Source: Armatimonadota bacterium
Lineage (GTDB): Bacteria; Armatimonadota; HRBIN16
DNA length: 64,000 bases
Direction of reading: 5' to 3'
Assembly (NCBI GenBank): GCA_963677485.1
Contig: OY781964.1
Coordinates: forward strand, 1,824,001 to 1,888,000
Every line of letters begins with the position of its first letter. The first letter of the stretch is position 1. Below, piece after piece: positions 1 to 64,000 of the stretch. The notes below the pieces were generated by a model. The model was not told the DNA's origin, searched no databases, and saw only the letters and a list, made by a program, of their open reading frames with translations. A program made the translations under genes and the position numbers.

Positions 1-1474
1 CCGCCCCAGTGATGACCAGCCGCGATGTGAAGTTGGTGGCAAGCTCCAGTCCGTACTGGTTGCCCCCCGCCGTGCGTTTGCTGAAGATACCCTCGCCAGA
101 TGCTGTGCCTAACCTGATGGCACCACTGATCACAGTTCCAGTATTAGTGTTGTTCGGATCGACATTCAGACTTAGCGCACTGAGACTCCCGGTGACGGAA
201 AGATCACTGAACGTGTTATCTATGCGCTGCCAAGTGCCTATGCCGTTGATGTCGCTCTTCAGAATATAGCCGTTGTTGGCCCCGGTAGCCATTCGGAAAC
301 CGCCCACTATCGCCTGGCCATCGACTAGCAATCCAGGCCCCTTGTGGTTCCCTGTCACATGCAGCGTTGGAGCCGTGGAGTTGGCATTGTCTATCCCCAG
401 CCACATGGTCTTGCCTGTGCCGCGGTTTAACAGCTTGAAGGTTTCATCTGTTGTGGTGGCGGTGACATTGTATGGAAGAGTCAGCCCGTCACGCCGCCAT
501 GAAGCGATACCTGCGGCATCGCTGCCCAGCACATAGCCGTTCGTGGCTCCGATGGGGAGTTTCAACGAATCGGCTTGCAGGGCTCCCTCAAACAGCCCCG
601 CCAGACCGGTGCCAGGTGTAGCCTTTATGGCAGGACCGCTACCTGTTGTGGTAGCCAAGACGCTGGGCTGGGTGTTCGCTGCATTGACGATCTCAAAATG
701 GCCCGCAGCCCCTCTGCCTGTGGTATGTGACGCCAATGCACTGGCGGCTCCCCCCACGGTGTCGAAATACGCTGCAGAGCCGTTGGCTTTATTCTTCACC
801 ACCATAGTCGTAAAGTCTGTGCTGCCGGTAGTTTCAAACTTGCCGGCGAAACCACTGCCTGTAGCCAGACCGTATACAGCGGTGCCAGTGCCGTCTGCGG
901 AAGCTTGTATCGCAAGACCCCCGCCGTTCGTACTAACGAATAGAGCACTGTTGTTGTTGGCTGCGTTTTTAATTTGAAAAACACCGGCTGCACCGTTGCC
1001 AGTATTAATCGCCATGATCGCAGCTCCTGCTCCCGAGTTTGTGAGGGACAGCACAGGGCTTCCACTTGATATCGAGGCCACAGCAGGCCACAGTAACTCC
1101 ACCGCCCTGAGGGCATACGGCACCGCACCAAGTGCGATGCGTGGCATGGGCGTATCGGTGCCCAACTGCACCTGCAGGAACACGTTCGCAGCCGGAAGTG
1201 CTGCCGAAGGAACTGGCCCAATGGAGGCGGTGAATAGCCCTTTGCTTAATGCGATTGTCTTGTTGCCGCTGCCCCAAAGCTGGTTTCCCCCTGTTACAGC
1301 ATCCCAGATACTGAATACCATCTGGTAGTTCCCATTCGGCATGGGGGTGCCGGCGGTGTCGGTCAGTCTGCCCTGGTAGTTGAAGCTGCTGGGCAGCGTC
1401 TGCGCGTGCAAAGATGGAGATAGAACGGAGCCTATCATAAATAATGCAACCCAGAGTGTCATGTATTGTTTCAT
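1..1474 (-). CDS. Secreted fibre/adhesin-like protein (NYQGRL family), 3' end outside window; paralogue of 1517..3433
   Basis: Manual translation from ATG 1474 (RBS AGGAG): MKQYMTLWVALF...AQTLPSSFNYQGRLTDTAGTP; frame stays open to the window edge; Gly/Ala/Thr beta-repeats and GYILKSD..G..TW motifs. Absent from the ORF track because it has no stop in the window. Confidence 0.85.
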   Translation of the reverse strand, partial: MKQYMTLWVALFMIGSVLSPSLHAQTLPSSFNYQGRLTDTAGTPMPNGNYQMVFSIWDAVTGGNQLWGSGNKTIALSKGLFTASIGPVPSAALPAANVFLQVQLGTDTPMPRIALGAVPYALRAVELLWPAVASISSGSPVLSLTNSGAGAAIMAINTGNGAAGVFQIKNAANNNSALFVSTNGGGLAIQASADGTGTAVYGLATGSGFAGKFETTGSTDFTTMVVKNKANGSAAYFDTVGGAASALASHTTGRGAAGHFEIVNAANTQPSVLATTTGSGPAIKATPGTGLAGLFEGALQADSLKLPIGATNGYVLGSDAAGIASWRRDGLTLPYNVTATTTDETFKLLNRGTGKTMWLGIDNANSTAPTLHVTGNHKGPGLLVDGQAIVGGFRMATGANNGYILKSDINGIGTWQRIDNTFSDLSVTGSLSALSLNVDPNNTNTGTVISGAIRLGTASGEGIFSKRTAGGNQYGLELATNFTSRLVITGA

Positions 1475-1516
1475 GCTATCGCTCCTGTTGTGTCGACGCG
1501 CTCACGGTTCCGCTGG

Positions 1517-3433
1517 CTACAACCCCGTTGGTACGAACAGCACTCTCAGGGATGTTTCACGGCTTGTTAAGCAGTTAGCTGTTGCACCAGAGGAGTATTG
1601 GCCGCGCAAGTAAAATGTGATTGTTTGTCCTTTTGTGACTGGATAGGAGTAAAAAACCGTCAAATCCTGGTTCATCCTGGTGCCCCTGTCTTGAAAAAGA
1701 TAGGATCGCTTCAACGATGTGACACTGCCGTTTTCAATCTGGCCGTAGAGGTAGAAAGAAAATTCTGCAGGGTAATTCACTAAAGTATTGACAGCCACTT
1801 GCATGGCACCATCGATTATGAACTCGCCTGCAGAAGGTGCCTGGACGGTCATGGTCTGAATATCTTTCACTTCACCCACCGCCCATGTAGTGTAGCTATT
1901 TGTATAGCCATACTTCACGAAAGTGTGATTATTCACGACCAGATTTCCGTCAGTGTCGATGCAAGCCACTTCCGCGTTGCTGTTTCGGAATGAAGCGATC
2001 TTTCCAGTGCCGGTGTTCATCACATTCAACACGCCGTTTGGATTGGAACCTGATCCGCCGACCTTCAACGCTGGGGCGGTATCACCTCCACTGTTGGTGT
2101 TGTTGATGAAAGCCATAGGGGTAGTGTGATCACCTGACAGGCTGTCTTCCATGTGAAGCATGTATAAAGGCATCTTTGTTCTAATGCCCACATTTCCGGT
2201 GTTCGTGATGCTGATGCGGGGCTCATAATATGTGGTGATGTCCAGCCCATTCTGGTTTCCGCCGGGGGTCCGTTTGCTGAATATCCCCTCGCCGGAGTTA
2301 CCACCAAATGACAAACCACCTTCGATCAGCATACCATCGTTGACGCTGTTCGCATCGGCGACCACATAGCGAGCACTCAGTCTGTTGGTCAGGGTGAGGT
2401 CGGTGAGAAGGTCTGCACGATTCCAAGTGGCATTTCCGTGTCCGTCGCTCTTCAGCACATATCCTGAGGCTGCGCCTGTGGGCATCGTCAGGCCAGTAAG
2501 CTCTACAGTGCCCTGGAACAGCCCTGCCAAACCTGTGCCTGCACTCGCTTTTAGTGCCGGGCCGCTGCCTGCGGTTGTCGTGATCAGACTGGGTAGACTG
2601 TTTGTGGCGGTATAGGATTCAAAAGAGCCAGCACTACCTGAGGCAAAGTTCCGCGAGACCAGACTGGTTCCAGTTCCGGCTGAGGCCTCAAAATAGCCGG
2701 CGTTGCCAGAAACTGTGTTGAGCGCCAGCAGCGTAGGCTTCACGGTCGTTCCTGTGGTGACGAACATCCCGGCATTGCCATTACCGGTCGCCTTGCCCTC
2801 AATCGCATAGCCTGTTCCAGAGGTTTGTCCAAAAACGGCGATGCTTCCGCCGGAAGTCGATGCTTCCACAGCATTGCCTGTGCCGTTGGTTCTGGCTATC
2901 AGAGCCGAACCGGCACTAGCCGGATTCGCTATTTCGAAGAATCCACCGTTCCCGGTGCCGGTGTTCTGCACTTTCAAGCCATATCCACTACCGGAGTTTA
3001 CAATCGACAGAACCGGGTTGGTATTTGAAATTGAAGCGATGGCCGGCCAGAACAGTTCCACAGCTTTGAGCGCATATGGAACGGCTCCTAATGCGATACG
3101 AGGCATGGGTGTATCTATGCCCATCTGCACCTGCAGGAACACATTCGCAGCCGGAAGTGCCGCCGAAGGAACTGGCCCAATGGAGGCGGTGAATAGCCCT
3201 TTGCTCAATGCCACCGTCTTGTTACCGCTGCCCCAAAGTTGGTTCCCGCCAGCCACTGCGTCCCAGATACTGAATATCATCTGGTAGTTGCCGTTGGGCA
3301 GCGGGGTACCCGCTGTGTCGGTCAGCCTGCCCTGATAGTTGAAGCTGCTGGGCAGGGTCTGAGCGTGAAGAGAACTCACAACCATAGGCCAAAGGACGAA
3401 AAGAGCAGTTCCGATTTGCAAAAGGTGCTTCAC
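1517..3433 (-). CDS. Secreted fibre/adhesin-like protein (NYQGRL N-terminal domain, tail-fibre-like repeats)
   Basis: 638 aa; signal peptide, FNYQGRL...VPYAL domain, GYVLKSDG.GNATW and GNVGI motifs typical of trimeric fibre-like proteins; GTG start with GGAGG RBS. Confidence 0.8.
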   Translation of the reverse strand: MKHLLQIGTALFVLWPMVVSSLHAQTLPSSFNYQGRLTDTAGTPLPNGNYQMIFSIWDAVAGGNQLWGSGNKTVALSKGLFTASIGPVPSAALPAANVFLQVQMGIDTPMPRIALGAVPYALKAVELFWPAIASISNTNPVLSIVNSGSGYGLKVQNTGTGNGGFFEIANPASAGSALIARTNGTGNAVEASTSGGSIAVFGQTSGTGYAIEGKATGNGNAGMFVTTGTTVKPTLLALNTVSGNAGYFEASAGTGTSLVSRNFASGSAGSFESYTATNSLPSLITTTAGSGPALKASAGTGLAGLFQGTVELTGLTMPTGAASGYVLKSDGHGNATWNRADLLTDLTLTNRLSARYVVADANSVNDGMLIEGGLSFGGNSGEGIFSKRTPGGNQNGLDITTYYEPRISITNTGNVGIRTKMPLYMLHMEDSLSGDHTTPMAFINNTNSGGDTAPALKVGGSGSNPNGVLNVMNTGTGKIASFRNSNAEVACIDTDGNLVVNNHTFVKYGYTNSYTTWAVGEVKDIQTMTVQAPSAGEFIIDGAMQVAVNTLVNYPAEFSFYLYGQIENGSVTSLKRSYLFQDRGTRMNQDLTVFYSYPVTKGQTITFYLRGQYSSGATANCLTSRETSLRVLFVPTGL

Positions 3434-3471
3434 AGATATGCCTCCATACCAGTTACAACGGCGTTGTTATT

Positions 3472-4134
3472 CTAGTTGTCGCCTTGAGAACCAAAGAACA
3501 TGTCGATGATCACGTAGTCGAACAGCGTGACATAACCGTCCATATCCAGATCGGCCATGGGAACATTGGTCTTGCCGAAGTTGATGTCAAGTTGAACGAA
3601 GTCAAAAAGGTTGACCTGGTTGTCTCCGTCTGCATCACCGTTGGCTAGCTGCACATTGACTCCTGGCAGTTCACCATACAAGTCTACTGTTTGCGCCTTA
3701 CGCAGCCAGTGCGGAGCTTGGAACAAAATGTTGTAGTTGCCATCGTCTGGTATCTCCAGCGCATACTGGCCTTGCGCGCCCAACGAGAGCGGGATCGTGT
3801 TGACAATCTGCCCGTTTTGGCGTAACACGGCTGTTGCGGCTACCTGTGACGGGCTGCCCAGTATAGACATCAGGTTCACGGTGCCTGAGAGCCGCGACGC
3901 GAACGGCACAGCCAGCAGGAAGCTGCTGCGCATCTGACTGGTGTTGGAGTTCACGATAGAAGCCGCGCCGCCGTCCAGGCTGCTCCAGAGCATCACATTG
4001 CCCTGGGCACTGTAGGAGGCACCTCCGGTGGTGCTGGAGAACGGCAGCAGAGTGGTCTGCGCTTGCAGGAAACTGCTCATGCTGAGTAGAATTGCTAGCA
4101 TGATGTAACGTACTGGTATGTGTGCCATATCCAA
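3472..4134 (-). CDS. Small secreted protein with C-terminal dockerin-like double Ca-binding repeat
   Basis: Signal peptide; GDADGDNQVNLFDF and ADLDMDGYVTLFDY EF-hand/dockerin-like loops; APHWLRK motif. Confidence 0.8.
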   Translation of the reverse strand: MDMAHIPVRYIMLAILLSMSSFLQAQTTLLPFSSTTGGASYSAQGNVMLWSSLDGGAASIVNSNTSQMRSSFLLAVPFASRLSGTVNLMSILGSPSQVAATAVLRQNGQIVNTIPLSLGAQGQYALEIPDDGNYNILFQAPHWLRKAQTVDLYGELPGVNVQLANGDADGDNQVNLFDFVQLDINFGKTNVPMADLDMDGYVTLFDYVIIDMFFGSQGDN

Positions 4135-4232
4135 TACCTCGTTTAGAGATTATTCATTATAGCACTTGCAGATGTGTTTAAGTACGATCATTTACATTAT
4201 TTATTACAGAACAAGCATCTGGAGGTATTTAC

Positions 4233-5465
4233 ATGGCCCTGAATGATAGACATGAGCGCACCACAGCCAACCCAACCGCACGCCAACTCGACTACCAGCG
4301 TTTGGAATACGGGCTGTTTGTGCATTACGGTTTAGCAAGCTACTACCCAGACCGTCGCGACTTCGATGACACGAAGATGCAACCCAGTGCATTCCAGCCC
4401 ACACAGTTGGATCCTGAACAGTGGATACAGACCGCTGAGCGAGCGGGGATGAAATATGCCGTGTTTACGGCGAAGCACCACGATGGCTGGTGTAACTGGC
4501 CCAGCAAATATACTAGCTTCTGCATCTCGAACTCCCCCTGGAAAGAGGGCAAAGGAGATCTGGTGGCTGAGTACGTGGAGGCCTGCCGACGGCACAACTT
4601 CTGGATTGGGCTCTACTATTCGCCTTACGACGAGCAGTGTACGGAATATGCTGACGACAAGGCGTATGACGACTACTTCATCAACCAGCTCTCTGAGCTG
4701 CTCAGCAACTACGGCAGGATCGACATCCTCTGGCTTGACGGCTGCCGCCCTGCCAGCGCGATGGCGCACGAATACGACTGGCCGCGGATTTTCGATGCGG
4801 TTTTCGCTCTGCAGCCGGACATTTTGCTGTTCAACACCGACGCGCAGAAAATCCGCTGGGTGGGCAATGAGCGCGGCATCGCGCCCAGCCCCTGCTGGAA
4901 CTGCGAACCCGGTACTGATGGCGGTTTGGTCTGGCTGCCCGCTGAATGCGACTGCAAAATCCGGGACCACTGGTTCTACCGACCTGGGCTGAACGACCTG
5001 AAAAGCGTGGATGAGCTGCTCGGGATGTTTGATTACAGCATCGGCCGAGGCACCAATCTGCTGTTGAATGTGGGGCCTGAACCCTCCGGACTGCTGCCCG
5101 CAGAGGATGTGCAACGGCTGATGGAGCTAAAATCGGCCGTGGATAAGCGACGATCCAAGCCGTTGGGTATTCTAGCCGATGGCGAAAGCAGTGCGGAATG
5201 CTGGCACTGGAAGTCGAGTCTGTGGCCCGCCCCGCTGTTGACTATGGTAGAGCTACAAGAGGAACTGAGCTCCGGTGAGCATGTCATCGGCTGGCGTGTG
5301 GAGCTGTTTGTGGACAACCAATGGATACTGGTGGGTCAGGGCGAAAGCCTGGGAAACAGGGCGATCTGCCGCTTCCCGCCATTCCGCTGCTCGGAGCTGC
5401 GAGTGCTGCTGCAGCAGAACCCCGGCGGCCAGCCGCTTCGCGGCGCGGCTGTTTACGGCGTGTGA
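4233..5465 (+). CDS. Alpha-L-fucosidase (GH29)
   Basis: GLFVHYG, TAKHHDGW, GLYYSPYD, ILWLDG, RWVGNERG, WLPAECD and LLLNVGP motifs; GGAGG RBS. Confidence 0.92.
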   Translation: MALNDRHERTTANPTARQLDYQRLEYGLFVHYGLASYYPDRRDFDDTKMQPSAFQPTQLDPEQWIQTAERAGMKYAVFTAKHHDGWCNWPSKYTSFCISNSPWKEGKGDLVAEYVEACRRHNFWIGLYYSPYDEQCTEYADDKAYDDYFINQLSELLSNYGRIDILWLDGCRPASAMAHEYDWPRIFDAVFALQPDILLFNTDAQKIRWVGNERGIAPSPCWNCEPGTDGGLVWLPAECDCKIRDHWFYRPGLNDLKSVDELLGMFDYSIGRGTNLLLNVGPEPSGLLPAEDVQRLMELKSAVDKRRSKPLGILADGESSAECWHWKSSLWPAPLLTMVELQEELSSGEHVIGWRVELFVDNQWILVGQGESLGNRAICRFPPFRCSELRVLLQQNPGGQPLRGAAVYGV

Positions 5466-5558
5466 GGCAAATGGTCGATCAGACCGGCGCGGAAGGTATC
5501 TGCACAGCAAGCGCAGGTGTACCGAGAAACCGCGCCGGTCATTTCGCCCGATGCTTCT

Positions 5559-7280
5559 CTATATTTTCTTCGTGGTGTATGCGACTGTAGAATCGAACAG
5601 CCGGCTTTCGGGCATATCTGTTGGGCAAACCTCCAGAACGGCTGCCGTTACACGCTCATCGCGATGCTGCTGCAGGTGATCGAACCGCTGCTCCTGGGTC
5701 AGATTGCGCATGCGAGCCTGGTAGGCCTTCAAGACAGCGGCGATCTTTGATACGACTCTGTTGGGCCGATGAACCAGCAGCGCGCTCGCGATGCAGAGTG
5801 TCGCCAACACCATCGGCAGAGTACGCACTGCGGATTCAACGTTGTTGATGTCCCTAAGCATCAGCAGCGAAATTCCAGCGGGTAGTAGTGACCACAGTGG
5901 GCCGTTTTTCAGGCGTGAAAGCTGAGCGCCATACCCAAGTATCAATGTAGCCATCAACAAATAGAGGGTTCCCGTGGTGTTGCCTAAATATGTAGCCGCA
6001 TAAATTGGTAATCCGTAGGCTTGTCTTGCCAACACTATAGCCGCAATGCTGCACACCAAACTGAATATCAACGGCCACATCCTCATCTCCTGACAGTGCA
6101 GCCACTTGCTGCCTTTCATGTATATATCGATGGCCGTAATGGCAGCCGTCGGGTAATCTAACCGGCACCGTTGAGGTTCAGTGGATGGAACTGGGCTGGG
6201 CTTGACACTGCGTGACAAGAGATCCACGTCTATGTAGTCGGCATTCGTCAATGGCCAATGTGAGATAGAGACGGTGGGGTTGTCGTAGGTCACATCGATC
6301 GTAATATGCTCAAGCTGCACCAGTTGTGTGAGCCCCGCGGCGGCGGCCATCGAATATTGCTCTGGCTCCAAAGCAAGGCTGCACATAGAGGCCGACAGAT
6401 CGGGCAGATCGCCATCCACCGGTGGTTTCCGCTTATTACGAATGTAGGCAAGGGATAGTTGGTACAGATAGCTCCCTAACACGACCAAGCTCAGCATCAC
6501 CGCAAGCATCATCTTGATGGGTATCTGCGATATGTAGGTCTGATTTGGTTTCGGCGCGCGACCCTTCAGCGTGCCGTCCCATGTGACATGCATCAGTGTG
6601 TTGCGATCGCCGTAGTATTTGTAAATTGACGGCTTGCCATCAAGAGGAACCACTCGATCGAGTTTGTCTGGGTTACTGGACTCAAACAGCTCCGCAGTGG
6701 CTGGTAATGGCCGATTCGTGCTGTCGAACAAGCGGATGTCCTGATGCGGCAAGGCCAGACACGGAAGGATCGGGATTTCGATCCACAGGTTGCATTTCCC
6801 TTGTTTTGAAGATGCCAGTCCGGTTTGCGTGGTCGTGATCCTCACGCGGTGGTTACCGTCTGTCAAGTTCCAGGGAATGGCGAGCTCGTCATATTCGGCC
6901 CTGTCGGTGATCTGAGGTAGAACCTCTTTACCATCAATCTGCACAGTGGCCGATTTCAGGCGTTGCGTGGTCGAAAGCAATTCCAAGCTATCAAAAGTGC
7001 GCGGGTAACGTAACATGAGGCTCTTTGTGCGCTCACTCACAGTCGCCACCGCATCGATAGAGACCTTCGCGTCACCCCATTTATCAACCCGGATGTGTAA
7101 ACTCCCAGTGCCGTAGAAGGGCACCGGATCAAACTTTTTATCTTTATAGCCAGGATTCACCACTAATGAGACGAGTATCAGAATCGCTGCCGTCAGCGTG
7201 ATTGGGGTAAACGTGGTCGCCCATGGTGAGCCTGGTCTGCGGTGATGATCTGACTGCTCTGCTTTGGTGCGGTGTTCCAA
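5559..7280 (-). CDS. Membrane protein, DUF2207-like architecture
   Basis: 573 aa; N-terminal TM, extracellular domain, several C-terminal TM helices; family assignment tentative. Confidence 0.55.
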   Translation of the reverse strand: MEHRTKAEQSDHHRRPGSPWATTFTPITLTAAILILVSLVVNPGYKDKKFDPVPFYGTGSLHIRVDKWGDAKVSIDAVATVSERTKSLMLRYPRTFDSLELLSTTQRLKSATVQIDGKEVLPQITDRAEYDELAIPWNLTDGNHRVRITTTQTGLASSKQGKCNLWIEIPILPCLALPHQDIRLFDSTNRPLPATAELFESSNPDKLDRVVPLDGKPSIYKYYGDRNTLMHVTWDGTLKGRAPKPNQTYISQIPIKMMLAVMLSLVVLGSYLYQLSLAYIRNKRKPPVDGDLPDLSASMCSLALEPEQYSMAAAAGLTQLVQLEHITIDVTYDNPTVSISHWPLTNADYIDVDLLSRSVKPSPVPSTEPQRCRLDYPTAAITAIDIYMKGSKWLHCQEMRMWPLIFSLVCSIAAIVLARQAYGLPIYAATYLGNTTGTLYLLMATLILGYGAQLSRLKNGPLWSLLPAGISLLMLRDINNVESAVRTLPMVLATLCIASALLVHRPNRVVSKIAAVLKAYQARMRNLTQEQRFDHLQQHRDERVTAAVLEVCPTDMPESRLFDSTVAYTTKKI

Positions 7281-7539
7281 TCCAATACTCCTAAAATGAA
7301 ACTGCTGGTTGGCTCATCTGCGTTGTGACTTCTGCCCATTGGCTGCAAACGTCGCCCGATGCCGATGGAAGTATACCGTATTTATTGGGTTTTGGTGTCT
7401 ATTTGTGTGTATTCGTGGTTAACCGAAGACAAGTAGGACGAGTAGGTCGAGTAGGACAAGTGCCGTAACCTCCGCGCCCTCCGCGTCTCCGCGTGAGATT
7501 CCCGCCCTCTTCCGCGGCTTCGCGTGAGCTAACCGCCCG

Positions 7540-10251
7540 TCACTGCTTTCGCTTCAGCACGGTGATGCCGCCTGCGGGGGCGGGGCCAGTAGTCGCCCCA
7601 CTGAGCACCAGCCGGATGTTGTGCAGACCAGCGGGCACGGTGACCCACAGCCCCTTCACGGAGGCCTCGTAGATGACAGCCAGCCCTGTCTGCTTCACGC
7701 CATCCAGCCACACCTCAGGAACCGTGCTGAGGCCCATCACCTGCACCTTGCCGTCGCGCCAGAGCTCCACATTGAAGCTCACCGCATCCTTCTGCACCGA
7801 GGTGTCCGCCAGCCAACGGCCGGGCAATTGAAGCCCGATGCCCAGATTGCGATAGATTCGATAATCCCAAAGCGGTTTGCCGGTGTAGTATGGCACCGCC
7901 AGCGAAAAGACCATCGCTGGGTTTATGGCCACCCCATTCTGTGTCTGCGAACGCAGATTATACGAGTCCGGCAGCCAGCCTTCGAACTGCGGGTCGAAAC
8001 TCTTCGTAAATCCCTGTTGGATTCCGCTGGCTGTAATACCCCGCCAAAGCTGGTTCCACGGGCCGGTGGGGTCAAAACGCTCCAGCCGCCGGATGGCATC
8101 CGCATAGAACAGGCCGCACCACTGCACCGGCAAACCTGTCCAGCTACCCGTCCAGTTGGTGGCTCCCAGAACCGGGATGGTGGCATAGGGTCCGACCGCG
8201 CCCTCAGTGGGGTTGACCAGGTAGACGAACGGCACGCCCGTCCAAGCCCAAGTGATCGCACGGCTTAGAAGTTGCTGGTCACCGGTCAACTCATAGGCAT
8301 AGAGATAGGCAATGCACATCCAGCCGCTGGCCATGATGTCTGGGGTATGCAGCGGCACCTCCCAGGTCTGTGCACCACGTGGAGCCTGGTCATCGTAGAT
8401 CGAAAGCAGACGGCAAAGCTTCACCGCCTCCTGCTGCAAGCCCGCATCGCCGGAGAACACGGCGTGCTTCAGGGCCTGGGCAATCTGCTGACCTGACATG
8501 CCGTTCGCGTGGTCGGCCCAGTGCGTGCGGCCGTAGTTTGTGCCGGTGGCCGGGGGAACATAGGGCACAGTGCCATCAGCCCGCACTGGAGCCAGGAAAC
8601 CGGGTGCTTGTGCCTTGGAACTCTGCACATTCTGCAGCCAGTTGCCGTAGATCAACGAGGGGATGGGATAGGCGTTGCTGGCAATACCCCAGTTGTTTAT
8701 AGCCGCATCGGGAATGTCCTCCCAGGAGGGCGTCACCACCGGCTGCAAGCGGGCCTGCAGGATCGCATCGGTGGTGTTTCTCGCCAACCAGTCGATGTTA
8801 TAAGCTACCTCGCTACTGTATTGTGGGCTCCAGGTGGCACCATACCAGGCGAGTGGGCGGTATTGGCTTCCCACTTTTTGGCCGGTATCCAGCCATCCGG
8901 CACTGGTGAGTTTGATATAACCCTGCAGATCATAACCCGGGTTGGGCAGCGGACACAGGCCGTATCGTGCCACGTAGGCCTGCATGGAGGGCACCACATT
9001 ACTGCCCTCTCCGGCTTTGATGCTAAACCTGCCGGTATAGCTCTGACCAGCCGCCAGCGGCTCTGGGATCTGCGAGATGGGGTTCATCTGGTCGCGCGTG
9101 GTCTGCTCCCAGTCGCTCAGTATCGCCCCCATCAGGTGCTTGCCGCTGTTGAACAGGCGGTCGGGGGTATCGTATACCGGCTGCACCTGTCGGTTTTGCT
9201 GCCAGTTCAAGCTGATCCACCTGCCGTTGGCCTGCATACTCATCATAGGAAAAGTGAGCTTCTCGGGATCGGGCACCCGCCGCTTAGCGTCTTCGCACTC
9301 AAAATCGGCCCGGCTGCTGCTGGTGTCCTGCGGGTCGAGATACTCCATGCCGGGCAGAAGGCCCCGCTCGCGCGCTTCGGGGAACATCATACACAGCGGG
9401 AGGAAGTAGATACTGCGCGGTCGGTCCACGCAGACCGTGCTGGTCAGGTCGATGCTGTTGGTCTCCACAGATGGGGTAAAGCTCTGCGTGAACCGCCAGA
9501 TGGCCCCGTCGGGGTCGGTGAAGATGCTGAACACTGTGATCGCACCGTTCTGCAACTGAACGGAGGTCGGGGCCGACTGCATATCTACCCAGACCGCGCT
9601 GCCGGAGCTGTTCTGGTAGCATAGCCACGGCCGATCCCACCCAACCGCCATGCGGTTGCCGTTGTATTCCAGCACGTAGCGTCCCAATTGGGTCGCGCTG
9701 TGTGCCAGGTTCAGGCGTCCGCTGCTGATGCGCAGCGCACCCTCACCGGGTTCCTGGCCTGACGCCCCGCCCCAAGCGGGACTGGGCACATCGATGAGCT
9801 CCTGGAAGCGGATCCACTGCACCCAGCACTTGCCTGTGCTGCCGGGAGGGTCCAGCCGCAAAGCGCTCTGCGCGGGCAGGGCGGGCAGCTTCATCTTGAT
9901 CTCTCGCCAACTGCCTTTGGGCACCAAGAAGCTCACCTCATTACCGCCCACCGGCCCGTTCGGCTTGGTGAACCAGAAAAACTCACCAACGCCGCCCGCC
10001 TCCGAGAAGATGCGGATGGTCGCCAGCAGTGGACGGTTGGTGAAATCGCGCCATGGGCCGCTGAGGAAGGGGTCGATGCCGCTCAACGCCAGCTCCATGC
10101 CTTTGCCCTCGACGTAGCTTTGGCTGCTGATATCATGCGCGCCGGTCCAGGCCGCCACATCCGCGGGGCCGGTGAATTCGTAACTTGGTAAAGCTGCCCA
10201 AGCAGTTGCAGTGCAGTATATGAAGCATAGGAAGGCGATGAAGCGTCGCAT
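7540..10251 (-). CDS. Large secreted hypothetical protein, probable (alpha/alpha)-barrel glycan-active enzyme
   Basis: Start MRRFIAF after AGGAGG; signal peptide; Trp/Tyr-rich C-terminal half (PRGAQTWEVPLHTPDI, GLPVQWCGL). Confidence 0.7.
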   Translation of the reverse strand: MRRFIAFLCFIYCTATAWAALPSYEFTGPADVAAWTGAHDISSQSYVEGKGMELALSGIDPFLSGPWRDFTNRPLLATIRIFSEAGGVGEFFWFTKPNGPVGGNEVSFLVPKGSWREIKMKLPALPAQSALRLDPPGSTGKCWVQWIRFQELIDVPSPAWGGASGQEPGEGALRISSGRLNLAHSATQLGRYVLEYNGNRMAVGWDRPWLCYQNSSGSAVWVDMQSAPTSVQLQNGAITVFSIFTDPDGAIWRFTQSFTPSVETNSIDLTSTVCVDRPRSIYFLPLCMMFPEARERGLLPGMEYLDPQDTSSSRADFECEDAKRRVPDPEKLTFPMMSMQANGRWISLNWQQNRQVQPVYDTPDRLFNSGKHLMGAILSDWEQTTRDQMNPISQIPEPLAAGQSYTGRFSIKAGEGSNVVPSMQAYVARYGLCPLPNPGYDLQGYIKLTSAGWLDTGQKVGSQYRPLAWYGATWSPQYSSEVAYNIDWLARNTTDAILQARLQPVVTPSWEDIPDAAINNWGIASNAYPIPSLIYGNWLQNVQSSKAQAPGFLAPVRADGTVPYVPPATGTNYGRTHWADHANGMSGQQIAQALKHAVFSGDAGLQQEAVKLCRLLSIYDDQAPRGAQTWEVPLHTPDIMASGWMCIAYLYAYELTGDQQLLSRAITWAWTGVPFVYLVNPTEGAVGPYATIPVLGATNWTGSWTGLPVQWCGLFYADAIRRLERFDPTGPWNQLWRGITASGIQQGFTKSFDPQFEGWLPDSYNLRSQTQNGVAINPAMVFSLAVPYYTGKPLWDYRIYRNLGIGLQLPGRWLADTSVQKDAVSFNVELWRDGKVQVMGLSTVPEVWLDGVKQTGLAVIYEASVKGLWVTVPAGLHNIRLVLSGATTGPAPAGGITVLKRKQ

Positions 10252-10575
10252 AATGACCTCCTGAGACCGGGTGTACGGTATCAGTATACCCATTCTGGAT
10301 TGAGCAGATGGGATTCAACGCAAGGGCGCAAAGAAGCAAAGGCGCAAAGGTATGTGACCGAACCGGGTGGTCGGTTTGACATTGCTTGGCCGATTACCAT
10401 TGCATCCTTTGCCCCTCTGCGCCTTTGCGTTAAGTATTGGCTATTCGTGTCCATTCGTGTCCATTCGTGGTTAACGAGCCACAACAAGACGAGTAGGATG
10501 AGTAGGACGAGTAGGACAAGGGTTGGCTGCAGCCATTCGTGTTTTCGTGGTTAAGCGATTACTACCCCCTATAAC

Positions 10576-10609
10576 AAAAAGGCCGGTGCGGGTTTGCCGC
10601 ACCGGCCTT
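10576..10609 (-). terminator. Rho-independent terminator of the oxidoreductase-isomerase-zinc finger operon
   Basis: GGCCGGTGCGG/CCGCACCGGCC stem followed by T-tract on the minus strand. Confidence 0.8.
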
Positions 10610-10625
10610 AGGGTCTATGGCCTGA

Positions 10626-10937
10626 CTATTCGAACATCTCGAAGATGCCGCCCAGGAACCCCTTCTTCTTTTGTTTACGGGGATCGGTGCTGCCACCACG
10701 ATGGTCGTCGTCATCACCGAATCGATGACCTCGATGATCGTCATCATCATCGTCGTCGTCACGATCTCGTCGGATCGACCGGTCATCCAGGCTTCCGCTG
10801 CCGCGTAGTTCAAGCTGCATCAGCTTCTCCAACTCACCGCGGTCCAGCCATACACCTTTGCATTGGGGGCATACGTCGATCTCGATTCCGCTTCTATCTA
10901 CTGCGCGAAGCGTATTGTTGCATACGGGGCACTGCAT
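10626..10937 (-). CDS. zf-TFIIB (transcription factor zinc-finger) domain protein
   Basis: MQCPVC...IEIDVCPQCKGVWLDRGELEKL and KKKGFLGGIFEMFE C-terminus; poly-Asp linker. Confidence 0.9.
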   Translation of the reverse strand: MQCPVCNNTLRAVDRSGIEIDVCPQCKGVWLDRGELEKLMQLELRGSGSLDDRSIRRDRDDDDDDDDHRGHRFGDDDDHRGGSTDPRKQKKKGFLGGIFEMFE

Positions 10938-10968
10938 CGGGCACTCTCCAGTATTTGTGTTGGGTCTA

Positions 10969-11745
10969 CTAGAAACTACGCAAATACTCGATGGCCCGTT
11001 TCACGTCACCGATGGGATCATCGCCCGCTTCACGCTCGATGGTGTAGGCTCCGTTGTAGCCATGGGCCTTCAGAGTGCCGATATAGCCTGGCCACGGCAC
11101 ATCACCCTCGCCTATCGGGGCTTCCCGCCACTTGCCAGGATCGACATAACCATCTTTGGCATGGGTATGCACGATGTAGGGCATCAGCGCATCAACCGCC
11201 TCGAACAGGTCGTAGCCCGCCATGGTCAGGTTGGCCGGGTCGAAGTTGACCCGCACCGCACTCGTCTTCAGTGTTTCGAGGAAAGCGCGCAGCACAGGGC
11301 CGCTCTCGGGGCCGGTTTCGGTGGCGAAGACCACGCCCTTGTCTTCCGCATACTTGCCGATTTGGTTCAGCGCATCAGCCATCACTTCCCATGTGGCATC
11401 GGGCTTCGATGGCACCGTGCCGATGTGCGTGGTGATGATGCCCACACCCAGATCACGGGCCAAGTCAACCTGAGCCTGCAGCATCGGGATAAGCTGCTTG
11501 TTGCGCTCCGCATCCACCATGCCCAGACCGAAGTCCGCGCAGGTGGCGGAGATCGTCAGGCCAAGATCCGCCACAAACTGCTTGAACTCCGCACGGGCCG
11601 CCGCGTCACAGTTCTCAGGTAGAAGCTCTCCGGTGGTGGTAAATATCTGGAAGCTGCTCAGTCCCAGCTCTTTGACTTTTCGTATACCGTCGCGAAGGGG
11701 CAGTTTTAGGTTATCTGCAAACACACCGATCTGTAGACTACTCAT
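10969..11745 (-). CDS. Sugar phosphate isomerase/epimerase (xylose isomerase-like TIM barrel)
   Basis: FATETGPE, VNFDPAN, HTHAKD, YTIERE motifs. Confidence 0.9.
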   Translation of the reverse strand: MSSLQIGVFADNLKLPLRDGIRKVKELGLSSFQIFTTTGELLPENCDAAARAEFKQFVADLGLTISATCADFGLGMVDAERNKQLIPMLQAQVDLARDLGVGIITTHIGTVPSKPDATWEVMADALNQIGKYAEDKGVVFATETGPESGPVLRAFLETLKTSAVRVNFDPANLTMAGYDLFEAVDALMPYIVHTHAKDGYVDPGKWREAPIGEGDVPWPGYIGTLKAHGYNGAYTIEREAGDDPIGDVKRAIEYLRSF

Positions 11746-11777
11746 TGAATATCTCCTGCATTCCGATCTCGTAACAA

Positions 11778-12815
11778 CTATATTTTAACCGGCTCGCCGG
11801 TCTCTGCGCTCTTGTACAGGGCATCCAGTATCTCCATCACGATCAAGCCCTCTTCGCCGGTGGCGGGGTGAGGGGTGTCGGTCTTGATGGCTTCCAGGAA
11901 GGTGTACATCGCGCCGTGTGATCCTGGAACAGGCGGGTGGAGCGTCATATCGAACTGGCATCCGGCCCGCTCGACGAAGAGCTCCGCCTCAAAGTCGTAT
12001 CCCTGGTTGCGGTTGCGCTGCACCAGGCCGCCCTCGGTGCCCAGCAGACGGGTTTCCATCAGCTCATTTTCCTTGATGTTGGAGGCCCAGCTCGCCTCTA
12101 CCTCAAGGGTGGCGCCGTTCTCAAAGCGGATCATGCCCACCGCCATATCTTCCACGGTGTATTCCTTGCCGTTCTGCTTGGCCAGTTTGCTGGCGATGTG
12201 GTTATATGCACCCGCCAAAACCCACTTCGGCTTGGGATATCCCATCAGCCACAAGGCCAGGTCCAGGCGATGCACACCCAGGTCGATCAGCGGACCGCCC
12301 CCGGCGAGCTCTTTGCTGGTAAACCAGCCGCCCATACCTGGGATGCCGCGCCGGCGCAGCCAGATGGTGCGCGCGAAATAGATGTCGCCCAAAATTCCGG
12401 TCTCAACTTGCGCCTTGAGTGCCTGGCTCTGCTCGGAGAATCGGTAGCTGAAGTCGATCATCAGCCGCTTTTTCGCATTTTTGCTGGCAGCCAGCATCTC
12501 GCGTGCTTCGTCGGCGCTCATCGCCATCGGCTTCTCACACAGAACGTGGCATCCGGCTTTGAAACCGGCCACGGTCACCTCTTTATGCACCGAGTTGGGG
12601 GTGCAGACGCTCAGCACATCCAGCTTCTCTTTGGCCAGCATCTCTTTATAATCGGTGTATCGGTTAGCCGCGTTCAGGTTGTCTGCCACCGTCTTCAGGC
12701 GGTCGGGGTTCATGTCGCACAGGGCCACAATCTCCGCTGAGGGGTGCGTCAGATAGCCGTTGGCGTGGTGCTGGCCGATGCCCAGACCCACGATACCTAT
12801 TCTTATTTTCTTCAA
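11778..12815 (-). CDS. Gfo/Idh/MocA family oxidoreductase
   Basis: IGIVGLGIG, HVLCEKPMA, GGGPLIDLGVH motifs. Confidence 0.92.
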   Translation of the reverse strand: MKKIRIGIVGLGIGQHHANGYLTHPSAEIVALCDMNPDRLKTVADNLNAANRYTDYKEMLAKEKLDVLSVCTPNSVHKEVTVAGFKAGCHVLCEKPMAMSADEAREMLAASKNAKKRLMIDFSYRFSEQSQALKAQVETGILGDIYFARTIWLRRRGIPGMGGWFTSKELAGGGPLIDLGVHRLDLALWLMGYPKPKWVLAGAYNHIASKLAKQNGKEYTVEDMAVGMIRFENGATLEVEASWASNIKENELMETRLLGTEGGLVQRNRNQGYDFEAELFVERAGCQFDMTLHPPVPGSHGAMYTFLEAIKTDTPHPATGEEGLIVMEILDALYKSAETGEPVKI

Positions 12816-12972
12816 AATGAGTGCTCCTTATCGCCGAATTATCTGCGGTTTCGGTTCATGATATATCACCGCCCGGGTAATTTCAATAGGTGGGGTAATG
12901 TGGGGTATATACCATCAGCCTATGTGTATGAGTTTGCCAATTAGCCAAATGTCATGGCTCAGCCTTGTTTGC

Positions 12973-13827
12973 CTATGTCCGGGGCGGTCTGTCGGTACGC
13001 TAACACTAACAGAAGGCTGTAGACCGCGCCGGTCTGGCGGATAGCCGGAATTCGCTTGACCCGCATGAACAAGACCGGCGCGGTTAGGGAAAACCGCCCC
13101 GGACAATGGCAATTGGTTGTTTTAGGAAGTCATGAAGGACTATGTCCGGAGCGGTCTGTCGGTACACTAACACTGACAGAAGGCCTCAGACCGCGCCGGT
13201 CTGGCGGATAGCCGGAATTCGCTGGACCCGTATGAACAAGACCGGCGCGGTTAGGGAAAACCGCCCCGGACAATGGCAATTGGTTGATTCGGGAAGTCAT
13301 GAATGCCTATGTCTGGGGCGGTCTGTCGGTACGCTAACACTGACAGAAGGCCGTAGACCGTGCCGGTCTGGCGGATAGCCTCAGTTCTCTTGACCCGATG
13401 AACAAGACCGGCGCGGTTAGGAAAAACCGCCCCGGACAATGGTAATTGGTTGTTTTAGGAAGTCATGAATGCCTATGTCCGGGGCGGTCTGTCGGTACGC
13501 TAACACTAACAGAAGGCTGTAGACCGCGCCGGTCTGGCGGATAACCTCAGTTCTCTTGACCCGATGAACAAGACCGGCGCGGTTAGGGAAAACCGCCCCG
13601 GACAATGGCAATTGGTAGTTTTAGGAAGTCATGAAGGACTATGTCCGGGGCGGTCTGTCGGTACGCTAACACTGACAGAAGGCTGTAGACCGCGCCGGTC
13701 TGGCGGATAGCCTCAGTTCTCTTGACCCGCATGAACAACACCGGCGCGGTTAGGGAAAACCGCCCCGGACAGTGGCAATTGGTTGTTTTATGAAGTCATG
13801 AATGCCTTTGTCCGGGCGGTCTGTCGG
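12973..13827. repeat. Tandem array of five 166-167 bp palindromic units plus a partial sixth (repeat family A)
   Basis: Units start CTATGTCCGGGGCGGTCTGTC at 12973, 13140, 13307, 13473, 13639 and 13806 (partial); nested inverted repeats TGTCCGGGGCGGT/ACCGCCCCGGACA and GACCGCGCCGGTCT/AGACCGGCGCGGT. Confidence 0.95.
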
Positions 13828-13838
13828 CCGATGAATCT

Positions 13839-13865
13839 GGGGCAAGCACGGGGGCTTGCCCCTAC
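13839..13865 (-). repeat. GTAG-type REP-like palindrome (family B)
   Basis: GGGGCAAGCACGGGGGCTTGCCCCTAC; reads GTAG + hairpin on the minus strand. Confidence 0.65.
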
Positions 13866-13871
13866 GGTTCG

Positions 13872-16800
13872 CTACTTCACGCTGAGCTCCACGCGGCCCG
13901 ATAAGCCGGTGAGGTCGATTAGCCCAGTCTTCGCATCGAAGTGGCTCCAGGCCTGACCATTTACGGTGACCGCCTTGATTTTGCCCATGGGCACGCACAG
14001 CTCCACGCGAGCTGGCTTCAGATCGCCCGTGGGTATCTGCACAATGGCGTCCACCCGCAGAGGCTTCTGCTGGGGCCGCAGTTCATAGCTCACCACGCCA
14101 AAACGGGTGGGCAGGTTCTTTACCACGACTGGTTTGTCACCCTTCATCCAGTCTGACGGGATGAACGGAGCCAGCCGTAGGGTGTCGTCGAAGTCGGTGA
14201 CCATCATCATGCGGCTCTGGTGCAAGAACCCGCCTGTTTCGTGCGTCTTGTTGAAGGCGCCTGGGAAGAAGTGCTCCCAAACGGAGAGGTCCTCCTTATT
14301 CAGCAGCGAGGAGATGTTGTTGAAGTAGGTGCGGATATACGCTTTGCGGTTGTCAAGCATGGCATATATCTCGGCATGGCGCGAGTAATAAGGCTGCACC
14401 TTGGCATATCCGCCGCGGTTGAACCAGTCAGCGCGGTTGCCGGCCTCGTCGTAGCGGTTCCAGCCGCTGTTGAGGAAGTAGGTGTCCTCCATGTGCTGCA
14501 GCATCGGCTCCACGGCGGCATCGGTGGCCGCCATCACGCCAAGCGGTACCATATGGTGTGATCCCAGTTCTACGTCATAGGCCCAGCTTCGGCCCACATC
14601 AAAACCTGGGTAGAGGGCTGCGACAGGCCCAGGGCACAGCGCATGGGTGGGATACATGGGCACCCATCGGCCATCGGCCAGAGGCACCACCGGGGCCTGT
14701 TGGCGTATGAGGTTGAAGGAGCGCATGATGCACTCTTTCAAATCCTGTGCGTCTTTATTCAGTTTAGCCGCCTCGGGAACACCCACCGAAGCCAATGCCT
14801 TGGAGGCCGCATTCAAGCCAGCGTAATAGTAGCCGTTCAGATAGTAATAAGGCGCATACACCTCCCAGTCGGCCATCACGCCGGGGGGCATCATGCCCCA
14901 CTCGGGCACCTTGCTGCCGTCCGGGTTGGTATGCATCGTCTTGAGCCGCTGGTCGGCAATCCACTGGCTGGCGCGTGTGATGGTGGGTGCGTTTTGCTTC
15001 ACCCACTCTTGGACAGGGAAGAGCGAGGCGTATTCGCCCAGTGTCCAGAGGTGCCATCCGGTGCCCATCAGGGTGTAGCCGGTGGTGAGGTAGCCTTTGT
15101 CGTTGACCTGGTTGAGGAAGAACTGCAGGCCGCGTTGGGTGAAGTCCCCTTCACCCATGGCCATCATGCCTCGGATGACGGAGTGCGACTCGCTCTCCAA
15201 CGGACCGTAGTATGTGGACGCGATCCAGGGCACGACCAGTTTGCCTTTCTGCTCGTTGCGAGCGGCCATCCAGCAGTGGATGCGGTTGGCCTGGATAGCG
15301 TGCTGAAGCATCGGGTCGGGCAGCTCGATCTGCGCGCCGCTCTTTTCCACCGAACCCCAGTATTTGCGCAGCGAATCTGCGGGCGTGCCGAGGTTCAACT
15401 GCGCCTGAAGCTGCTGAGTCGTCATGCTAGTGCTGGGCAGTGCCAGCCATACTTTAGCACTCTGTCCCGGTTGCAGCTTGCCGGAGGCAGTATATGCTCC
15501 GCCTTCGGTAGTGCTCTTCCAGCCAGGCTGGTCGCACCCCAGATATGCGCTGTAGCCGTTAGGCAGCGCGATGGTGCTGACCGCGCCGTCACTGGTGATG
15601 GCCATCAGATTGCTGCCGACCCTGCCGCTGATCTGCACTGAGCCATCTGCAGCTTCGGTGCCGGTGTTCATGGCAGTGTATTCTGCGACGAACACCACCG
15701 CATCGCGGTACCAGGCGGGGGAACCCTGCGGTGCTTCACCGAGGGGCAGCACGGTGCTGCTCTGGTGATACTGCACTTTTCCTTCGTGGTAGGTGACCTG
15801 CGGCGAGGGCAGGTAGCCGTCCAGCATAGTCCGGCTCACGAACTCCGCTTTGGTACCCAGTTTGGGCGTGACCACCCATGGGTAACTCCGGCCGATATTT
15901 CCCTGGGTCATGGCCAGCATGGTGGGGCTCCAGTCCAGGCTGAACTCCCCGGATCGCTCCGCCAGTATCTTGTGCTGACCAGCCGCCAGTGAGAGCAGCG
16001 TGGGGCCTGCGTCCTGTTCCGGCCAGGTGAGGTGTTTGATCGCCTGGCTGAAGCTCTGCTCCGGCATCTTTTGGATGCGGGCTAGTATGGTGCTGCCGCG
16101 CTTGGTCGGAGCTCCAGCTGGCAGGGGTGCCAAACCGGCCTCCAGACTGAACTCCGGTGCCCAGATGCGCTTGTTTTTGATCATATCGTCGATGCCCAAA
16201 CCGCATCCGCCGTCACGCCACTTCAGCACCAGGCGAGAGCTGTCCTGAGGGGCATAGTTGCTATCGGCGACCAATAGTTTAAGGGTTAAAGGTGCCTTGC
16301 GATCCCACTGCACGTTCAGAGCATCGGGAGACTTCTGCAGATAGCAGTTATACAGCTCTATCGTGGTGGGAGAGCCGCTTCCGCGCAGTTGGATGGTGAG
16401 CGGCTTGAACAGCGTCCGGCTGTATGCCAGAGGCCGTCCGACCAGGGCGCTGTCGGTCACGCCGTTGATCAGCCAGCGGATCTTCAGGCTGCCCGGTGTG
16501 GAGAGGCGTGTGCTGTTGACGGTGGGGACGAACACCGCACGGCCATCCTGCAGTGACAAATCACCCTCAAATGGTTCCCAGGTGCCCTGCCATCGTGAGC
16601 CGCCACCCGTGATGTGCTTAGTCTCCCACACCCAGTGCTGCACACTGATCTGCGAGAGTTTGATTCCGCTGCTGGCGGGAACCGGCAGCTCCATCTTGCT
16701 CAGTTTGCGCCGTTCGATCCACTCCAGCCCGACACAGCCGAGTCCATTGATGGGGTTGAGCTTCACCATCCCGGCCGAGTTGGCCTTCAGAGGCGTGCCC

Positions 16801-17450
16801 ACATATAGCTCATCCGCAGGGAACTCCTGCGTGCGTCCGTTGGGAGCTCCTTCGGTGCGGTGACCGTCCCACTCCATGAGCTGGGCAAAGCGGCCGATCT
16901 CAATCTGGGGGCGTTGAGATATCGGAAGACTGGCAGGGTCTGTGATGAATCGGGCATCGCAGAGCACCGGCATATCGCAGGAGAGGCCATCGCCTGCATC
17001 ATCGGTGAGTATTTGCATCATCTGCACCCCCTTCACCTTTAGTGAAAGTGCCACCGGCTTGTCGCCGTTGCGCATGATCTTGCTTTGGTAGATGCGCTTG
17101 CCATCGGCCAGGATCGACATCCGGATGCTGGCGCTGTCGTACTGCTGCTTCTGCACACCCACCTGCGCTTCGAAGCGTTCATACATGCCGCCCAGCTCGA
17201 TCAGCGTCTGGCTAGGAGCGTGGATGCCGATGCCGCGCTTGTAGGGTGTGGTGCCGATCTGCAGCGGCTCTGCCGCCTTGGTGGCCTCGTGTGCGGCACC
17301 GTTGATGCCCATCACACCCCATCCCTGGTTGTGCTGCACGATCAGCGAGAGGTGCTCATCGAGATAATGGGCCTGCGGGGCATCGGCTAAAGCGCCAAGC
17401 CCAATTACCGTGAACATCAGCGTCAAGAGTATCATGAGCCTCGAATGCAT
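13872..17450 (-). CDS. Secreted NPCBM/NEW2-domain protein with probable (alpha/alpha)6 glycoside hydrolase domain
   Basis: Signal peptide; PLQIGTTPYKRGIGIHAPS...FEAQVGV...TDDAGDG NPCBM motif; aromatic-rich helical C-terminal catalytic-like region. Confidence 0.8.
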   Translation of the reverse strand: MHSRLMILLTLMFTVIGLGALADAPQAHYLDEHLSLIVQHNQGWGVMGINGAAHEATKAAEPLQIGTTPYKRGIGIHAPSQTLIELGGMYERFEAQVGVQKQQYDSASIRMSILADGKRIYQSKIMRNGDKPVALSLKVKGVQMMQILTDDAGDGLSCDMPVLCDARFITDPASLPISQRPQIEIGRFAQLMEWDGHRTEGAPNGRTQEFPADELYVGTPLKANSAGMVKLNPINGLGCVGLEWIERRKLSKMELPVPASSGIKLSQISVQHWVWETKHITGGGSRWQGTWEPFEGDLSLQDGRAVFVPTVNSTRLSTPGSLKIRWLINGVTDSALVGRPLAYSRTLFKPLTIQLRGSGSPTTIELYNCYLQKSPDALNVQWDRKAPLTLKLLVADSNYAPQDSSRLVLKWRDGGCGLGIDDMIKNKRIWAPEFSLEAGLAPLPAGAPTKRGSTILARIQKMPEQSFSQAIKHLTWPEQDAGPTLLSLAAGQHKILAERSGEFSLDWSPTMLAMTQGNIGRSYPWVVTPKLGTKAEFVSRTMLDGYLPSPQVTYHEGKVQYHQSSTVLPLGEAPQGSPAWYRDAVVFVAEYTAMNTGTEAADGSVQISGRVGSNLMAITSDGAVSTIALPNGYSAYLGCDQPGWKSTTEGGAYTASGKLQPGQSAKVWLALPSTSMTTQQLQAQLNLGTPADSLRKYWGSVEKSGAQIELPDPMLQHAIQANRIHCWMAARNEQKGKLVVPWIASTYYGPLESESHSVIRGMMAMGEGDFTQRGLQFFLNQVNDKGYLTTGYTLMGTGWHLWTLGEYASLFPVQEWVKQNAPTITRASQWIADQRLKTMHTNPDGSKVPEWGMMPPGVMADWEVYAPYYYLNGYYYAGLNAASKALASVGVPEAAKLNKDAQDLKECIMRSFNLIRQQAPVVPLADGRWVPMYPTHALCPGPVAALYPGFDVGRSWAYDVELGSHHMVPLGVMAATDAAVEPMLQHMEDTYFLNSGWNRYDEAGNRADWFNRGGYAKVQPYYSRHAEIYAMLDNRKAYIRTYFNNISSLLNKEDLSVWEHFFPGAFNKTHETGGFLHQSRMMMVTDFDDTLRLAPFIPSDWMKGDKPVVVKNLPTRFGVVSYELRPQQKPLRVDAIVQIPTGDLKPARVELCVPMGKIKAVTVNGQAWSHFDAKTGLIDLTGLSGRVELSVK

Positions 17451-17540
17451 TGGTATCCTCCAAGGGTGTATTTAGCATATCCCCATCTGTATTATCCGCG
17501 GATGGACGCAGATGGACACGGATGGGGACGGGGAATGCAC

Positions 17541-17586
17541 GTAGGGGCACGGCGCGCCGTGCCCTGGGGCGAGGCACGCCTCGCCC
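17541..17586 (+). repeat. GTAG-type REP-like palindromes (family B)
   Basis: GTAGGGGCACGGCGCGCCGTGCCCT followed by GGGCGAGGCACGCCTCGCCC. Confidence 0.7.
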
Positions 17587-17594
17587 AAACGCCA

Positions 17595-20500
17595 TTATTT
17601 CACCGACACCTGCACATTGCCGGTGAGGCCGGTGAGGTCGATGAGCCCAGTCTTCGCGTCAAAGCGGCTCCAAGCCTGACCATTCACACGGACGGAGCTT
17701 ATCTTACCTATTGGTATACACAGCTCCACACGGGCTGGCTTCAGACCGCCCGTAGGAATCTGCACACTGGCCTCAATCCGTGATGGGTTCTTGTGCGGCT
17801 GTATCTCGTAACTCACCACACCGAAGCGGGTGGGCAGGTTCTTCGCCACGATCGGCTTGTCACCCTTCATCCAGTCTGATGGCACGAACGGTGCAAGGCG
17901 CAGCGTGTCATCGAAGTCGGTGACCAGCATCATGCGGCTCTGGTGCAGGAAGCCGCCGGTTTCGTGCGTCTTGTTGAAGGCTCCAAAGAAGAAGTGCTCC
18001 CAAATAGAAAGGTCCTCTTTGTTCAGCAGCGAGGCGATGTTGTTGAAGTAGGTGCGAATGAATGCCTTGCGGTTGTCCAGCATGGCGTAGATTTCGGCAT
18101 GGCGTGAGTAATACGGCTGCACCTTAGCAAACCCGCCGCGGTTGAACCAGTCGGCGCGGTTACCGGCTTCATCGTAGCGGTTCCAACCGCTTTTAAGGAA
18201 GTAGGTGTCCTCCATGTGCTCTATCATCGGCTGCACAGCAGGGTCGGAGGGTGACATCACGCCGAAGGTCACCAGGTGATGGGCACCCAGCTCGATGTCA
18301 TAGCACCAGCTTCGTCCCGCGTCAAAACCCGGGTAGAGGTCCACCACAGGTTCCGGGCAGTAGGCGTGGGTGGGATACATCGGCACCCAGCGGCCATCGT
18401 TGAGCGGTACGACCGGTGCCTGCTGGCTGATGTTGTGGAAGGCGCGCATGATGCACTTGGACATGTCATTCGCTTCCGCATTGAACTCAGCAGCTTCAGG
18501 GATACCTATTGAAGCCAACGCCTGGGCAGCCTGCTTCAGTCCGGCGTAGTAATAGCCGTTCAGGTAGAAGTAATAGGAATAGACCTCCCAGTCGGCCATT
18601 ACGCCAGGAGGCATCAGGCCCCACTCGTCCACTTTGCTGCCATCGGGATTGGTATGCATGGTCTTGTGGCGCTGCTCAATGATCCACTTGCATGTGCGCA
18701 CGAGCGTCTCTGAGTTCTGCTTGACCCAGTCTTTTACAGGATACAGCGAGGCATACTCACCGAGGCACCAGAGGTGCCAGCCGGTGCCCATGACGGTGTA
18801 TCCGGTAGTGAGGTATCCCCTCGGGTTCACCTGATCTTCGAAGAACTGCAGGCCGCGCTGAGCGAAGTCCTGCTCGCCCATCACCATCATGCCGCGGATT
18901 ACGGCGTGCGATTCGCTCTCCAGCGGACCGTAGTTGGTGGAGGCGATCCAGGGGGCTACTATGTTGCCCTTGGACTCGTTGCGGGCGGCCATCCAGCAGT
19001 GGATGCGGCTGGCCTGAATAGTGTGCTGCAGCATGGCATCGGGCAGTTGAATCTGTGTGGCGTTCTTTTCCACTAAATTCCAGTAGCTGCGCAGCGAATC
19101 TTCCGGATTGCCACCAGCCAGTTTGGCTTGAACCTGCTGCGCGGTCATATCGGTGCTGGGTATCACCAGCCACATTTTGGCCGATTGGCCAGGCTGCAAC
19201 ATGCCAGAAGCGGTGTAGGTGTTGCTCTTTGCGTTACCGGTGAAGCTGGCGCCTTCGCACCACATCCATGCGGTATACCCATTTGGCAGGCTGATCCTGC
19301 TGATGTTGCCTTCGGTGGCTATATTCTGCGGCTCGCTGCCCACTCTGGCGCTCATCTGCACAGAGGCTGCGGCTGCGTCCTTCCCGGTGTTCGTGGCGGT
19401 GATTTGCTGCACGTACATCACAGCATCCCGGTACCAGCTCGGTGAGCCTTGAGGGGCGTCGCCCAGAGGCAGCACGCTGCCGCTCTGATGGTAACGCACT
19501 TTTCCTTCGATGTGGTCGATCTGCGGCGACGGCAGGTAGCCGTCCAGCATGGTTCGTGACACGAATTCGGCCTTATTCACTCCGATTTTGGGCGCGATGA
19601 CCCAGCTGTAGCTGCGTCCGATGCCGCCCTGCACCATCGCCAGGATGCTGAGGCTCCAGTCGAAGTTGATCTCGCCGGTTCGTTCCGCCAGTATCTTGTG
19701 CTGGCCAGCGGCTAGTGATAAAAGCGTCGGGCCTGTGTCCTTCTCCGGCCACGCAAGCGCCTTGAGGGCCTGCTTGAATGTCTGCTCGGGCATACTTTGG
19801 ATGCGGGTCAGTGTGGTTTCGCCATGTTTGACCGGCGCGCTTTTCGGCAGCGGAGCGATACCGGCTTCAAGATTGTACTCCGGTGCCCAGATGCGCTTAT
19901 TGTTGATCATATCATTGATGCTCAAACCGCATCCGCCACCGGCCCACTTCAGCACCAGCCGAGAACTGTCCTGCGGCGAGTAGTGGCTTTCAAACATGAT
20001 CAGCTTGAGGGTGAGCGGCGACTTGCGGTCCCAATTCACGCTCAAGGCATCTGGTGAATCCGCCAGATAGCAATTATAGAGTTGGATGCTGGCTGGTGAG
20101 CTGCCCACACCACGGAGCTGCACTGTGACGGGGCTGGCCAGGGTGCGCGTGTAGACCAGCGGGCGGCCAACAAAAGCGGCTGCGCTTAGACCGTTGATCA
20201 GCCAGCGCACTTTCAACACGCCGCCCACGGTGATCTGTGCCCCCAGTGAGGTCGTGCTGAACACCACGCGGCCGTCCTTCACGCTGAGCTGACCATTCAT
20301 CGATACCCAGGCACCTTGCCAGCGAGAGCCGCCGTTCATGTACTTAGGCTCCCAAGCCCACTGCTGCAGCGTGACTTGTGAGGGTTTGATACTGCTTCCT
20401 GCGGTGATCGGCAGCTCCAGGCGGCTGATGCGCCGTCGCTCGATCCACTCCAGCCCGATGCAGCCAAGCCCGTTGATGGGGTTGACCTTCACCAGGCCGT

Positions 20501-21176
20501 CGGTATTTGCCTTGACCGGGGTGCCGAGGAACAGCTCATCTGCAGGGAACTCCTCGGTGCGGCCGTTCGGACTACCCTCGGTGCGATGGCCATCCCACTC
20601 CATGAGTTGGGCAAAACGGCCGATCTCCATCTGCTGGACCTGCGTTCTGCGCACACCTTTAGGGTCGACAGTCAATCGGGCGTTACACAGGTTGAAGGCG
20701 TCGCACATGAAGCCATCGCCGGCATCATCGGTGACTATCTCCAGTATCTGTGCGCCTTTGATCTTCAGCGAGATTTTCACCGGCTGATCGCCGTTGCGCA
20801 TCAGGCCGCTTTTGTAGATGCGTTTGCCATCAGCCAGGATGGTGAGGTGTACGCTGCCCTCAACTTGCGGCTGCTTATGCACACCGACCTCGGCCTCAAA
20901 AAGCTGATACTGACCACCGAGGTCCAGGATCGTCTGGCCGGCGGCATGGATGCCCAGGCCGCGCTTGTATGGCACGGAGCCAATCTGCAGCGGCTGTGTG
21001 GCACCTGCAGGATCGTGAGCGGCGACATTGATCCCCAACTGTCCCCAGCCCTGGCTGTGCTGCACGATCAGCTGCAGATGGTCATCAAGGTAATGCACCT
21101 GCGGCGTATCGGCTGAAACACGCAGTCCCATTGTGATAAACAGGAGCGCAAACACGAGAGATAGCTTAGAAAGCAT
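17595..21176 (-). CDS. Secreted NPCBM/NEW2-domain probable glycoside hydrolase, tandem paralogue of 13872..17450
   Basis: Start MLSKLS at 21176 after GGAGG; collinear similarity to the neighbour along its whole length. Confidence 0.8.
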   Translation of the reverse strand: MLSKLSLVFALLFITMGLRVSADTPQVHYLDDHLQLIVQHSQGWGQLGINVAAHDPAGATQPLQIGSVPYKRGLGIHAAGQTILDLGGQYQLFEAEVGVHKQPQVEGSVHLTILADGKRIYKSGLMRNGDQPVKISLKIKGAQILEIVTDDAGDGFMCDAFNLCNARLTVDPKGVRRTQVQQMEIGRFAQLMEWDGHRTEGSPNGRTEEFPADELFLGTPVKANTDGLVKVNPINGLGCIGLEWIERRRISRLELPITAGSSIKPSQVTLQQWAWEPKYMNGGSRWQGAWVSMNGQLSVKDGRVVFSTTSLGAQITVGGVLKVRWLINGLSAAAFVGRPLVYTRTLASPVTVQLRGVGSSPASIQLYNCYLADSPDALSVNWDRKSPLTLKLIMFESHYSPQDSSRLVLKWAGGGCGLSINDMINNKRIWAPEYNLEAGIAPLPKSAPVKHGETTLTRIQSMPEQTFKQALKALAWPEKDTGPTLLSLAAGQHKILAERTGEINFDWSLSILAMVQGGIGRSYSWVIAPKIGVNKAEFVSRTMLDGYLPSPQIDHIEGKVRYHQSGSVLPLGDAPQGSPSWYRDAVMYVQQITATNTGKDAAAASVQMSARVGSEPQNIATEGNISRISLPNGYTAWMWCEGASFTGNAKSNTYTASGMLQPGQSAKMWLVIPSTDMTAQQVQAKLAGGNPEDSLRSYWNLVEKNATQIQLPDAMLQHTIQASRIHCWMAARNESKGNIVAPWIASTNYGPLESESHAVIRGMMVMGEQDFAQRGLQFFEDQVNPRGYLTTGYTVMGTGWHLWCLGEYASLYPVKDWVKQNSETLVRTCKWIIEQRHKTMHTNPDGSKVDEWGLMPPGVMADWEVYSYYFYLNGYYYAGLKQAAQALASIGIPEAAEFNAEANDMSKCIMRAFHNISQQAPVVPLNDGRWVPMYPTHAYCPEPVVDLYPGFDAGRSWCYDIELGAHHLVTFGVMSPSDPAVQPMIEHMEDTYFLKSGWNRYDEAGNRADWFNRGGFAKVQPYYSRHAEIYAMLDNRKAFIRTYFNNIASLLNKEDLSIWEHFFFGAFNKTHETGGFLHQSRMMLVTDFDDTLRLAPFVPSDWMKGDKPIVAKNLPTRFGVVSYEIQPHKNPSRIEASVQIPTGGLKPARVELCIPIGKISSVRVNGQAWSRFDAKTGLIDLTGLTGNVQVSVK

Positions 21177-21200
21177 ACGGTCCTCCGGCTTGAAATTTAG

Positions 21201-21277
21201 CATATATGGCCTTAGTTTACACGCGGACTGAAGCAAGTTGAATAGAATTTATGGCACAATATTTGTCATTCTGTGCA
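21201..21277 (-). promoter_or_regulatory. Putative regulated promoter, copy 1 (26-bp box plus GTAAACTAAG element)
   Basis: TGGCACAATATTTGTCATTCTGTGCA (21252-21277) and CTTAGTTTAC (21211-21220); same motifs and spacing at 24524-24590. Confidence 0.65.
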
Positions 21278-21617
21278 AATTGGGTGATATTGGATCAAGG
21301 ATGGTAATTTGGGGCTGTTTTGAAGGCGGGCGGGGGTGAACCCGCCCTTGATTGAGGATTCCCGAAAGACCGGCCCGAAGGAAACAACAATCCACAGATT
21401 ACTCAGATTACACAGATTTTGGTAATGACCGCGCCGGTTTCTCAGTACGCTGCCAATTTCTATGCAGCCCGTCTCCGGCGCGGTCTGGCGGCTAGCCCTC
21501 TCTCTCCATCCGAACCTATCCGTGTAATCCGTGTAATCCGTGGTTCAGACAAAAGGCTGGCGGATAACCCGTATTTCCGTTCCCTTCGCGTCTTCGCGTG
21601 AAACTAACCACCGCCCT

Positions 21618-24458
21618 CTACGGCGTCTCCTCGTAGTAAACCACCAGCGAGTTTTCACCCATATGCGTGACTCCCAGCAGATCAACCCAGCGGGTGAGGT
21701 AGCCTCGGTTGCGCGGGTAGCGGTATTCATTCACCGCCACAGGTTGGCCGTTGATCCACACCGACAGCTTCGCCACCGAAGGGTTTGAGCTGATGGGCAG
21801 CACCAGGATGGGGTGATCGTAGAAGCCCGGTTCACAGCCGTAGGAGTTGATGAACGGCAATGTGATGCTGCTGGAACACCACCAGCTCTTGCTGCTGCCC
21901 AGCTCTTTCGGGCTGGAGATAGCTTGCAATACCGGCTCATCCTTCTTGACCGTCCTGGCTGGAACTGTGCTGCGTGTGGTGAGCAGCGTGAACTCCGTCG
22001 GCTGCATCTCGCCGAAGGCGTTATCCACGTACGCCCCACCGAAGTGGGCCAGCGCACCGGTCTGAGAGGCTCCGTCTGCCGAGAGCGGCGTCTGGATGCT
22101 GTGCGTGGAAGGTAACCCGGCTGGCCAGTTTTGCTTCATGCCTTCGTCGAGGCTGCCGGGCATTACCTGCCAGCGACGGATCTCAGTGGTGGGCGTCTGC
22201 CGTCGGAAAGTGAGGTCAACCTCGGCCCCTAATGAGTCTGACTTCGTCAGCTTCGCCTGGGTGACCTCGAATGGCCAGTGACGGCGGTCCATCTCCGGAA
22301 TATCGGTGCGTATCTCCAAACCTTTCACCTCGGCGGAGCCATTCGGCAGCACCACCATGGCTTTTTCGGAGCTGCCCTGGAAGCCCGAGGTTTTTACGAG
22401 GTAGCCATCGGCGGTTTGTGTAACACTGCCGGGCAGACCGTATAGACGAGGTTTGGTCACGCTTTTGGGGGCTGGCCGCACCTCCAGCACGATCACCTCC
22501 TGAGCAGGCGCATCGATCAACAACGACTGGCCGATCTTCACAAACGGACCATTTTCCGTCAACCGCATCCGTTCGGAGGGGTAGAGCTCCACCAGCTCGC
22601 AATCTGCGGAGCCAGAGAAGCCAAGCCGGGCGTCCAGCGGCACCTCAACCTGCTTGCTCCAGTAGTTCGGGTTCACGATGAAGATGAAACCGCGGCCGTT
22701 CTGGGCATGGCTGTAGATCTCCACGCCGCCGGGCTGCGGGTCATCACCCATGTGGTAGGTGCGCTTCCACAGCTCGAAGTTCTTCTTCAGGAATTTGGTC
22801 CATTTGGTGTAGAAGCTCTGCACCTTCGCCTGATTGGTTGGGCTCAGCTCATCATACCAGGGGCGTACCTCCGCCAGGCAGAGGTTGGGTGTGACCGCGA
22901 CGGTCGAAAGAGCACCGTACTCGTAGTTCTTGCGGATGTCGGGCACCACGGAATTCTGACTGAAGAAATACTGGCAGTTCGTGTAGTATCGATACGGCAG
23001 GAACCGCGAGTAATGCAGGTTGACCATCTGCTCACGACGGGCGTCATCCAGCAGACGGGTCATGTTCAGCCCCTGCCACGGAGAGGCGATGAAGGGGTCG
23101 GTCAGGTAGAGGCACGGGGTATACCATGCCAGCTTGGGCAGCAGTTCCGACCAGCAGCCGGAGTTCGGCCAGATCATCATCGTGGGAGAAGTGGCATTCA
23201 CCGCCTCAGCGAAGTCCACCAGACCCTTCACCTGTGCGTAGATGCTGTCCTCCCCTACCGGATGCCCGTGCGCAGCGTTCTGGCACTGTCCGATGCTCAG
23301 GAAGTCCAGCGCGTGCATCTCAAATCCGTATTTTTTACAGGTCTTCACCACCGTATCGGTATACCACTTTTGGAATTTGCCGTAACCAAAGCAGGGGTAT
23401 AGATCAGTGCCCTGCAGAGTGTTGTTGTACTGGTTGTAGTGCTGACAGAACACCGCAGTGGTGCCCGAATAGTCACCGATGCGCACGCCGTTCTTCTTCG
23501 CGTGGGCGACGATGCTCTCCACCAGCTCCGGTTTCGGGTCTGAGGCCACCCAGTCAAACACCCCTGGGAAGACCTGGTAATACTCCATACCCAGCTTGGG
23601 CAGCAGGGTGATTTCACGGCGCAGGATGTCCTGATTGATGGACAGGGTGGGGTGGTCCTTCATCGTGTAGAAGATGGCCCCATTTTGTATCTGCGTATAG
23701 CGGTTCACGATGCAGGCACTGGTGAACATCGGCTTCTCAAAGCGGGGCTTTTGGTGGCCCTGGATGTAGCGGTCCATCGCCTCCACTTCGCCCTCGTAAT
23801 AACCGTAGCGCATTTTGCCGGTGATCTCGGTGGCACCCAGCGTCAGCGAGTGGCAATTGTAGGTCTCATCAGCTTTGAGCGCCTTAAAAGGGGGATAGGT
23901 GATGTTGAACTGTCCGCCTGCCTGACGAACCTTCGAGTAGGGGAAGTCCAGCGAGGCAAACAGTCCCGCCTGTTGCTGTCGGCAGAAGATCGCGATGTCC
24001 AGCAGGCTGGTACTGGCCGTCAGCGGCTGAAGCTGCTCCGGTATCTGCTGCATGGTCACCCGCTGCACGGTCAGAGCATTGAGCGGCTCAAGGCTGAGCT
24101 GTTTTGTGATTCGGCCCGGACCTGAGAGCGTATACTTCGCCATCCAGCGGAAGAGGCTGTTCTGGCCCACAAACACCGCCTCTTTAGCGGGATTGCCCAC
24201 AGGCTTTGCGAGCCTTGCCTCTGAGCCAGCGGAGCTCTGAGAGCCTTTATCGGTATCCACCACCCAGCAGAGTGAGGCGGGAGCTTCCAGTCTCACTTTG
24301 TGTGTGACCAACTGGGTCTCCTGCAGCCCGCTGCTGCCATAACTGAGCTCCACCGATAACAACTCGTCACCCACTGTGACCGTGCCGCACTGAGCCGCAC
24401 CGCTCAACATCAAGCCTGGCAGCAGCGAAAGGATAATTCCTGTATTACTTAACTTCAT
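21618..24458 (-). CDS. Large secreted hypothetical protein, probable TIM-barrel glycoside hydrolase
   Basis: 946 aa; signal peptide; central barrel-like region (KKNGVRIGDY, MHALDFL); no family recognised. Confidence 0.65.
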   Translation of the reverse strand: MKLSNTGIILSLLPGLMLSGAAQCGTVTVGDELLSVELSYGSSGLQETQLVTHKVRLEAPASLCWVVDTDKGSQSSAGSEARLAKPVGNPAKEAVFVGQNSLFRWMAKYTLSGPGRITKQLSLEPLNALTVQRVTMQQIPEQLQPLTASTSLLDIAIFCRQQQAGLFASLDFPYSKVRQAGGQFNITYPPFKALKADETYNCHSLTLGATEITGKMRYGYYEGEVEAMDRYIQGHQKPRFEKPMFTSACIVNRYTQIQNGAIFYTMKDHPTLSINQDILRREITLLPKLGMEYYQVFPGVFDWVASDPKPELVESIVAHAKKNGVRIGDYSGTTAVFCQHYNQYNNTLQGTDLYPCFGYGKFQKWYTDTVVKTCKKYGFEMHALDFLSIGQCQNAAHGHPVGEDSIYAQVKGLVDFAEAVNATSPTMMIWPNSGCWSELLPKLAWYTPCLYLTDPFIASPWQGLNMTRLLDDARREQMVNLHYSRFLPYRYYTNCQYFFSQNSVVPDIRKNYEYGALSTVAVTPNLCLAEVRPWYDELSPTNQAKVQSFYTKWTKFLKKNFELWKRTYHMGDDPQPGGVEIYSHAQNGRGFIFIVNPNYWSKQVEVPLDARLGFSGSADCELVELYPSERMRLTENGPFVKIGQSLLIDAPAQEVIVLEVRPAPKSVTKPRLYGLPGSVTQTADGYLVKTSGFQGSSEKAMVVLPNGSAEVKGLEIRTDIPEMDRRHWPFEVTQAKLTKSDSLGAEVDLTFRRQTPTTEIRRWQVMPGSLDEGMKQNWPAGLPSTHSIQTPLSADGASQTGALAHFGGAYVDNAFGEMQPTEFTLLTTRSTVPARTVKKDEPVLQAISSPKELGSSKSWWCSSSITLPFINSYGCEPGFYDHPILVLPISSNPSVAKLSVWINGQPVAVNEYRYPRNRGYLTRWVDLLGVTHMGENSLVVYYEETP

Positions 24459-24514
24459 ACTTCCCCCTTGCGTTCATATACCCATGGAATTTGCCGGTCA
24501 ACCGTATTATGACC

Positions 24515-24590
24515 GTATATGAGCTTAGTTTACTCATATGGTGAGGCCAGGTGAATGGATACAGTGGCACATTCTTTGCCAATCTGTGCA
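24515..24590 (-). promoter_or_regulatory. Putative regulated promoter, copy 2
   Basis: TGGCACATTCTTTGCCAATCTGTGCA (24565-24590; 22/26 identical to copy 1) and CTTAGTTTAC (24524-24533). Confidence 0.65.
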
Positions 24591-24728
24591 TGTCGGATTC
24601 GCCGTTTTTAGGTAGTTATCAACTCCAAACTGGCGCGGTAGCCTTCCTGGTTTGGTATCGGGAACAAGACCGGCTCGGTCCATAGACCAATCCATTTAAC
24701 ACAAATACATCACGCAGCACAGTTCGGT

Positions 24729-24947
24729 CCGGGCACCCACAAAGTGGGTAAGATTCTTATAGCCACGGGTGAGCGCCAGCGAAACCCGTGGTGAGCGGTG
24801 CATTGTTCCTACCCCGAAGTGGGTCGAACCTGATGGTCACGGAAACCGACCCACGTTCGTGGGTAGATGGTTTCGGACTGCCCTCCACGGGTTGCGCTTC
24901 GCTTACCCGTGGCTATAAGAATCTTACCCACTCCGTGGGTGCCGGAC
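24729..24947. repeat. Long palindromic MITE-like element (family D)
   Basis: Arms GGCACCCACAAAGTGGGTAAGATTCTTATAGCCACGGGT / ACCCGTGGCTATAAGAATCTTACCCACTCCGTGGGTGCC; second copy at about 54012-54532. Confidence 0.8.
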
Positions 24948-25164
24948 CATCAAGAGCACATTTTATGCTCTTTCCATACCATTACCTTAATACAAAACTC
25001 GCGTTGTGGGTTATGGTTGGTCTATGGCCAGCGGCCATTGATAGCCGCTTGCCAGACCGACCCGGACAGTGGCAGCCAAGGTGATGTACAAGCAAACATA
25101 TGCGATCAGTGGTATAAATAGTTGGCTCACCGAATTTACCAATTCATGCAAACAAGAGGATGAG

Positions 25165-26052
25165 ATGGCACAGTATATAAATGGACACACCTGGCGTAGA
25201 AGAACCGAGACCCAACCTTGCCTGTTGTGTGCGGTGCAGACCGAAATCGACAACGATGGCGGTACCTCAGCCTGCAACAATGCTGTGTGGGTGCTGGACT
25301 ACAGTTGGGGGGCCTGCGGCGACTATCGCGTGCCCAGCCACACCTCAGAGTGGTGCGCCCGTAAGCCGCTGGAGGCGCACCTGTATGCACCGGGATGCAG
25401 TTACTGGGAGCGTATGCGGTACAGCAAACAGCGCTGCGCTTTTATGTTGTTTGACTGGGACAAACCGACGGCACCTTTAGCGTCCGTCGTCGAACACGGG
25501 TATGGAATCATCCGCGATACTGAAGGTGCTCTGGGGCAAGCCATCAAGGCCACTGCACTTCTTGGACAGACCCTGGGCGAGGATGGCTTCTGGCAGGCCC
25601 AGGCGGAGCTCTGCAAGGTTCTGGCTCTGCTGCAGGATGTGGTGTGGGATGGCACCCAGGGTTGGCTGGGCCCATCGCAGATCACCAGCGTCAAAGCCTG
25701 GGAGAACGAAGTGCGGCAACTGATCGCCAAACACACCCATGAAACCCTGAGCCTGGACGAACTGGCCTCCGAGCTGGGTGTCAGCCGCAGCACGCTTTCG
25801 CATCGCTACCAGGCCGCCACGGGCGAGAGTCCGATGCAGTGCCACGCCCAGTTCCGACTCACCGAGGCGCGGAAACGGCTGCTCACCGGCCAGCCCGTTA
25901 CGCAGGTCGCCATGGAATTGGGGTTTGGTGACATCTATCACTTCTCGCGCTTCTTTAAACGCTGGCAAGGGGTCTCGCCGCGGGAATACGCCCGTTCGTT
26001 CTTCCGTATGGACACACACTGTACTGAAACTGATGTCATAGTGAACAGTTAG
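25165..26052 (+). CDS. AraC family transcriptional regulator
   Basis: C-terminal double HTH (LSLDELASELGVSRSTL...VAMELGFGDIYHFSRFFKRWQGVSPREY); start MAQYING after GAGG. Confidence 0.9.
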   Translation: MAQYINGHTWRRRTETQPCLLCAVQTEIDNDGGTSACNNAVWVLDYSWGACGDYRVPSHTSEWCARKPLEAHLYAPGCSYWERMRYSKQRCAFMLFDWDKPTAPLASVVEHGYGIIRDTEGALGQAIKATALLGQTLGEDGFWQAQAELCKVLALLQDVVWDGTQGWLGPSQITSVKAWENEVRQLIAKHTHETLSLDELASELGVSRSTLSHRYQAATGESPMQCHAQFRLTEARKRLLTGQPVTQVAMELGFGDIYHFSRFFKRWQGVSPREYARSFFRMDTHCTETDVIVNS

Positions 26053-26172
26053 CCCGGGAGTCAGCCGAAATCCCCCCGATATCACCATCTGATGCGTGAA
26101 CACGGCTTGTTTTGGATAACCTACCTTCAGGAACACAACCTAATCGAAATCACATCTGGAGGATACCGACAT

Positions 26173-27069
26173 ATGGGAAATCTACTAGACGTACGTATCG
26201 GAACGCTTGTCAATGTCAGCTCAGGCGTTAAACAATACATCGACAAAATCAAAGGCCATGGCTTTGAAAGCTACAGCCTGACTTTCGGCGACCGCGTGGA
26301 CGAAAGCGCACTGCCGAAGAACATTGAAGAGGCCCTGGAAGCCAGCAGCTCCACCGGAGCCGTCATCAGCAGCGTGAGCTGCTTCGGCAACCCGCTGGCC
26401 GACGACGAATCCGCTGCAAAAACCCGCGAAGGGTTCGCGATTTTGATCAAGAACGCCAGCAAGTTCGGCTGCAACATCGTCTCCGGATTTGCCGGACGCG
26501 TGCCAGGCTGTCCTCTTCCTGACAGCTACCCCCGCTTCCTGGAGGTTTTCAAGCCTCTCGTCAAGCTGGCGGAAGACCACGGTGTGCGTATCGCCTTCGA
26601 GAACTGCGACATGGGCGGACGCTGGGAAAGCGGAAGCTGGAACATCGCTCAGACCCCCGTGGTGTGGGACTGGATGTTCAACGAAATCCCATCCGACAGC
26701 CTCGGCCTGCAATGGGAACCCTGCCATCAAATGGTGAAGCTGATTGACCCCATCCCCCAACTACGCAAATACGTAGGCAAGGTCTACAACGTACATGGCA
26801 AGGACGCCACAGTGATGTGGGACGTGGTTCGTGAGCATGGCGTATACGGCAGCCACCAGTTTGCCTACCACCGAACCCCTGGGTTTGGCGATACCAACTG
26901 GGCAGACGTGGTCACCATCCTTCGCCTGAATGGGTATGTGGGCAGCATCGACATCGAGGGCTGGCACGACCCTGTGTACAACCAGACCCTGGAGATGACT
27001 TCGCAGGTCTACGGCTTGAACTACCTGAAAGCCTGCCGCGGCGGGGCTGTTCAGATCGCCAACCCATAG
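26173..27069 (+). CDS. Sugar phosphate isomerase/epimerase
   Basis: IAFENC, GLQWEPCH, VHGKD, IDIEGWHD motifs; GGAGG RBS. Confidence 0.9.
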   Translation: MGNLLDVRIGTLVNVSSGVKQYIDKIKGHGFESYSLTFGDRVDESALPKNIEEALEASSSTGAVISSVSCFGNPLADDESAAKTREGFAILIKNASKFGCNIVSGFAGRVPGCPLPDSYPRFLEVFKPLVKLAEDHGVRIAFENCDMGGRWESGSWNIAQTPVVWDWMFNEIPSDSLGLQWEPCHQMVKLIDPIPQLRKYVGKVYNVHGKDATVMWDVVREHGVYGSHQFAYHRTPGFGDTNWADVVTILRLNGYVGSIDIEGWHDPVYNQTLEMTSQVYGLNYLKACRGGAVQIANP

Positions 27070-27140
27070 GATCATCGGACATCTGGGGCGGTCGCCAGGC
27101 CGCCCCCACATACGGCAAATGTCTGCCGTGAGGTGCCATC

Positions 27141-28106
27141 ATGACCACCATCGTGGAAAAACTGTTAGGGTGTCAGGAACCATCCATCCGCTACAAAATC
27201 CGCACAAAGCTGCAGGACGAAGATCCCCACTCGCCGGGAATCATCGCGCTTCGCGAAGAGATCAGACACTCCCCTCGGGTAGATGCACTGCTCCATCCGC
27301 CGGAACGGATGTCTGGCATCGCTCAGCATGTCTACCGCAAATTCGCCGGTGCACACTGGGTGCTGGCCTCGCTGGCCGACATCGGCACCCCGCCTGGTGA
27401 CCCGCGAATCGCCCCGCTGGCGGAGCTGGTATACGCCTGCTGGCTTCATCCGCGGCATGTGCAGTGCCTGCTTGTGCTTGATGGCCGTGTTCGGAAATGC
27501 GCCTCGCAGGAAGGGAATGCCATCTACTCGTTGATCACGCTGGGTTTTAGCGATCAGCGGATTGAGCAGCTCGCCGATATCTTGATGAAAACCCAGTGGC
27601 CAGATGGCGGCTGGAACTGTGACAGGCGTCCTCAGGCGTGCCACTCATCGTTTTGGGAAAGCCTGCTGCCCTTGCGCGGGCTCTCGTTGTATGCCCGCAT
27701 CTCCGGCAACCCCAAGGCACGCGAGGCCTCAGAACGGACGGCGGAGCTGTTTCTAAAGCGGCACCTGTTCCGCAGGCTGCGCGATGGGGCGGTGATGAAC
27801 AACGAGTTCACATCGCTGCACTATCCTTGTTACTGGCACTACGACATCCTGGCAGGGCTGAAAGTGATGTCAGAAGCCGGCTTCCTCTCAGACCCCCGCT
27901 GCAATGATGCCTTGGACCTGCTGGAGTCCAAACGACTGCCCGAGGACGGCTGGGCGGCCGAAGGGAAATACTACCGGATGTCGAAAACGCCCACCGGCTC
28001 CGGAGGCTGCGAACTCGTCAGTTGGGGTGTCAGCGGCAAAACACGCATGAACGAGTGGGTCACGGCCGATGCACTAGCCGTGCTGCACGCCGCCGGGCGG
28101 GTGTAG
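27141..28106 (+). CDS. Prenyltransferase/squalene-cyclase-like fold hypothetical protein
   Basis: QWPDGGWNC, YPCYWHYDILAGL, NEWVT motifs (QW-repeat-like). Confidence 0.7.
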   Translation: MTTIVEKLLGCQEPSIRYKIRTKLQDEDPHSPGIIALREEIRHSPRVDALLHPPERMSGIAQHVYRKFAGAHWVLASLADIGTPPGDPRIAPLAELVYACWLHPRHVQCLLVLDGRVRKCASQEGNAIYSLITLGFSDQRIEQLADILMKTQWPDGGWNCDRRPQACHSSFWESLLPLRGLSLYARISGNPKAREASERTAELFLKRHLFRRLRDGAVMNNEFTSLHYPCYWHYDILAGLKVMSEAGFLSDPRCNDALDLLESKRLPEDGWAAEGKYYRMSKTPTGSGGCELVSWGVSGKTRMNEWVTADALAVLHAAGRV

Positions 28107-28167
28107 ACAACAGGCTGTAACGCAAGCTGCTAGCGACGAATATTGTATGGCCAGTAGGTCACCGATT

Positions 28168-28368
28168 CCGCGACATAAATGTCTCGGCTATTGAACACCA
28201 AGACTGCTGAAGCAGTCTTCATTAACGTTATCTTTGTCGGCAAGGAGCTCCACAGCCCGGTTTAGCGGGCTTGTTGATCAGTAGCCGAGACATTTATGTC
28301 GCGGCACATGGTCGATACGATCCCAACTGGATTTGTGGGTAAAAGACTGACATTTGTGTCGCGGAATC
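28168..28368. repeat. Palindromic REP/MITE-like element (family E)
   Basis: Perfect 23-bp IR CCGCGACATAAATGTCTCGGCTA / TAGCCGAGACATTTATGTCGCGG with internal hairpins, plus a third degenerate arm near 28345-28368. Confidence 0.7.
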
Positions 28369-28491
28369 AGCGATCTACTGGCTCTGCGGCCAATAAACTG
28401 AGCTGCACCGCGGAGGCTGCACAGGCAGGTATACTGACATCACTTACTGAAATACCAAATAGAGGTAAACAACTGCTGGGAGGTATGATCA

Positions 28492-29232
28492 TTGGCTGAA
28501 AAGATGCTTCCGCATTCGCTGGAGATGCTTCGCAAGTTCTGGGACAAGATAAAAGTGCCCACAGAGCCCTTCAACCCGAATGGCACATGGGTCAACACGT
28601 ATAGATGCCAGCTCATGACCAACGAGAAGGTCAGTTCCTGGAACGCAGCATCGCTGCGCATCCAGCGGAGAGGCTTGCCAGACGGCATCCAACTGAATGT
28701 CACGCAGACAAAGCCCATCACCGGCCCCAAGACCAACCTCACCCACGCCAGCATCGAGTGCCAGCCCGATACGCTGACCACCCCGCGGAAATGGCAGGTG
28801 GGGTCAGTCATCATGGACCACACCTCCAAACCGATGGACTACACCCGATACAACTTTACTGGCCAGGCCGAAGGCTCAGTGGTAAAGCTGATTCCGGGCA
28901 CCAGAAAGATGCAGATGGGCAAGCGGTATAGCAGCAACTGGTCGCTGTTCGACGCCGTGCAACGGCTGCCGTTTGGCGGTAAGGCTATTGAGTTCGACAT
29001 GCTCGAAGAGCTTCAAAAACCCAGACGGGGGCACAAAATCCAGTATTCCGGCTCGCTGGAGCTGACACTGGGAGGGAAACCCACACGGCTTCATGGCTTT
29101 GTGCATACAGGGCAGGGCATCTGGGATGGCGCCTATTTCCTGGACGATAACCACAGACTGCTGATCGCCTCAGTGGGATTGATGGAGTATTTCTATGACC
29201 CGCAGGCCAAGCTGGTGGAGGAAAGACGATGA
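28492..29232 (+). CDS. Hypothetical protein, coupled to sulfatase
   Basis: 246 aa; GGAGG RBS; ATGA overlap with the next gene. Confidence 0.7.
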   Translation: MAEKMLPHSLEMLRKFWDKIKVPTEPFNPNGTWVNTYRCQLMTNEKVSSWNAASLRIQRRGLPDGIQLNVTQTKPITGPKTNLTHASIECQPDTLTTPRKWQVGSVIMDHTSKPMDYTRYNFTGQAEGSVVKLIPGTRKMQMGKRYSSNWSLFDAVQRLPFGGKAIEFDMLEELQKPRRGHKIQYSGSLELTLGGKPTRLHGFVHTGQGIWDGAYFLDDNHRLLIASVGLMEYFYDPQAKLVEERR

Positions 29233-30584
29233 GCAAATCTGGTTTAACCCGTCGCGATTTTATCAAGGGGGCGGCCGTGAGCACCGCAGCCTATGCGTTG
29301 ACTCAGAACCAGCCGTCTACCTCCGCAGCCGCCAGAGCTAAATCCAATCGCCCAAACCTGATCTTTATGCACACGGACCAGCAGCACTTTCAGGCGATAT
29401 CGGGGCAAGGCTGCAAGGATCTGCATACGCCGAATATGGACAGGCTGATGAAACACGGGGTCACTTTCGCTGATTCCTATTCAGCCAACCCCGTCTGCTG
29501 TCCGGAGCGGGCTTGCTGGTATACCGGCCGTTGTTCGTCTGAGAACGGCATGTTAAGCAATAACCATACCCTTAATACAGAAATGCCTGACCTGGGCCAG
29601 TGGTTCGGTGCCAACAGCTATGAGTGCTTCTATTCCGGTAAGTGGCACGTGCCGGGACGGGACCCGAACACCAGCTTCAACTGCCTCACCGCCAATACCT
29701 CCGGTCAGGGACAGCACCAGGATTCGATCGTCGCCCAAACCGCGCAGAGTCTGCTGCAAAGCTACAGCGGAGAGAAGCCATTCTTCCTCTCGCTGGGGTT
29801 CCTGCAGCCGCACGACTGCTGCTATTGGGCGTTCACGCACAAGACGGTTCCCGACCAACTGCCATTCCCGCTCACCGACCGCGATCTGCCCAAACTGCCC
29901 ATGAACTATGCGCATACCCAGCGTCAGCCCAAAGTGGTGGACGCCCACTTCAAGGGTGTCTCCAACATGACTAAAGGCTGGACCGACATGCACTGGCGGC
30001 TGTATATGCATGACTACTACCGCATGGTGGAGGAGGTGGACGCTGAGATCGGGCGGGTGCTCGACGCGCTGGAGGGCTCCAGGTTCGCATCGAACACGGT
30101 GGTGGTATTAACTGCCGACCACGGTGACGGTCTTGCCAGACGCAAGCTGTTGCAGAAATGGTGGCTGTATGATGAGGCGGTGCGAGTGCCGATGGTCATT
30201 TATGCCCCTGGGGCGACTGATGTGCGCATCGACCGCTCGCACGTGGTCTCTGGCCTGGATGTCGCGCCCACTCTATGCGACTACGCCGGCATTCCCTGTA
30301 TCCCCAAAGCGCGCGGGCGAAGTCTGAAACCGCTGGTCGAAGGCCGTCCCACGGAGTGGCGCGAGTTCGTAGTCAGCGACGCCAACATCACCGGCCGGAT
30401 GGTGCGCACGCCCGAATACAAGTTCATCGCCTACAAGAATGACCCCGTGGTGCAGCTGTTTGACATGCGCCACGACCCCTGGGAGATGACCAACCTGGCC
30501 GACGAGGCCAAACACGCCGACACCGTGGCCTCCCTGCAGAGGGCGCTGAAGGACTGGGAGAGCCATCTTGAGGTGGCGGGGTAG
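29229..30584 (+). CDS. Tat-exported sulfatase (Cys-type)
   Basis: TRRDFIK twin-arginine signal; RPNLIF.HTDQQ, CCPER (CxPxR), GKWH, TADHGD motifs. Confidence 0.92.
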   Translation: MSKSGLTRRDFIKGAAVSTAAYALTQNQPSTSAAARAKSNRPNLIFMHTDQQHFQAISGQGCKDLHTPNMDRLMKHGVTFADSYSANPVCCPERACWYTGRCSSENGMLSNNHTLNTEMPDLGQWFGANSYECFYSGKWHVPGRDPNTSFNCLTANTSGQGQHQDSIVAQTAQSLLQSYSGEKPFFLSLGFLQPHDCCYWAFTHKTVPDQLPFPLTDRDLPKLPMNYAHTQRQPKVVDAHFKGVSNMTKGWTDMHWRLYMHDYYRMVEEVDAEIGRVLDALEGSRFASNTVVVLTADHGDGLARRKLLQKWWLYDEAVRVPMVIYAPGATDVRIDRSHVVSGLDVAPTLCDYAGIPCIPKARGRSLKPLVEGRPTEWREFVVSDANITGRMVRTPEYKFIAYKNDPVVQLFDMRHDPWEMTNLADEAKHADTVASLQRALKDWESHLEVAG

Positions 30585-30589
30585 CAAGT

Positions 30590-31191
30590 ATGACGCGGAT
30601 GGATCAGACGGGATTCAACGCAAAGACGCCAAGAGGCAAAGACGCAAAGGTCTATGACCGCGCCACGTAGTAGGCCTGCACCGCGCCTTTTCCGCATTCC
30701 ATTGCGTCCTTTGCCCCTCTGCGCCTTTGCGTTGAGTTCCCGGTATTTGTGTTCATTCGCGTCCATTCGTGGTTAAGACAATCTGCGTCATCTGTGTCAT
30801 CTCTGGATAAATATCTCCTTTGCGTTGAGTTCCGGCAATCCGCGTTCATCTGTGTCCATTCGTCTCTATCGGTGTTTATACGTGGTTAAGAAAATGCCTC
30901 TTCTACCCTTCGTGCCGATCGCCGCACACCTTGGAGAAAGACCGGCGCGGTCTTGGGCCATCAGTAACCGCTAGCTTACCGCCAGACCGCCCCGGACATA
31001 GCCAATTGGGCTGCGGCGGCCACCATTAATCTGCGTCATCTGTGTAATCTGTGGATATAAATTACCCTTGCGTCATTTGCCCCACTGCGCCTTTGCGTTG
31101 AGTTCCCGGTATTTGTGTTCATTCGCGTCCATTCGTGGTTAAGACAATCTGCGTCATCTGTGTAATCTGTGGATTATTTCTCCTTTACGTT
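30590..31191. repeat. Composite repeat cluster (family C doublets, family A half element, about 110-bp direct repeat)
   Basis: Near-identical blocks at about 30710-30826 and 31076-31191; AGACCGCCCCGGACATAGCCAA near 30984-31005. Confidence 0.8.
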
Positions 31192-31377
31192 TCGTTCCGT
31201 ACGGCCGTCAGCGCCGCCCACGAGTATCAGGTATAACCTGGGTTCACGCCGGTTCACGATGCCCTGCATGGACGTGACCAGATGGGTTTCATCCCAAATG
31301 CGCCGGAGCTGCCGGGCATTATCACGCGGCTGCGACACGGTATGCGTTAAGTCATATATATAGAGCGGTTTTGGCAC
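31174..31377 (-). pseudogene. Truncated GxGYxYP-family (putative glycoside hydrolase) N-terminal fragment
   Basis: GTG start with GGAGG RBS; LVTSMQGIVNRREPRLY resembles GxGYxYP N-terminus; ORF ends on entering the repeat block. Confidence 0.6.
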
Positions 31378-31395
31378 TACTGCCCTCCTGCGGTA

Positions 31396-31698
31396 TTACT
31401 GGTTGTAGTCCTGTCGCCGTCTCATTTCGGCCAGCTCCTTGCGCAACTGACGCACCTCTTCGGCCAGGGCCTTTATTTCAACTATAGAGGCCGCATAATC
31501 GTCCGCGTGCAGTATCTGGTCGTTCATCTCATTTTGACGGAAGTTGGCATCTACCTGAAAGCGGTTCTCCTGTAGTCGGAGTTCGCGGTTTTTGACCGAC
31601 CAGCCACGGGATATGGCCAGAATCGCGATGATGATTCCGCCGATGACTGGAACTCCGAATATCAAGAATATCGCCAACTCAGCAATACTCATGACCAT
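31396..31698 (-). CDS. Small membrane protein with C-terminal coiled coil
   Basis: AGGAGG RBS; one TM helix plus heptad-rich tail. Confidence 0.75.
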   Translation of the reverse strand: MVMSIAELAIFLIFGVPVIGGIIIAILAISRGWSVKNRELRLQENRFQVDANFRQNEMNDQILHADDYAASIVEIKALAEEVRQLRKELAEMRRRQDYNQ

Positions 31699-31730
31699 TT
31701 TTCACCTCCTGTATTTTGTAGGCAACTAGA

Positions 31731-31898
31731 TTGGCTATGTCCGGGGCGGTCTGTCAGTACGCCTGCGGAGACTACTGTCTATAGACCGTGCCGGTCTTGT
31801 TCCTGACACAAATCTATCATGGCTAACCGCCAGACCGGCGCGGTCTCGAGCCTTCTGCATCCGCTAGCCTACGCACAGACCGCCCCGGACATAGCCAA
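31731..31898. mobile_element. 168-bp MITE-like element (family A)
   Basis: TIR TTGGCTATGTCCGGGGCGGTCTG / CAGACCGCCCCGGACATAGCCAA; close copy at 54219-54386. Confidence 0.85.
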
Positions 31899-31943
31899 CG
31901 ATTACATGTAACAATGAGCGAGCGGCCCTTCGCACCTAACTGT

Positions 31944-32735
31944 TTATATCTGCAGCTCAGGCCAGTATCGCAAGATCAGATCCACGCTCTTTTGGACACC
32001 CAGCATCTGGTCCTCTTCGCCTTCATACTCGATGGAGACCGCTCCCTGGTAGTGGCTTTGCTGCAGCAGGCCCAGCAGATACTTATAATCCGCATCACGC
32101 TCCTCGCCATTCGACAGGAAGTTTTGGCATTTCGCATGAACATGATACGCGTGTGGTGCCAGTTTCGCGCTCTCGGAGTTTCGCAGCTCGTTACTCCAGT
32201 TGCCGAAGTCCAGGCAGGAGCCCACCCATTCTGGGTCTGTGCCGTTGATCACCTTCAGGATGGTATCGGCCTTCAGGCTGACGCCACCGTGGTTCTCGAT
32301 CGTGATCTTCACATTCAACTGCTTGGCTACGGGAAGAATCTGGTTATAGGCATCCACGCACCGCTCAACCCCCACGGTGTCGTCCAGCTCTTCGCTGCCC
32401 AGTCCGCCAAGGTTGATGCGCACAATCGGGGCTCCCAGGTAAGCGGCCGCTTTCAACTGCTCGATATCTTCCGCAATCTGTTTGTCGCGCGCTTTATCGT
32501 CTAGTGTCGCGATGTTGCCCTCTATGATAAAGCCGGTAATCACCACACCGGCATCGGCACACGCCTTCTTGATGCTGTCCAGATAGGCGGTATCGTAACT
32601 CTTCATCCATATGGAGTTATAGGTAATGCCAGCAATTCCCATCTGCTTGAGTGCCTGGGGTGCAGTCAGATAATCCAGCCTGCCATTGTTGAAGTAGTCA
32701 CGCAGACTATAGGTGTCACATGAAAGAATTGGCAT
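31944..32735 (-). CDS. Sugar phosphate isomerase/epimerase
   Basis: ITIENHGG, CLDFGN, HVHAK, VSIEYEG motifs; start MPILSC after AGGAAGG. Confidence 0.88.
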   Translation of the reverse strand: MPILSCDTYSLRDYFNNGRLDYLTAPQALKQMGIAGITYNSIWMKSYDTAYLDSIKKACADAGVVITGFIIEGNIATLDDKARDKQIAEDIEQLKAAAYLGAPIVRINLGGLGSEELDDTVGVERCVDAYNQILPVAKQLNVKITIENHGGVSLKADTILKVINGTDPEWVGSCLDFGNWSNELRNSESAKLAPHAYHVHAKCQNFLSNGEERDADYKYLLGLLQQSHYQGAVSIEYEGEEDQMLGVQKSVDLILRYWPELQI

Positions 32736-33018
32736 TAGGTGTTCCTTCCTGACGGTGGCCTCGCGGTGTAGTGAAATAGTGTGTGTCGACTGGTGCTCAT
32801 CTGCATCAGCCCTTAATGCATATAGTAGCATATTATCGGCGGATCACAACGGTCTCAGCCTCGTGATCTCAAGCCAGTGACCATCGCCGAAATCTCGTTT
32901 TGTTTACGCAGTCATGATACCGGGTTTCCATGCTTGAATACGGCTGAACTGGCATTCAATCACGATGACAAGTATCATGAAATTGACTTACATATATTAA
33001 GGTGGCATAATCCGCATC

Positions 33019-33951
33019 GTGTCTTCGCAACAATATCCCCTTTCAAAACGCATCCGCGCGACTGTTGGCACCTCGTTACTAATGGGCATCAGGCATATCG
33101 CGATGACGGCTCCCATCAAAAGCATGTATCGCTTTGGAGAACGGCTTGGTACAGTGGCTTATCACTGCAGCGGCAAGTATCGACGCATCGGCCTGCAGAA
33201 CATCATGACAGCCTACCCAGAAATGACAGAACAGCAAGCACGTGAGTTGCTGCAGAAAGTATTTCGCAACTTCGGCGTTTCGACAGTAGAATTTTTGATG
33301 GCTGATCGCTTTTCGGACAAGATGATGGCCGAAATGGTTGTGTTTGTGAATGAGCACTATCTGAAGGACGCGTATGCATTGGGCGAAGGTGTGCTGTTGA
33401 TCTCTGCCCATATGGGAAGCTGGGAGCTTTGCGCCCGGGCCCTGACCAGGCTACAGAGCATCCCGTTGACTGTGGTAGCGCGCGATGCCGATGACCCCGG
33501 TGCCACCTCGCTGGTGAATGCGATACGCGGACGATCGGGGTATAAAGTGATCCCTAAAGGTGGTTCCAGCGGCATCAAGATCATCCGGGCGTTAAAAGAA
33601 AAAGACGCTGTGGTGCTAATGAGCGACCAGAACAGCGATGATGTGTTTGTGCCGTTCTTCGGTAGGATGGCAGGATGTGTGGCCGGTCCAGCCAGGCTTG
33701 CACTTCGCTCCCACGGAGCGATTGTGCCGCTGTTCGCACGGCGGTGCGCTGACGGCACCCATATTTACGAATTCTGTAAGCCGATCATCGCAGCACCTAC
33801 CGGCGATAACAAGGCCGATGTGCTGCGCATCACCGCAGAAATCCAAAAAGTGATTGAAAGCCAGGTGCGCCTCTACCCCGACCAGTGGCTGTGGTTCCAT
33901 AACCGCTGGAAATGCCGTCCACCCGAAGAGGCCATACCCAGTGAAAGCTAG
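33019..33951 (+). CDS. Lipid A biosynthesis acyltransferase (LpxL/HtrB family)
   Basis: SAHMGSWE, SDQN, VPFFG, PDQWLWFHNRWK motifs. Confidence 0.9.
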   Translation: MSSQQYPLSKRIRATVGTSLLMGIRHIAMTAPIKSMYRFGERLGTVAYHCSGKYRRIGLQNIMTAYPEMTEQQARELLQKVFRNFGVSTVEFLMADRFSDKMMAEMVVFVNEHYLKDAYALGEGVLLISAHMGSWELCARALTRLQSIPLTVVARDADDPGATSLVNAIRGRSGYKVIPKGGSSGIKIIRALKEKDAVVLMSDQNSDDVFVPFFGRMAGCVAGPARLALRSHGAIVPLFARRCADGTHIYEFCKPIIAAPTGDNKADVLRITAEIQKVIESQVRLYPDQWLWFHNRWKCRPPEEAIPSES

Positions 33952-35005
33952 ACCTCGAATTGAGGATATTGACCGTCTTGCCATCGTAAAGCTGAGTGCT
34001 ATTGGCGACATGGTGCATGCTCTGCCGGTGTTGGCAGCATTGAAGAAGGCCAAGCCTCAGATGCAAATCAGCTGGATTGTAGACGAACGATACGCCAGCC
34101 TGCTGACCGACCACCCGCTTCTTCATGAGGTCATCGTGTTGCCAGTAAAACGCTGGCAGCGCGGTTTTAACAAAGCCAGTACCTGGCGTGAAATCGGGCG
34201 TGCCTCGCGTAGACTGCGGAAAGCGAAATTCCAACTCACGATTGACATCCAGGGGCTTGCCAAAAGTGCATTGATGGCTTTGCTCACCGGTGCGAAAACA
34301 CGGATCGGTCACAGCGATCAGCGCGAGGGCAGCCATCTGCTGAACACCGCCGTGCCGCGGGTGGGTCATGCCACCCATGTGACTGACAGCTACCTGGATA
34401 TCCTGCGCTACCTTGGCGTGCCAGCAGAGCCTGTGGAGTTTCCGATCTATATCGACCCTAAATCCAAAGCAGAAGTCGTGAACCTCATCACAGAGACAGG
34501 GGTCGATACAGCCAAACTCATTACCATCAACCCCTCCGCCGGACAACCGCAGAAGCGATGGGCACCAGAGTGTTTCGCTAAGACTGCTGACATCCTGAGT
34601 GCTGAGGGATACGATGTGGTGTTTGTGGGCAGCCCCGGCGATAAGCCCTTAGTGCAGCAGATTGTGGCACAATGCCACCAAAAGGTGTACGATTTTAGTG
34701 GCAGAACCAGCCTCAAGGCACTCGCAGAACTGCTGCGCATCAGTATGATGCATATCTGCGGTGATACGGGCTCTGCACACATCGCCAGCGGGCTTGGAAC
34801 CGCGGTCCTTGGGCTTTACGGCCCCACCAATCCGTCTCGCAGTCACCCTTGGGGCCAGCAGCATCATGTAGTCAGCCATTATGGTTGCTGCGAAGACTGC
34901 AACTGCCGTTTTCATTGCAAACTTCGAATTTGTATGGATAGAATAAGCGTAGACGAAGTGATAGATATGGCCCATGTAATAATCAACGAGGTGCGGCATG
35001 ATTGA
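33941..35005 (+). CDS. GT9 LPS heptosyltransferase (WaaC-like)
   Basis: IVKLSAIGDMVHALP, IDIQGLAKS, GDTGSAHIA, LYGPT motifs; GTG start overlapping the upstream gene. Confidence 0.9.
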   Translation: MKARPRIEDIDRLAIVKLSAIGDMVHALPVLAALKKAKPQMQISWIVDERYASLLTDHPLLHEVIVLPVKRWQRGFNKASTWREIGRASRRLRKAKFQLTIDIQGLAKSALMALLTGAKTRIGHSDQREGSHLLNTAVPRVGHATHVTDSYLDILRYLGVPAEPVEFPIYIDPKSKAEVVNLITETGVDTAKLITINPSAGQPQKRWAPECFAKTADILSAEGYDVVFVGSPGDKPLVQQIVAQCHQKVYDFSGRTSLKALAELLRISMMHICGDTGSAHIASGLGTAVLGLYGPTNPSRSHPWGQQHHVVSHYGCCEDCNCRFHCKLRICMDRISVDEVIDMAHVIINEVRHD

Positions 35006-36059
35006 TCCCAGCAATCAAAAGATTCTGGTTAGCGTGAAGTCTAGATATATAGTAGACACGATACTTGCGTTGCCTGCAATCAGGGCAATTCGCAAACAAT
35101 ACCCACAGACGCACATCACACTTTTTTCGGGCCCATGGGCAGGTGAAATCCTGCGTGGATGCCCCTATATTGACGAGTATCTGTTCCGATCCCCAAGCCA
35201 CCAACGAAAGAACGATCTTGAGATGATCAAGATCATGGGTAAGCAGCATTTTACGACCGCCGCTCTGTTCAACCGATCCTTTAGCAGCGGTTTACTGGCC
35301 TGGATGGTGGGTATTCCCGAGCGCGTCGGTTTTGACACCGAGATGCGCGGCCATCTGCTGACAGAACGTGTGGCCTATGATGCCAATTTGCATGAAATAG
35401 ACAACCTGCTGCGGATTGCGGTGGCCTGCGGAGTGGACAACACCGACCATCTTTCCCGCAACACCGAACTTTGGATCGACCCCAACGAAAGCCAGCATAT
35501 GCGGGAATGGCTGATGCACGAAGGTTGGAATGGAACCAGCCCGATTATGGTATTGCAACCAGACTCCCAAGAGGTGGCCACCAAACGCTGGGATGTTGCT
35601 AAATACATCGAAGTAGCCAAGGCGTTGCAGAAAAAAGTGGGTTATCAAATCGTGCTGATCGGGCGTGAAGGCGAACTCGAATGCTCACGCCAGATGCAGC
35701 AGGAGCTGGGCCCTGATACGATCAACCTGATCACCCGCATCCGCCTGCGTGAGACGCTGGCACTGCTGCACTTCACCGACCTGCTGCTGGGCTGTGAGAG
35801 CGGGCTGCTTCACGCCGCCATCGCCACCCGCACCCCTACACTTAGTATCTTCGCCCCCCACCGTGTCAAACAGTATGGGTATAACCGGGCGGCCAACCGG
35901 CTGATCTATCATGATGTAGCCGCTGGAACACCCATCAGCGAACAAGCGATCATTGACAGCCTTCAGTCCATCACTGTAGACGAGGTGCTCGCCTTGGCAG
36001 ACAAGCTGATTGAGGTATGGCAGCAAAGCTACGTGCCGGGTATGCCGCACGTTCAGTAG
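34998..36059 (+). CDS. GT9 LPS heptosyltransferase (WaaF-like)
   Basis: DTILALPAIRAIRKQYP, GIPERVGF, KRW, ESGLLHAAIA motifs. Confidence 0.85.
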   Translation: MIDPSNQKILVSVKSRYIVDTILALPAIRAIRKQYPQTHITLFSGPWAGEILRGCPYIDEYLFRSPSHQRKNDLEMIKIMGKQHFTTAALFNRSFSSGLLAWMVGIPERVGFDTEMRGHLLTERVAYDANLHEIDNLLRIAVACGVDNTDHLSRNTELWIDPNESQHMREWLMHEGWNGTSPIMVLQPDSQEVATKRWDVAKYIEVAKALQKKVGYQIVLIGREGELECSRQMQQELGPDTINLITRIRLRETLALLHFTDLLLGCESGLLHAAIATRTPTLSIFAPHRVKQYGYNRAANRLIYHDVAAGTPISEQAIIDSLQSITVDEVLALADKLIEVWQQSYVPGMPHVQ

Positions 36060-36096
36060 CGTGGTGATAACCGCGTAGATACGGCATCCTCTGTGA

Positions 36097-36190
36097 CCTA
36101 TGACCGGGGCGGTTTTCCCTAACCGCCCCGGTCTTTTTTCCGCCACAAATCTATCACAGTCATCCGCCAGACCGCCCCGGACATAGGCAA
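36097..36190. repeat. Internally deleted family A element
   Basis: CTATGACCGGGGCGGTTTTCCCTAACCGC...CAGACCGCCCCGGACATAGG. Confidence 0.75.
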
Positions 36191-36307
36191 CGCTATGCGA
36201 AATGAAACAGTTTAGCCTTGATGTTCAGTATAATATATATTGCACATCAGCAATATTCCGCTAATCATGCGTACATCCGCACCCCCTGGAAGGAGGTGAA
36301 GCAAAGC

Positions 36308-37666
36308 TTGAGCAAACGTCACATTCTGTTCCGAGTGAGTCTATGGGGACTCGTGCTCATAGCCTGCTTCATGGTAGTCAACAGGGGATCATCATACTAC
36401 CGTCACGCCGCTGAGGTAACTCAGCAAGAAGTTGATGCACTTCCTTCGCTGCCTGCTATCACTGCAAAGGACCGCATACTCATTTTTTCGCCGCACCCGG
36501 ATGACGAAACACTCGCATGTTCAGGCTTGATCCAAAAGGCTCATAAGGCCGGTGCTGCGTTCCACGTCGCTTTCATGACCAATGGCGACGCATTCCGCGC
36601 AGAGATGCAGGTGCTGTACAAAACCGTCCGGATCACCCCTCAGATTTCGCGTCAGTTCGGGCTGCACCGCCAAACCGAGGCGTTGAATGCGGTCAAACGA
36701 AGCGGATGCACCGAGGAGCAGGTCACTTTCCTTGGGTATCCTGACAAAGGCCTAATGCCAATATGGGAAAAGAACTGGGTACCTTCAGGTGCCTATCTCT
36801 CGGCATTCACGAAAACCAGGGTGAACCCTTATGATAATTCACCAAGTGCGGGCCTGACCTATTGCGGCCAAAACCTGCTGCATGATGTGGAGACGCTGCT
36901 TAGGGAATATCGACCAAACAAGATATTTGTCGTCATGCCTGGGGACGACCATTCAGACCATGCCGGAACGACCATGTTCGTCACAGCCGCGATGGCTCGC
37001 CTGGCGAAAGAGAAGACACCTTTCACCTCTGACTGCCGCATGTTCGGTTATATGGTTCATTTTGGTGACTGGCCATATCCGCAGGGATACCGTCCAGATA
37101 GGTATTCGGCACCGCCTAGTGCGTTGATGGGCATCGGCTATAAGTGGTATAAACTGCCGCTCAGCCCCGAAGAGGTCGCGACCAAGAACCAGTCCTTAGG
37201 GCAGTATAAATCGCAGCTTCAGCTATGCGAGAGGTTTCTGCGCAGTTTCGTCCGCACGAATGAGCAGTTTGTCCAATTACCGCTGACAATCACCGCCAAT
37301 AAACCGGTGATGTGCAAAGAGCCAATCAATGAAGACCTGATGCCCATGCTGCAGCCTGGCGCAGATATCAAAAGTGTCAGTTTTTACCGTAATAAGAACA
37401 ACTTGAATGTCACGTTATATCTGAAAGAACAAGCACCAAAAGGCGCCAGATACCGATGTGTGGTCAGAGCATTGGACGATCGTCCCTTCCCGCCCAATAT
37501 GGTCTACAGTCAAGATGTGTCCATTGGTATGAAAACTCAAAACTCCACCAACCAGATTAAGTTCGAGTTTACCGACGTGCCTTCCCAACCTCTGTTGGGC
37601 ATCACCGCCAACAGCTATGTGGCGCAGGTGAAGGTAGACAAGATCATGGAACGATTCATCCAGTAG
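36308..37666 (+). CDS. PIG-L family deacetylase, membrane-anchored
   Basis: SPHPDDE, TNGD, FLGYPD, HSDH motifs; TTG start after AAGGAGG. Confidence 0.88.
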   Translation: MSKRHILFRVSLWGLVLIACFMVVNRGSSYYRHAAEVTQQEVDALPSLPAITAKDRILIFSPHPDDETLACSGLIQKAHKAGAAFHVAFMTNGDAFRAEMQVLYKTVRITPQISRQFGLHRQTEALNAVKRSGCTEEQVTFLGYPDKGLMPIWEKNWVPSGAYLSAFTKTRVNPYDNSPSAGLTYCGQNLLHDVETLLREYRPNKIFVVMPGDDHSDHAGTTMFVTAAMARLAKEKTPFTSDCRMFGYMVHFGDWPYPQGYRPDRYSAPPSALMGIGYKWYKLPLSPEEVATKNQSLGQYKSQLQLCERFLRSFVRTNEQFVQLPLTITANKPVMCKEPINEDLMPMLQPGADIKSVSFYRNKNNLNVTLYLKEQAPKGARYRCVVRALDDRPFPPNMVYSQDVSIGMKTQNSTNQIKFEFTDVPSQPLLGITANSYVAQVKVDKIMERFIQ

Positions 37667-38208
37667 CCCCCGCACCAACCCCCTCATTCTTCCTATTAAC
37701 CGCGAATGAACACGAATGAACGCGAATGGGAAAATCACACCAACCCCCGTCCTGCTCGTCCTACTCATCTTCCTCGTCCTGCTTGGGTTTTTATTATAAC
37801 CGCGAATGAACACGGATGAACGCGAATGGGGAGGGAAGTGCCAATCGGGGGATTGGCGTTCCCAGGGGTGTCACCAGACGGTGCTCCTTTGCGTCATTGC
37901 ACCCTTGCGCCTTTGCGTTGGATCCCTTCGGGAGATTGGCGTGCCCAGGACTGCACACCTCAACAATACCAGCTTTCTCTTTCATATCGTGAAATTCATC
38001 CTTTACGCGTCCATATTTCCAGAAATTCCATACAGCCTAAAAGGTATACTTCAGATACCATCGCTTCCGACGCTCTATCTCATGCTATCAGCGATGGCTT
38101 GAACAACCCGTATAGGAAGATATTTACATAAACAACGAATACGCGCCGTCCGAACCCGAGAACCATCCGCAAGATGCCTCCCGCAACTCCACGGAGCCGT
38201 TTGTTCGT

Positions 38209-41115
38209 GTGCCCATAGTGGGCATCGGAGCCTCTGCTGGCGGATTGGAAGCGTTGAGCTTGTTCCTGTCACACGCACCAGATGACAGTGGAATGGCCTT
38301 TGTAGTCATCCAACACCTCGACCCCACCCATATGGGCATGTTGTCGGATTTGCTGCAGCGAGCGACCTCAATGAAGGTGACGCAAGTATATGACCAACTG
38401 ACTGTAGAGCCGAATTGCGTATATGTCATTCCCCCAGGCAAAAGCATGACCGTGCAGCGGTGTATACTCCATCTGCTCGAGCCTATGGCACCCAGGGGGT
38501 TGCGTCTGCCCATCGATAGTTTCCTGAAGTCACTGGCGGAGGACCAACAGCAGCACGCTGTGGCGGTGATCCTGTCGGGTATGGGATCCGATGGTACCGC
38601 TGGGATACGTGCGATCAAAGATAGAGCGGGGCTGGTGTTGGTACAAACCCCAGAAACAGCCAAGTTTGACGGAATGCCCCGGAGTGCTATAGATTCAGGC
38701 CTTACAGATATCGTCGCTCCGGCAGAGGAGCTTGCGGGTCGTATAGTTGCATTTCGTGAGCTTGGCACTGATATGGCTGAGCCAGATGCTGAGGTTGACG
38801 ATAAATCAAGCACCAACCTGGAGAAAGTCATCGCCCTGCTCCGCACACATTCTGGCCACGACTTCACTCAGTATAAGAAAAGCACCCTATACCGCAGAAT
38901 AGAGCGGCGAATGGGCATCCACCAGATACACGGTATCAGCCAGTATGTCAGCTTTTTGCAGGATAATCCCGCGGAAGTTGGGCTGTTATTCAAAGAGCTG
39001 CTGATCGGTGTCACCTCGTTTTTCCGTGATCCTGACGAATGGGCCAACCTGAAAGATATGATCATCCATCCGCGGCTCTCGGATAAAAAAAGCAGCCACG
39101 AGCTGCGAGCCTGGGTCGCTGGCTGCTCTACAGGTGAGGAAGCCTATACACTGGCGATGGTCTTTAAAGAGGCCGTCGACCAAACCGCGCCCTCTGGTAG
39201 ATGCACCCTCAAGATATTCGCGACCGACTTGGACAAGGATGCGATAGAACGCGCCCGACAAGGCCTGTATCCTCAGAGCATCGCTGACGATGTGTCACTG
39301 GAACGCATAGCCCGTTTCTTTACTGAAGATCAGGGGCAGTACCGTGTGAACGCGGAGATCCGCGAGATGGTCATCTTTGCACCTCAGAACGTCGTCAAAG
39401 ACCCGCCGTTCACTCGTATGAACATCGTCACGTGCCGAAACCTGTTGATCTATATGGAGCAGGAGTTACAGAAGCTGGTTTTGCGGCTATTTCACTATAG
39501 CTTGCTGCCGGAAGGCGCGCTTCTGCTGGGCAGTGCCGAAACCACCAGTGGAACCCCCGATCTGTTCCGACAGATGGATGGCAAGACCAGGCTCTACCGA
39601 CGATTATCCCCGGTGGTACCACCTGATCTACTCGACTTTCCCCGCAGTGTGTTTCCCACCCAAACAGGGCAGCCGACTGCCATTGGAACCCGTTTATCGA
39701 CGGGTAACATACAGATGCTTGCTGACCAGTTGTTGTTACGAAGTTACACGCCCGCCTCTGTGCTGGTAAACGGCCAGGGCGATGTGTTGTATATCTGCGG
39801 TCACACAGGCAAATTCCTCGAACCAGCCGCAGGCAAGGCCAACTGGAACATCTTCGCGATGGCCAGAGATGACATCCGATACGAGCTGGCCAGTGCATTC
39901 CAAAAGGTGATTAAGCAAAAGACGACCATCTCAATCAAAGGCTTGAAGCTCAAGACAGATACAGAGAACCATCGCCTGGACATCAGCCTGCAGTGGATTC
40001 AGGAGCCTGTCGGCCTTCGAGGCATGGTCATGATAGTCTTTCATGAGATGCTCGCAGTCCAGACATCCAATACGAGTCAGCGCAACCTGAAACCTACCCG
40101 GTCACACTCGAAAACCGCCCTTCTGGAAACCGAGCTGCTGCATACACGTGAAGAGCTGCAAGGTGTGCAGGAACAGATGCAGGCCTCAAACGAAGAGCTA
40201 AGGTCCGCGAATGAGGAGTTACAATCAACCAATGAGGAGATACAGTCCACCAATGAAGAGCTGACGACTTCACGTGAAGAGATGCAGTCGCTCAATGAGG
40301 AGCTTCAGACGGTGAATACCGAGCTGCAGGGGAAAGTAGATGAGTTGTCACGCTCAAGCGACGATATGAAGAACCTGCTGAACAGCACCGACATCGCGAC
40401 GGTCTTCCTCGACAACAAACTGCTGGTCCGCCGGTTTACTTATCAGGCCACGAAAATCATGCGGTTGATCCCGTCCGATGTGGGACGTCCGGTCACGGAC
40501 ATCACCTCAGACCTGCTATATGATGGTCTCACAGATGATGCTCAGGGTGTGTTACGCACCCTGGTGTTTAGCCTCAAGCAGATTCCGACGCGTGATGGCC
40601 GATGGTATTCCGTCAGAATCATGCCCTATCGAACGGTGGACGATCGAATCGACGGGGTAGTGATCACCCTTTCCGATATCTCTGCGGCGAAGGCTTTGGA
40701 GGCGGAACTCAGGCTGAAGGCTGACCGCATCAAGAACATTCTGAACTGCACCAGTGATGGCTACATATCGCTTGACAGCCAACTGCGGGTAAGTTATCTC
40801 AACACGATAGCGGAACAGCTCCTGCATCGTAACAGCGATGCTTCCGTCGGTATCAGCATATACGATCTGTGCCCGTTGATCAAGGGATCCGTTTTTGACG
40901 AGATGCTAGTGAAAGCTCTCAATACTAAAGAGCAATCCTCATGTGACCCACAAATCCAAATCGAGCCGTTCGACGAATGTAAAACATTACGCATCTATCC
41001 CGAGGTTGACGGAATTTCCGTCTTCTTTCAGGCGAATATTGCAATAGAACCTGAGGAGAACCCCTTGGACAGGCGGCTCTCCGCATCTACAGACAACGGC
41101 CCGCTAAGGAATTGA
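38209..41115 (+). CDS. CheB/CheR fusion protein with PAS domains
   Basis: GIGASAGGLEAL, QHLDP, LSGMGSDG (CheB); WVAGCSTGEEAY, CRNLLIY (CheR); ELQSTNEE coiled coil; PAS. Confidence 0.93.
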   Translation: MPIVGIGASAGGLEALSLFLSHAPDDSGMAFVVIQHLDPTHMGMLSDLLQRATSMKVTQVYDQLTVEPNCVYVIPPGKSMTVQRCILHLLEPMAPRGLRLPIDSFLKSLAEDQQQHAVAVILSGMGSDGTAGIRAIKDRAGLVLVQTPETAKFDGMPRSAIDSGLTDIVAPAEELAGRIVAFRELGTDMAEPDAEVDDKSSTNLEKVIALLRTHSGHDFTQYKKSTLYRRIERRMGIHQIHGISQYVSFLQDNPAEVGLLFKELLIGVTSFFRDPDEWANLKDMIIHPRLSDKKSSHELRAWVAGCSTGEEAYTLAMVFKEAVDQTAPSGRCTLKIFATDLDKDAIERARQGLYPQSIADDVSLERIARFFTEDQGQYRVNAEIREMVIFAPQNVVKDPPFTRMNIVTCRNLLIYMEQELQKLVLRLFHYSLLPEGALLLGSAETTSGTPDLFRQMDGKTRLYRRLSPVVPPDLLDFPRSVFPTQTGQPTAIGTRLSTGNIQMLADQLLLRSYTPASVLVNGQGDVLYICGHTGKFLEPAAGKANWNIFAMARDDIRYELASAFQKVIKQKTTISIKGLKLKTDTENHRLDISLQWIQEPVGLRGMVMIVFHEMLAVQTSNTSQRNLKPTRSHSKTALLETELLHTREELQGVQEQMQASNEELRSANEELQSTNEEIQSTNEELTTSREEMQSLNEELQTVNTELQGKVDELSRSSDDMKNLLNSTDIATVFLDNKLLVRRFTYQATKIMRLIPSDVGRPVTDITSDLLYDGLTDDAQGVLRTLVFSLKQIPTRDGRWYSVRIMPYRTVDDRIDGVVITLSDISAAKALEAELRLKADRIKNILNCTSDGYISLDSQLRVSYLNTIAEQLLHRNSDASVGISIYDLCPLIKGSVFDEMLVKALNTKEQSSCDPQIQIEPFDECKTLRIYPEVDGISVFFQANIAIEPEENPLDRRLSASTDNGPLRN

Positions 41116-43475
41116 TTTTGAACATGAACCATGACGAAAAGACTGATGCTGCCGCACTGCGACGCAAAGCTGAGGAGCATTTACAGGCTAGCGCGTTGAG
41201 CGACCAGGCAGGTTTTGATTCCGCCGATACACTTAAGCTGATGCATGAGCTGTCCGTGCACCAAGTGGAACTGCAGATGCAGAACGAAGAGCTGCGGGAG
41301 GCCAAAGATGAGGCCGACACTTGGTTAAGCCTCTACACGGAGCTGTTTGACTTCGCCCCAGCTGGTTATTTCTCACTAGACGCCAATGGTATGATCTGCC
41401 AGGTAAACCTTGAGGGATCACGCCTGCTAGGTATGGAGCGGTCGAGTTTGGTCGGCACACTATTTGAGGGTTTCGTCAGTGCCGAACACCTCACGTTGTT
41501 CAGGTCCTTGATGGTTGATATCGCTGAGACCCAGCTTAAACAGAGCCGCGAGCTCGTGTTGTCATCCGCGGATGGCAGACGAGTGGACGTCCGGCTAGAT
41601 GCGGTCTGCGGCAACAACGGCTTGACCTACCGCATGGCAGCAACGGACATTTCCGAACGCAAGCAGGCCGAACAGATGCTAAAGCGAATTGAATGGATGC
41701 TCACAAAAACGCCACAAAGCCTGATCGATGATGATCAAGAGCAACTGCTGTATGCGCCACCTGCACTTCAGAACGGCCTGGTCATGCAGTCCATGGGCCA
41801 GAAAGGGTTGGTGCCTATCATTCATGAGGCTTCCGAATTACTGAGGTCGTCAGCGGCTGTGTTTGAACGGAACGGCGACTGTGCTTTTATGATGCTGACT
41901 TCCGAATGGTGCCGATTGATGAACTCATCGACCACCGCGGGTCAGCCCACAGTTGAACCTGGTAAATTGAACGCCTGCCATGCCTGCGCACTGAAAGATG
42001 GCCTTAATGCCATGAGCCTGGCAACACCCACAGATACCATTTGTGCCTGCGGTTTGCACCTCTACTGCGTGCCGATCATGGCAAGTGGTGAAGTCGCAGG
42101 AGCGGTGACCGTGACGTATGGTGACCCGCCATCGGATCCGGCCATTCAGATCAAGCTAGCCTCAGAGTACCAAGTCAGCTTAGTGGATATCAAGCACGCG
42201 GCTTCTGTATATGATACACGCCCGTTATACATTATTGAAATCGCCAAACACCGTCTGCAAACATCGGCACTACTGATCGGCTCTATGATTGAGGCCGCCA
42301 GCAGTAAACAGCAGCGCGAAATGCTGGAGGTGCAGCTCAGGCAGTCACAGATCATGGAGGCCGTGGGTCGATTGGCGGGAGGTGTGGCGCATGACTACAA
42401 CAACATGCTGACCACCATCCTGGGATATGCCGAATTAGCGCTGGGTGAACTGCCGCCCACTCATCCGCTGAGCACCAGCCTGCGGGAAATTGTGACAGCA
42501 GGCCAGCGCTCAGCCGACCTGACTAATCAGTTGCTGACATTTGCCAGCAGTCAGCCGATCACACCCAAGGATGTAGACATCAACGAGGCTGTGGCTAACA
42601 TGACCAGCACTCTGCGCCGAATGATAGACCCCGGTATCGACCTGTGTTACAAACCCTGCCGTGAACCGCTGTGGGTTTATGTGGACACCGCGCAGATAGA
42701 TCAGATCATGTCAAGTCTTGTGTTAAATGCTAAAGAGGCGATCCATGGCCATGGCCAAATCACAATCGAGACCTCAAGCCATATAATCGATTCATCCTAT
42801 AACCAGTATCATAGCGAGGTGAAGCAAGGCCGGTTCGTGTTGATACAGGTCAGTGATAATGGATGCGGAATGGATAAGGATACCCTGAACAACCTTTTCG
42901 AACCTTTCTTTACCACGAAGCGGTTCGGCCAGGGAGCGGGGCTGGGATTGGCGACCGTGTATGGCATCGTGAGGCAAAATAACGGCATCATCAACGCCTC
43001 AAGTGAGCCAGGCCTTGGCACCACCATCCAAATCTATCTGCCGCAAAATGCCAGTGTGCCACATCAAACGGTCATGGGTACCGAGCAGCCAAACGAGCCG
43101 GCAAACCTGGCTACCGTGCTGCTGGTTGAGAACGAGCCCTCTGTGCTTCGCTACACGGAGATGGTATTGACCCGGTTTGGCTACACCGTGCTCAGCGCAC
43201 TGCAACCACTGCAGGCTATCTCCATCGCAAAGGAACACCAGGGTGAGATACAACTGCTCATCACCGATGTGGTGATGCCAGAGATGGACGGTAAAACTCT
43301 TGCTGACACCATCCGCGGTTTACGCCCAGAGATCAAGACCGTGTTTATGTCGGGCTATACGTCCGATGTGATGCGTGACCATGGCACTCCGGGGGACAAT
43401 CTATTCTTCGTCCAGAAACCATTCAGCCGGGGGGAACTCGCCATCGTAGTGCAGGATGCGCTTAAGCAACGATAA
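41112..43475 (+). CDS. PAS/PocR-like hybrid sensor histidine kinase-response regulator
   Basis: HELSVHQVELQMQNEEL, GGVAHDYNN, FEPFFTTK, GLGLATVYG, receiver LLITDVVMP. Confidence 0.92.
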   Translation: MILNMNHDEKTDAAALRRKAEEHLQASALSDQAGFDSADTLKLMHELSVHQVELQMQNEELREAKDEADTWLSLYTELFDFAPAGYFSLDANGMICQVNLEGSRLLGMERSSLVGTLFEGFVSAEHLTLFRSLMVDIAETQLKQSRELVLSSADGRRVDVRLDAVCGNNGLTYRMAATDISERKQAEQMLKRIEWMLTKTPQSLIDDDQEQLLYAPPALQNGLVMQSMGQKGLVPIIHEASELLRSSAAVFERNGDCAFMMLTSEWCRLMNSSTTAGQPTVEPGKLNACHACALKDGLNAMSLATPTDTICACGLHLYCVPIMASGEVAGAVTVTYGDPPSDPAIQIKLASEYQVSLVDIKHAASVYDTRPLYIIEIAKHRLQTSALLIGSMIEAASSKQQREMLEVQLRQSQIMEAVGRLAGGVAHDYNNMLTTILGYAELALGELPPTHPLSTSLREIVTAGQRSADLTNQLLTFASSQPITPKDVDINEAVANMTSTLRRMIDPGIDLCYKPCREPLWVYVDTAQIDQIMSSLVLNAKEAIHGHGQITIETSSHIIDSSYNQYHSEVKQGRFVLIQVSDNGCGMDKDTLNNLFEPFFTTKRFGQGAGLGLATVYGIVRQNNGIINASSEPGLGTTIQIYLPQNASVPHQTVMGTEQPNEPANLATVLLVENEPSVLRYTEMVLTRFGYTVLSALQPLQAISIAKEHQGEIQLLITDVVMPEMDGKTLADTIRGLRPEIKTVFMSGYTSDVMRDHGTPGDNLFFVQKPFSRGELAIVVQDALKQR

Positions 43476-43599
43476 CACATATCTATAATCTGCCAGGCTG
43501 AGTGTGTTGGCCAGGGTGGAGGAACGCCGCCACGGCCTTATGTACGTAAGTATATATAGAGGGCGTGAAACCGCCCGATAGCTTCCATGTGATAATGAT

Positions 43600-44250
43600 A
43601 TGGACATCAACAACCTGGGGATAACCACTTTGGACATAAATTTCAACGAGATCATCATCTTCATCGTCGCGTTCGTGGTCAGCATCAGCGTGCATGAGTG
43701 CGCCCATGCCTGGACTGCCGACCGACTAGGCGACCCGACACCCCGTTATCAGGGACGAGTGACGCTCAATCCGGCGGCGCATCTTGACCCTGTGGGCACG
43801 ATACTGCTGCTGACCGGTGTGATATTCCATGCCCCTGTGATAGGATGGGGCAAGCCGGTGATGTTCAACCCGCTAAACCTAAAGAATGTACGACGCGACA
43901 CCATGCTGATTGCCGCGGCAGGCCCCTTCAGCAACCTTCTGATGGCGATTTTGTTTTCGACGATATTGCGCGCTTTCCCTCATGCGCCCGGTTTACTGCC
44001 AGAGCTGTTGCTGAATACCATACTCTTGAATGTCAGCCTGATGTTCTTCAACTTGATTCCAGTACACCCTTTGGATGGGGGCAAGATCATCAGCTTCTTC
44101 CTGCCGAGTGACCTGGCTATCCGATTTGACCGGTTCATGTACCAATGGGGATTTATCGGCCTTTTCGTGGTGGTATTTGCTGTGCCCCAACTATTGAATG
44201 ACATTGTCGGTAAACCAGCCATATGGCTTGTGGGGAAGCTTCTAGGTTAG
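43600..44250 (+). CDS. Site-2 protease (M50 family)
   Basis: HECAH, AGPFSN, FNLIPVHPLDGG motifs. Confidence 0.93.
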   Translation: MDINNLGITTLDINFNEIIIFIVAFVVSISVHECAHAWTADRLGDPTPRYQGRVTLNPAAHLDPVGTILLLTGVIFHAPVIGWGKPVMFNPLNLKNVRRDTMLIAAAGPFSNLLMAILFSTILRAFPHAPGLLPELLLNTILLNVSLMFFNLIPVHPLDGGKIISFFLPSDLAIRFDRFMYQWGFIGLFVVVFAVPQLLNDIVGKPAIWLVGKLLG

Positions 44251-44334
44251 TTAATCAGCATCTACTGTTACCCCTGTGCGGTATACTTCATTTGGAAGAG
44301 TGCAGTCAATCTTAACCCATGAGAGACAATAACT

Positions 44335-44763
44335 ATGGTTGGAAACACACCCGATAGGCCCATAAAACGGTCCACTCGCCAGCGTGACCTCATCGCGCTG
44401 CTCGTGTTTGCTGTTGTCGCGGCGCTGTTTCATTTCAACTTTACGATGAGCATGGTCAAGGGACGGAGTATGGAACCCACTTTACACGACGGGCAGGTTG
44501 TTCTCGTTGGTAAGAGGATACCGTTCTATTCATCGAGCTCATTAAAACGCGGTGATATCATCATCTTCCATCAAGATGGAGAGACGCTGGTCAAGCGTGT
44601 ATCATTGCTTCCAGGCGACCCTCTGCCTGATGGCCGCATACTTCCCCAGGGCTTCTTCTACGTATTGGGCGATAACCCGCCCATGAGTGAAGACAGCCGC
44701 AGTTTTGGGCCCATCGCCGCCACGCAAATTGTGGGACGGCTGCTCAGAGCCAAACCTTTATAA
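44335..44763 (+). CDS. lepB: Signal peptidase I
   Basis: GRSMEPTL, LVKRV, VLGDN..SEDSRSFGP motifs. Confidence 0.88.
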   Translation: MVGNTPDRPIKRSTRQRDLIALLVFAVVAALFHFNFTMSMVKGRSMEPTLHDGQVVLVGKRIPFYSSSSLKRGDIIIFHQDGETLVKRVSLLPGDPLPDGRILPQGFFYVLGDNPPMSEDSRSFGPIAATQIVGRLLRAKPL

Positions 44764-44784
44764 ACCGTTAAGGAGTCTAGGAAT

Positions 44785-45555
44785 TTGCAGAACCTACTAG
44801 AAGGTAAGACCGCTTTAGTTTTGGGCGTGGCGAACCACCGCAGCATCGCTTGGGCGGTGGCCCGCAAGCTATCCGCACAAGGCGCTAAACTGGTGCTCAC
44901 CTATCAAAACGAGCGCTTAGCCAAAGGCGTACAGGAGCTGGCAGACACCATCCCCGGCACACTGGTACTGCCTTGCGACCTGAGCGATGATGCGCAGATT
45001 GATGAGCTTGCCGAATCGCTGAAGCAAAAAGTGGGCACCATCCATGCCGTTGCTCATTGCGTAGCCTTCGCCAAGAAAGAAGAGCTCTCAGGACGCTTCA
45101 TCAACACCAGCCGTGACGGCTTCAAGCTCGCGATGGATGTCAGTGCCTTCACGCTGGTGGCGGTCTGCCGCGCAGTCGCCCCCCTGATGACCGAAGGCGG
45201 AAGCATCATCACCCTCACCTATATCGGATCCGTGCGCGTGGTGCCCAACTACAACGTGATGGGCGTGGCCAAAGCGGCTCTAGAGGCCTGCGTGCGCTAC
45301 CTGGCCAACGACCTGGGACCAGACGGCATCCGCGTGAACGCCATTAGTGCGGGTCCAGTGAACACCCTGGCAGCCCGTGGAATCGCCGGCTTCACCGGAA
45401 TGATGAAGCAGGTCGCCGAAGTGACCCCGCTGCGCAGTGCGACTGAGCAGGACGAGGTGGGTGACACCGCGATGTTCTTGTGCAGTGATCTGGCGCGCGG
45501 CATCACCGGCGACGTCCTGTACGTAGATAGCGGCTATCACATCATGGGTATGTAA
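44785..45555 (+). CDS. fabI: Enoyl-ACP reductase
   Basis: GVANHRSIAW, YNVMGVAKAALE, NAISAGPVNTLAARGI motifs. Confidence 0.95.
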   Translation: MQNLLEGKTALVLGVANHRSIAWAVARKLSAQGAKLVLTYQNERLAKGVQELADTIPGTLVLPCDLSDDAQIDELAESLKQKVGTIHAVAHCVAFAKKEELSGRFINTSRDGFKLAMDVSAFTLVAVCRAVAPLMTEGGSIITLTYIGSVRVVPNYNVMGVAKAALEACVRYLANDLGPDGIRVNAISAGPVNTLAARGIAGFTGMMKQVAEVTPLRSATEQDEVGDTAMFLCSDLARGITGDVLYVDSGYHIMGM

Positions 45556-45612
45556 TTCCGTGTCAGGGTATAGGTGCCAGAAACAGTCTGTGGCACCTGC
45601 TTGTAGGTACCA

Positions 45613-45699
45613 GTCGTAGGGGCGTCCCTTGTGGGCGCCCTAAACAAAAACTATCGAATAAACAACGATTAGGGCGCCCACAAGGGGCGTCCCTACGAC
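45613..45699. repeat. REPIN-like inverted pair of GTAG-type REPs (family B)
   Basis: GTAGGGGCGTCCCTTGTGGGCGCCC ... GGGCGCCCACAAGGGGCGTCCCTAC. Confidence 0.85.
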
Positions 45700-45808
45700 A
45701 GTACCAGTTACAGCCCAGGCTGCCGTGCCAGCACGGGAAGGTGCTATTCGGTAGTGGCGTCGTGTTGAGCAGTTACGTTTTAGCTGAATAGAAATCGAGG
45801 TATCCCTA

Positions 45809-47023
45809 ATGCCTGATGTTATTTATCCAAACTACAAACCGACAGACCCCGATGCACAGGTGATTCTGCAGGAAGACGGACGGATACGCATCGGGATATG
45901 CGATGAATCGGCTCACGAGATCGCGCGGTGCTGGGTATTCGCACGGCATATCGCCATCGGCAAAGCGCGCACCGGAATGGGCGGGATCAGCTACGTCTCA
46001 ACCGATGAGGAGCACCGCATGAAGGGGCTTGGCCGCCGCCTAATGATGGAGACCAACCGGTTCTGCCAGAGTGTGGGCATGGGCATCATCATGCTCTACG
46101 GCATACCCGACTATTACCCCAAATTCGGATATGCGGTCTGCGGGCCGGAATACCGCGTGGAGCTGCACAACCCCGATGTCCACGCAAAACTGCCGGAGGG
46201 CTGGAGCAGCCGCGAGGCGGAAGTGGAAGACCTGCCTGCCATCAGGGCAATCTACCGGCACTGGCTGGATAAGGGCTGCTGCGGAGCTCATGACAGGCAA
46301 AGTAATCTGGACCCCGCCTGGCTGAGCCTGGAATATGACTGCATGAGGCACAACATCGACGAATGCCAGCTGGTCTGTTCACCGCATGGCGATGTCGAGG
46401 GTTATGCATGGCACTGCCGGAGCAACAACTTTATAGTTGGGGCCGAACAGCAGGAGCCGGAAACCCTGGTGTGGGGTGAGGTGATGGCCCTTAACCCTGC
46501 GGCCGCCGATGCAGTGGTGGCCGTCTGCCAACAGCTCATGACCATCATAGGGTTATTGACGGACCGCAACCTCAGCAAGATCACCTTCTCCATTCCGCCG
46601 CATGGCGAGGTGGCCAACGCGCTGCGATGGGGGCACAGCCGCTTCCGGCACGACTTCCAGAAGGACGCCTGGTTTATGTCACGCTGTGCGGATGTCGGCC
46701 AGTTGCTGAAAGATATGCTTCCAGAATTTGAGTTGCAGTGTCGCCATCAAGGCGTGCTGGAGGCCCGGCTGGTGATCAGCGTCGATGGCTTACAGCACCT
46801 GCTGACGGTGCATCAGGGGATTTTCAACTACGAAAAGTGTATCAGCCAAAAGCCAGACCTGGAGTTGAGCAGCGGGCAACTTTCGCAGCTTGTGCTGGGT
46901 GCCTACACGGTCGATGAATTTTATTCTCGGCAGATAGTCAACGTCAACCCTGAGGTGATCAATATCTGCAAGGTTCTGTTCCCGAAGCGGTTTAACCACG
47001 TGTTTGTGCGAGACAGGTTCTAG
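45809..47023 (+). CDS. Eis-like GNAT acetyltransferase
   Basis: GGISYVSTDEEHRMKGLG, LYGIPDYYPKFGY; C-terminal SCP-like region. Confidence 0.85.
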   Translation: MPDVIYPNYKPTDPDAQVILQEDGRIRIGICDESAHEIARCWVFARHIAIGKARTGMGGISYVSTDEEHRMKGLGRRLMMETNRFCQSVGMGIIMLYGIPDYYPKFGYAVCGPEYRVELHNPDVHAKLPEGWSSREAEVEDLPAIRAIYRHWLDKGCCGAHDRQSNLDPAWLSLEYDCMRHNIDECQLVCSPHGDVEGYAWHCRSNNFIVGAEQQEPETLVWGEVMALNPAAADAVVAVCQQLMTIIGLLTDRNLSKITFSIPPHGEVANALRWGHSRFRHDFQKDAWFMSRCADVGQLLKDMLPEFELQCRHQGVLEARLVISVDGLQHLLTVHQGIFNYEKCISQKPDLELSSGQLSQLVLGAYTVDEFYSRQIVNVNPEVINICKVLFPKRFNHVFVRDRF

Positions 47024-47431
47024 CCGTCGCCCTGTATCAACGGATACACCTTAACACAATGGCGCAAGGGGGTAAAGACGCAAAGGGGAATGGTTGTGGG
47101 CACCGCGCACGCATCGCGTGCGGTGCCCGGGTTAGGGAAAACCTGCGCGGAGATCGGTAGATACTGTGGCTTTTGTCAAGTCCCCAGGGGCAAATCTGGG
47201 GATTTGGACCTGAATATCAGACACTGGCTCTAGACCACGTAGAATAACGTTAATGTGATGTTTGTGGCATATAGACCAAACCTGGATCCGCGACAGAAAC
47301 AGGCTCAGATGGCATCAGTTGGTCCGTAGCACCTCACATGACGCTCGGAGTCGCGAACGAACGTGCGACATCTTCGTGGCTTCGAAAGATATCGTTATGC
47401 TTCGATGCGTGCTATCGGCAGACTGCCGCAG

Positions 47432-48708
47432 CTAGGATACTGGTGTCAGAACCCTCGGTTTGTTGCCCACCCGACTGCGCGATGGCCGGTTTCGGGATGC
47501 GGGCCGACCACCGCCGGCAGGAGTGGGCTCATTGGTGGGATTTCCATCCACGCATCCCCGTCTTGGAACGCTCACGTCCAGCCCAGGATCATTGCCTACA
47601 CCGGCTATATCATGGGCCGCTCCGGCACGATCCTGGACATGTCCGTTCGCGTCGGTCAGCGGTTGCTGGTTGGCCGCATTTGAAGCTTGTTCGATGCCGA
47701 AGTTTGGATCATATGGCTGACGGCTGATTAATACCGACCACATGAGCACCAGCTGCTTGCGCATGATTGCGCACCGGACAACTCGCTTGGACTTCGGTTT
47801 CTTATTGGGATTCTTTACCAAATTCGGATGCTGCAGTTCCTTCACGAAGTCGTGCATGCTCTGGCCAAGCTTTTTCGACTTACCGTTGACCATCTTCACC
47901 ACAGTGCTCGATCCACAGTAGAGTAATGTCCGCATATATCGGTCACCCATCTTGGATATGGAGCCGTCGTATGTCTTGCAGCTTCCTGACCGTTGCGGGC
48001 AGGGGTTCATTCCGAAATAGCGCGCGACCGCTTTCGATGTTTCAAATCGTTTAGCATCACCGATTTTCGCAAGGAAATAGCTTGCTGTGACGTCGCCGAT
48101 ACCCGGAATGCTCTTCAGCAGAGCCATATCTTCGGTCATCTGCGGTGAACTCATCACAAGCTCTTTGATCTGAACATCAAGCTTTTTGATGCCCATGTCA
48201 TGAAAAGCGATCATCTCGTCCAGCACTGTGCTCCGCGTAAGCCGACAGCTTTGGCGCTGGGCGATCGCCTCATACGGCGGTCATTGGTGTAACCAATAAG
48301 CGCATCATAGCATGCTAGACGAGGGACATAGAGTGAGACATTGTGACTTTTCACATAGTCAGCGATTAGCACGCTGTCAGAGCAGTCCGTCTTTTGTTCC
48401 CAGCCTTTGGCTTTGCGGTGATAGAGAACCCGTTTTGGCTCCAGTTGGACAGCATCGTGCTGGTGCTCGTAGAGGTAATCAAGCAGCGGTCGGCTGTAAG
48501 GCCCGGTGGCTTCAGCCGCATACAAGGCGGGAGTTCGGGTAAGCTTCTTCACCCATGACAACAACTCCTTGTATCCGGCCTTGTTGTTCTTGAACTCCTT
48601 ATGGTCTATCGGCTTGTGCGATGAACCTAATACAGACGCGTCAAACGTCAATTTCGAGATGTCGATCCCGACATAATGGATGTAGATTTTGTCTTCAACT
48701 TCGTGCAT
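47432..48708 (-). pseudogene. IS110 recombinase/transposase, frameshifted near 48270
   Basis: RuvC-like DEDD half (VGIDISK, AEATG, KTDCSD) in 48211..48708; Tnp half (SIPGIG, RSGS, ISKMGD) in 47432..48226, different frame. Confidence 0.88.
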
Positions 48709-48741
48709 GTGGTAATCTCCAGTTGGTAGTGATTGATGGTG

Positions 48742-48940
48742 CAATCAACCAAATCAGCCTAGCGAACACGGGGTTTTCTCCCAAGATACTGTTCGATATG
48801 GGTTGATTGGGAGAAGGATGCCTATCTACGTCACGGTGTTTTCCACCAGGGGCGGTTCCGGCATCCAATCCTTCTCCTTCACCCCCAGCTAAGGGGTGAG
48901 ATTAGCTCCCCGACTGCTTTTGGTGTCCGGGGAGCTCACC
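48742..48940 (-). ncRNA. Bridge RNA of the IS110 element
   Basis: 5' hairpins, then target-binding loop (LTG AACCGCCCCT 48848-48857, RTG TGACGTAG 48826-48833) and donor-binding loop (LDG ACAGTATCT 48784-48792, RDG GCTAG 48759-48763), each closed by stems; transcript ends approximate. Confidence 0.82.
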
Positions 48941-49225
48941 ATATATAGCGTACTAGGGGCGGTTCGCGAACCGCCCTTCTTGCATGCGCCACGATCACCC
49001 GTGGTTGCCCACCATTACCATCGGTCCTATCCGTCGCATCCGTCGAATTCCCGGATTGTCTGAACCGCGGATGAACACGGATGGACGCGGATGGGGAGGG
49101 AAATACCAATCGGGAGATTGGCGTGCCCAGGGCGGTAGGCTATCCCGTAATTCGGGGAATCCGTACACTTTGGCGCCCGAACCCGCCATAATGAAGATGG
49201 TAGGTCACCCCATATCGGAGGAAAC

Positions 49226-49468
49226 ATGAATTTCATCGTCTGGATCGTCATTGCGGCCATCGTCTACAACCTCATTACAGGCAACGGGCAGAAGAACGCG
49301 GGTATTCTCATATTGGGCATGATGGCTATTGTTCTGCTGGTGGTGGGAATGGTGGCTGTCAGAATCGCCTCTGTGTTGTTCCCTGTGGCTATTGTGGTTG
49401 GGCTCATCTATGTGGGCACACGCTACCTTGGCGGCGGCGGCAAGGGCGGCGGGTATTTCCCTAAGTAA
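49226..49468 (+). CDS. Small hydrophobic membrane protein
   Basis: GGAGG RBS; 80 aa, 2-3 TM segments. Confidence 0.7.
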   Translation: MNFIVWIVIAAIVYNLITGNGQKNAGILILGMMAIVLLVVGMVAVRIASVLFPVAIVVGLIYVGTRYLGGGGKGGGYFPK

Positions 49469-49492
49469 ATCTACTCTCAACGAGGTTCAAAT

Positions 49493-50902
49493 ATGTCTCA
49501 GACTCTCAAATTCGGCACGGATGGCTGGCGCGCGGTCATGGCCAAAGATTTCACCTTCTCCAATGTGGCCGTCGTGGCTCAGGCGATCGCAGATATGCTC
49601 ATCAAGAAGGGCACCGCCTCCAAGGGCGTGTTCATCGGGTATGATGCCCGGCTGCTGAGCGACCTGTTCGCCCGCACCGTGGCTGAAGTGCTGAGTGCCA
49701 ACGGAATCCCTGCGCTGCTGCCGGATCGTGATACCCCTACCCCGGTCACAGACTACACCATCAAGGCACGCGACCTTGCCGGTGCGGTGATGCTGACCGC
49801 CAGCCACAACCCGGCGCAATACAACGGCATCAAATTCCTGCCAGATACCCTGCACCCCGCTCTTCCCGACATCACCGATGTGATTGAGCAGAACATCTCC
49901 AAGCTGCTGATGCAGCCGTCACTGGTCAAAAGCGACGTCAACGATGCGCTGATTCAGATGATCGATCCCCTGCCCGACTACTTTGAGGCTCTGCACAAAC
50001 TAATCGACACCAGCGCGCTGAAGGGGCTGAAGGTGGTTTTTGACCCGCTATACGCCACCGGCCGCGGATATGTGGACCGCTTCCTGCGTGAAGTGGGCGC
50101 CGATGTGGTGACCATTAAAGGCGAGTGGAACCCGGGTTTCGGCGGCAAGATGCCCGACCCCAACACCGCCAACACCCGCGATCTGGCCGCCAAGGTTCTG
50201 GAGCTTGGAGCGGCCATCGGCCTGGCAAATGACGGCGATGCGGACCGCTTTGGTGTGGTGGACGACGACGGCACCTGGCTGAGCCCCAACAAAATCATCG
50301 TTTTGACCATGAACTATTTGATCCACAAGCGGAAGCCACTGAGCGGGGACGTGATTCGTACCGTGGCCAGCACCCACCAGATTGACGCTTTGGCGAAGGC
50401 GCATGGGGCCATCAAAGTCACCGAAACGCCTGTGGGCTTCAAATGGGTGGGCAGCGAAATGGCCCGTCTGAACGCGCTGGTCGGCGGCGAGGAGAGCGGC
50501 GGTCTGAGCATCATGGACCACATCCCTGAGAAGGACGGCATCATGGCGGACATTTTGATGGCGGAGATGGTCGCCGCCACCGGCAAGAGCTGCGGTCAGC
50601 ACCTGAAGGAAATTGAGGCGATCACGGGTGAGTTTGTCTCGGGCCGCATCGACATCCATATCGATGAAGCCAAGAAGAACATCATGATGTCGGAACTGAA
50701 GCAGAACCCGCCCAGCCATTTCGCCGGGCAGGACGTGATCAAAACCGACACCCGCGACGGGGTGAAGCTCTGGCTGGCCGATGGCAGTTGGGCGCTCATC
50801 CGCGCCAGCGGCACCGAGCCGATGGTGCGCGCCTACGCTGAGGGCAACAGCGCCCAGCGTCTGGCGGAAGTGCAGCAGGCCATCCGCGCAGAGCTGGGGT
50901 AG
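49493..50902 (+). CDS. Phosphoglucomutase/phosphomannomutase
   Basis: FGTDGWR, TASHNP, DGDADR, GEESGG, RASGTEP motifs. Confidence 0.95.
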   Translation: MSQTLKFGTDGWRAVMAKDFTFSNVAVVAQAIADMLIKKGTASKGVFIGYDARLLSDLFARTVAEVLSANGIPALLPDRDTPTPVTDYTIKARDLAGAVMLTASHNPAQYNGIKFLPDTLHPALPDITDVIEQNISKLLMQPSLVKSDVNDALIQMIDPLPDYFEALHKLIDTSALKGLKVVFDPLYATGRGYVDRFLREVGADVVTIKGEWNPGFGGKMPDPNTANTRDLAAKVLELGAAIGLANDGDADRFGVVDDDGTWLSPNKIIVLTMNYLIHKRKPLSGDVIRTVASTHQIDALAKAHGAIKVTETPVGFKWVGSEMARLNALVGGEESGGLSIMDHIPEKDGIMADILMAEMVAATGKSCGQHLKEIEAITGEFVSGRIDIHIDEAKKNIMMSELKQNPPSHFAGQDVIKTDTRDGVKLWLADGSWALIRASGTEPMVRAYAEGNSAQRLAEVQQAIRAELG

Positions 50903-51008
50903 CGTGGCCTGGCAGCGTAAGCTAGGAGAATCACAGCGTATACGATCTGAAGGAGCCTGATCATTAGGCTCCTGCGGGCGTTAATCTACAGTAACAACTG
51001 AGCCATGG

Positions 51009-51150
51009 TTGGCTATGTCCGGGGCGGTCTGTCAGTACGTTAGCGATAGCAGAAAGCTGTAGACCGCGCCGGTCTGGCGGATAGCCCTCATGGCTTAATG
51101 GCGGAAACAAGACCGGCGCGGTTAGGGGAAAACCGCCCCGGACAGTGGCA
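51009..51150. repeat. Family A element, same subtype as the tandem-array unit
   Basis: TTGGCTATGTCCGGGGCGGTCTGTC...AAGACCGGCGCGGTTAGGGGAAAACCGCCCCGGACAGTGGC. Confidence 0.85.
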
Positions 51151-51275
51151 TTTGGCACCGTCCAGCGCGTATTAGGTGCGAGCGCCCTTCGTGCGTCACC
51201 GAACCCGTCGGTTATGACTAATGACCATACCCGTCTGCGAAATACGATATACAATTTCCTTGGAGGTGTCACAGC

Positions 51276-53180
51276 ATGGCGCATGTCATCACATATGATG
51301 CACAGCAGCTTAAGGAACCGCAGTTTGCTGAGGCTGAGTGGGCACTGCCCACCGGGAACGGTGGCTATGCGTGCGGTACCCTGCGCGGCACCCGCACGAG
51401 ACGGTACCATGCGTTATATGTGGCTGCCGATGCAAACAGCTCCAAGCGGTGGGCGGTGGTGGCCGAGGTTGAAGCGTGGGCTTTGGTCAATGGCCAGAGT
51501 TTCCCGTTAAGCACTCATGCCTACAGGATGTCACACTACCCGGCCGGGTATCGATGGCTGAACCGCGTGGAGGTCACCCCCTCCTCTGTGACCCATATCT
51601 GGCAACTGCCCTCATGCACCATCTCAAGGCTCCTTCAAACCTCCCCTCAGGGGATACGGCTGACCTGGCAGATCACCGATGGGGAGGCGCAGCTTAGCCT
51701 CACCCCGCTGATGGCGATGCGCGACCACCACACGCTGATGGTGGCCAACAAGGCTCTGGATGGCCATTGTAAGATGCTGGCGAACACCTGCGTCTGCAAG
51801 CCATATGAGGATGCACCGTCGGTTTGGTGGCGATTTTCGCAAGGCATATGGAACTCCAGCCGGGACTGGTACTACCAGTTCTTTTACTCTGTAGATCAGG
51901 CACGCGGGTTGGACTTTCAGGAGGACCTGTGGACACCCGGATGCTTGACAACAGACCTGACACCCAGCCAACCTGTGGTGCTGGAGCTGGGCATTGATGA
52001 GCCATCCGTACTGGATTTACTGCCATCCTCCACGGAGTGGAACGACCTCTACCTATTTGAAGCGAAAGACCGGGGGAGCAGTATTCTGGCAGGGTTACCG
52101 TGGTTTACCGACTGGGGCCGAGACACGATGATCGTGATGCCCGGGCTGCTGTTCCGGCGCGGCCTGTATCCTCAGGCGTTTAGCATCCTGTGTACCTTCG
52201 CTAAAACCATGAAGAACGGGCTGATACCGAACAGATTTCCAGATCAGGGCGAAGAGCCGGAATACAACACGGTCGATGCCACGCTCTGGTTTGCCAGGAT
52301 GGTGGAACTCTACCTCACCCATACCCGTGACGATGCCGGTGTTGTTGAGCACATCTGGCCCGCCTTGAAACAGGCGATGCAGCATCACCTTGAAGGCACG
52401 CTTCACGGCATCAAGTGCGACCCCACCGATGGGCTGCTCACCGCTGGTGACGCCAATACGCAGTTGACATGGATGGATGCGCGGGTAGGTGATCAGGTGT
52501 TCACCCCTCGTGGAGGGAAGCCGATCGAGATTTCCGCGTTATGGATCAACTTCATGCGGTTATATCTGCAGCTCTGCAACAACCCCTTATATGGCACGAC
52601 GGAGCATCAGCCGGTTGTGGAGAAGATGCTTGCGTTGGCGGAAAGCCGGTTTGATGAGCTGTATTGGGTGCCGCAGAACAACTGGTTTGCGGATGTGATA
52701 GGCAACGACGGGGTGGCCGATGCCCGGCTTCGGCCAAACCAACTGATCGCGTTGAGTTTGCCCAATATGCCAGTTCCGAAAGAGCATATGGCCAGTGCCT
52801 TTGCCTCCTGTAAGGAGTATCTGCGCACCCCATATGGTTTACGCACTCTGGCCCATTTCGAAGAAGGCTACCAGCCCAGATATCAGGGCGGGGTGTTGGA
52901 GCGCGATGGTGCTTACCACCAAGGCACGGTTTGGCCCTGGCTGTTCAGTGCTTATGCTCGTGTATATCTGCAGCTCCACCAGGATATCTCGTCGTCCGAG
53001 CGGCATGCCACCTTGCGCAGGTTGATCGCCCCTCTGCAGGAGTATGCATTGACCGTCGGAGTGGGTCATATCGCCGAGGTATTTGATGCTGAGGAACCCC
53101 ATGTGCAGGGCGGATGCTTCGCGCAGGCTTGGAGCGACGCGGCAGTGGCCGAGATTTTAGCCGAAATCGGCAGCCGGTAA
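51276..53180 (+). CDS. Amylo-alpha-1,6-glucosidase (glycogen debranching enzyme, GDE_N + GDE_C)
   Basis: EW..TGNGGYA, RTRRYH, WFTDWGRDT, YNTVDATLW, TWMDA, YHQGTVWPW, GCFAQAWS motifs. Confidence 0.93.
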   Translation: MAHVITYDAQQLKEPQFAEAEWALPTGNGGYACGTLRGTRTRRYHALYVAADANSSKRWAVVAEVEAWALVNGQSFPLSTHAYRMSHYPAGYRWLNRVEVTPSSVTHIWQLPSCTISRLLQTSPQGIRLTWQITDGEAQLSLTPLMAMRDHHTLMVANKALDGHCKMLANTCVCKPYEDAPSVWWRFSQGIWNSSRDWYYQFFYSVDQARGLDFQEDLWTPGCLTTDLTPSQPVVLELGIDEPSVLDLLPSSTEWNDLYLFEAKDRGSSILAGLPWFTDWGRDTMIVMPGLLFRRGLYPQAFSILCTFAKTMKNGLIPNRFPDQGEEPEYNTVDATLWFARMVELYLTHTRDDAGVVEHIWPALKQAMQHHLEGTLHGIKCDPTDGLLTAGDANTQLTWMDARVGDQVFTPRGGKPIEISALWINFMRLYLQLCNNPLYGTTEHQPVVEKMLALAESRFDELYWVPQNNWFADVIGNDGVADARLRPNQLIALSLPNMPVPKEHMASAFASCKEYLRTPYGLRTLAHFEEGYQPRYQGGVLERDGAYHQGTVWPWLFSAYARVYLQLHQDISSSERHATLRRLIAPLQEYALTVGVGHIAEVFDAEEPHVQGGCFAQAWSDAAVAEILAEIGSR

Positions 53181-53550
53181 CGAGGCTGCTATGGAACTCA
53201 GCAGCAAACCTGGGGTGATGGCCAAATACTAGAACGATCCGTCCAATCCGTCCGATCAATCGGCTGTTCACACCTGCCTGTGTGCCATATGTGTAATATT
53301 AGGCATCAAACGATGAAATTTCCCTGCCAAGAGCACTAGTTTTTCTGAAATTGGCACTTACACTTGATATATGAGCTACATATTATGGTAGACTCACCTT
53401 GTAACCGGTGGATGTTTCGTCTTGGTTCCGAGCTCACGACACTTTCCTGAGGGTCTTCCGCTTCCGAGCCTACCGACAGCATCGTAACGTAACGTATCAA
53501 GACGCTTGGTTCAAGCGGTCTCAACGACCCATTAAGGAAGGTTTCATCAC

Positions 53551-53868
53551 ATGGCTGACGAAATTAAGACTCTGTACATCGGCAACCTATCTTACCAGAG
53601 CGGCGCCGAGAGCCTCCGCGCTTACTACGAACCATACGGTCCAGTCAAGGACGTACGCGTTGTAGAAGGCAAGGGCTTCGGATTTGTCGAGATCCCTGCT
53701 GAGAATATGCAGGCTGCGATCGACGCAACCGACAGCAAACCATTCGAGGGCCGCACCCTTCGCGTAAGCGAAGCTCAGCCCCGTGAAGATCGACGTCCTC
53801 GCACTGGTGGCGGCGGCGGCGGCGGCGGTTTCAGCGGTGGCGGCGGCGGCGGCAATCGTCGCTGGTAG
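53551..53868 (+). CDS. RRM RNA-binding protein with Gly-rich tail
   Basis: RNP2 LYIGNL, RNP1 KGFGFVE, GRTLRVSEAQPR. Confidence 0.93.
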   Translation: MADEIKTLYIGNLSYQSGAESLRAYYEPYGPVKDVRVVEGKGFGFVEIPAENMQAAIDATDSKPFEGRTLRVSEAQPREDRRPRTGGGGGGGGFSGGGGGGNRRW

Positions 53869-53884
53869 TTTCGGCTACTTGCCT

Positions 53885-53911
53885 GGGCGCGCTTTCGAGC
53901 GCGCCCTTTTC
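53885..53911 (+). terminator. Rho-independent terminator
   Basis: GGGCGCGCT-TTCG-AGCGCGCCC followed by TTTT. Confidence 0.8.
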
Positions 53912-54011
53912 GCGTTTTAGGCTGCGTAAAACTATTGTTTTTACTCAGCCATCAGATGAGTGTGCCCAGTGTCTGTTCAGCACAGGCGCAACGCCATCAC
54001 GCACCAGGCCT

Positions 54012-54532
54012 TCCGGGCACCCACGCAGTGGGTTTGATTCTTATAGCCAGGGGTGAGCGAAGCGATACCCCTGGAAAGTGGCGTATAATTCCTACCCCGA
54101 AGTGGGTCGAATCGATTCGCGGCAGCCATGTAATCAAATCACTATTGATGACCCACTCCGGGTTAGATGGTTATTGTCTTTCGTCCATGGGTAGCGCTAG
54201 CGCTTGTACGTAACTTGGTTGGCTATGTCCGGGGCGGTCTGTCAGTACGCCTGCGGAGGCCACTGTCTATAGACCGCGCCGGTCTTGTTCTTGGCATATA
54301 TCTTGCGTGGCTATCCGCCAGACCGGCGCGGTCTTGAGCCTTGTGCATCCGCTAGCCACCGCACAGACCGCCCCGGACATAGCCAAAACTTGTCTGCAAT
54401 AGAGGCAAAAGTCATTGGCATATCGATCTGTCACCTCAGCGTGACGTATCAGTTACAGTATGGGTTGCAGTGCCAGCACGGGCTGGCGTTTACCCGTGGC
54501 TACTAGAATCCTACCCACTTTGTGGGTGCCGG
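54012..54532. repeat. Family D palindromic element interrupted by about 290 bp containing a family A element
   Basis: Left part 54012-54205 and right arm 54497-54532 match 24729-24947. Confidence 0.75.
54219..54386. mobile_element. 168-bp MITE-like element (family A)
   Basis: Same 23-bp TIRs and length as 31731-31898. Confidence 0.85.
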
Positions 54533-54666
54533 AAGCTACATCCCCGTTACCGACCGTTGACTGATGCACGATCATCGCATATGGCTCAGTAGTTACGAAT
54601 TATTAAGCATCCGATGCCCATAAAATGGATAATTAGAGATACAGACTCAATCCAAGGAGGCCATTC

Positions 54667-55134
54667 ATGAGCGTTACAGTAGGCAGTCCTGCCCCCAGCA
54701 TCACACTTCCTGACCAGAATGGTGTCGAACACCATCTACCGATCGCATCCAAATGGTGCGTGCTCTATTTCTACCCTAAGGACAACACCCCCGGCTGCAC
54801 CACGGAGGCGTGTGATTTCCGTGACAACAACAGCTTGCTGCAGCAAATGGGTGCCGATGTCATGGGCGTCAGTCCCGATTCACCCAAATCGCATACAAGC
54901 TTCGTAAAGAAGTTTGAGCTGCCATTCACGCTTTTGGCGGACGAAAACCACGAACTGGCAGAGGCGTATGGTGTGTGGGTGGAGAAAAGCATGTATGGCA
55001 AAAAGTACATGGGCGTGGAACGAAGCACGTTTATCATCGACCCGAATGGCATAATACGCAAGGAATGGCGTAAAGTAAGTGTGACCGGTCATGTAACTGA
55101 GGTGGCCGCTGCTTTGAAGGAGCTGCAAGAATAA
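54667..55134 (+). CDS. bcp: Thioredoxin-dependent thiol peroxidase BCP
   Basis: YFYPKDNTPGCTTEAC, KSMYGKKYMGVERSTF motifs. Confidence 0.95.
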   Translation: MSVTVGSPAPSITLPDQNGVEHHLPIASKWCVLYFYPKDNTPGCTTEACDFRDNNSLLQQMGADVMGVSPDSPKSHTSFVKKFELPFTLLADENHELAEAYGVWVEKSMYGKKYMGVERSTFIIDPNGIIRKEWRKVSVTGHVTEVAAALKELQE

Positions 55135-55136
55135 CC

Positions 55137-55769
55137 ATGCGAATATCTATGTTAGTCTCTCTGCTGACCATCGCCAGTATAGGTGCCATGGCGCAAAATG
55201 AGGTCAAGGTCTCCATCACGACTAAGGTGAGTGTGACCCAGCAGATAGCCGATCTTTCATCTGACCTAGAGGGCCTTGATATCCTGGCTCCTGTGAAACT
55301 GACACCCGAGCAGGTAAAAACAGTCCTGGCAGAGGTGCAGCCTGCGGTTGCTAAGATACTAGAGCTGGACACAAAGCGCGAGGCAAGTCTGGTTGATCTG
55401 CGGGATGCGCTGGTTAAGGCAAAGTCTGAAGCCCTGGCTGGCCAACAGCCTTCTGCTGATTTGATGAAGAAGCTGGCGGCGATTCAAAAGGCTGCAGGAA
55501 TGGAAAGAGCGACCGCAGCCGATGAGGCCAGTAATGCCATCTGGTTGAAGCTCACCACGGTGCTGGATGATAACCAGAAAAAGGCCGTCTATGACCTGAC
55601 TCGTAAGGCTTTGAAAAGCATAAACACACCTAACTATCTGGAGATTCCGCAAAAGCAGCTTGGTGCTTATTTTACTCGGGAAGTACTCATGCTGCCGCGG
55701 CAGATAAGGTTAATGCAGGAGATGATCGCTCCTAAAGTACCTGAGACATCACGCAAACTGGATGAGTAG
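55137..55769 (+). CDS. Secreted alpha-helical hypothetical protein
   Basis: Signal peptide; 210 aa; tightly packed between bcp and MFS. Confidence 0.75.
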   Translation: MRISMLVSLLTIASIGAMAQNEVKVSITTKVSVTQQIADLSSDLEGLDILAPVKLTPEQVKTVLAEVQPAVAKILELDTKREASLVDLRDALVKAKSEALAGQQPSADLMKKLAAIQKAAGMERATAADEASNAIWLKLTTVLDDNQKKAVYDLTRKALKSINTPNYLEIPQKQLGAYFTREVLMLPRQIRLMQEMIAPKVPETSRKLDE

Positions 55770-57027
55770 TTCGCCGCCTATAAATTCTGCTCACAGCAAT
55801 ACATCGTTCAATCTCCGCATCATGGTTGTGGAATCCTCCATATTCATGATGGGGGTTTCGTTCATGGATATGAACACGTTGTTTCCGCAGTTCTTAAAGA
55901 CCATGGGTGCCTCCGCGCTGATAATTGGCCTCATTCAAGGCCTTCGGCAGTTTATGTTTTTCGTACCATACCCATACGCCATCGGGATGATACGCGGGAA
56001 GCCGCTGGTTAAGGGATATCTACTGAAGGCCTGTCTTTGGGGCCGCACTCCGTTGTTACTAGCAGCGGGCGTATTATGGCTACAGCCTGCCAACCATACG
56101 CTTGCCATCATCGCAGGCACACTGGCGATCGTCATGTTTACCTTTGGCGATGGCTTGGGTTGTCTGCCCTGGTATGAGCTGGTCGGACGGTTGATTCCCA
56201 GCCGGATGCGGGGCCGGTTCTTTGGCGGGATGCAGACACTGGGTGCGCTCAGCGCGCTGGCGGCTTCCTTGGTGGTGCCGAAAATCATGCGACTGTCGCA
56301 TCTTAGTGAGACCCACCGGTATGCGCTGCTGTTCGCGTGCATGGGGCTGCTGTTAGCATTTTCGACCTACCTGATCACAGTGATCCGTGAGGGATATCAG
56401 CACTTCTCCGAAGGTGATGATGACCAACCTCAGGGGTTTATGGAGCAGATCCGGCACGTACCGGTCTGCTGGAAGCGCGACCAGTCGCTGCGACGGCTGA
56501 TTTATACGCAGTTGTTGATCACCGGCGAAGGGCTGAGCATGAGCTTCTATGGGCTGTATGCCATAGATAAGTACCATCTGCCAGCGGATTGGATGGCCTA
56601 CTTTATATCAGCAGGTGCCATAGGGGCCGTCGTCACCGGCCCGCTGTGGGGCCTGGTGGCTGACCGTTTAGGGGCCGTGAAGTCACTCAAAATGATGGTA
56701 CCGTTAGCTATGATCGCTCCGGCTGTGGCCTTGTGTTCATGGAGCCCGGTGTCCTTTTTTTTCGTATTTGCCAGTATCGGCTCCGTGGTGTTTGGTGTGT
56801 GGGCTTGCATGACTAACACGGCACTTGCGATCGCACCAAAGATCGACCGACCGACCTATATCGCCTTACAGCAACTCGCCAATTTTCCGCTGAGTATCAC
56901 GCCGATTATCGGTGGCTGGATCATCCAAAACCACGGTTATATCCCCGTGTTCATACTTACATTGATCTGTGTGACAGCAGGTGCCGTATTAGCGCAGCGT
57001 ATTCCTAAACAGGCTGCCTTAGCGTAG
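55762..57027 (+). CDS. MFS transporter
   Basis: About 12 TM segments; IPSRMRGRFFG and WGLVADRLG loop motifs. Confidence 0.88.
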   Translation: MSSSPPINSAHSNTSFNLRIMVVESSIFMMGVSFMDMNTLFPQFLKTMGASALIIGLIQGLRQFMFFVPYPYAIGMIRGKPLVKGYLLKACLWGRTPLLLAAGVLWLQPANHTLAIIAGTLAIVMFTFGDGLGCLPWYELVGRLIPSRMRGRFFGGMQTLGALSALAASLVVPKIMRLSHLSETHRYALLFACMGLLLAFSTYLITVIREGYQHFSEGDDDQPQGFMEQIRHVPVCWKRDQSLRRLIYTQLLITGEGLSMSFYGLYAIDKYHLPADWMAYFISAGAIGAVVTGPLWGLVADRLGAVKSLKMMVPLAMIAPAVALCSWSPVSFFFVFASIGSVVFGVWACMTNTALAIAPKIDRPTYIALQQLANFPLSITPIIGGWIIQNHGYIPVFILTLICVTAGAVLAQRIPKQAALA

Positions 57028-57157
57028 ACCAAAACCTATGGATTTCGCATATTGCCGGATTCTACAGCCGGAAACTGCACCTTTTTAATACGTGATATGT
57101 CATGCTAATAGTATAAGGCCTTGAAGCCCAAACAATAGCTCAAGGAGCCTCAGCCGA

Positions 57158-60100
57158 ATGCTTGTCGCCGCAGGGTTTCTTCTGAATGCCGTATTGCTTA
57201 TCTGCATTATCATCATCAGCGTTCGGTGGGTCGCTGGTGTATCAAAACGGTCCGTTGTTCATCAGCTATTGCTTGGTCTTTTGTTCGGTGTTGTGTGTAT
57301 CATACTCAGTCTTGCAGCTTCCAACAGCCCCATTGACGCCCGTCCCGTCTTCTTGTTCATCAGTGCGATGTTCACCGGATGGCTGCCTGCTGTCGTAGCC
57401 GCGCTGATCAGTCTGCTACACGGCGTGATTAGTGAAAACACGTCTATGCTTCCGGTGATGCTGGCCGGCGTTTTGCTCATCAGCGTGGCCTCCGGCTGGT
57501 TAAGCTCCAAACTGCTCAAAAATATCACCTGGCGGGCTATACTGCTGGCCAGTTATATTAGCCATTTGCTTACCATTGGTTATCTTCTTCTATTCCACGA
57601 GGTCAGCTACCTGAGGACACTCTTGCCCGGCGTAAATAGCAGCAGTCAGACTGCTGGTATCGTCGTGGCTCTGGCACTGGGACCGATCGTCGCAGCGATA
57701 TGCGGTTTTGTGATCATCCGCTTCCGAAAGTGGCTGCTGCTGGAAGAGAAGCGGCAGAAGCAGGCGCAATACTTCCGCAGCATCTACAACAATCTGAACG
57801 CAGGTCTGTTTCACTGCGACCTTGAGGGCCGATACCTCGATATGAACAAGACCATGGCGCATATTCTGGGTTTCGATGACCCAGGGGAGGCTATAGAGTG
57901 CTGTGCTAGTGATTCGGAGGATATCGCCCCTGCAATGCAGAGCGTAAGGGACACCCTGGCGTTGTGCGCTGAAGAGGGGCAAATCCGTGACCATGAGATG
58001 AAGATGCCCAACTATCTGGGCGATGAGAAGACAATCAACATCAGCATCTGGAAGCTGCCAAAGACCGATGATGGGCAGACAGTATACGAAGGTCTCGCCG
58101 TGGATGTGTCTACACAGACCGCCATCCAAAAGCAGCTTCAGGAAAGCGAGGCGAAATATCGCAGCTATGTCCAATATGCCCCATTAGGTGTCACCGTCAC
58201 CAACCGTGGATTACAGTATCTCGAAGCGAATGACGCGTTCTGTAGAATCTTCGGATATTCCGAGCAGGAACTGCTTAGCATGACTGTGTGGCAGATATTC
58301 GCGCCGGAAGAACTCGACACTGTGCTTTGGTGCAAGCAAGAGCTGACAAGCAAAGGTTCGGTGACTGCTATCATGAAGTGCATCACCAAAACTGGTGACG
58401 CAGTTTACTGCCGAGTCGATACTGTCATGCTAAGCGAAGACAGGCTTCTTGGGCTAGTCACCGACAATACAGAGGTTATGAGAGCCAGGCAGGATCTGGA
58501 AATTCAAAAACAGGTGACCATCAACCTGATAGATTCGGAACAGGCGGGTTACTGGGACTGGAACATTGAGAAACAGACCATGTATTTGAGTCCTGGTCTG
58601 GTTTCGATGCTTGGTTATGAAAATGGGGATTTCGCCGACGGCTTTGACCTGTTGGAAACCGTGCTGTTTCCTGAAGACCGACCAGAAATTCAAGATTCTA
58701 TAGATATGCATATAGATAGTCATGCTACGGTGCCATTTCATCATAAAATGAGGTTAAAACACCGTGATGGACACACGATCTGGGGCGTCGGTTCAGGATA
58801 TATAGCTGAATGGAATAATGATAACCGGCCCATCCGCATGGCGGGCAGCTATGCAGATGTCAGCGCGATGAAAGCGGCTGAAGACGAGATAGTCAGCCTG
58901 AACCATCAGCTCAAAGAGAAGCTCTCGGACTTGGAAAGACCATCCGGTAACACATCGGCACTCGGTTTCACTGACCTGTTTGATATCGATGAGATTCAGA
59001 AGATACAAGATACTTTCGCGAAGACATCCGGGGTTGCCTCGGTCATTGTGGATGTCGCCGGGTATCGCATCACACGTCCAAGTAACTACTGTGCTCTATG
59101 CCGCGATGTTATTCGTGGATGTCAACTTGGCAAAAAGCACTGCATTGCGATTAGCGAGATGATGAATACCTCTCATCCCGATACTCCAATGATTCGCTAC
59201 TGCATGGACGGCTGTATGCTTGAGGGCAGTGCCTCTATCACGATAGATGGCAGACATATCGCCACCTGGATGTTTGGACAGGTGATGGACGAAACCGCAG
59301 ATGAGGAGCAGATGATGCAATATGCTGCGGAGCTAGGTGTGGATGAACTGCAGTATGCGCAAGCTTTGCCGTTTGTCAATAAAATGAGCCGCTCTCAGTT
59401 TGAAAGCGTGGGTCAGACCTTGCAGGCGATCGCAGATCAGTTATCGCAGCAAGCCGTGCAAAATGCAAAACAGGCCCTTTACATCTCGGAACGCAGGCAG
59501 GCAGAACGTGCCTTGCGTGCCTCCGAGCAGCGCTACCAACAGCTCTTCAATGAGATGAGCAGTGGTTTCGTTGTCGCACAGGTGATTCTAGATGCAAACG
59601 GACTACCGCTCGATTTTAGATTTGTCAGAATCAACAAGCAGGCTGAAATCATACTCGGATTCAGGGCAGATGACGTCATAGGAAAGACCTCGCGCGAGAT
59701 ATTTCCACACATTGAAAATCGGTGGATACAGCGTTTCTGTGATGTGGCCATGACAGGTCATCCTATAGAGTTCCAAGAGTTTTTTGCCCCTACATCACGC
59801 TATTACCAGGTGCATGCCTACATGCCAGAGCCACTGCATTTTGCGGTGGTATTTGACGATGTAACCGATAAGATTACCGCGGAACAAGAACGTAAACTGC
59901 TAGAGCAGAGGATGGAGCAGACCCAAAAACTGGAAGGTCTGGGTGTGCTGGCAGGTGGTATTGCGCATGACTTCAATAACATCCTGATGTCGATTATGGG
60001 AAATGCCGATATCGCATTACTGGATACACTTCCACAATCTACAGCTTACGAATGCCTCGATGAGATTAAGAACTCCTCTAACCGAGCAGCCGAACTGTGT

Positions 60101-61054
60101 ACGCAGATGCTGACCTACAGCGGGCGGACCACATATAAGATGCAGCAGATAGACATGCGGACACTGGTCATGGAGCTGGTGGATCTATTACGCGCGGGCA
60201 TATCCAAGAAGATCAAGTTTCAACTTCACATACCTCCAGGTCTTCCTTCTATCATGGCCGAAGATGCACAGGTCAGGCAGGTTTTGGTCAACATCATCGT
60301 CAACGCCAGTGAAGCCATCGGTGATAATAGCGGTACAATTTCCGTATCGGTCAAAGTACAGCATTGCAGTAAAGAGGTGCTAGCTCAAACGGTGCCGCTT
60401 GATGATGTATTGCCTGGTGAATACATGGTCTGTGCCATATCGGATAATGGCTGCGGAATGGATGAAACGACGATTAAACGCTTGTTTGAGCCGTTCTTCA
60501 CCACCAAATTTACGGGGCGCGGATTAGGTCTGAGCAGTGTGCTGGGCATCATCAGGGGGCACAAAGGGACCATCACGGTGGACAGTATAGTGGGCAAGGG
60601 CAGCACTGTCAAGGTATATCTTCCTGTGGACGTCGTCCGCCCAGAGATGCCGTTGGAAGAGGAAGCAACCGAGATCGGTGCCTGGCGTGGTAAGGGTACA
60701 GTGCTGCTGGTGGATGATGAGGAATCAATACGTGAGGTGGGCCGTCAGATGCTGATCCACATAGGGTTCGATGTATTGACCGCATCCGATGGACGGGAAG
60801 CCATTGAGGTTTACCGGGGATTTCAGCAGCAGATATCGCTGGTGTTGCTTGATATGACGATGCCCGACTTGGACGGTGTAGATACCTTTAGAGCACTTCG
60901 GCGTATGGACCCGAAGGTTAAGGTGGTGATCTCGTCTGGCTACGCTGAGAAGGATGTGGAGTTGAAGTTCGCGGCTGAGCATGTGGATGGGTTCATTGCT
61001 AAGCCATATACACTGGCGGAATTACGCGATCATCTGTATCGGTATCTGAGATAG
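57158..61054 (+). CDS. Membrane hybrid histidine kinase (5TM-LYT-like, multiple PAS, PocR, HK, receiver)
   Basis: N-terminal TMs; PAS repeats; IQKIQDTFAKTSGVAS...PSNYCALCRDVIR (PocR); GGIAHDFNN; receiver VLLDMTMP. Confidence 0.92.
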   Translation: MLVAAGFLLNAVLLICIIIISVRWVAGVSKRSVVHQLLLGLLFGVVCIILSLAASNSPIDARPVFLFISAMFTGWLPAVVAALISLLHGVISENTSMLPVMLAGVLLISVASGWLSSKLLKNITWRAILLASYISHLLTIGYLLLFHEVSYLRTLLPGVNSSSQTAGIVVALALGPIVAAICGFVIIRFRKWLLLEEKRQKQAQYFRSIYNNLNAGLFHCDLEGRYLDMNKTMAHILGFDDPGEAIECCASDSEDIAPAMQSVRDTLALCAEEGQIRDHEMKMPNYLGDEKTINISIWKLPKTDDGQTVYEGLAVDVSTQTAIQKQLQESEAKYRSYVQYAPLGVTVTNRGLQYLEANDAFCRIFGYSEQELLSMTVWQIFAPEELDTVLWCKQELTSKGSVTAIMKCITKTGDAVYCRVDTVMLSEDRLLGLVTDNTEVMRARQDLEIQKQVTINLIDSEQAGYWDWNIEKQTMYLSPGLVSMLGYENGDFADGFDLLETVLFPEDRPEIQDSIDMHIDSHATVPFHHKMRLKHRDGHTIWGVGSGYIAEWNNDNRPIRMAGSYADVSAMKAAEDEIVSLNHQLKEKLSDLERPSGNTSALGFTDLFDIDEIQKIQDTFAKTSGVASVIVDVAGYRITRPSNYCALCRDVIRGCQLGKKHCIAISEMMNTSHPDTPMIRYCMDGCMLEGSASITIDGRHIATWMFGQVMDETADEEQMMQYAAELGVDELQYAQALPFVNKMSRSQFESVGQTLQAIADQLSQQAVQNAKQALYISERRQAERALRASEQRYQQLFNEMSSGFVVAQVILDANGLPLDFRFVRINKQAEIILGFRADDVIGKTSREIFPHIENRWIQRFCDVAMTGHPIEFQEFFAPTSRYYQVHAYMPEPLHFAVVFDDVTDKITAEQERKLLEQRMEQTQKLEGLGVLAGGIAHDFNNILMSIMGNADIALLDTLPQSTAYECLDEIKNSSNRAAELCTQMLTYSGRTTYKMQQIDMRTLVMELVDLLRAGISKKIKFQLHIPPGLPSIMAEDAQVRQVLVNIIVNASEAIGDNSGTISVSVKVQHCSKEVLAQTVPLDDVLPGEYMVCAISDNGCGMDETTIKRLFEPFFTTKFTGRGLGLSSVLGIIRGHKGTITVDSIVGKGSTVKVYLPVDVVRPEMPLEEEATEIGAWRGKGTVLLVDDEESIREVGRQMLIHIGFDVLTASDGREAIEVYRGFQQQISLVLLDMTMPDLDGVDTFRALRRMDPKVKVVISSGYAEKDVELKFAAEHVDGFIAKPYTLAELRDHLYRYLR

Positions 61055-61229
61055 CCTTTCGGAGCGTGGCGTTTGTGATGAAAGCTCGAGTCACTTGGTA
61101 GCCACTGCCTAGATCGATGCAGTCTACCTTGACCCATGCTGCGCATATTGAATAGACTACATCAAAGAACAACGGTTCCTGCATCGCGCGACAGCAACTC
61201 GCACTTCATATCGGAAGAGGTAATAGAAA

Positions 61230-61802
61230 ATGCCGGTAAGCGTTAAAGTTCGGACGAAAACACTCATCATACTCATCGTGATCATAGTCACACTATCGGC
61301 TGTCTGGTGGTTATTGCCATCAGGCATCTACCTGTATGGCAACTACGGCTTGGATGTCACCGTGACGAAGGGACGGGTCAACGGAATCATGGCTTCACCA
61401 GATGCCGGCTTTTCATCATGGGGTGCTCTTGGTGCTGGTCAAGAGTCCAAGGAGGAGTTGGCTCAGGAAGCGAAACAGCATCAACAATGGATATATTCCC
61501 ATTTGGACCTACGCGGATACAGGTATGGGATGAGCCGCGATGATGTGAAGGCGAATGCCCGAAGGCGCGGTGACCGCATGGCCCCTGAAAGCTCAATGGT
61601 TAAAACGGAAGATGGCACGACCTTGATGTTCTCCTACGATGACCAGCAAAAGCTGAACACGGTGGTGATTTATTGTATTTACGGTCCTAAGCTGGGATTT
61701 CGTCAGGGCAGTACCGTGTGGAGCATGAAACGGGCGATCGGGGAACCGAGTTTCGTCTTGCGTAACAGGGCTCCTTTGCCCATAATAGACCGGCCTTTAT
61801 AG
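61230..61802 (+). CDS. Membrane-anchored hypothetical protein (paralogue of next gene)
   Basis: N-terminal TM; IYSHLDLRGYRYGMSRDDVKANARRRGDR. Confidence 0.75.
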   Translation: MPVSVKVRTKTLIILIVIIVTLSAVWWLLPSGIYLYGNYGLDVTVTKGRVNGIMASPDAGFSSWGALGAGQESKEELAQEAKQHQQWIYSHLDLRGYRYGMSRDDVKANARRRGDRMAPESSMVKTEDGTTLMFSYDDQQKLNTVVIYCIYGPKLGFRQGSTVWSMKRAIGEPSFVLRNRAPLPIIDRPL

Positions 61803-61832
61803 TGGGAATAATATCCGCTGGAGGGATCATCT

Positions 61833-62408
61833 ATGCCTGAATACGTAAACATTCCAGTTCGAAAAACAGTGATCATTCTGTTGGTTATGATATTGGTGGT
61901 GATCGGCGTCAAGTGGAGCCACCGTAGTAATAGACAAACAGAGATACTTCGGTACGATCGACTGGGCCTGGAGGCTATGATGGTGGGCAATAAGCTGAAC
62001 GCCATTTCGGTGTCGCCGGAGGGCCCAGCATGGACATGGGCTCAGTACCAACCGCCGCAAGATACAGCTATCGTGATGGCGCAGAAGAGGCGTGTTAAGG
62101 AAAAGTCGATCTATTCACAGATCGACTTGCGCGGATACAAGTTTGGTATGACCATGGCGGAGGTACGGGCGAATGCAAAACGACGGGGTGACCGCATCGA
62201 ACCCGGGTCCGAAATCCAGACATTGTTTCTAAAAGATGGCACTCAGATGTCATTTGGCCTTGAAAGCAACCATGTGATGTATATCCTGGTGGCTGGTTAC
62301 TTCGGCAATAAATCTGGCATCAAGCAGGGGTGTAGTGTGCGCGATATCAAACGGGTTTACGGTAAGCCCGATTTTGTGATGGATTCGAGCTCGGGTAACA
62401 TCTTCTGA
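61833..62408 (+). CDS. Membrane-anchored hypothetical protein (paralogue of previous gene)
   Basis: N-terminal TM; IYSQIDLRGYKFGMTMAEVRANAKRRGDR. Confidence 0.75.
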   Translation: MPEYVNIPVRKTVIILLVMILVVIGVKWSHRSNRQTEILRYDRLGLEAMMVGNKLNAISVSPEGPAWTWAQYQPPQDTAIVMAQKRRVKEKSIYSQIDLRGYKFGMTMAEVRANAKRRGDRIEPGSEIQTLFLKDGTQMSFGLESNHVMYILVAGYFGNKSGIKQGCSVRDIKRVYGKPDFVMDSSSGNIF

Positions 62409-62494
62409 AGGCTCAGGCCATTCACCTCACTCCGAATACATTCCGGTAATATTGTGGTCACGCGCCTAATACAACACATAGGAACACACAGAAA

Positions 62495-62995
62495 ATGAAA
62501 CACGAAGATATCATACGCATGTTGAACCTGGTGCCGCACGATGCCGAAGGCGGCTACTATCGCGAGACTTACCGCAGTGCCGAAACCATCAGCGGCGATA
62601 TGCTCCCCAGCCGGTATGGTGGTGCCAGGAGCATGGGCACGGCGATCTACTACCTTCTCACCACCGATTCTTTTTCGGTGATGCACAAGCTGGCTTCGGA
62701 TGAAGTATTCCATTTCTACCTGGGTGATCCTGTCGAGATGCTGCAGTTGTACCCAGACGGCTCGCATAGCATCGAACTGTTGGGCAGCGATTTGGAGGCA
62801 GGGCAGCATCCGCAGTTGGTGGTGCCCACCGGAGTGTGGCAGGGATGCAGGCTTGTGCCGGGTGGGCGGTTCGCGCTGATGGGAACCACCGTCGCACCAG
62901 GGTTCGAAATGGCCGACTTCGAGACCGGGTCATTCGAGGAGCTCACCGGGCTCTATCCCGACTGCACAGAGATGATCCGAAAACTGACAAGGTAG
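62495..62995 (+). CDS. Cupin_5 (DUF985) protein
   Basis: EGGYYRETYRS, TAIYYLL, SDEVFHFYLG, PQLVVP.GVWQG, TVAPGFE motifs. Confidence 0.92.
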   Translation: MKHEDIIRMLNLVPHDAEGGYYRETYRSAETISGDMLPSRYGGARSMGTAIYYLLTTDSFSVMHKLASDEVFHFYLGDPVEMLQLYPDGSHSIELLGSDLEAGQHPQLVVPTGVWQGCRLVPGGRFALMGTTVAPGFEMADFETGSFEELTGLYPDCTEMIRKLTR

Positions 62996-63085
62996 GGAGG
63001 GGTAGCCTTACCTATCAGGTCGGGCTGGCGATATGGATCACGGTGGAGGTTCGTGAGATGCCTCTTTATTTCATACATTACGATA

Positions 63086-63200
63086 CTTTCACTATAGAGT
63101 GAAAGAGGTAATATTCATGAAAATATTGGTGATATTGGCCATAATCGACTATATATTCACTAATTTGCATTATTTCACTATATTATATAAATGGTGAATA
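63086..63200 (+). promoter_or_regulatory. AT-rich promoter with TTCACT inverted/direct repeats (candidate antitoxin operator)
   Basis: CTTTCACT-ATAG-AGTGAAAG at 63086-63105; further TTCACTA copies near 63155 and 63174; GTGAATA near 63194. Confidence 0.5.
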
Positions 63201-63202
63201 CA

Positions 63203-64000
63203 ATGAGAAGTGACCCTGTATCATATACAGATGCGGAAACCGCGCTTCGGTGCTGTCTGGATGAGGTGCCGTTTATCACGGTTCAGCAACTTGGTGCTGC
63301 CGATTCTGCGTACCCCGGTTTGGACTTTCAGGCCAACCTGCTGGTCGGGGACAGGCCAATAGTGATATTTGCTGTCATCATGAGTGACGGAACCCCACGC
63401 ACAGTCAGGGAAATCACTGCCAGGGTATCAAGCTGCCTTGAGCGTGTACCGTTGAAGTCATACGGAGTGCTCATTGCCCCTTACATATCTGAAGATGCAG
63501 GCGCCATACCGCGCGAACAAGGTGTTGGGTATGTGGACCTTGCTGGTAACTATCAATTGTGCTTCGATCAGGTCTATCTGCATGTGCGCAAAGGCGAAAA
63601 GCCGATGGCTGTTAAGCAAACCCTACGCTCCATCTACTCCCCTAAAGCCTCACGCGTCTTACGCGTGCTGCTTGATGAACCGGGGAAAGTATGGAAGGTG
63701 CAGGAAATGGCCGAGAGCGCGGGCATCAGCCTGGGGATGGCCTGGAAGGTCAAAGATCAGCTATGTGCCAGGGAATGGCTTCAGGTGCAGAACAAGGATC
63801 TTGTGCTGACAAGACCGGAAGCATTGCTCAAGGAGTGGGCGTTGAACTACAAGCCTGTGCCTAAAGAGAGCATCTACGACTTCTACTCTTTCCACAGCCC
63901 AAGCGAGGTTGAATTCCGGCTTGCGGAAGTGTGTAAGGCGCGAAGCATCCCATACGCACTTGCTGAGTTCTCCGGCGGGGCACGGTATGCACCGGTTGTC
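63203..64000 (+). CDS. Type IV toxin-antitoxin AbiEi-family antitoxin (partial)
   Basis: Manual translation: IAPYISE...GVGYVDLAGN...SIYSPKASRVLRVLL...wHTH...PEALLKEWA...YALAEFSGGARYAP; open to the window edge. Confidence 0.8.
   Translation, partial: MRSDPVSYTDAETALRCCLDEVPFITVQQLGAADSAYPGLDFQANLLVGDRPIVIFAVIMSDGTPRTVREITARVSSCLERVPLKSYGVLIAPYISEDAGAIPREQGVGYVDLAGNYQLCFDQVYLHVRKGEKPMAVKQTLRSIYSPKASRVLRVLLDEPGKVWKVQEMAESAGISLGMAWKVKDQLCAREWLQVQNKDLVLTRPEALLKEWALNYKPVPKESIYDFYSFHSPSEVEFRLAEVCKARSIPYALAEFSGGARYAPVV

Follow-up and report, generated by a model that had tools for sequence, protein, structure and literature searches.

Among the described systems closest to the element analysed here is IS621 of Escherichia coli, an insertion sequence with a 177-nt bridge RNA (Durrant et al. 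2024, PMC11208160; Hiraizumi et al. 2024, PMC11208158). The right-target guide of IS621 comprises 4 nt with the core included (PMC11208160), and the roles of the catalytic residues of its recombinase are set out together with a handshake rule (PMC11208158). For thousands of IS110 orthologues, bridge RNAs were predicted that have a 5' stem-loop and variable target loops, and elements of the IS110 group were described as having a left end that is long and a right end that is short (Durrant et al., PMC11208160). ISPpu10 of Pseudomonas putida inserts into REP sequences and uses the 3' arm of a GC-rich stem-loop as its left target (bioRxiv 10.64898/2026.03.19.712850), its minicircle forms a strong hybrid promoter (PMC12288879), and ISCro4/IS622 are bridge recombinases for genome engineering (PDB 9t56; bioRxiv 10.1101/2025.05.14.653916).

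Here, we describe an IS110-group copy on the minus strand (48956-47159) of a 64,000-nt stretch of Armatimonadota DNA, referred to below as the window. This element very probably moves by IS621-type bridge-RNA-guided recombination. The evidence obtained in the present analysis consists of the ends of the element, its copy number, an empty site, the identity and co-variation of guides and flanks, and the conservation of catalytic residues and of the RNA fold. The coordinates of the features are collected in Table 1.

Table 1. Features of the IS110-group copy in the window; positions joined by a hyphen and given in descending order follow the minus strand.
Feature	Position	Strand	Basis or remark
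IS110-group insertion sequence body	47161..48954	-	1794 bp here, 1810 bp in intact copies
REP-like perfect palindrome, 20-nt hairpin	48957..48976	-	3' arm = left target (LT)
Left CT core dinucleotide	48955..48956	-	seen in 12/12 copies; single CT at sister-genome empty site
Right donor half-site (RD), first 7 nt of element	48948..48954	-	read from sequence
-10-like TAnnnT hexamer of putative circle-junction promoter	48952-48947	-	promoter predicted
Two 5' hairpins of predicted RNA	48879..48936	-	MFE fold: 48936-48904 and 48899-48879
Target-binding stem and internal loop	48810..48877	-	fold; guide definitions from PMC11208160 and PMC11208158
Left-target guide	48857-48848	-	5' side of first internal loop
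Target-stem inner hairpin	48848-48834	-	fold
Right-target guide	48829-48826	-	target-binding internal loop
Target-loop handshake dinucleotide	48825-48824	-	
Donor-binding stem and internal loop	48742..48809	-	fold, guide identity
Left-donor guide	48792-48784	-	donor-binding internal loop
Donor-stem inner hairpin	48783-48770	-	fold
Right-donor guide	48763-48759	-	donor-binding internal loop
Donor-loop handshake dinucleotide	48758-48757	-	
Recombinase N-terminal fragment, RuvC-like DEDD domain	48211..48708	-	ATG at 48708; premature stop past frameshift
16-bp deletion junction, cause of frameshift	48270..48271	-	alignment columns 685-700 missing in 2/12 copies
Recombinase C-terminal part, shifted frame	47432..48270	-	coiled coil, Tnp domain with catalytic serine, tail, stop codon
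Right end	47161..47201	-	hairpin 47201-47182, TTGACA 47179-47174, LD half-site 47167-47161
Right CT core and right target AC (CTAC)	47157..47160	-	core CT itself 47160-47159

An earlier reading of this DNA, made from the sequence alone, had recognized the IS621 bridge-RNA architecture and placed the element at 47159-48956. Each motif that it quoted was found on the minus strand at the place given, and its bounds hold with the two CT dinucleotides as cores. Comparison of boundaries among other copies, which it had proposed as a refuting test, was carried out: the genome contains 12 copies, all 12 have the same ends, and they vary only by a 16-bp indel and six single-base columns. There are no terminal inverted repeats; the ends are defined, with CT on both sides of the insert and once at the empty site. 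The sequence 3' of the element is CTAC in 11 of the 12 copies and CTAT in one, and the same or a similar hairpin stands to the left of 10 of them. The sister genome G001, of the same genus, does not contain this element, and its locus orthologous to that of the window copy consists of the left flank, one CT and the right flank in uninterrupted succession, the 15 nt from the CT core onward being identical to the right flank in the window (15/15).

The same empty site bears on the possibility that the ends are misplaced by 5 nt, in which case the true target would consist of the REP hairpin, CT and the first bases of the left end, with TAC duplicated upon insertion. Element-free REP hairpins followed by CT and the first 5-7 bases of the element exist in both this and the sister genome and would be the empty sites under such a shift. 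The orthologous empty site, however, runs from the hairpin through CT to AC and onward, exactly as expected under the standard model; in the standard register the CT core forms part of each of the four guides, and the heptamer begins none of the 12 right flanks. The shift is refuted for the window copy by the orthologous site, and we consider it extremely improbable for the element.

The left end of the element is predicted to be highly structured: 225 nt fold with a minimum free energy of -86.6 kcal/mol (z -3.85), and none of 200 shuffles folds as well. Within it, 11 consecutive nucleotides reproduce 9 nt of the left flank and the CT, and a further 9 consecutive nucleotides reproduce the right end with its CT, confirming the earlier claims that the left-target guide matches the left flank at 10 of 10 positions and the left-donor guide the right end at 9 of 9. 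The first loop matches the target and the second the donor, each spanning both sides of the core and including it. When the 225-nt left end was subjected to 5000 mononucleotide shuffles, the full left-flank 10-mer arose once and the full right-end 9-mer three times. Across the copies, the left-target guide agrees with the flank at 10/10 positions in six, 9/10 in four, 8/10 in one and, at its weakest, 6/10 in one (L012). On the other side of the core, the match of the right-target guide to CT-AC followed by mismatches was found as described; the mismatches are no defect, since the guide of IS621 also comprises 4 nt including the core. The right-donor guide pairs over only 4 nt plus a wobble, in agreement with the CTAG and wobble noted earlier. 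By the handshake rule of IS621, position 7 of the non-cognate DNA is paired by the handshake guides; here the first handshake position obeys this rule in both loops and the second in the target loop only.

In the IS1111 group the bridge RNA lies in the right end, and seekRNA is a further name in the literature for the guide RNAs of this family; the recombinase family is shared, whereas the RNA region of the present element is in the left end. In its right end, no identity to target or donor reaches 7 nt, and there is no match to the covariance model described below. An Rfam 15 scan of window positions 46800-49300 was negative at E <= 1; bridge-RNA families are either missing from that library or do not extend to this sequence.

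We compared five related elements, namely that of the window copy, a second element of the same genome, an element of G001 and two elements from metagenomes. The left-target guide is different in each of the five and agrees with the flank of its own element, with contiguous matches of 11 nt in the element of the window, 9 nt in the second element of the genome and 11 nt in that of G001, and with 8 of 9 nt (counted by eye) in each of the metagenome elements. The right-donor guide changes together with the left end between two element types. Folded together, the five left ends yield a consensus of 73 pairs; compensatory changes occur in 14 of these, and the first 5' hairpin is among the parts kept with such changes. 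A covariance model built from this clade (R1) matched five of 100 distant IS110 loci at E <= 1, four of them at E <= 0.002; these matches are full-length, lie directly upstream of the recombinase ORF and are all on the coding strand. The null result at the remaining 95 loci is attributable to the model containing about one effective sequence, and the match at 48739-48882 of the window (minus strand) is expected because R1 was built from an identical copy. A scan of genome contigs for relatives yielded only the 41-42% element of the sister genome and distant IS110 loci, and a scan of metagenomes yielded four further loci at that 41-42% level, among them L103, which ends at a contig edge without its left end. 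Closer relatives, at 61-95%, were found as proteins; outside this genome, the comparison of guides covers the 41-42% type.

These comparisons help to weigh another interpretation, in which the folded left end serves solely as a leader that regulates transposase expression through translation or stability, the flank identities are carried or copied pieces of target and no guide RNA is involved. Such a leader would accord with the expression-modulating small RNAs proposed for ISPpu9, which are mentioned in a passage of PMC11208160, with the absence of a matching Rfam family, and with the fact that guide function is deduced from sequence in this case. It would not account for identities that fall within two internal loops, in the order and strandedness of IS621 and each with the CT core, for five relatives whose five loop sequences each match their own flank, or for a recombinase that keeps the catalytic set of IS621. 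We therefore regard a leader without guide function as very improbable and favor a bridge RNA.

Both fragments of the recombinase gene are recognized by Pfam, the N-terminal one as PF01548 (E 6e-20) and the C-terminal one as PF02371 (E 1.9e-22). In phmmer searches the recombinase matches the IS621 transposase (8wt6_A, E 2.7e-28) over residues 22-286 of 442, and it matches that of ISCro4 (9t56_A) with E 5.3e-26. D28, E78, D120, D123 and S258 align with D11, E60, D102, D105 and S241 of IS621, so that all five catalytic residues are kept, and they are invariant across the clade alignment. Identity to ordinary IS110 proteins is at most 34%, and by its protein sequence the element is a divergent IS110 member belonging to a rare clade. 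With 430-442 amino acids against 326 in IS621, the recombinase owes its greater length to an internal insertion together with a disordered tail. This C-terminal tail of about 89 amino acids (47701-47435) has pLDDT < 50 and no secondary structure, and its codon-position counts are flat (9/10/8, 6/12/6 and 3/7/5), the numbers being too small to decide whether it is coding. The non-coding left end of 246 nt is accompanied by a right end that is not shorter (271 nt), a figure that depends partly on whether the disordered tail is coding; the long left and short right ends typical of the IS110 group are thus not seen here, but they are a typical and not a defining trait.

The frameshift noted in the earlier reading is real: compared with the 10 intact copies, 16 bp are missing between 48271 and 48270. 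The search for an intact copy, which that reading had suggested, showed that 10 of the 12 copies carry an uninterrupted 442-amino-acid ORF. The deletion is common to the window copy (L001) and a copy at a different locus (L002). The window copy is unable to make the recombinase, since the deletion splits the gene. The presence of the deleted form at a second locus indicates that it was most likely moved in trans by recombinase from the 10 intact copies, a proposal based on comparison of the copies. Alternatively, the window copy would be a dead relic that no longer moves, and gene conversion between copies, not mobilization in trans, would have given rise to the identical deletion at L002. Twelve near-identical copies offer ample substrate for conversion, L001 is separated from L002, the deletion aside, by one of the six variable columns, and trans action is itself a proposal from sequence in this genome. 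Conversely, the deleted form has the same sequence as intact copies at both ends and throughout the RNA region, no direct repeat that would make the deletion recurrent was seen by eye at its borders, and trans action of an IS110 recombinase is reported for ISPpu10. Gene conversion thus seems unlikely to us, and mobilization in trans is the preferred explanation.

When the right and left ends are joined, TTGACA is brought to a 17-nt spacing from a TAnnnT hexamer that has three of six consensus bases. TTGACA lies at a constant distance from the end in all 11 related right ends listed, and by eye the arrangement of -35 and hexamer is also present in related elements. A consensus scan of the integrated copy was negative for sigma-70-like promoters on the minus strand, in keeping with junction-dependent expression, expression from the chromosome also being possible. 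Between 47000 and 49100 of the window, the promoter scan gave one promoter-like site on the plus strand against a shuffle mean of 1.8, and a terminator scan found none, results that carry little information. Sequence of relatives, left end included, is present in RNA libraries as metatranscriptome contigs (Logan; shares 0.05-0.12), which carry no information on strand, ends or level and may include DNA. One such contig of 176 nt, a weak hint of expression, covers only window positions 48737-48912, and uncovered parts are uninformative.

By analogy with IS621, an RNA would be made from the element, would bind the recombinase and would guide recombination. The non-coding left end, of about 246 nt, would encode this RNA, with its 5' hairpins and two internal-loop stems. 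Loop 1 would pair with the host target, that is, the 3' arm of the REP-like hairpin, the CT core and AC, and loop 2 with the end-to-end junction of the element in its excised, circular form. The DEDD/serine recombinase encoded downstream would then exchange strands at the CT core. Circularization would join the perfect -35 of the right end to the -10-like box of the left end, 17 nt apart, and the resulting junction promoter would drive both the RNA and the recombinase gene.

The element-free REP hairpins that are followed by CT and the first 5-7 bases of the element, with no element behind them, are a further feature of this and the sister genome. The sister genome has seven of these tailed sites and no copy of the element. 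That they are traces of IS110 activity is a rather doubtful suggestion; candidate origins may be a pathway of loss in which the right donor half-site is retained or an abortive top-strand event. If they are traces, the half-sites outlast the element, given the seven sites in a genome without a copy. A role as left ends of non-autonomous elements was rejected, the nearest right-end-like 9-mer on the same strand being at least 90 kb away from the sites checked by eye. When tailed sites were examined for scars, one orthologous pair showed a clean 3-nt indel, in another the tail had diverged in both genomes, and one site was in fact another REP, some 290 nt away from the true empty site. For two further sites no collinear match was found in the sister genome, the two flanks of one matching places about 1.9 Mb apart and the other yielding matches only to short repeat-like pieces. 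A limited full-text literature search on IS110, REP and footprints returned no report of tailed sites. Were the suggestion true, bridge-RNA elements would have left a fossil record in the genome in the form of these sites, which might also serve the donor loop as half-match substrates.

The element thus shares with IS621 a two-domain DEDD/serine recombinase with five catalytic residues, a left-end RNA predicted to have a 5' stem-loop, target loop and donor loop, a CT core, a left-target guide of 9-10 nt, a right-target guide of 4 nt and the first handshake position. A REP-type target ending in CTAC is also common to both, and a promoter rebuilt at the circle junction, as in IS621, is predicted for the present element. 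It differs in having two 5' hairpins where IS621 has one, in its length of 1810 bp with a non-coding right end of 271 nt, in the length of its recombinase and in its Armatimonadota host, an assignment that agrees with a neighbouring gene whose product is 98% identical to a protein under that name. With ISPpu10 it shares a REP target with the 3' arm of a hairpin as left target, but host phylum and guides are different; it belongs to the same protein family as ISCro4. In the present element the target hairpin may contribute to recognition beyond base pairing. The architecture recognized in the sequence-only reading is supported by Pfam, the IS621 alignment, the shared ends, the empty site, guide co-variation and the fold model. 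Its claim of novelty was overstated: a different target guide is expected, because Durrant et al. predicted variable target loops across IS110 orthologues, and one more 5' hairpin amounts to a modest departure. The element or its clade might already be included in the orthologue tables of Durrant et al.

The mechanism is a known one, of a kind documented since 2024, and its current understanding is unchanged. The value of the locus is as a well-documented natural bridge-recombinase system from a little-studied phylum, with intact and defective copies next to one another, a true empty site and, across related elements, five natural guide variants that each match their own target. Its REP-hairpin target is of a type recently reported to add specificity. 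With at most about one third of its residues shared with ordinary members and with a disordered tail, the recombinase is a candidate orthologue for examining how far the rules of IS621 reach.

The genome from which the window comes (5.22 Mb, one contig) holds twelve copies of the element, and in all twelve the start and end bases are identical while the outer flanks are unrelated, so that the boundaries proposed by the sequence-only reading recur in every copy. In ten copies, each 1810 bp long, the ORF is unbroken and spans 442 codons, or 430 if counted from the first ATG. The frameshift remarked on in the window copy is a genuine deletion: the same 16 bp are missing from this copy and from one other (L002), splitting the gene. 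Apart from this indel only six columns vary among the twelve copies, and the family is for this reason young or active. Since the deleted form sits at two loci with differing flanks, its distribution suggests that intact copies supplied the recombinase that moved it; gene conversion at the second locus is an alternative route to the same arrangement. A genome of the same genus (the sister genome, G001) is without this element: when queried with all 1810 bp it gave only partial matches of 69-79% to a different relative. Its orthologue of the window locus, located via the neighbouring gene, shares the left flank of that locus, 20-nt palindrome included, followed by one CT and then the window's right flank, with 15/15 identity over the 15 nt from the CT core and nothing intervening. 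This empty site therefore settles, for the window copy itself, where its ends and CT core lie.

The left end (225 nt) folds far better than shuffled versions. On the 5' side of the target loop (loop 1) of the predicted RNA, 11 nt repeat exactly the left flank of the window copy together with its CT, and across the twelve copies the left-target guide matches its flank at 10/10 positions in six, 9/10 in four, 8/10 in one and 6/10 in one. The 3' side of this loop is complementary to CTAC, which directly follows the element in 11 of the 12 copies; past CTAC the flanks of the twelve copies do not track the loop sequence. IS621 is alike in this respect, its left guide being given as 9 nt and its right guide as 4 nt, core included in both, in the guide description of PMC11208160. 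In the donor loop (loop 2), the 5' side agrees at 9/9 positions with the element's final 7 nt and the adjoining CT, and the 3' side is complementary to CT and the element's opening two bases, after which comes a G-T wobble. All motifs quoted in the sequence-only reading lie where it placed them, and its four guide assignments (10/10 for the left target, 9/9 for the left donor, a right-target guide that mismatches beyond CT-AC, and a right-donor guide pairing with CT, two bases and a wobble) are borne out by these comparisons. In the dinucleotides that follow both 3' guides, the first position obeys the handshake rule, as taken from the account of IS621 in PMC11208158.

Coordinates of the element, its predicted RNA and related sites (G000, genome of the window; C1, its contig)
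Feature	Location	Strand	Basis or remark
Insertion sequence	window 48954-47161	minus	CT dinucleotide either side
Flanking CT dinucleotides	window 48956-48955 and 47160-47159	minus	read from sequence
ORF fragment with PF01548	window 48744-48211	minus	IS110 transposase domain
ORF fragment with PF02371	window 48226-47432	minus	IS110 transposase domain
16-bp deletion junction	between window 48271 and 48270	minus	alignment of 12 copies
Two 5' hairpins	5' of both loop stems	minus	predicted fold
First stem with internal loop (loop 1)	window 48877-48810	minus	predicted fold
Second stem with internal loop (loop 2)	window 48809-48742	minus	predicted fold
C-terminal tail (residues 354-442 of intact protein)	window 47435-47701	minus	clade alignment and AlphaFold
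Second related IS110-type element	G000:C1:1296596-1298392 and 2667671-2672044 (L014, L013)		own guide set, own hairpin targets
Heptamer-tailed REP sites	G000:C1 near 264922, 1990840, 2010709	plus	
Heptamer-tailed REP sites	G000:C1 near 2382961, 2851066, 2869711, 3436709	minus	
Heptamer-tailed REP sites, sister genome	loci L135-L141		
23S rRNA junction-like stretch	G000:C1 near 197330, 2015241, 3003232 (three copies)		7 left-target bases including CT, then element's first 6 bases

Relatives of the element repeat this arrangement with other sequences. A second element is present in the same genome in two copies, one of which is broken up by an inserted stretch of about 2.56 kb; a third occurs in the sister genome, and further variants lie on two metagenome contigs. 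Although the encoded proteins are only 41-42% identical to that of the element studied here, the left ends align and share one fold, with 73 consensus pairs of which 14 show compensatory changes. The left-guide position carries a different sequence in each related element. In every case it matches the flank to the left of that element, formed by the 3' arm of a hairpin that also differs (9 contiguous, 11 contiguous, 8/9 and 8/9 matches, counted on the printed sequences), and between the two element types the opening bases of the element vary in step with the right-donor guide. R1, a covariance model of both loops built from the left ends of this clade, found the same fold upstream of the recombinase in five of 100 distant IS110 loci: these matches, full-length and at E <= 1 (E <= 0.002 in four cases), all lie on the coding strand and stop 7-55 nt short of where the recombinase match begins. 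The many misses weigh little because the model holds roughly one effective sequence.

The intact protein aligns with two transposases of solved structure, those of IS621 (8wt6_A, E 2.7e-28) and ISCro4 (9t56_A, E 5.3e-26). Once corrected for two additional N-terminal residues in the PDB chain, the alignment places D28, E78, D120, D123 and S258 at the positions of IS621 D11, E60, D102, D105 and S241, whose mutation abolishes recombination according to the mutant data in PMC11208158. A search of 5.8 billion clustered proteins yielded just seven relatives of at least 41% identity, five of them 61-95% identical (430-433 aa) and two 41-42% identical (400 aa); the remaining matches among the 120 best listed have at most 34% identity, and nearly all are 306-375 aa long. 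The C-terminal extension is common to the clade, its reading frame remaining open across proteins of 387-433 aa. AlphaFold models the tail as disordered, with pLDDT below 50 and no secondary structure. Three pairwise comparisons among the 400-aa relatives, in which counts are small, revealed no third-position excess of tail substitutions; functional protein and an ORF continuing into the right end are both candidate explanations of the tail.

TTGACA lies at a constant distance from the end in all right ends compared, and joining the right end to the left end creates TTGACA, a 17-nt spacer and a TAnnnT hexamer. This putative junction promoter fits the promoter rebuilt in the circle that is described for both IS621 (PMC11208160) and ISPpu10 (PMC12288879). 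Ten metatranscriptome runs carry 5-12% of the sampled words. Four were compared with the window, the matches being assembled contigs of relatives (90-99% alike) from which strand, ends and level are not readable, and RNA libraries can contain DNA. In run X6, a 176-nt contig of word depth 19.8 falls entirely within 48737-48912, spanning the hairpins and both loops, and is a weak hint of RNA from this region; the only other contig of this run, on the gene, has depth 2, is more divergent and may be another organism's. A contig of run X1 has 100 other bases in place of 84 window bases around the deletion, a 16-base difference in length that agrees with the intact form. One contig of run X2 joins sequence like the right flank (window 47128) to sequence like the left flank (48956) with 13 other bases between; it probably stems from another organism's repeat mosaic rather than from an empty site of the window locus.

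The 20-nt perfect palindrome belongs to a REP-like family (repetitive extragenic palindromic hairpins); its 3' arm is the left target, and the site ends in CTAC. The use of REP hairpins as IS110 targets, with the 3' arm as left target, is described for ISPpu10 in the part of bioRxiv 10.64898/2026.03.19.712850 that treats its targets. The 9-mer in which CTAC follows the hairpin arm's five final bases occurs 228 times in the genome, and the palindrome pattern has 88 matches, hence roughly 44 copies, as a palindrome reads alike on both strands. Given these 9-mers and the 19 element-free palindromes followed by CTAC, many potential sites are still free. Three IS200-like Y1 transposase genes in the genome are consistent with a REP system. 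At window 49040-49130, and at many sites of both genomes, intergenic DNA of the genus is made up of several palindromic repeat families in mosaic, and a 900-nt piece adjoining one copy has 71 matching places in the sister genome. Immediately ahead of the sarcin-ricin loop region, the 23S rRNA gene contains a stretch that resembles the left junction; it is without the AC found in real targets, and the likeness is probably coincidence.

In the genome of the window, CT and the element's opening 6-7 bases (AGTACGC) come after at least seven REP-type hairpins; the DNA beyond is unrelated, and no element is present. A 12-nt pattern for such sites has seven matches in the element-free sister genome, against none for the reversed control, and one in total among 29 other relatives searched; analogous sites exist for the second element type. 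Chance does not explain them, because the two bases that complete the heptamer follow the ordinary CTAC ending in just 6% of 228 sites. The alternative end register that they suggest is ruled out for the window copy by its empty site. Orthologous comparisons gave a clean 3-nt indel in one case, an old diverged tail in both genomes in another, and in a further case a tailed REP that is the neighbour of a true empty site. At the tailed site L017 (G000:C1:2009186-2012217), the sister-genome sequences that match the two flanks are separated by about 1.9 Mb, which places the site at a break in synteny. Such sites may have arisen as scars left when an element was lost, as a REP subfamily which acquired the half-site from an occupied copy, or as products of abortive recombination.

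Taken at the level of sequence, the element would possess every testable defining feature of an IS621-type bridge-RNA system, as the sequence-only reading proposed, and lacks one typical trait, its non-coding right end being not shorter than the left. It differs from IS621 in the low similarity of its protein, the predicted disordered tail, a second 5' hairpin in the predicted RNA and a host of another phylum, Armatimonadota, assigned by the name of a 98% identical neighbouring gene product. A different target guide is to be expected, variable target loops having already been predicted, and the additional hairpin is a modest variation. Because Durrant et al., in the orthologue survey of PMC11208160, predicted bridge RNAs with such loops in thousands of orthologues, the element adds a member to a known kind.
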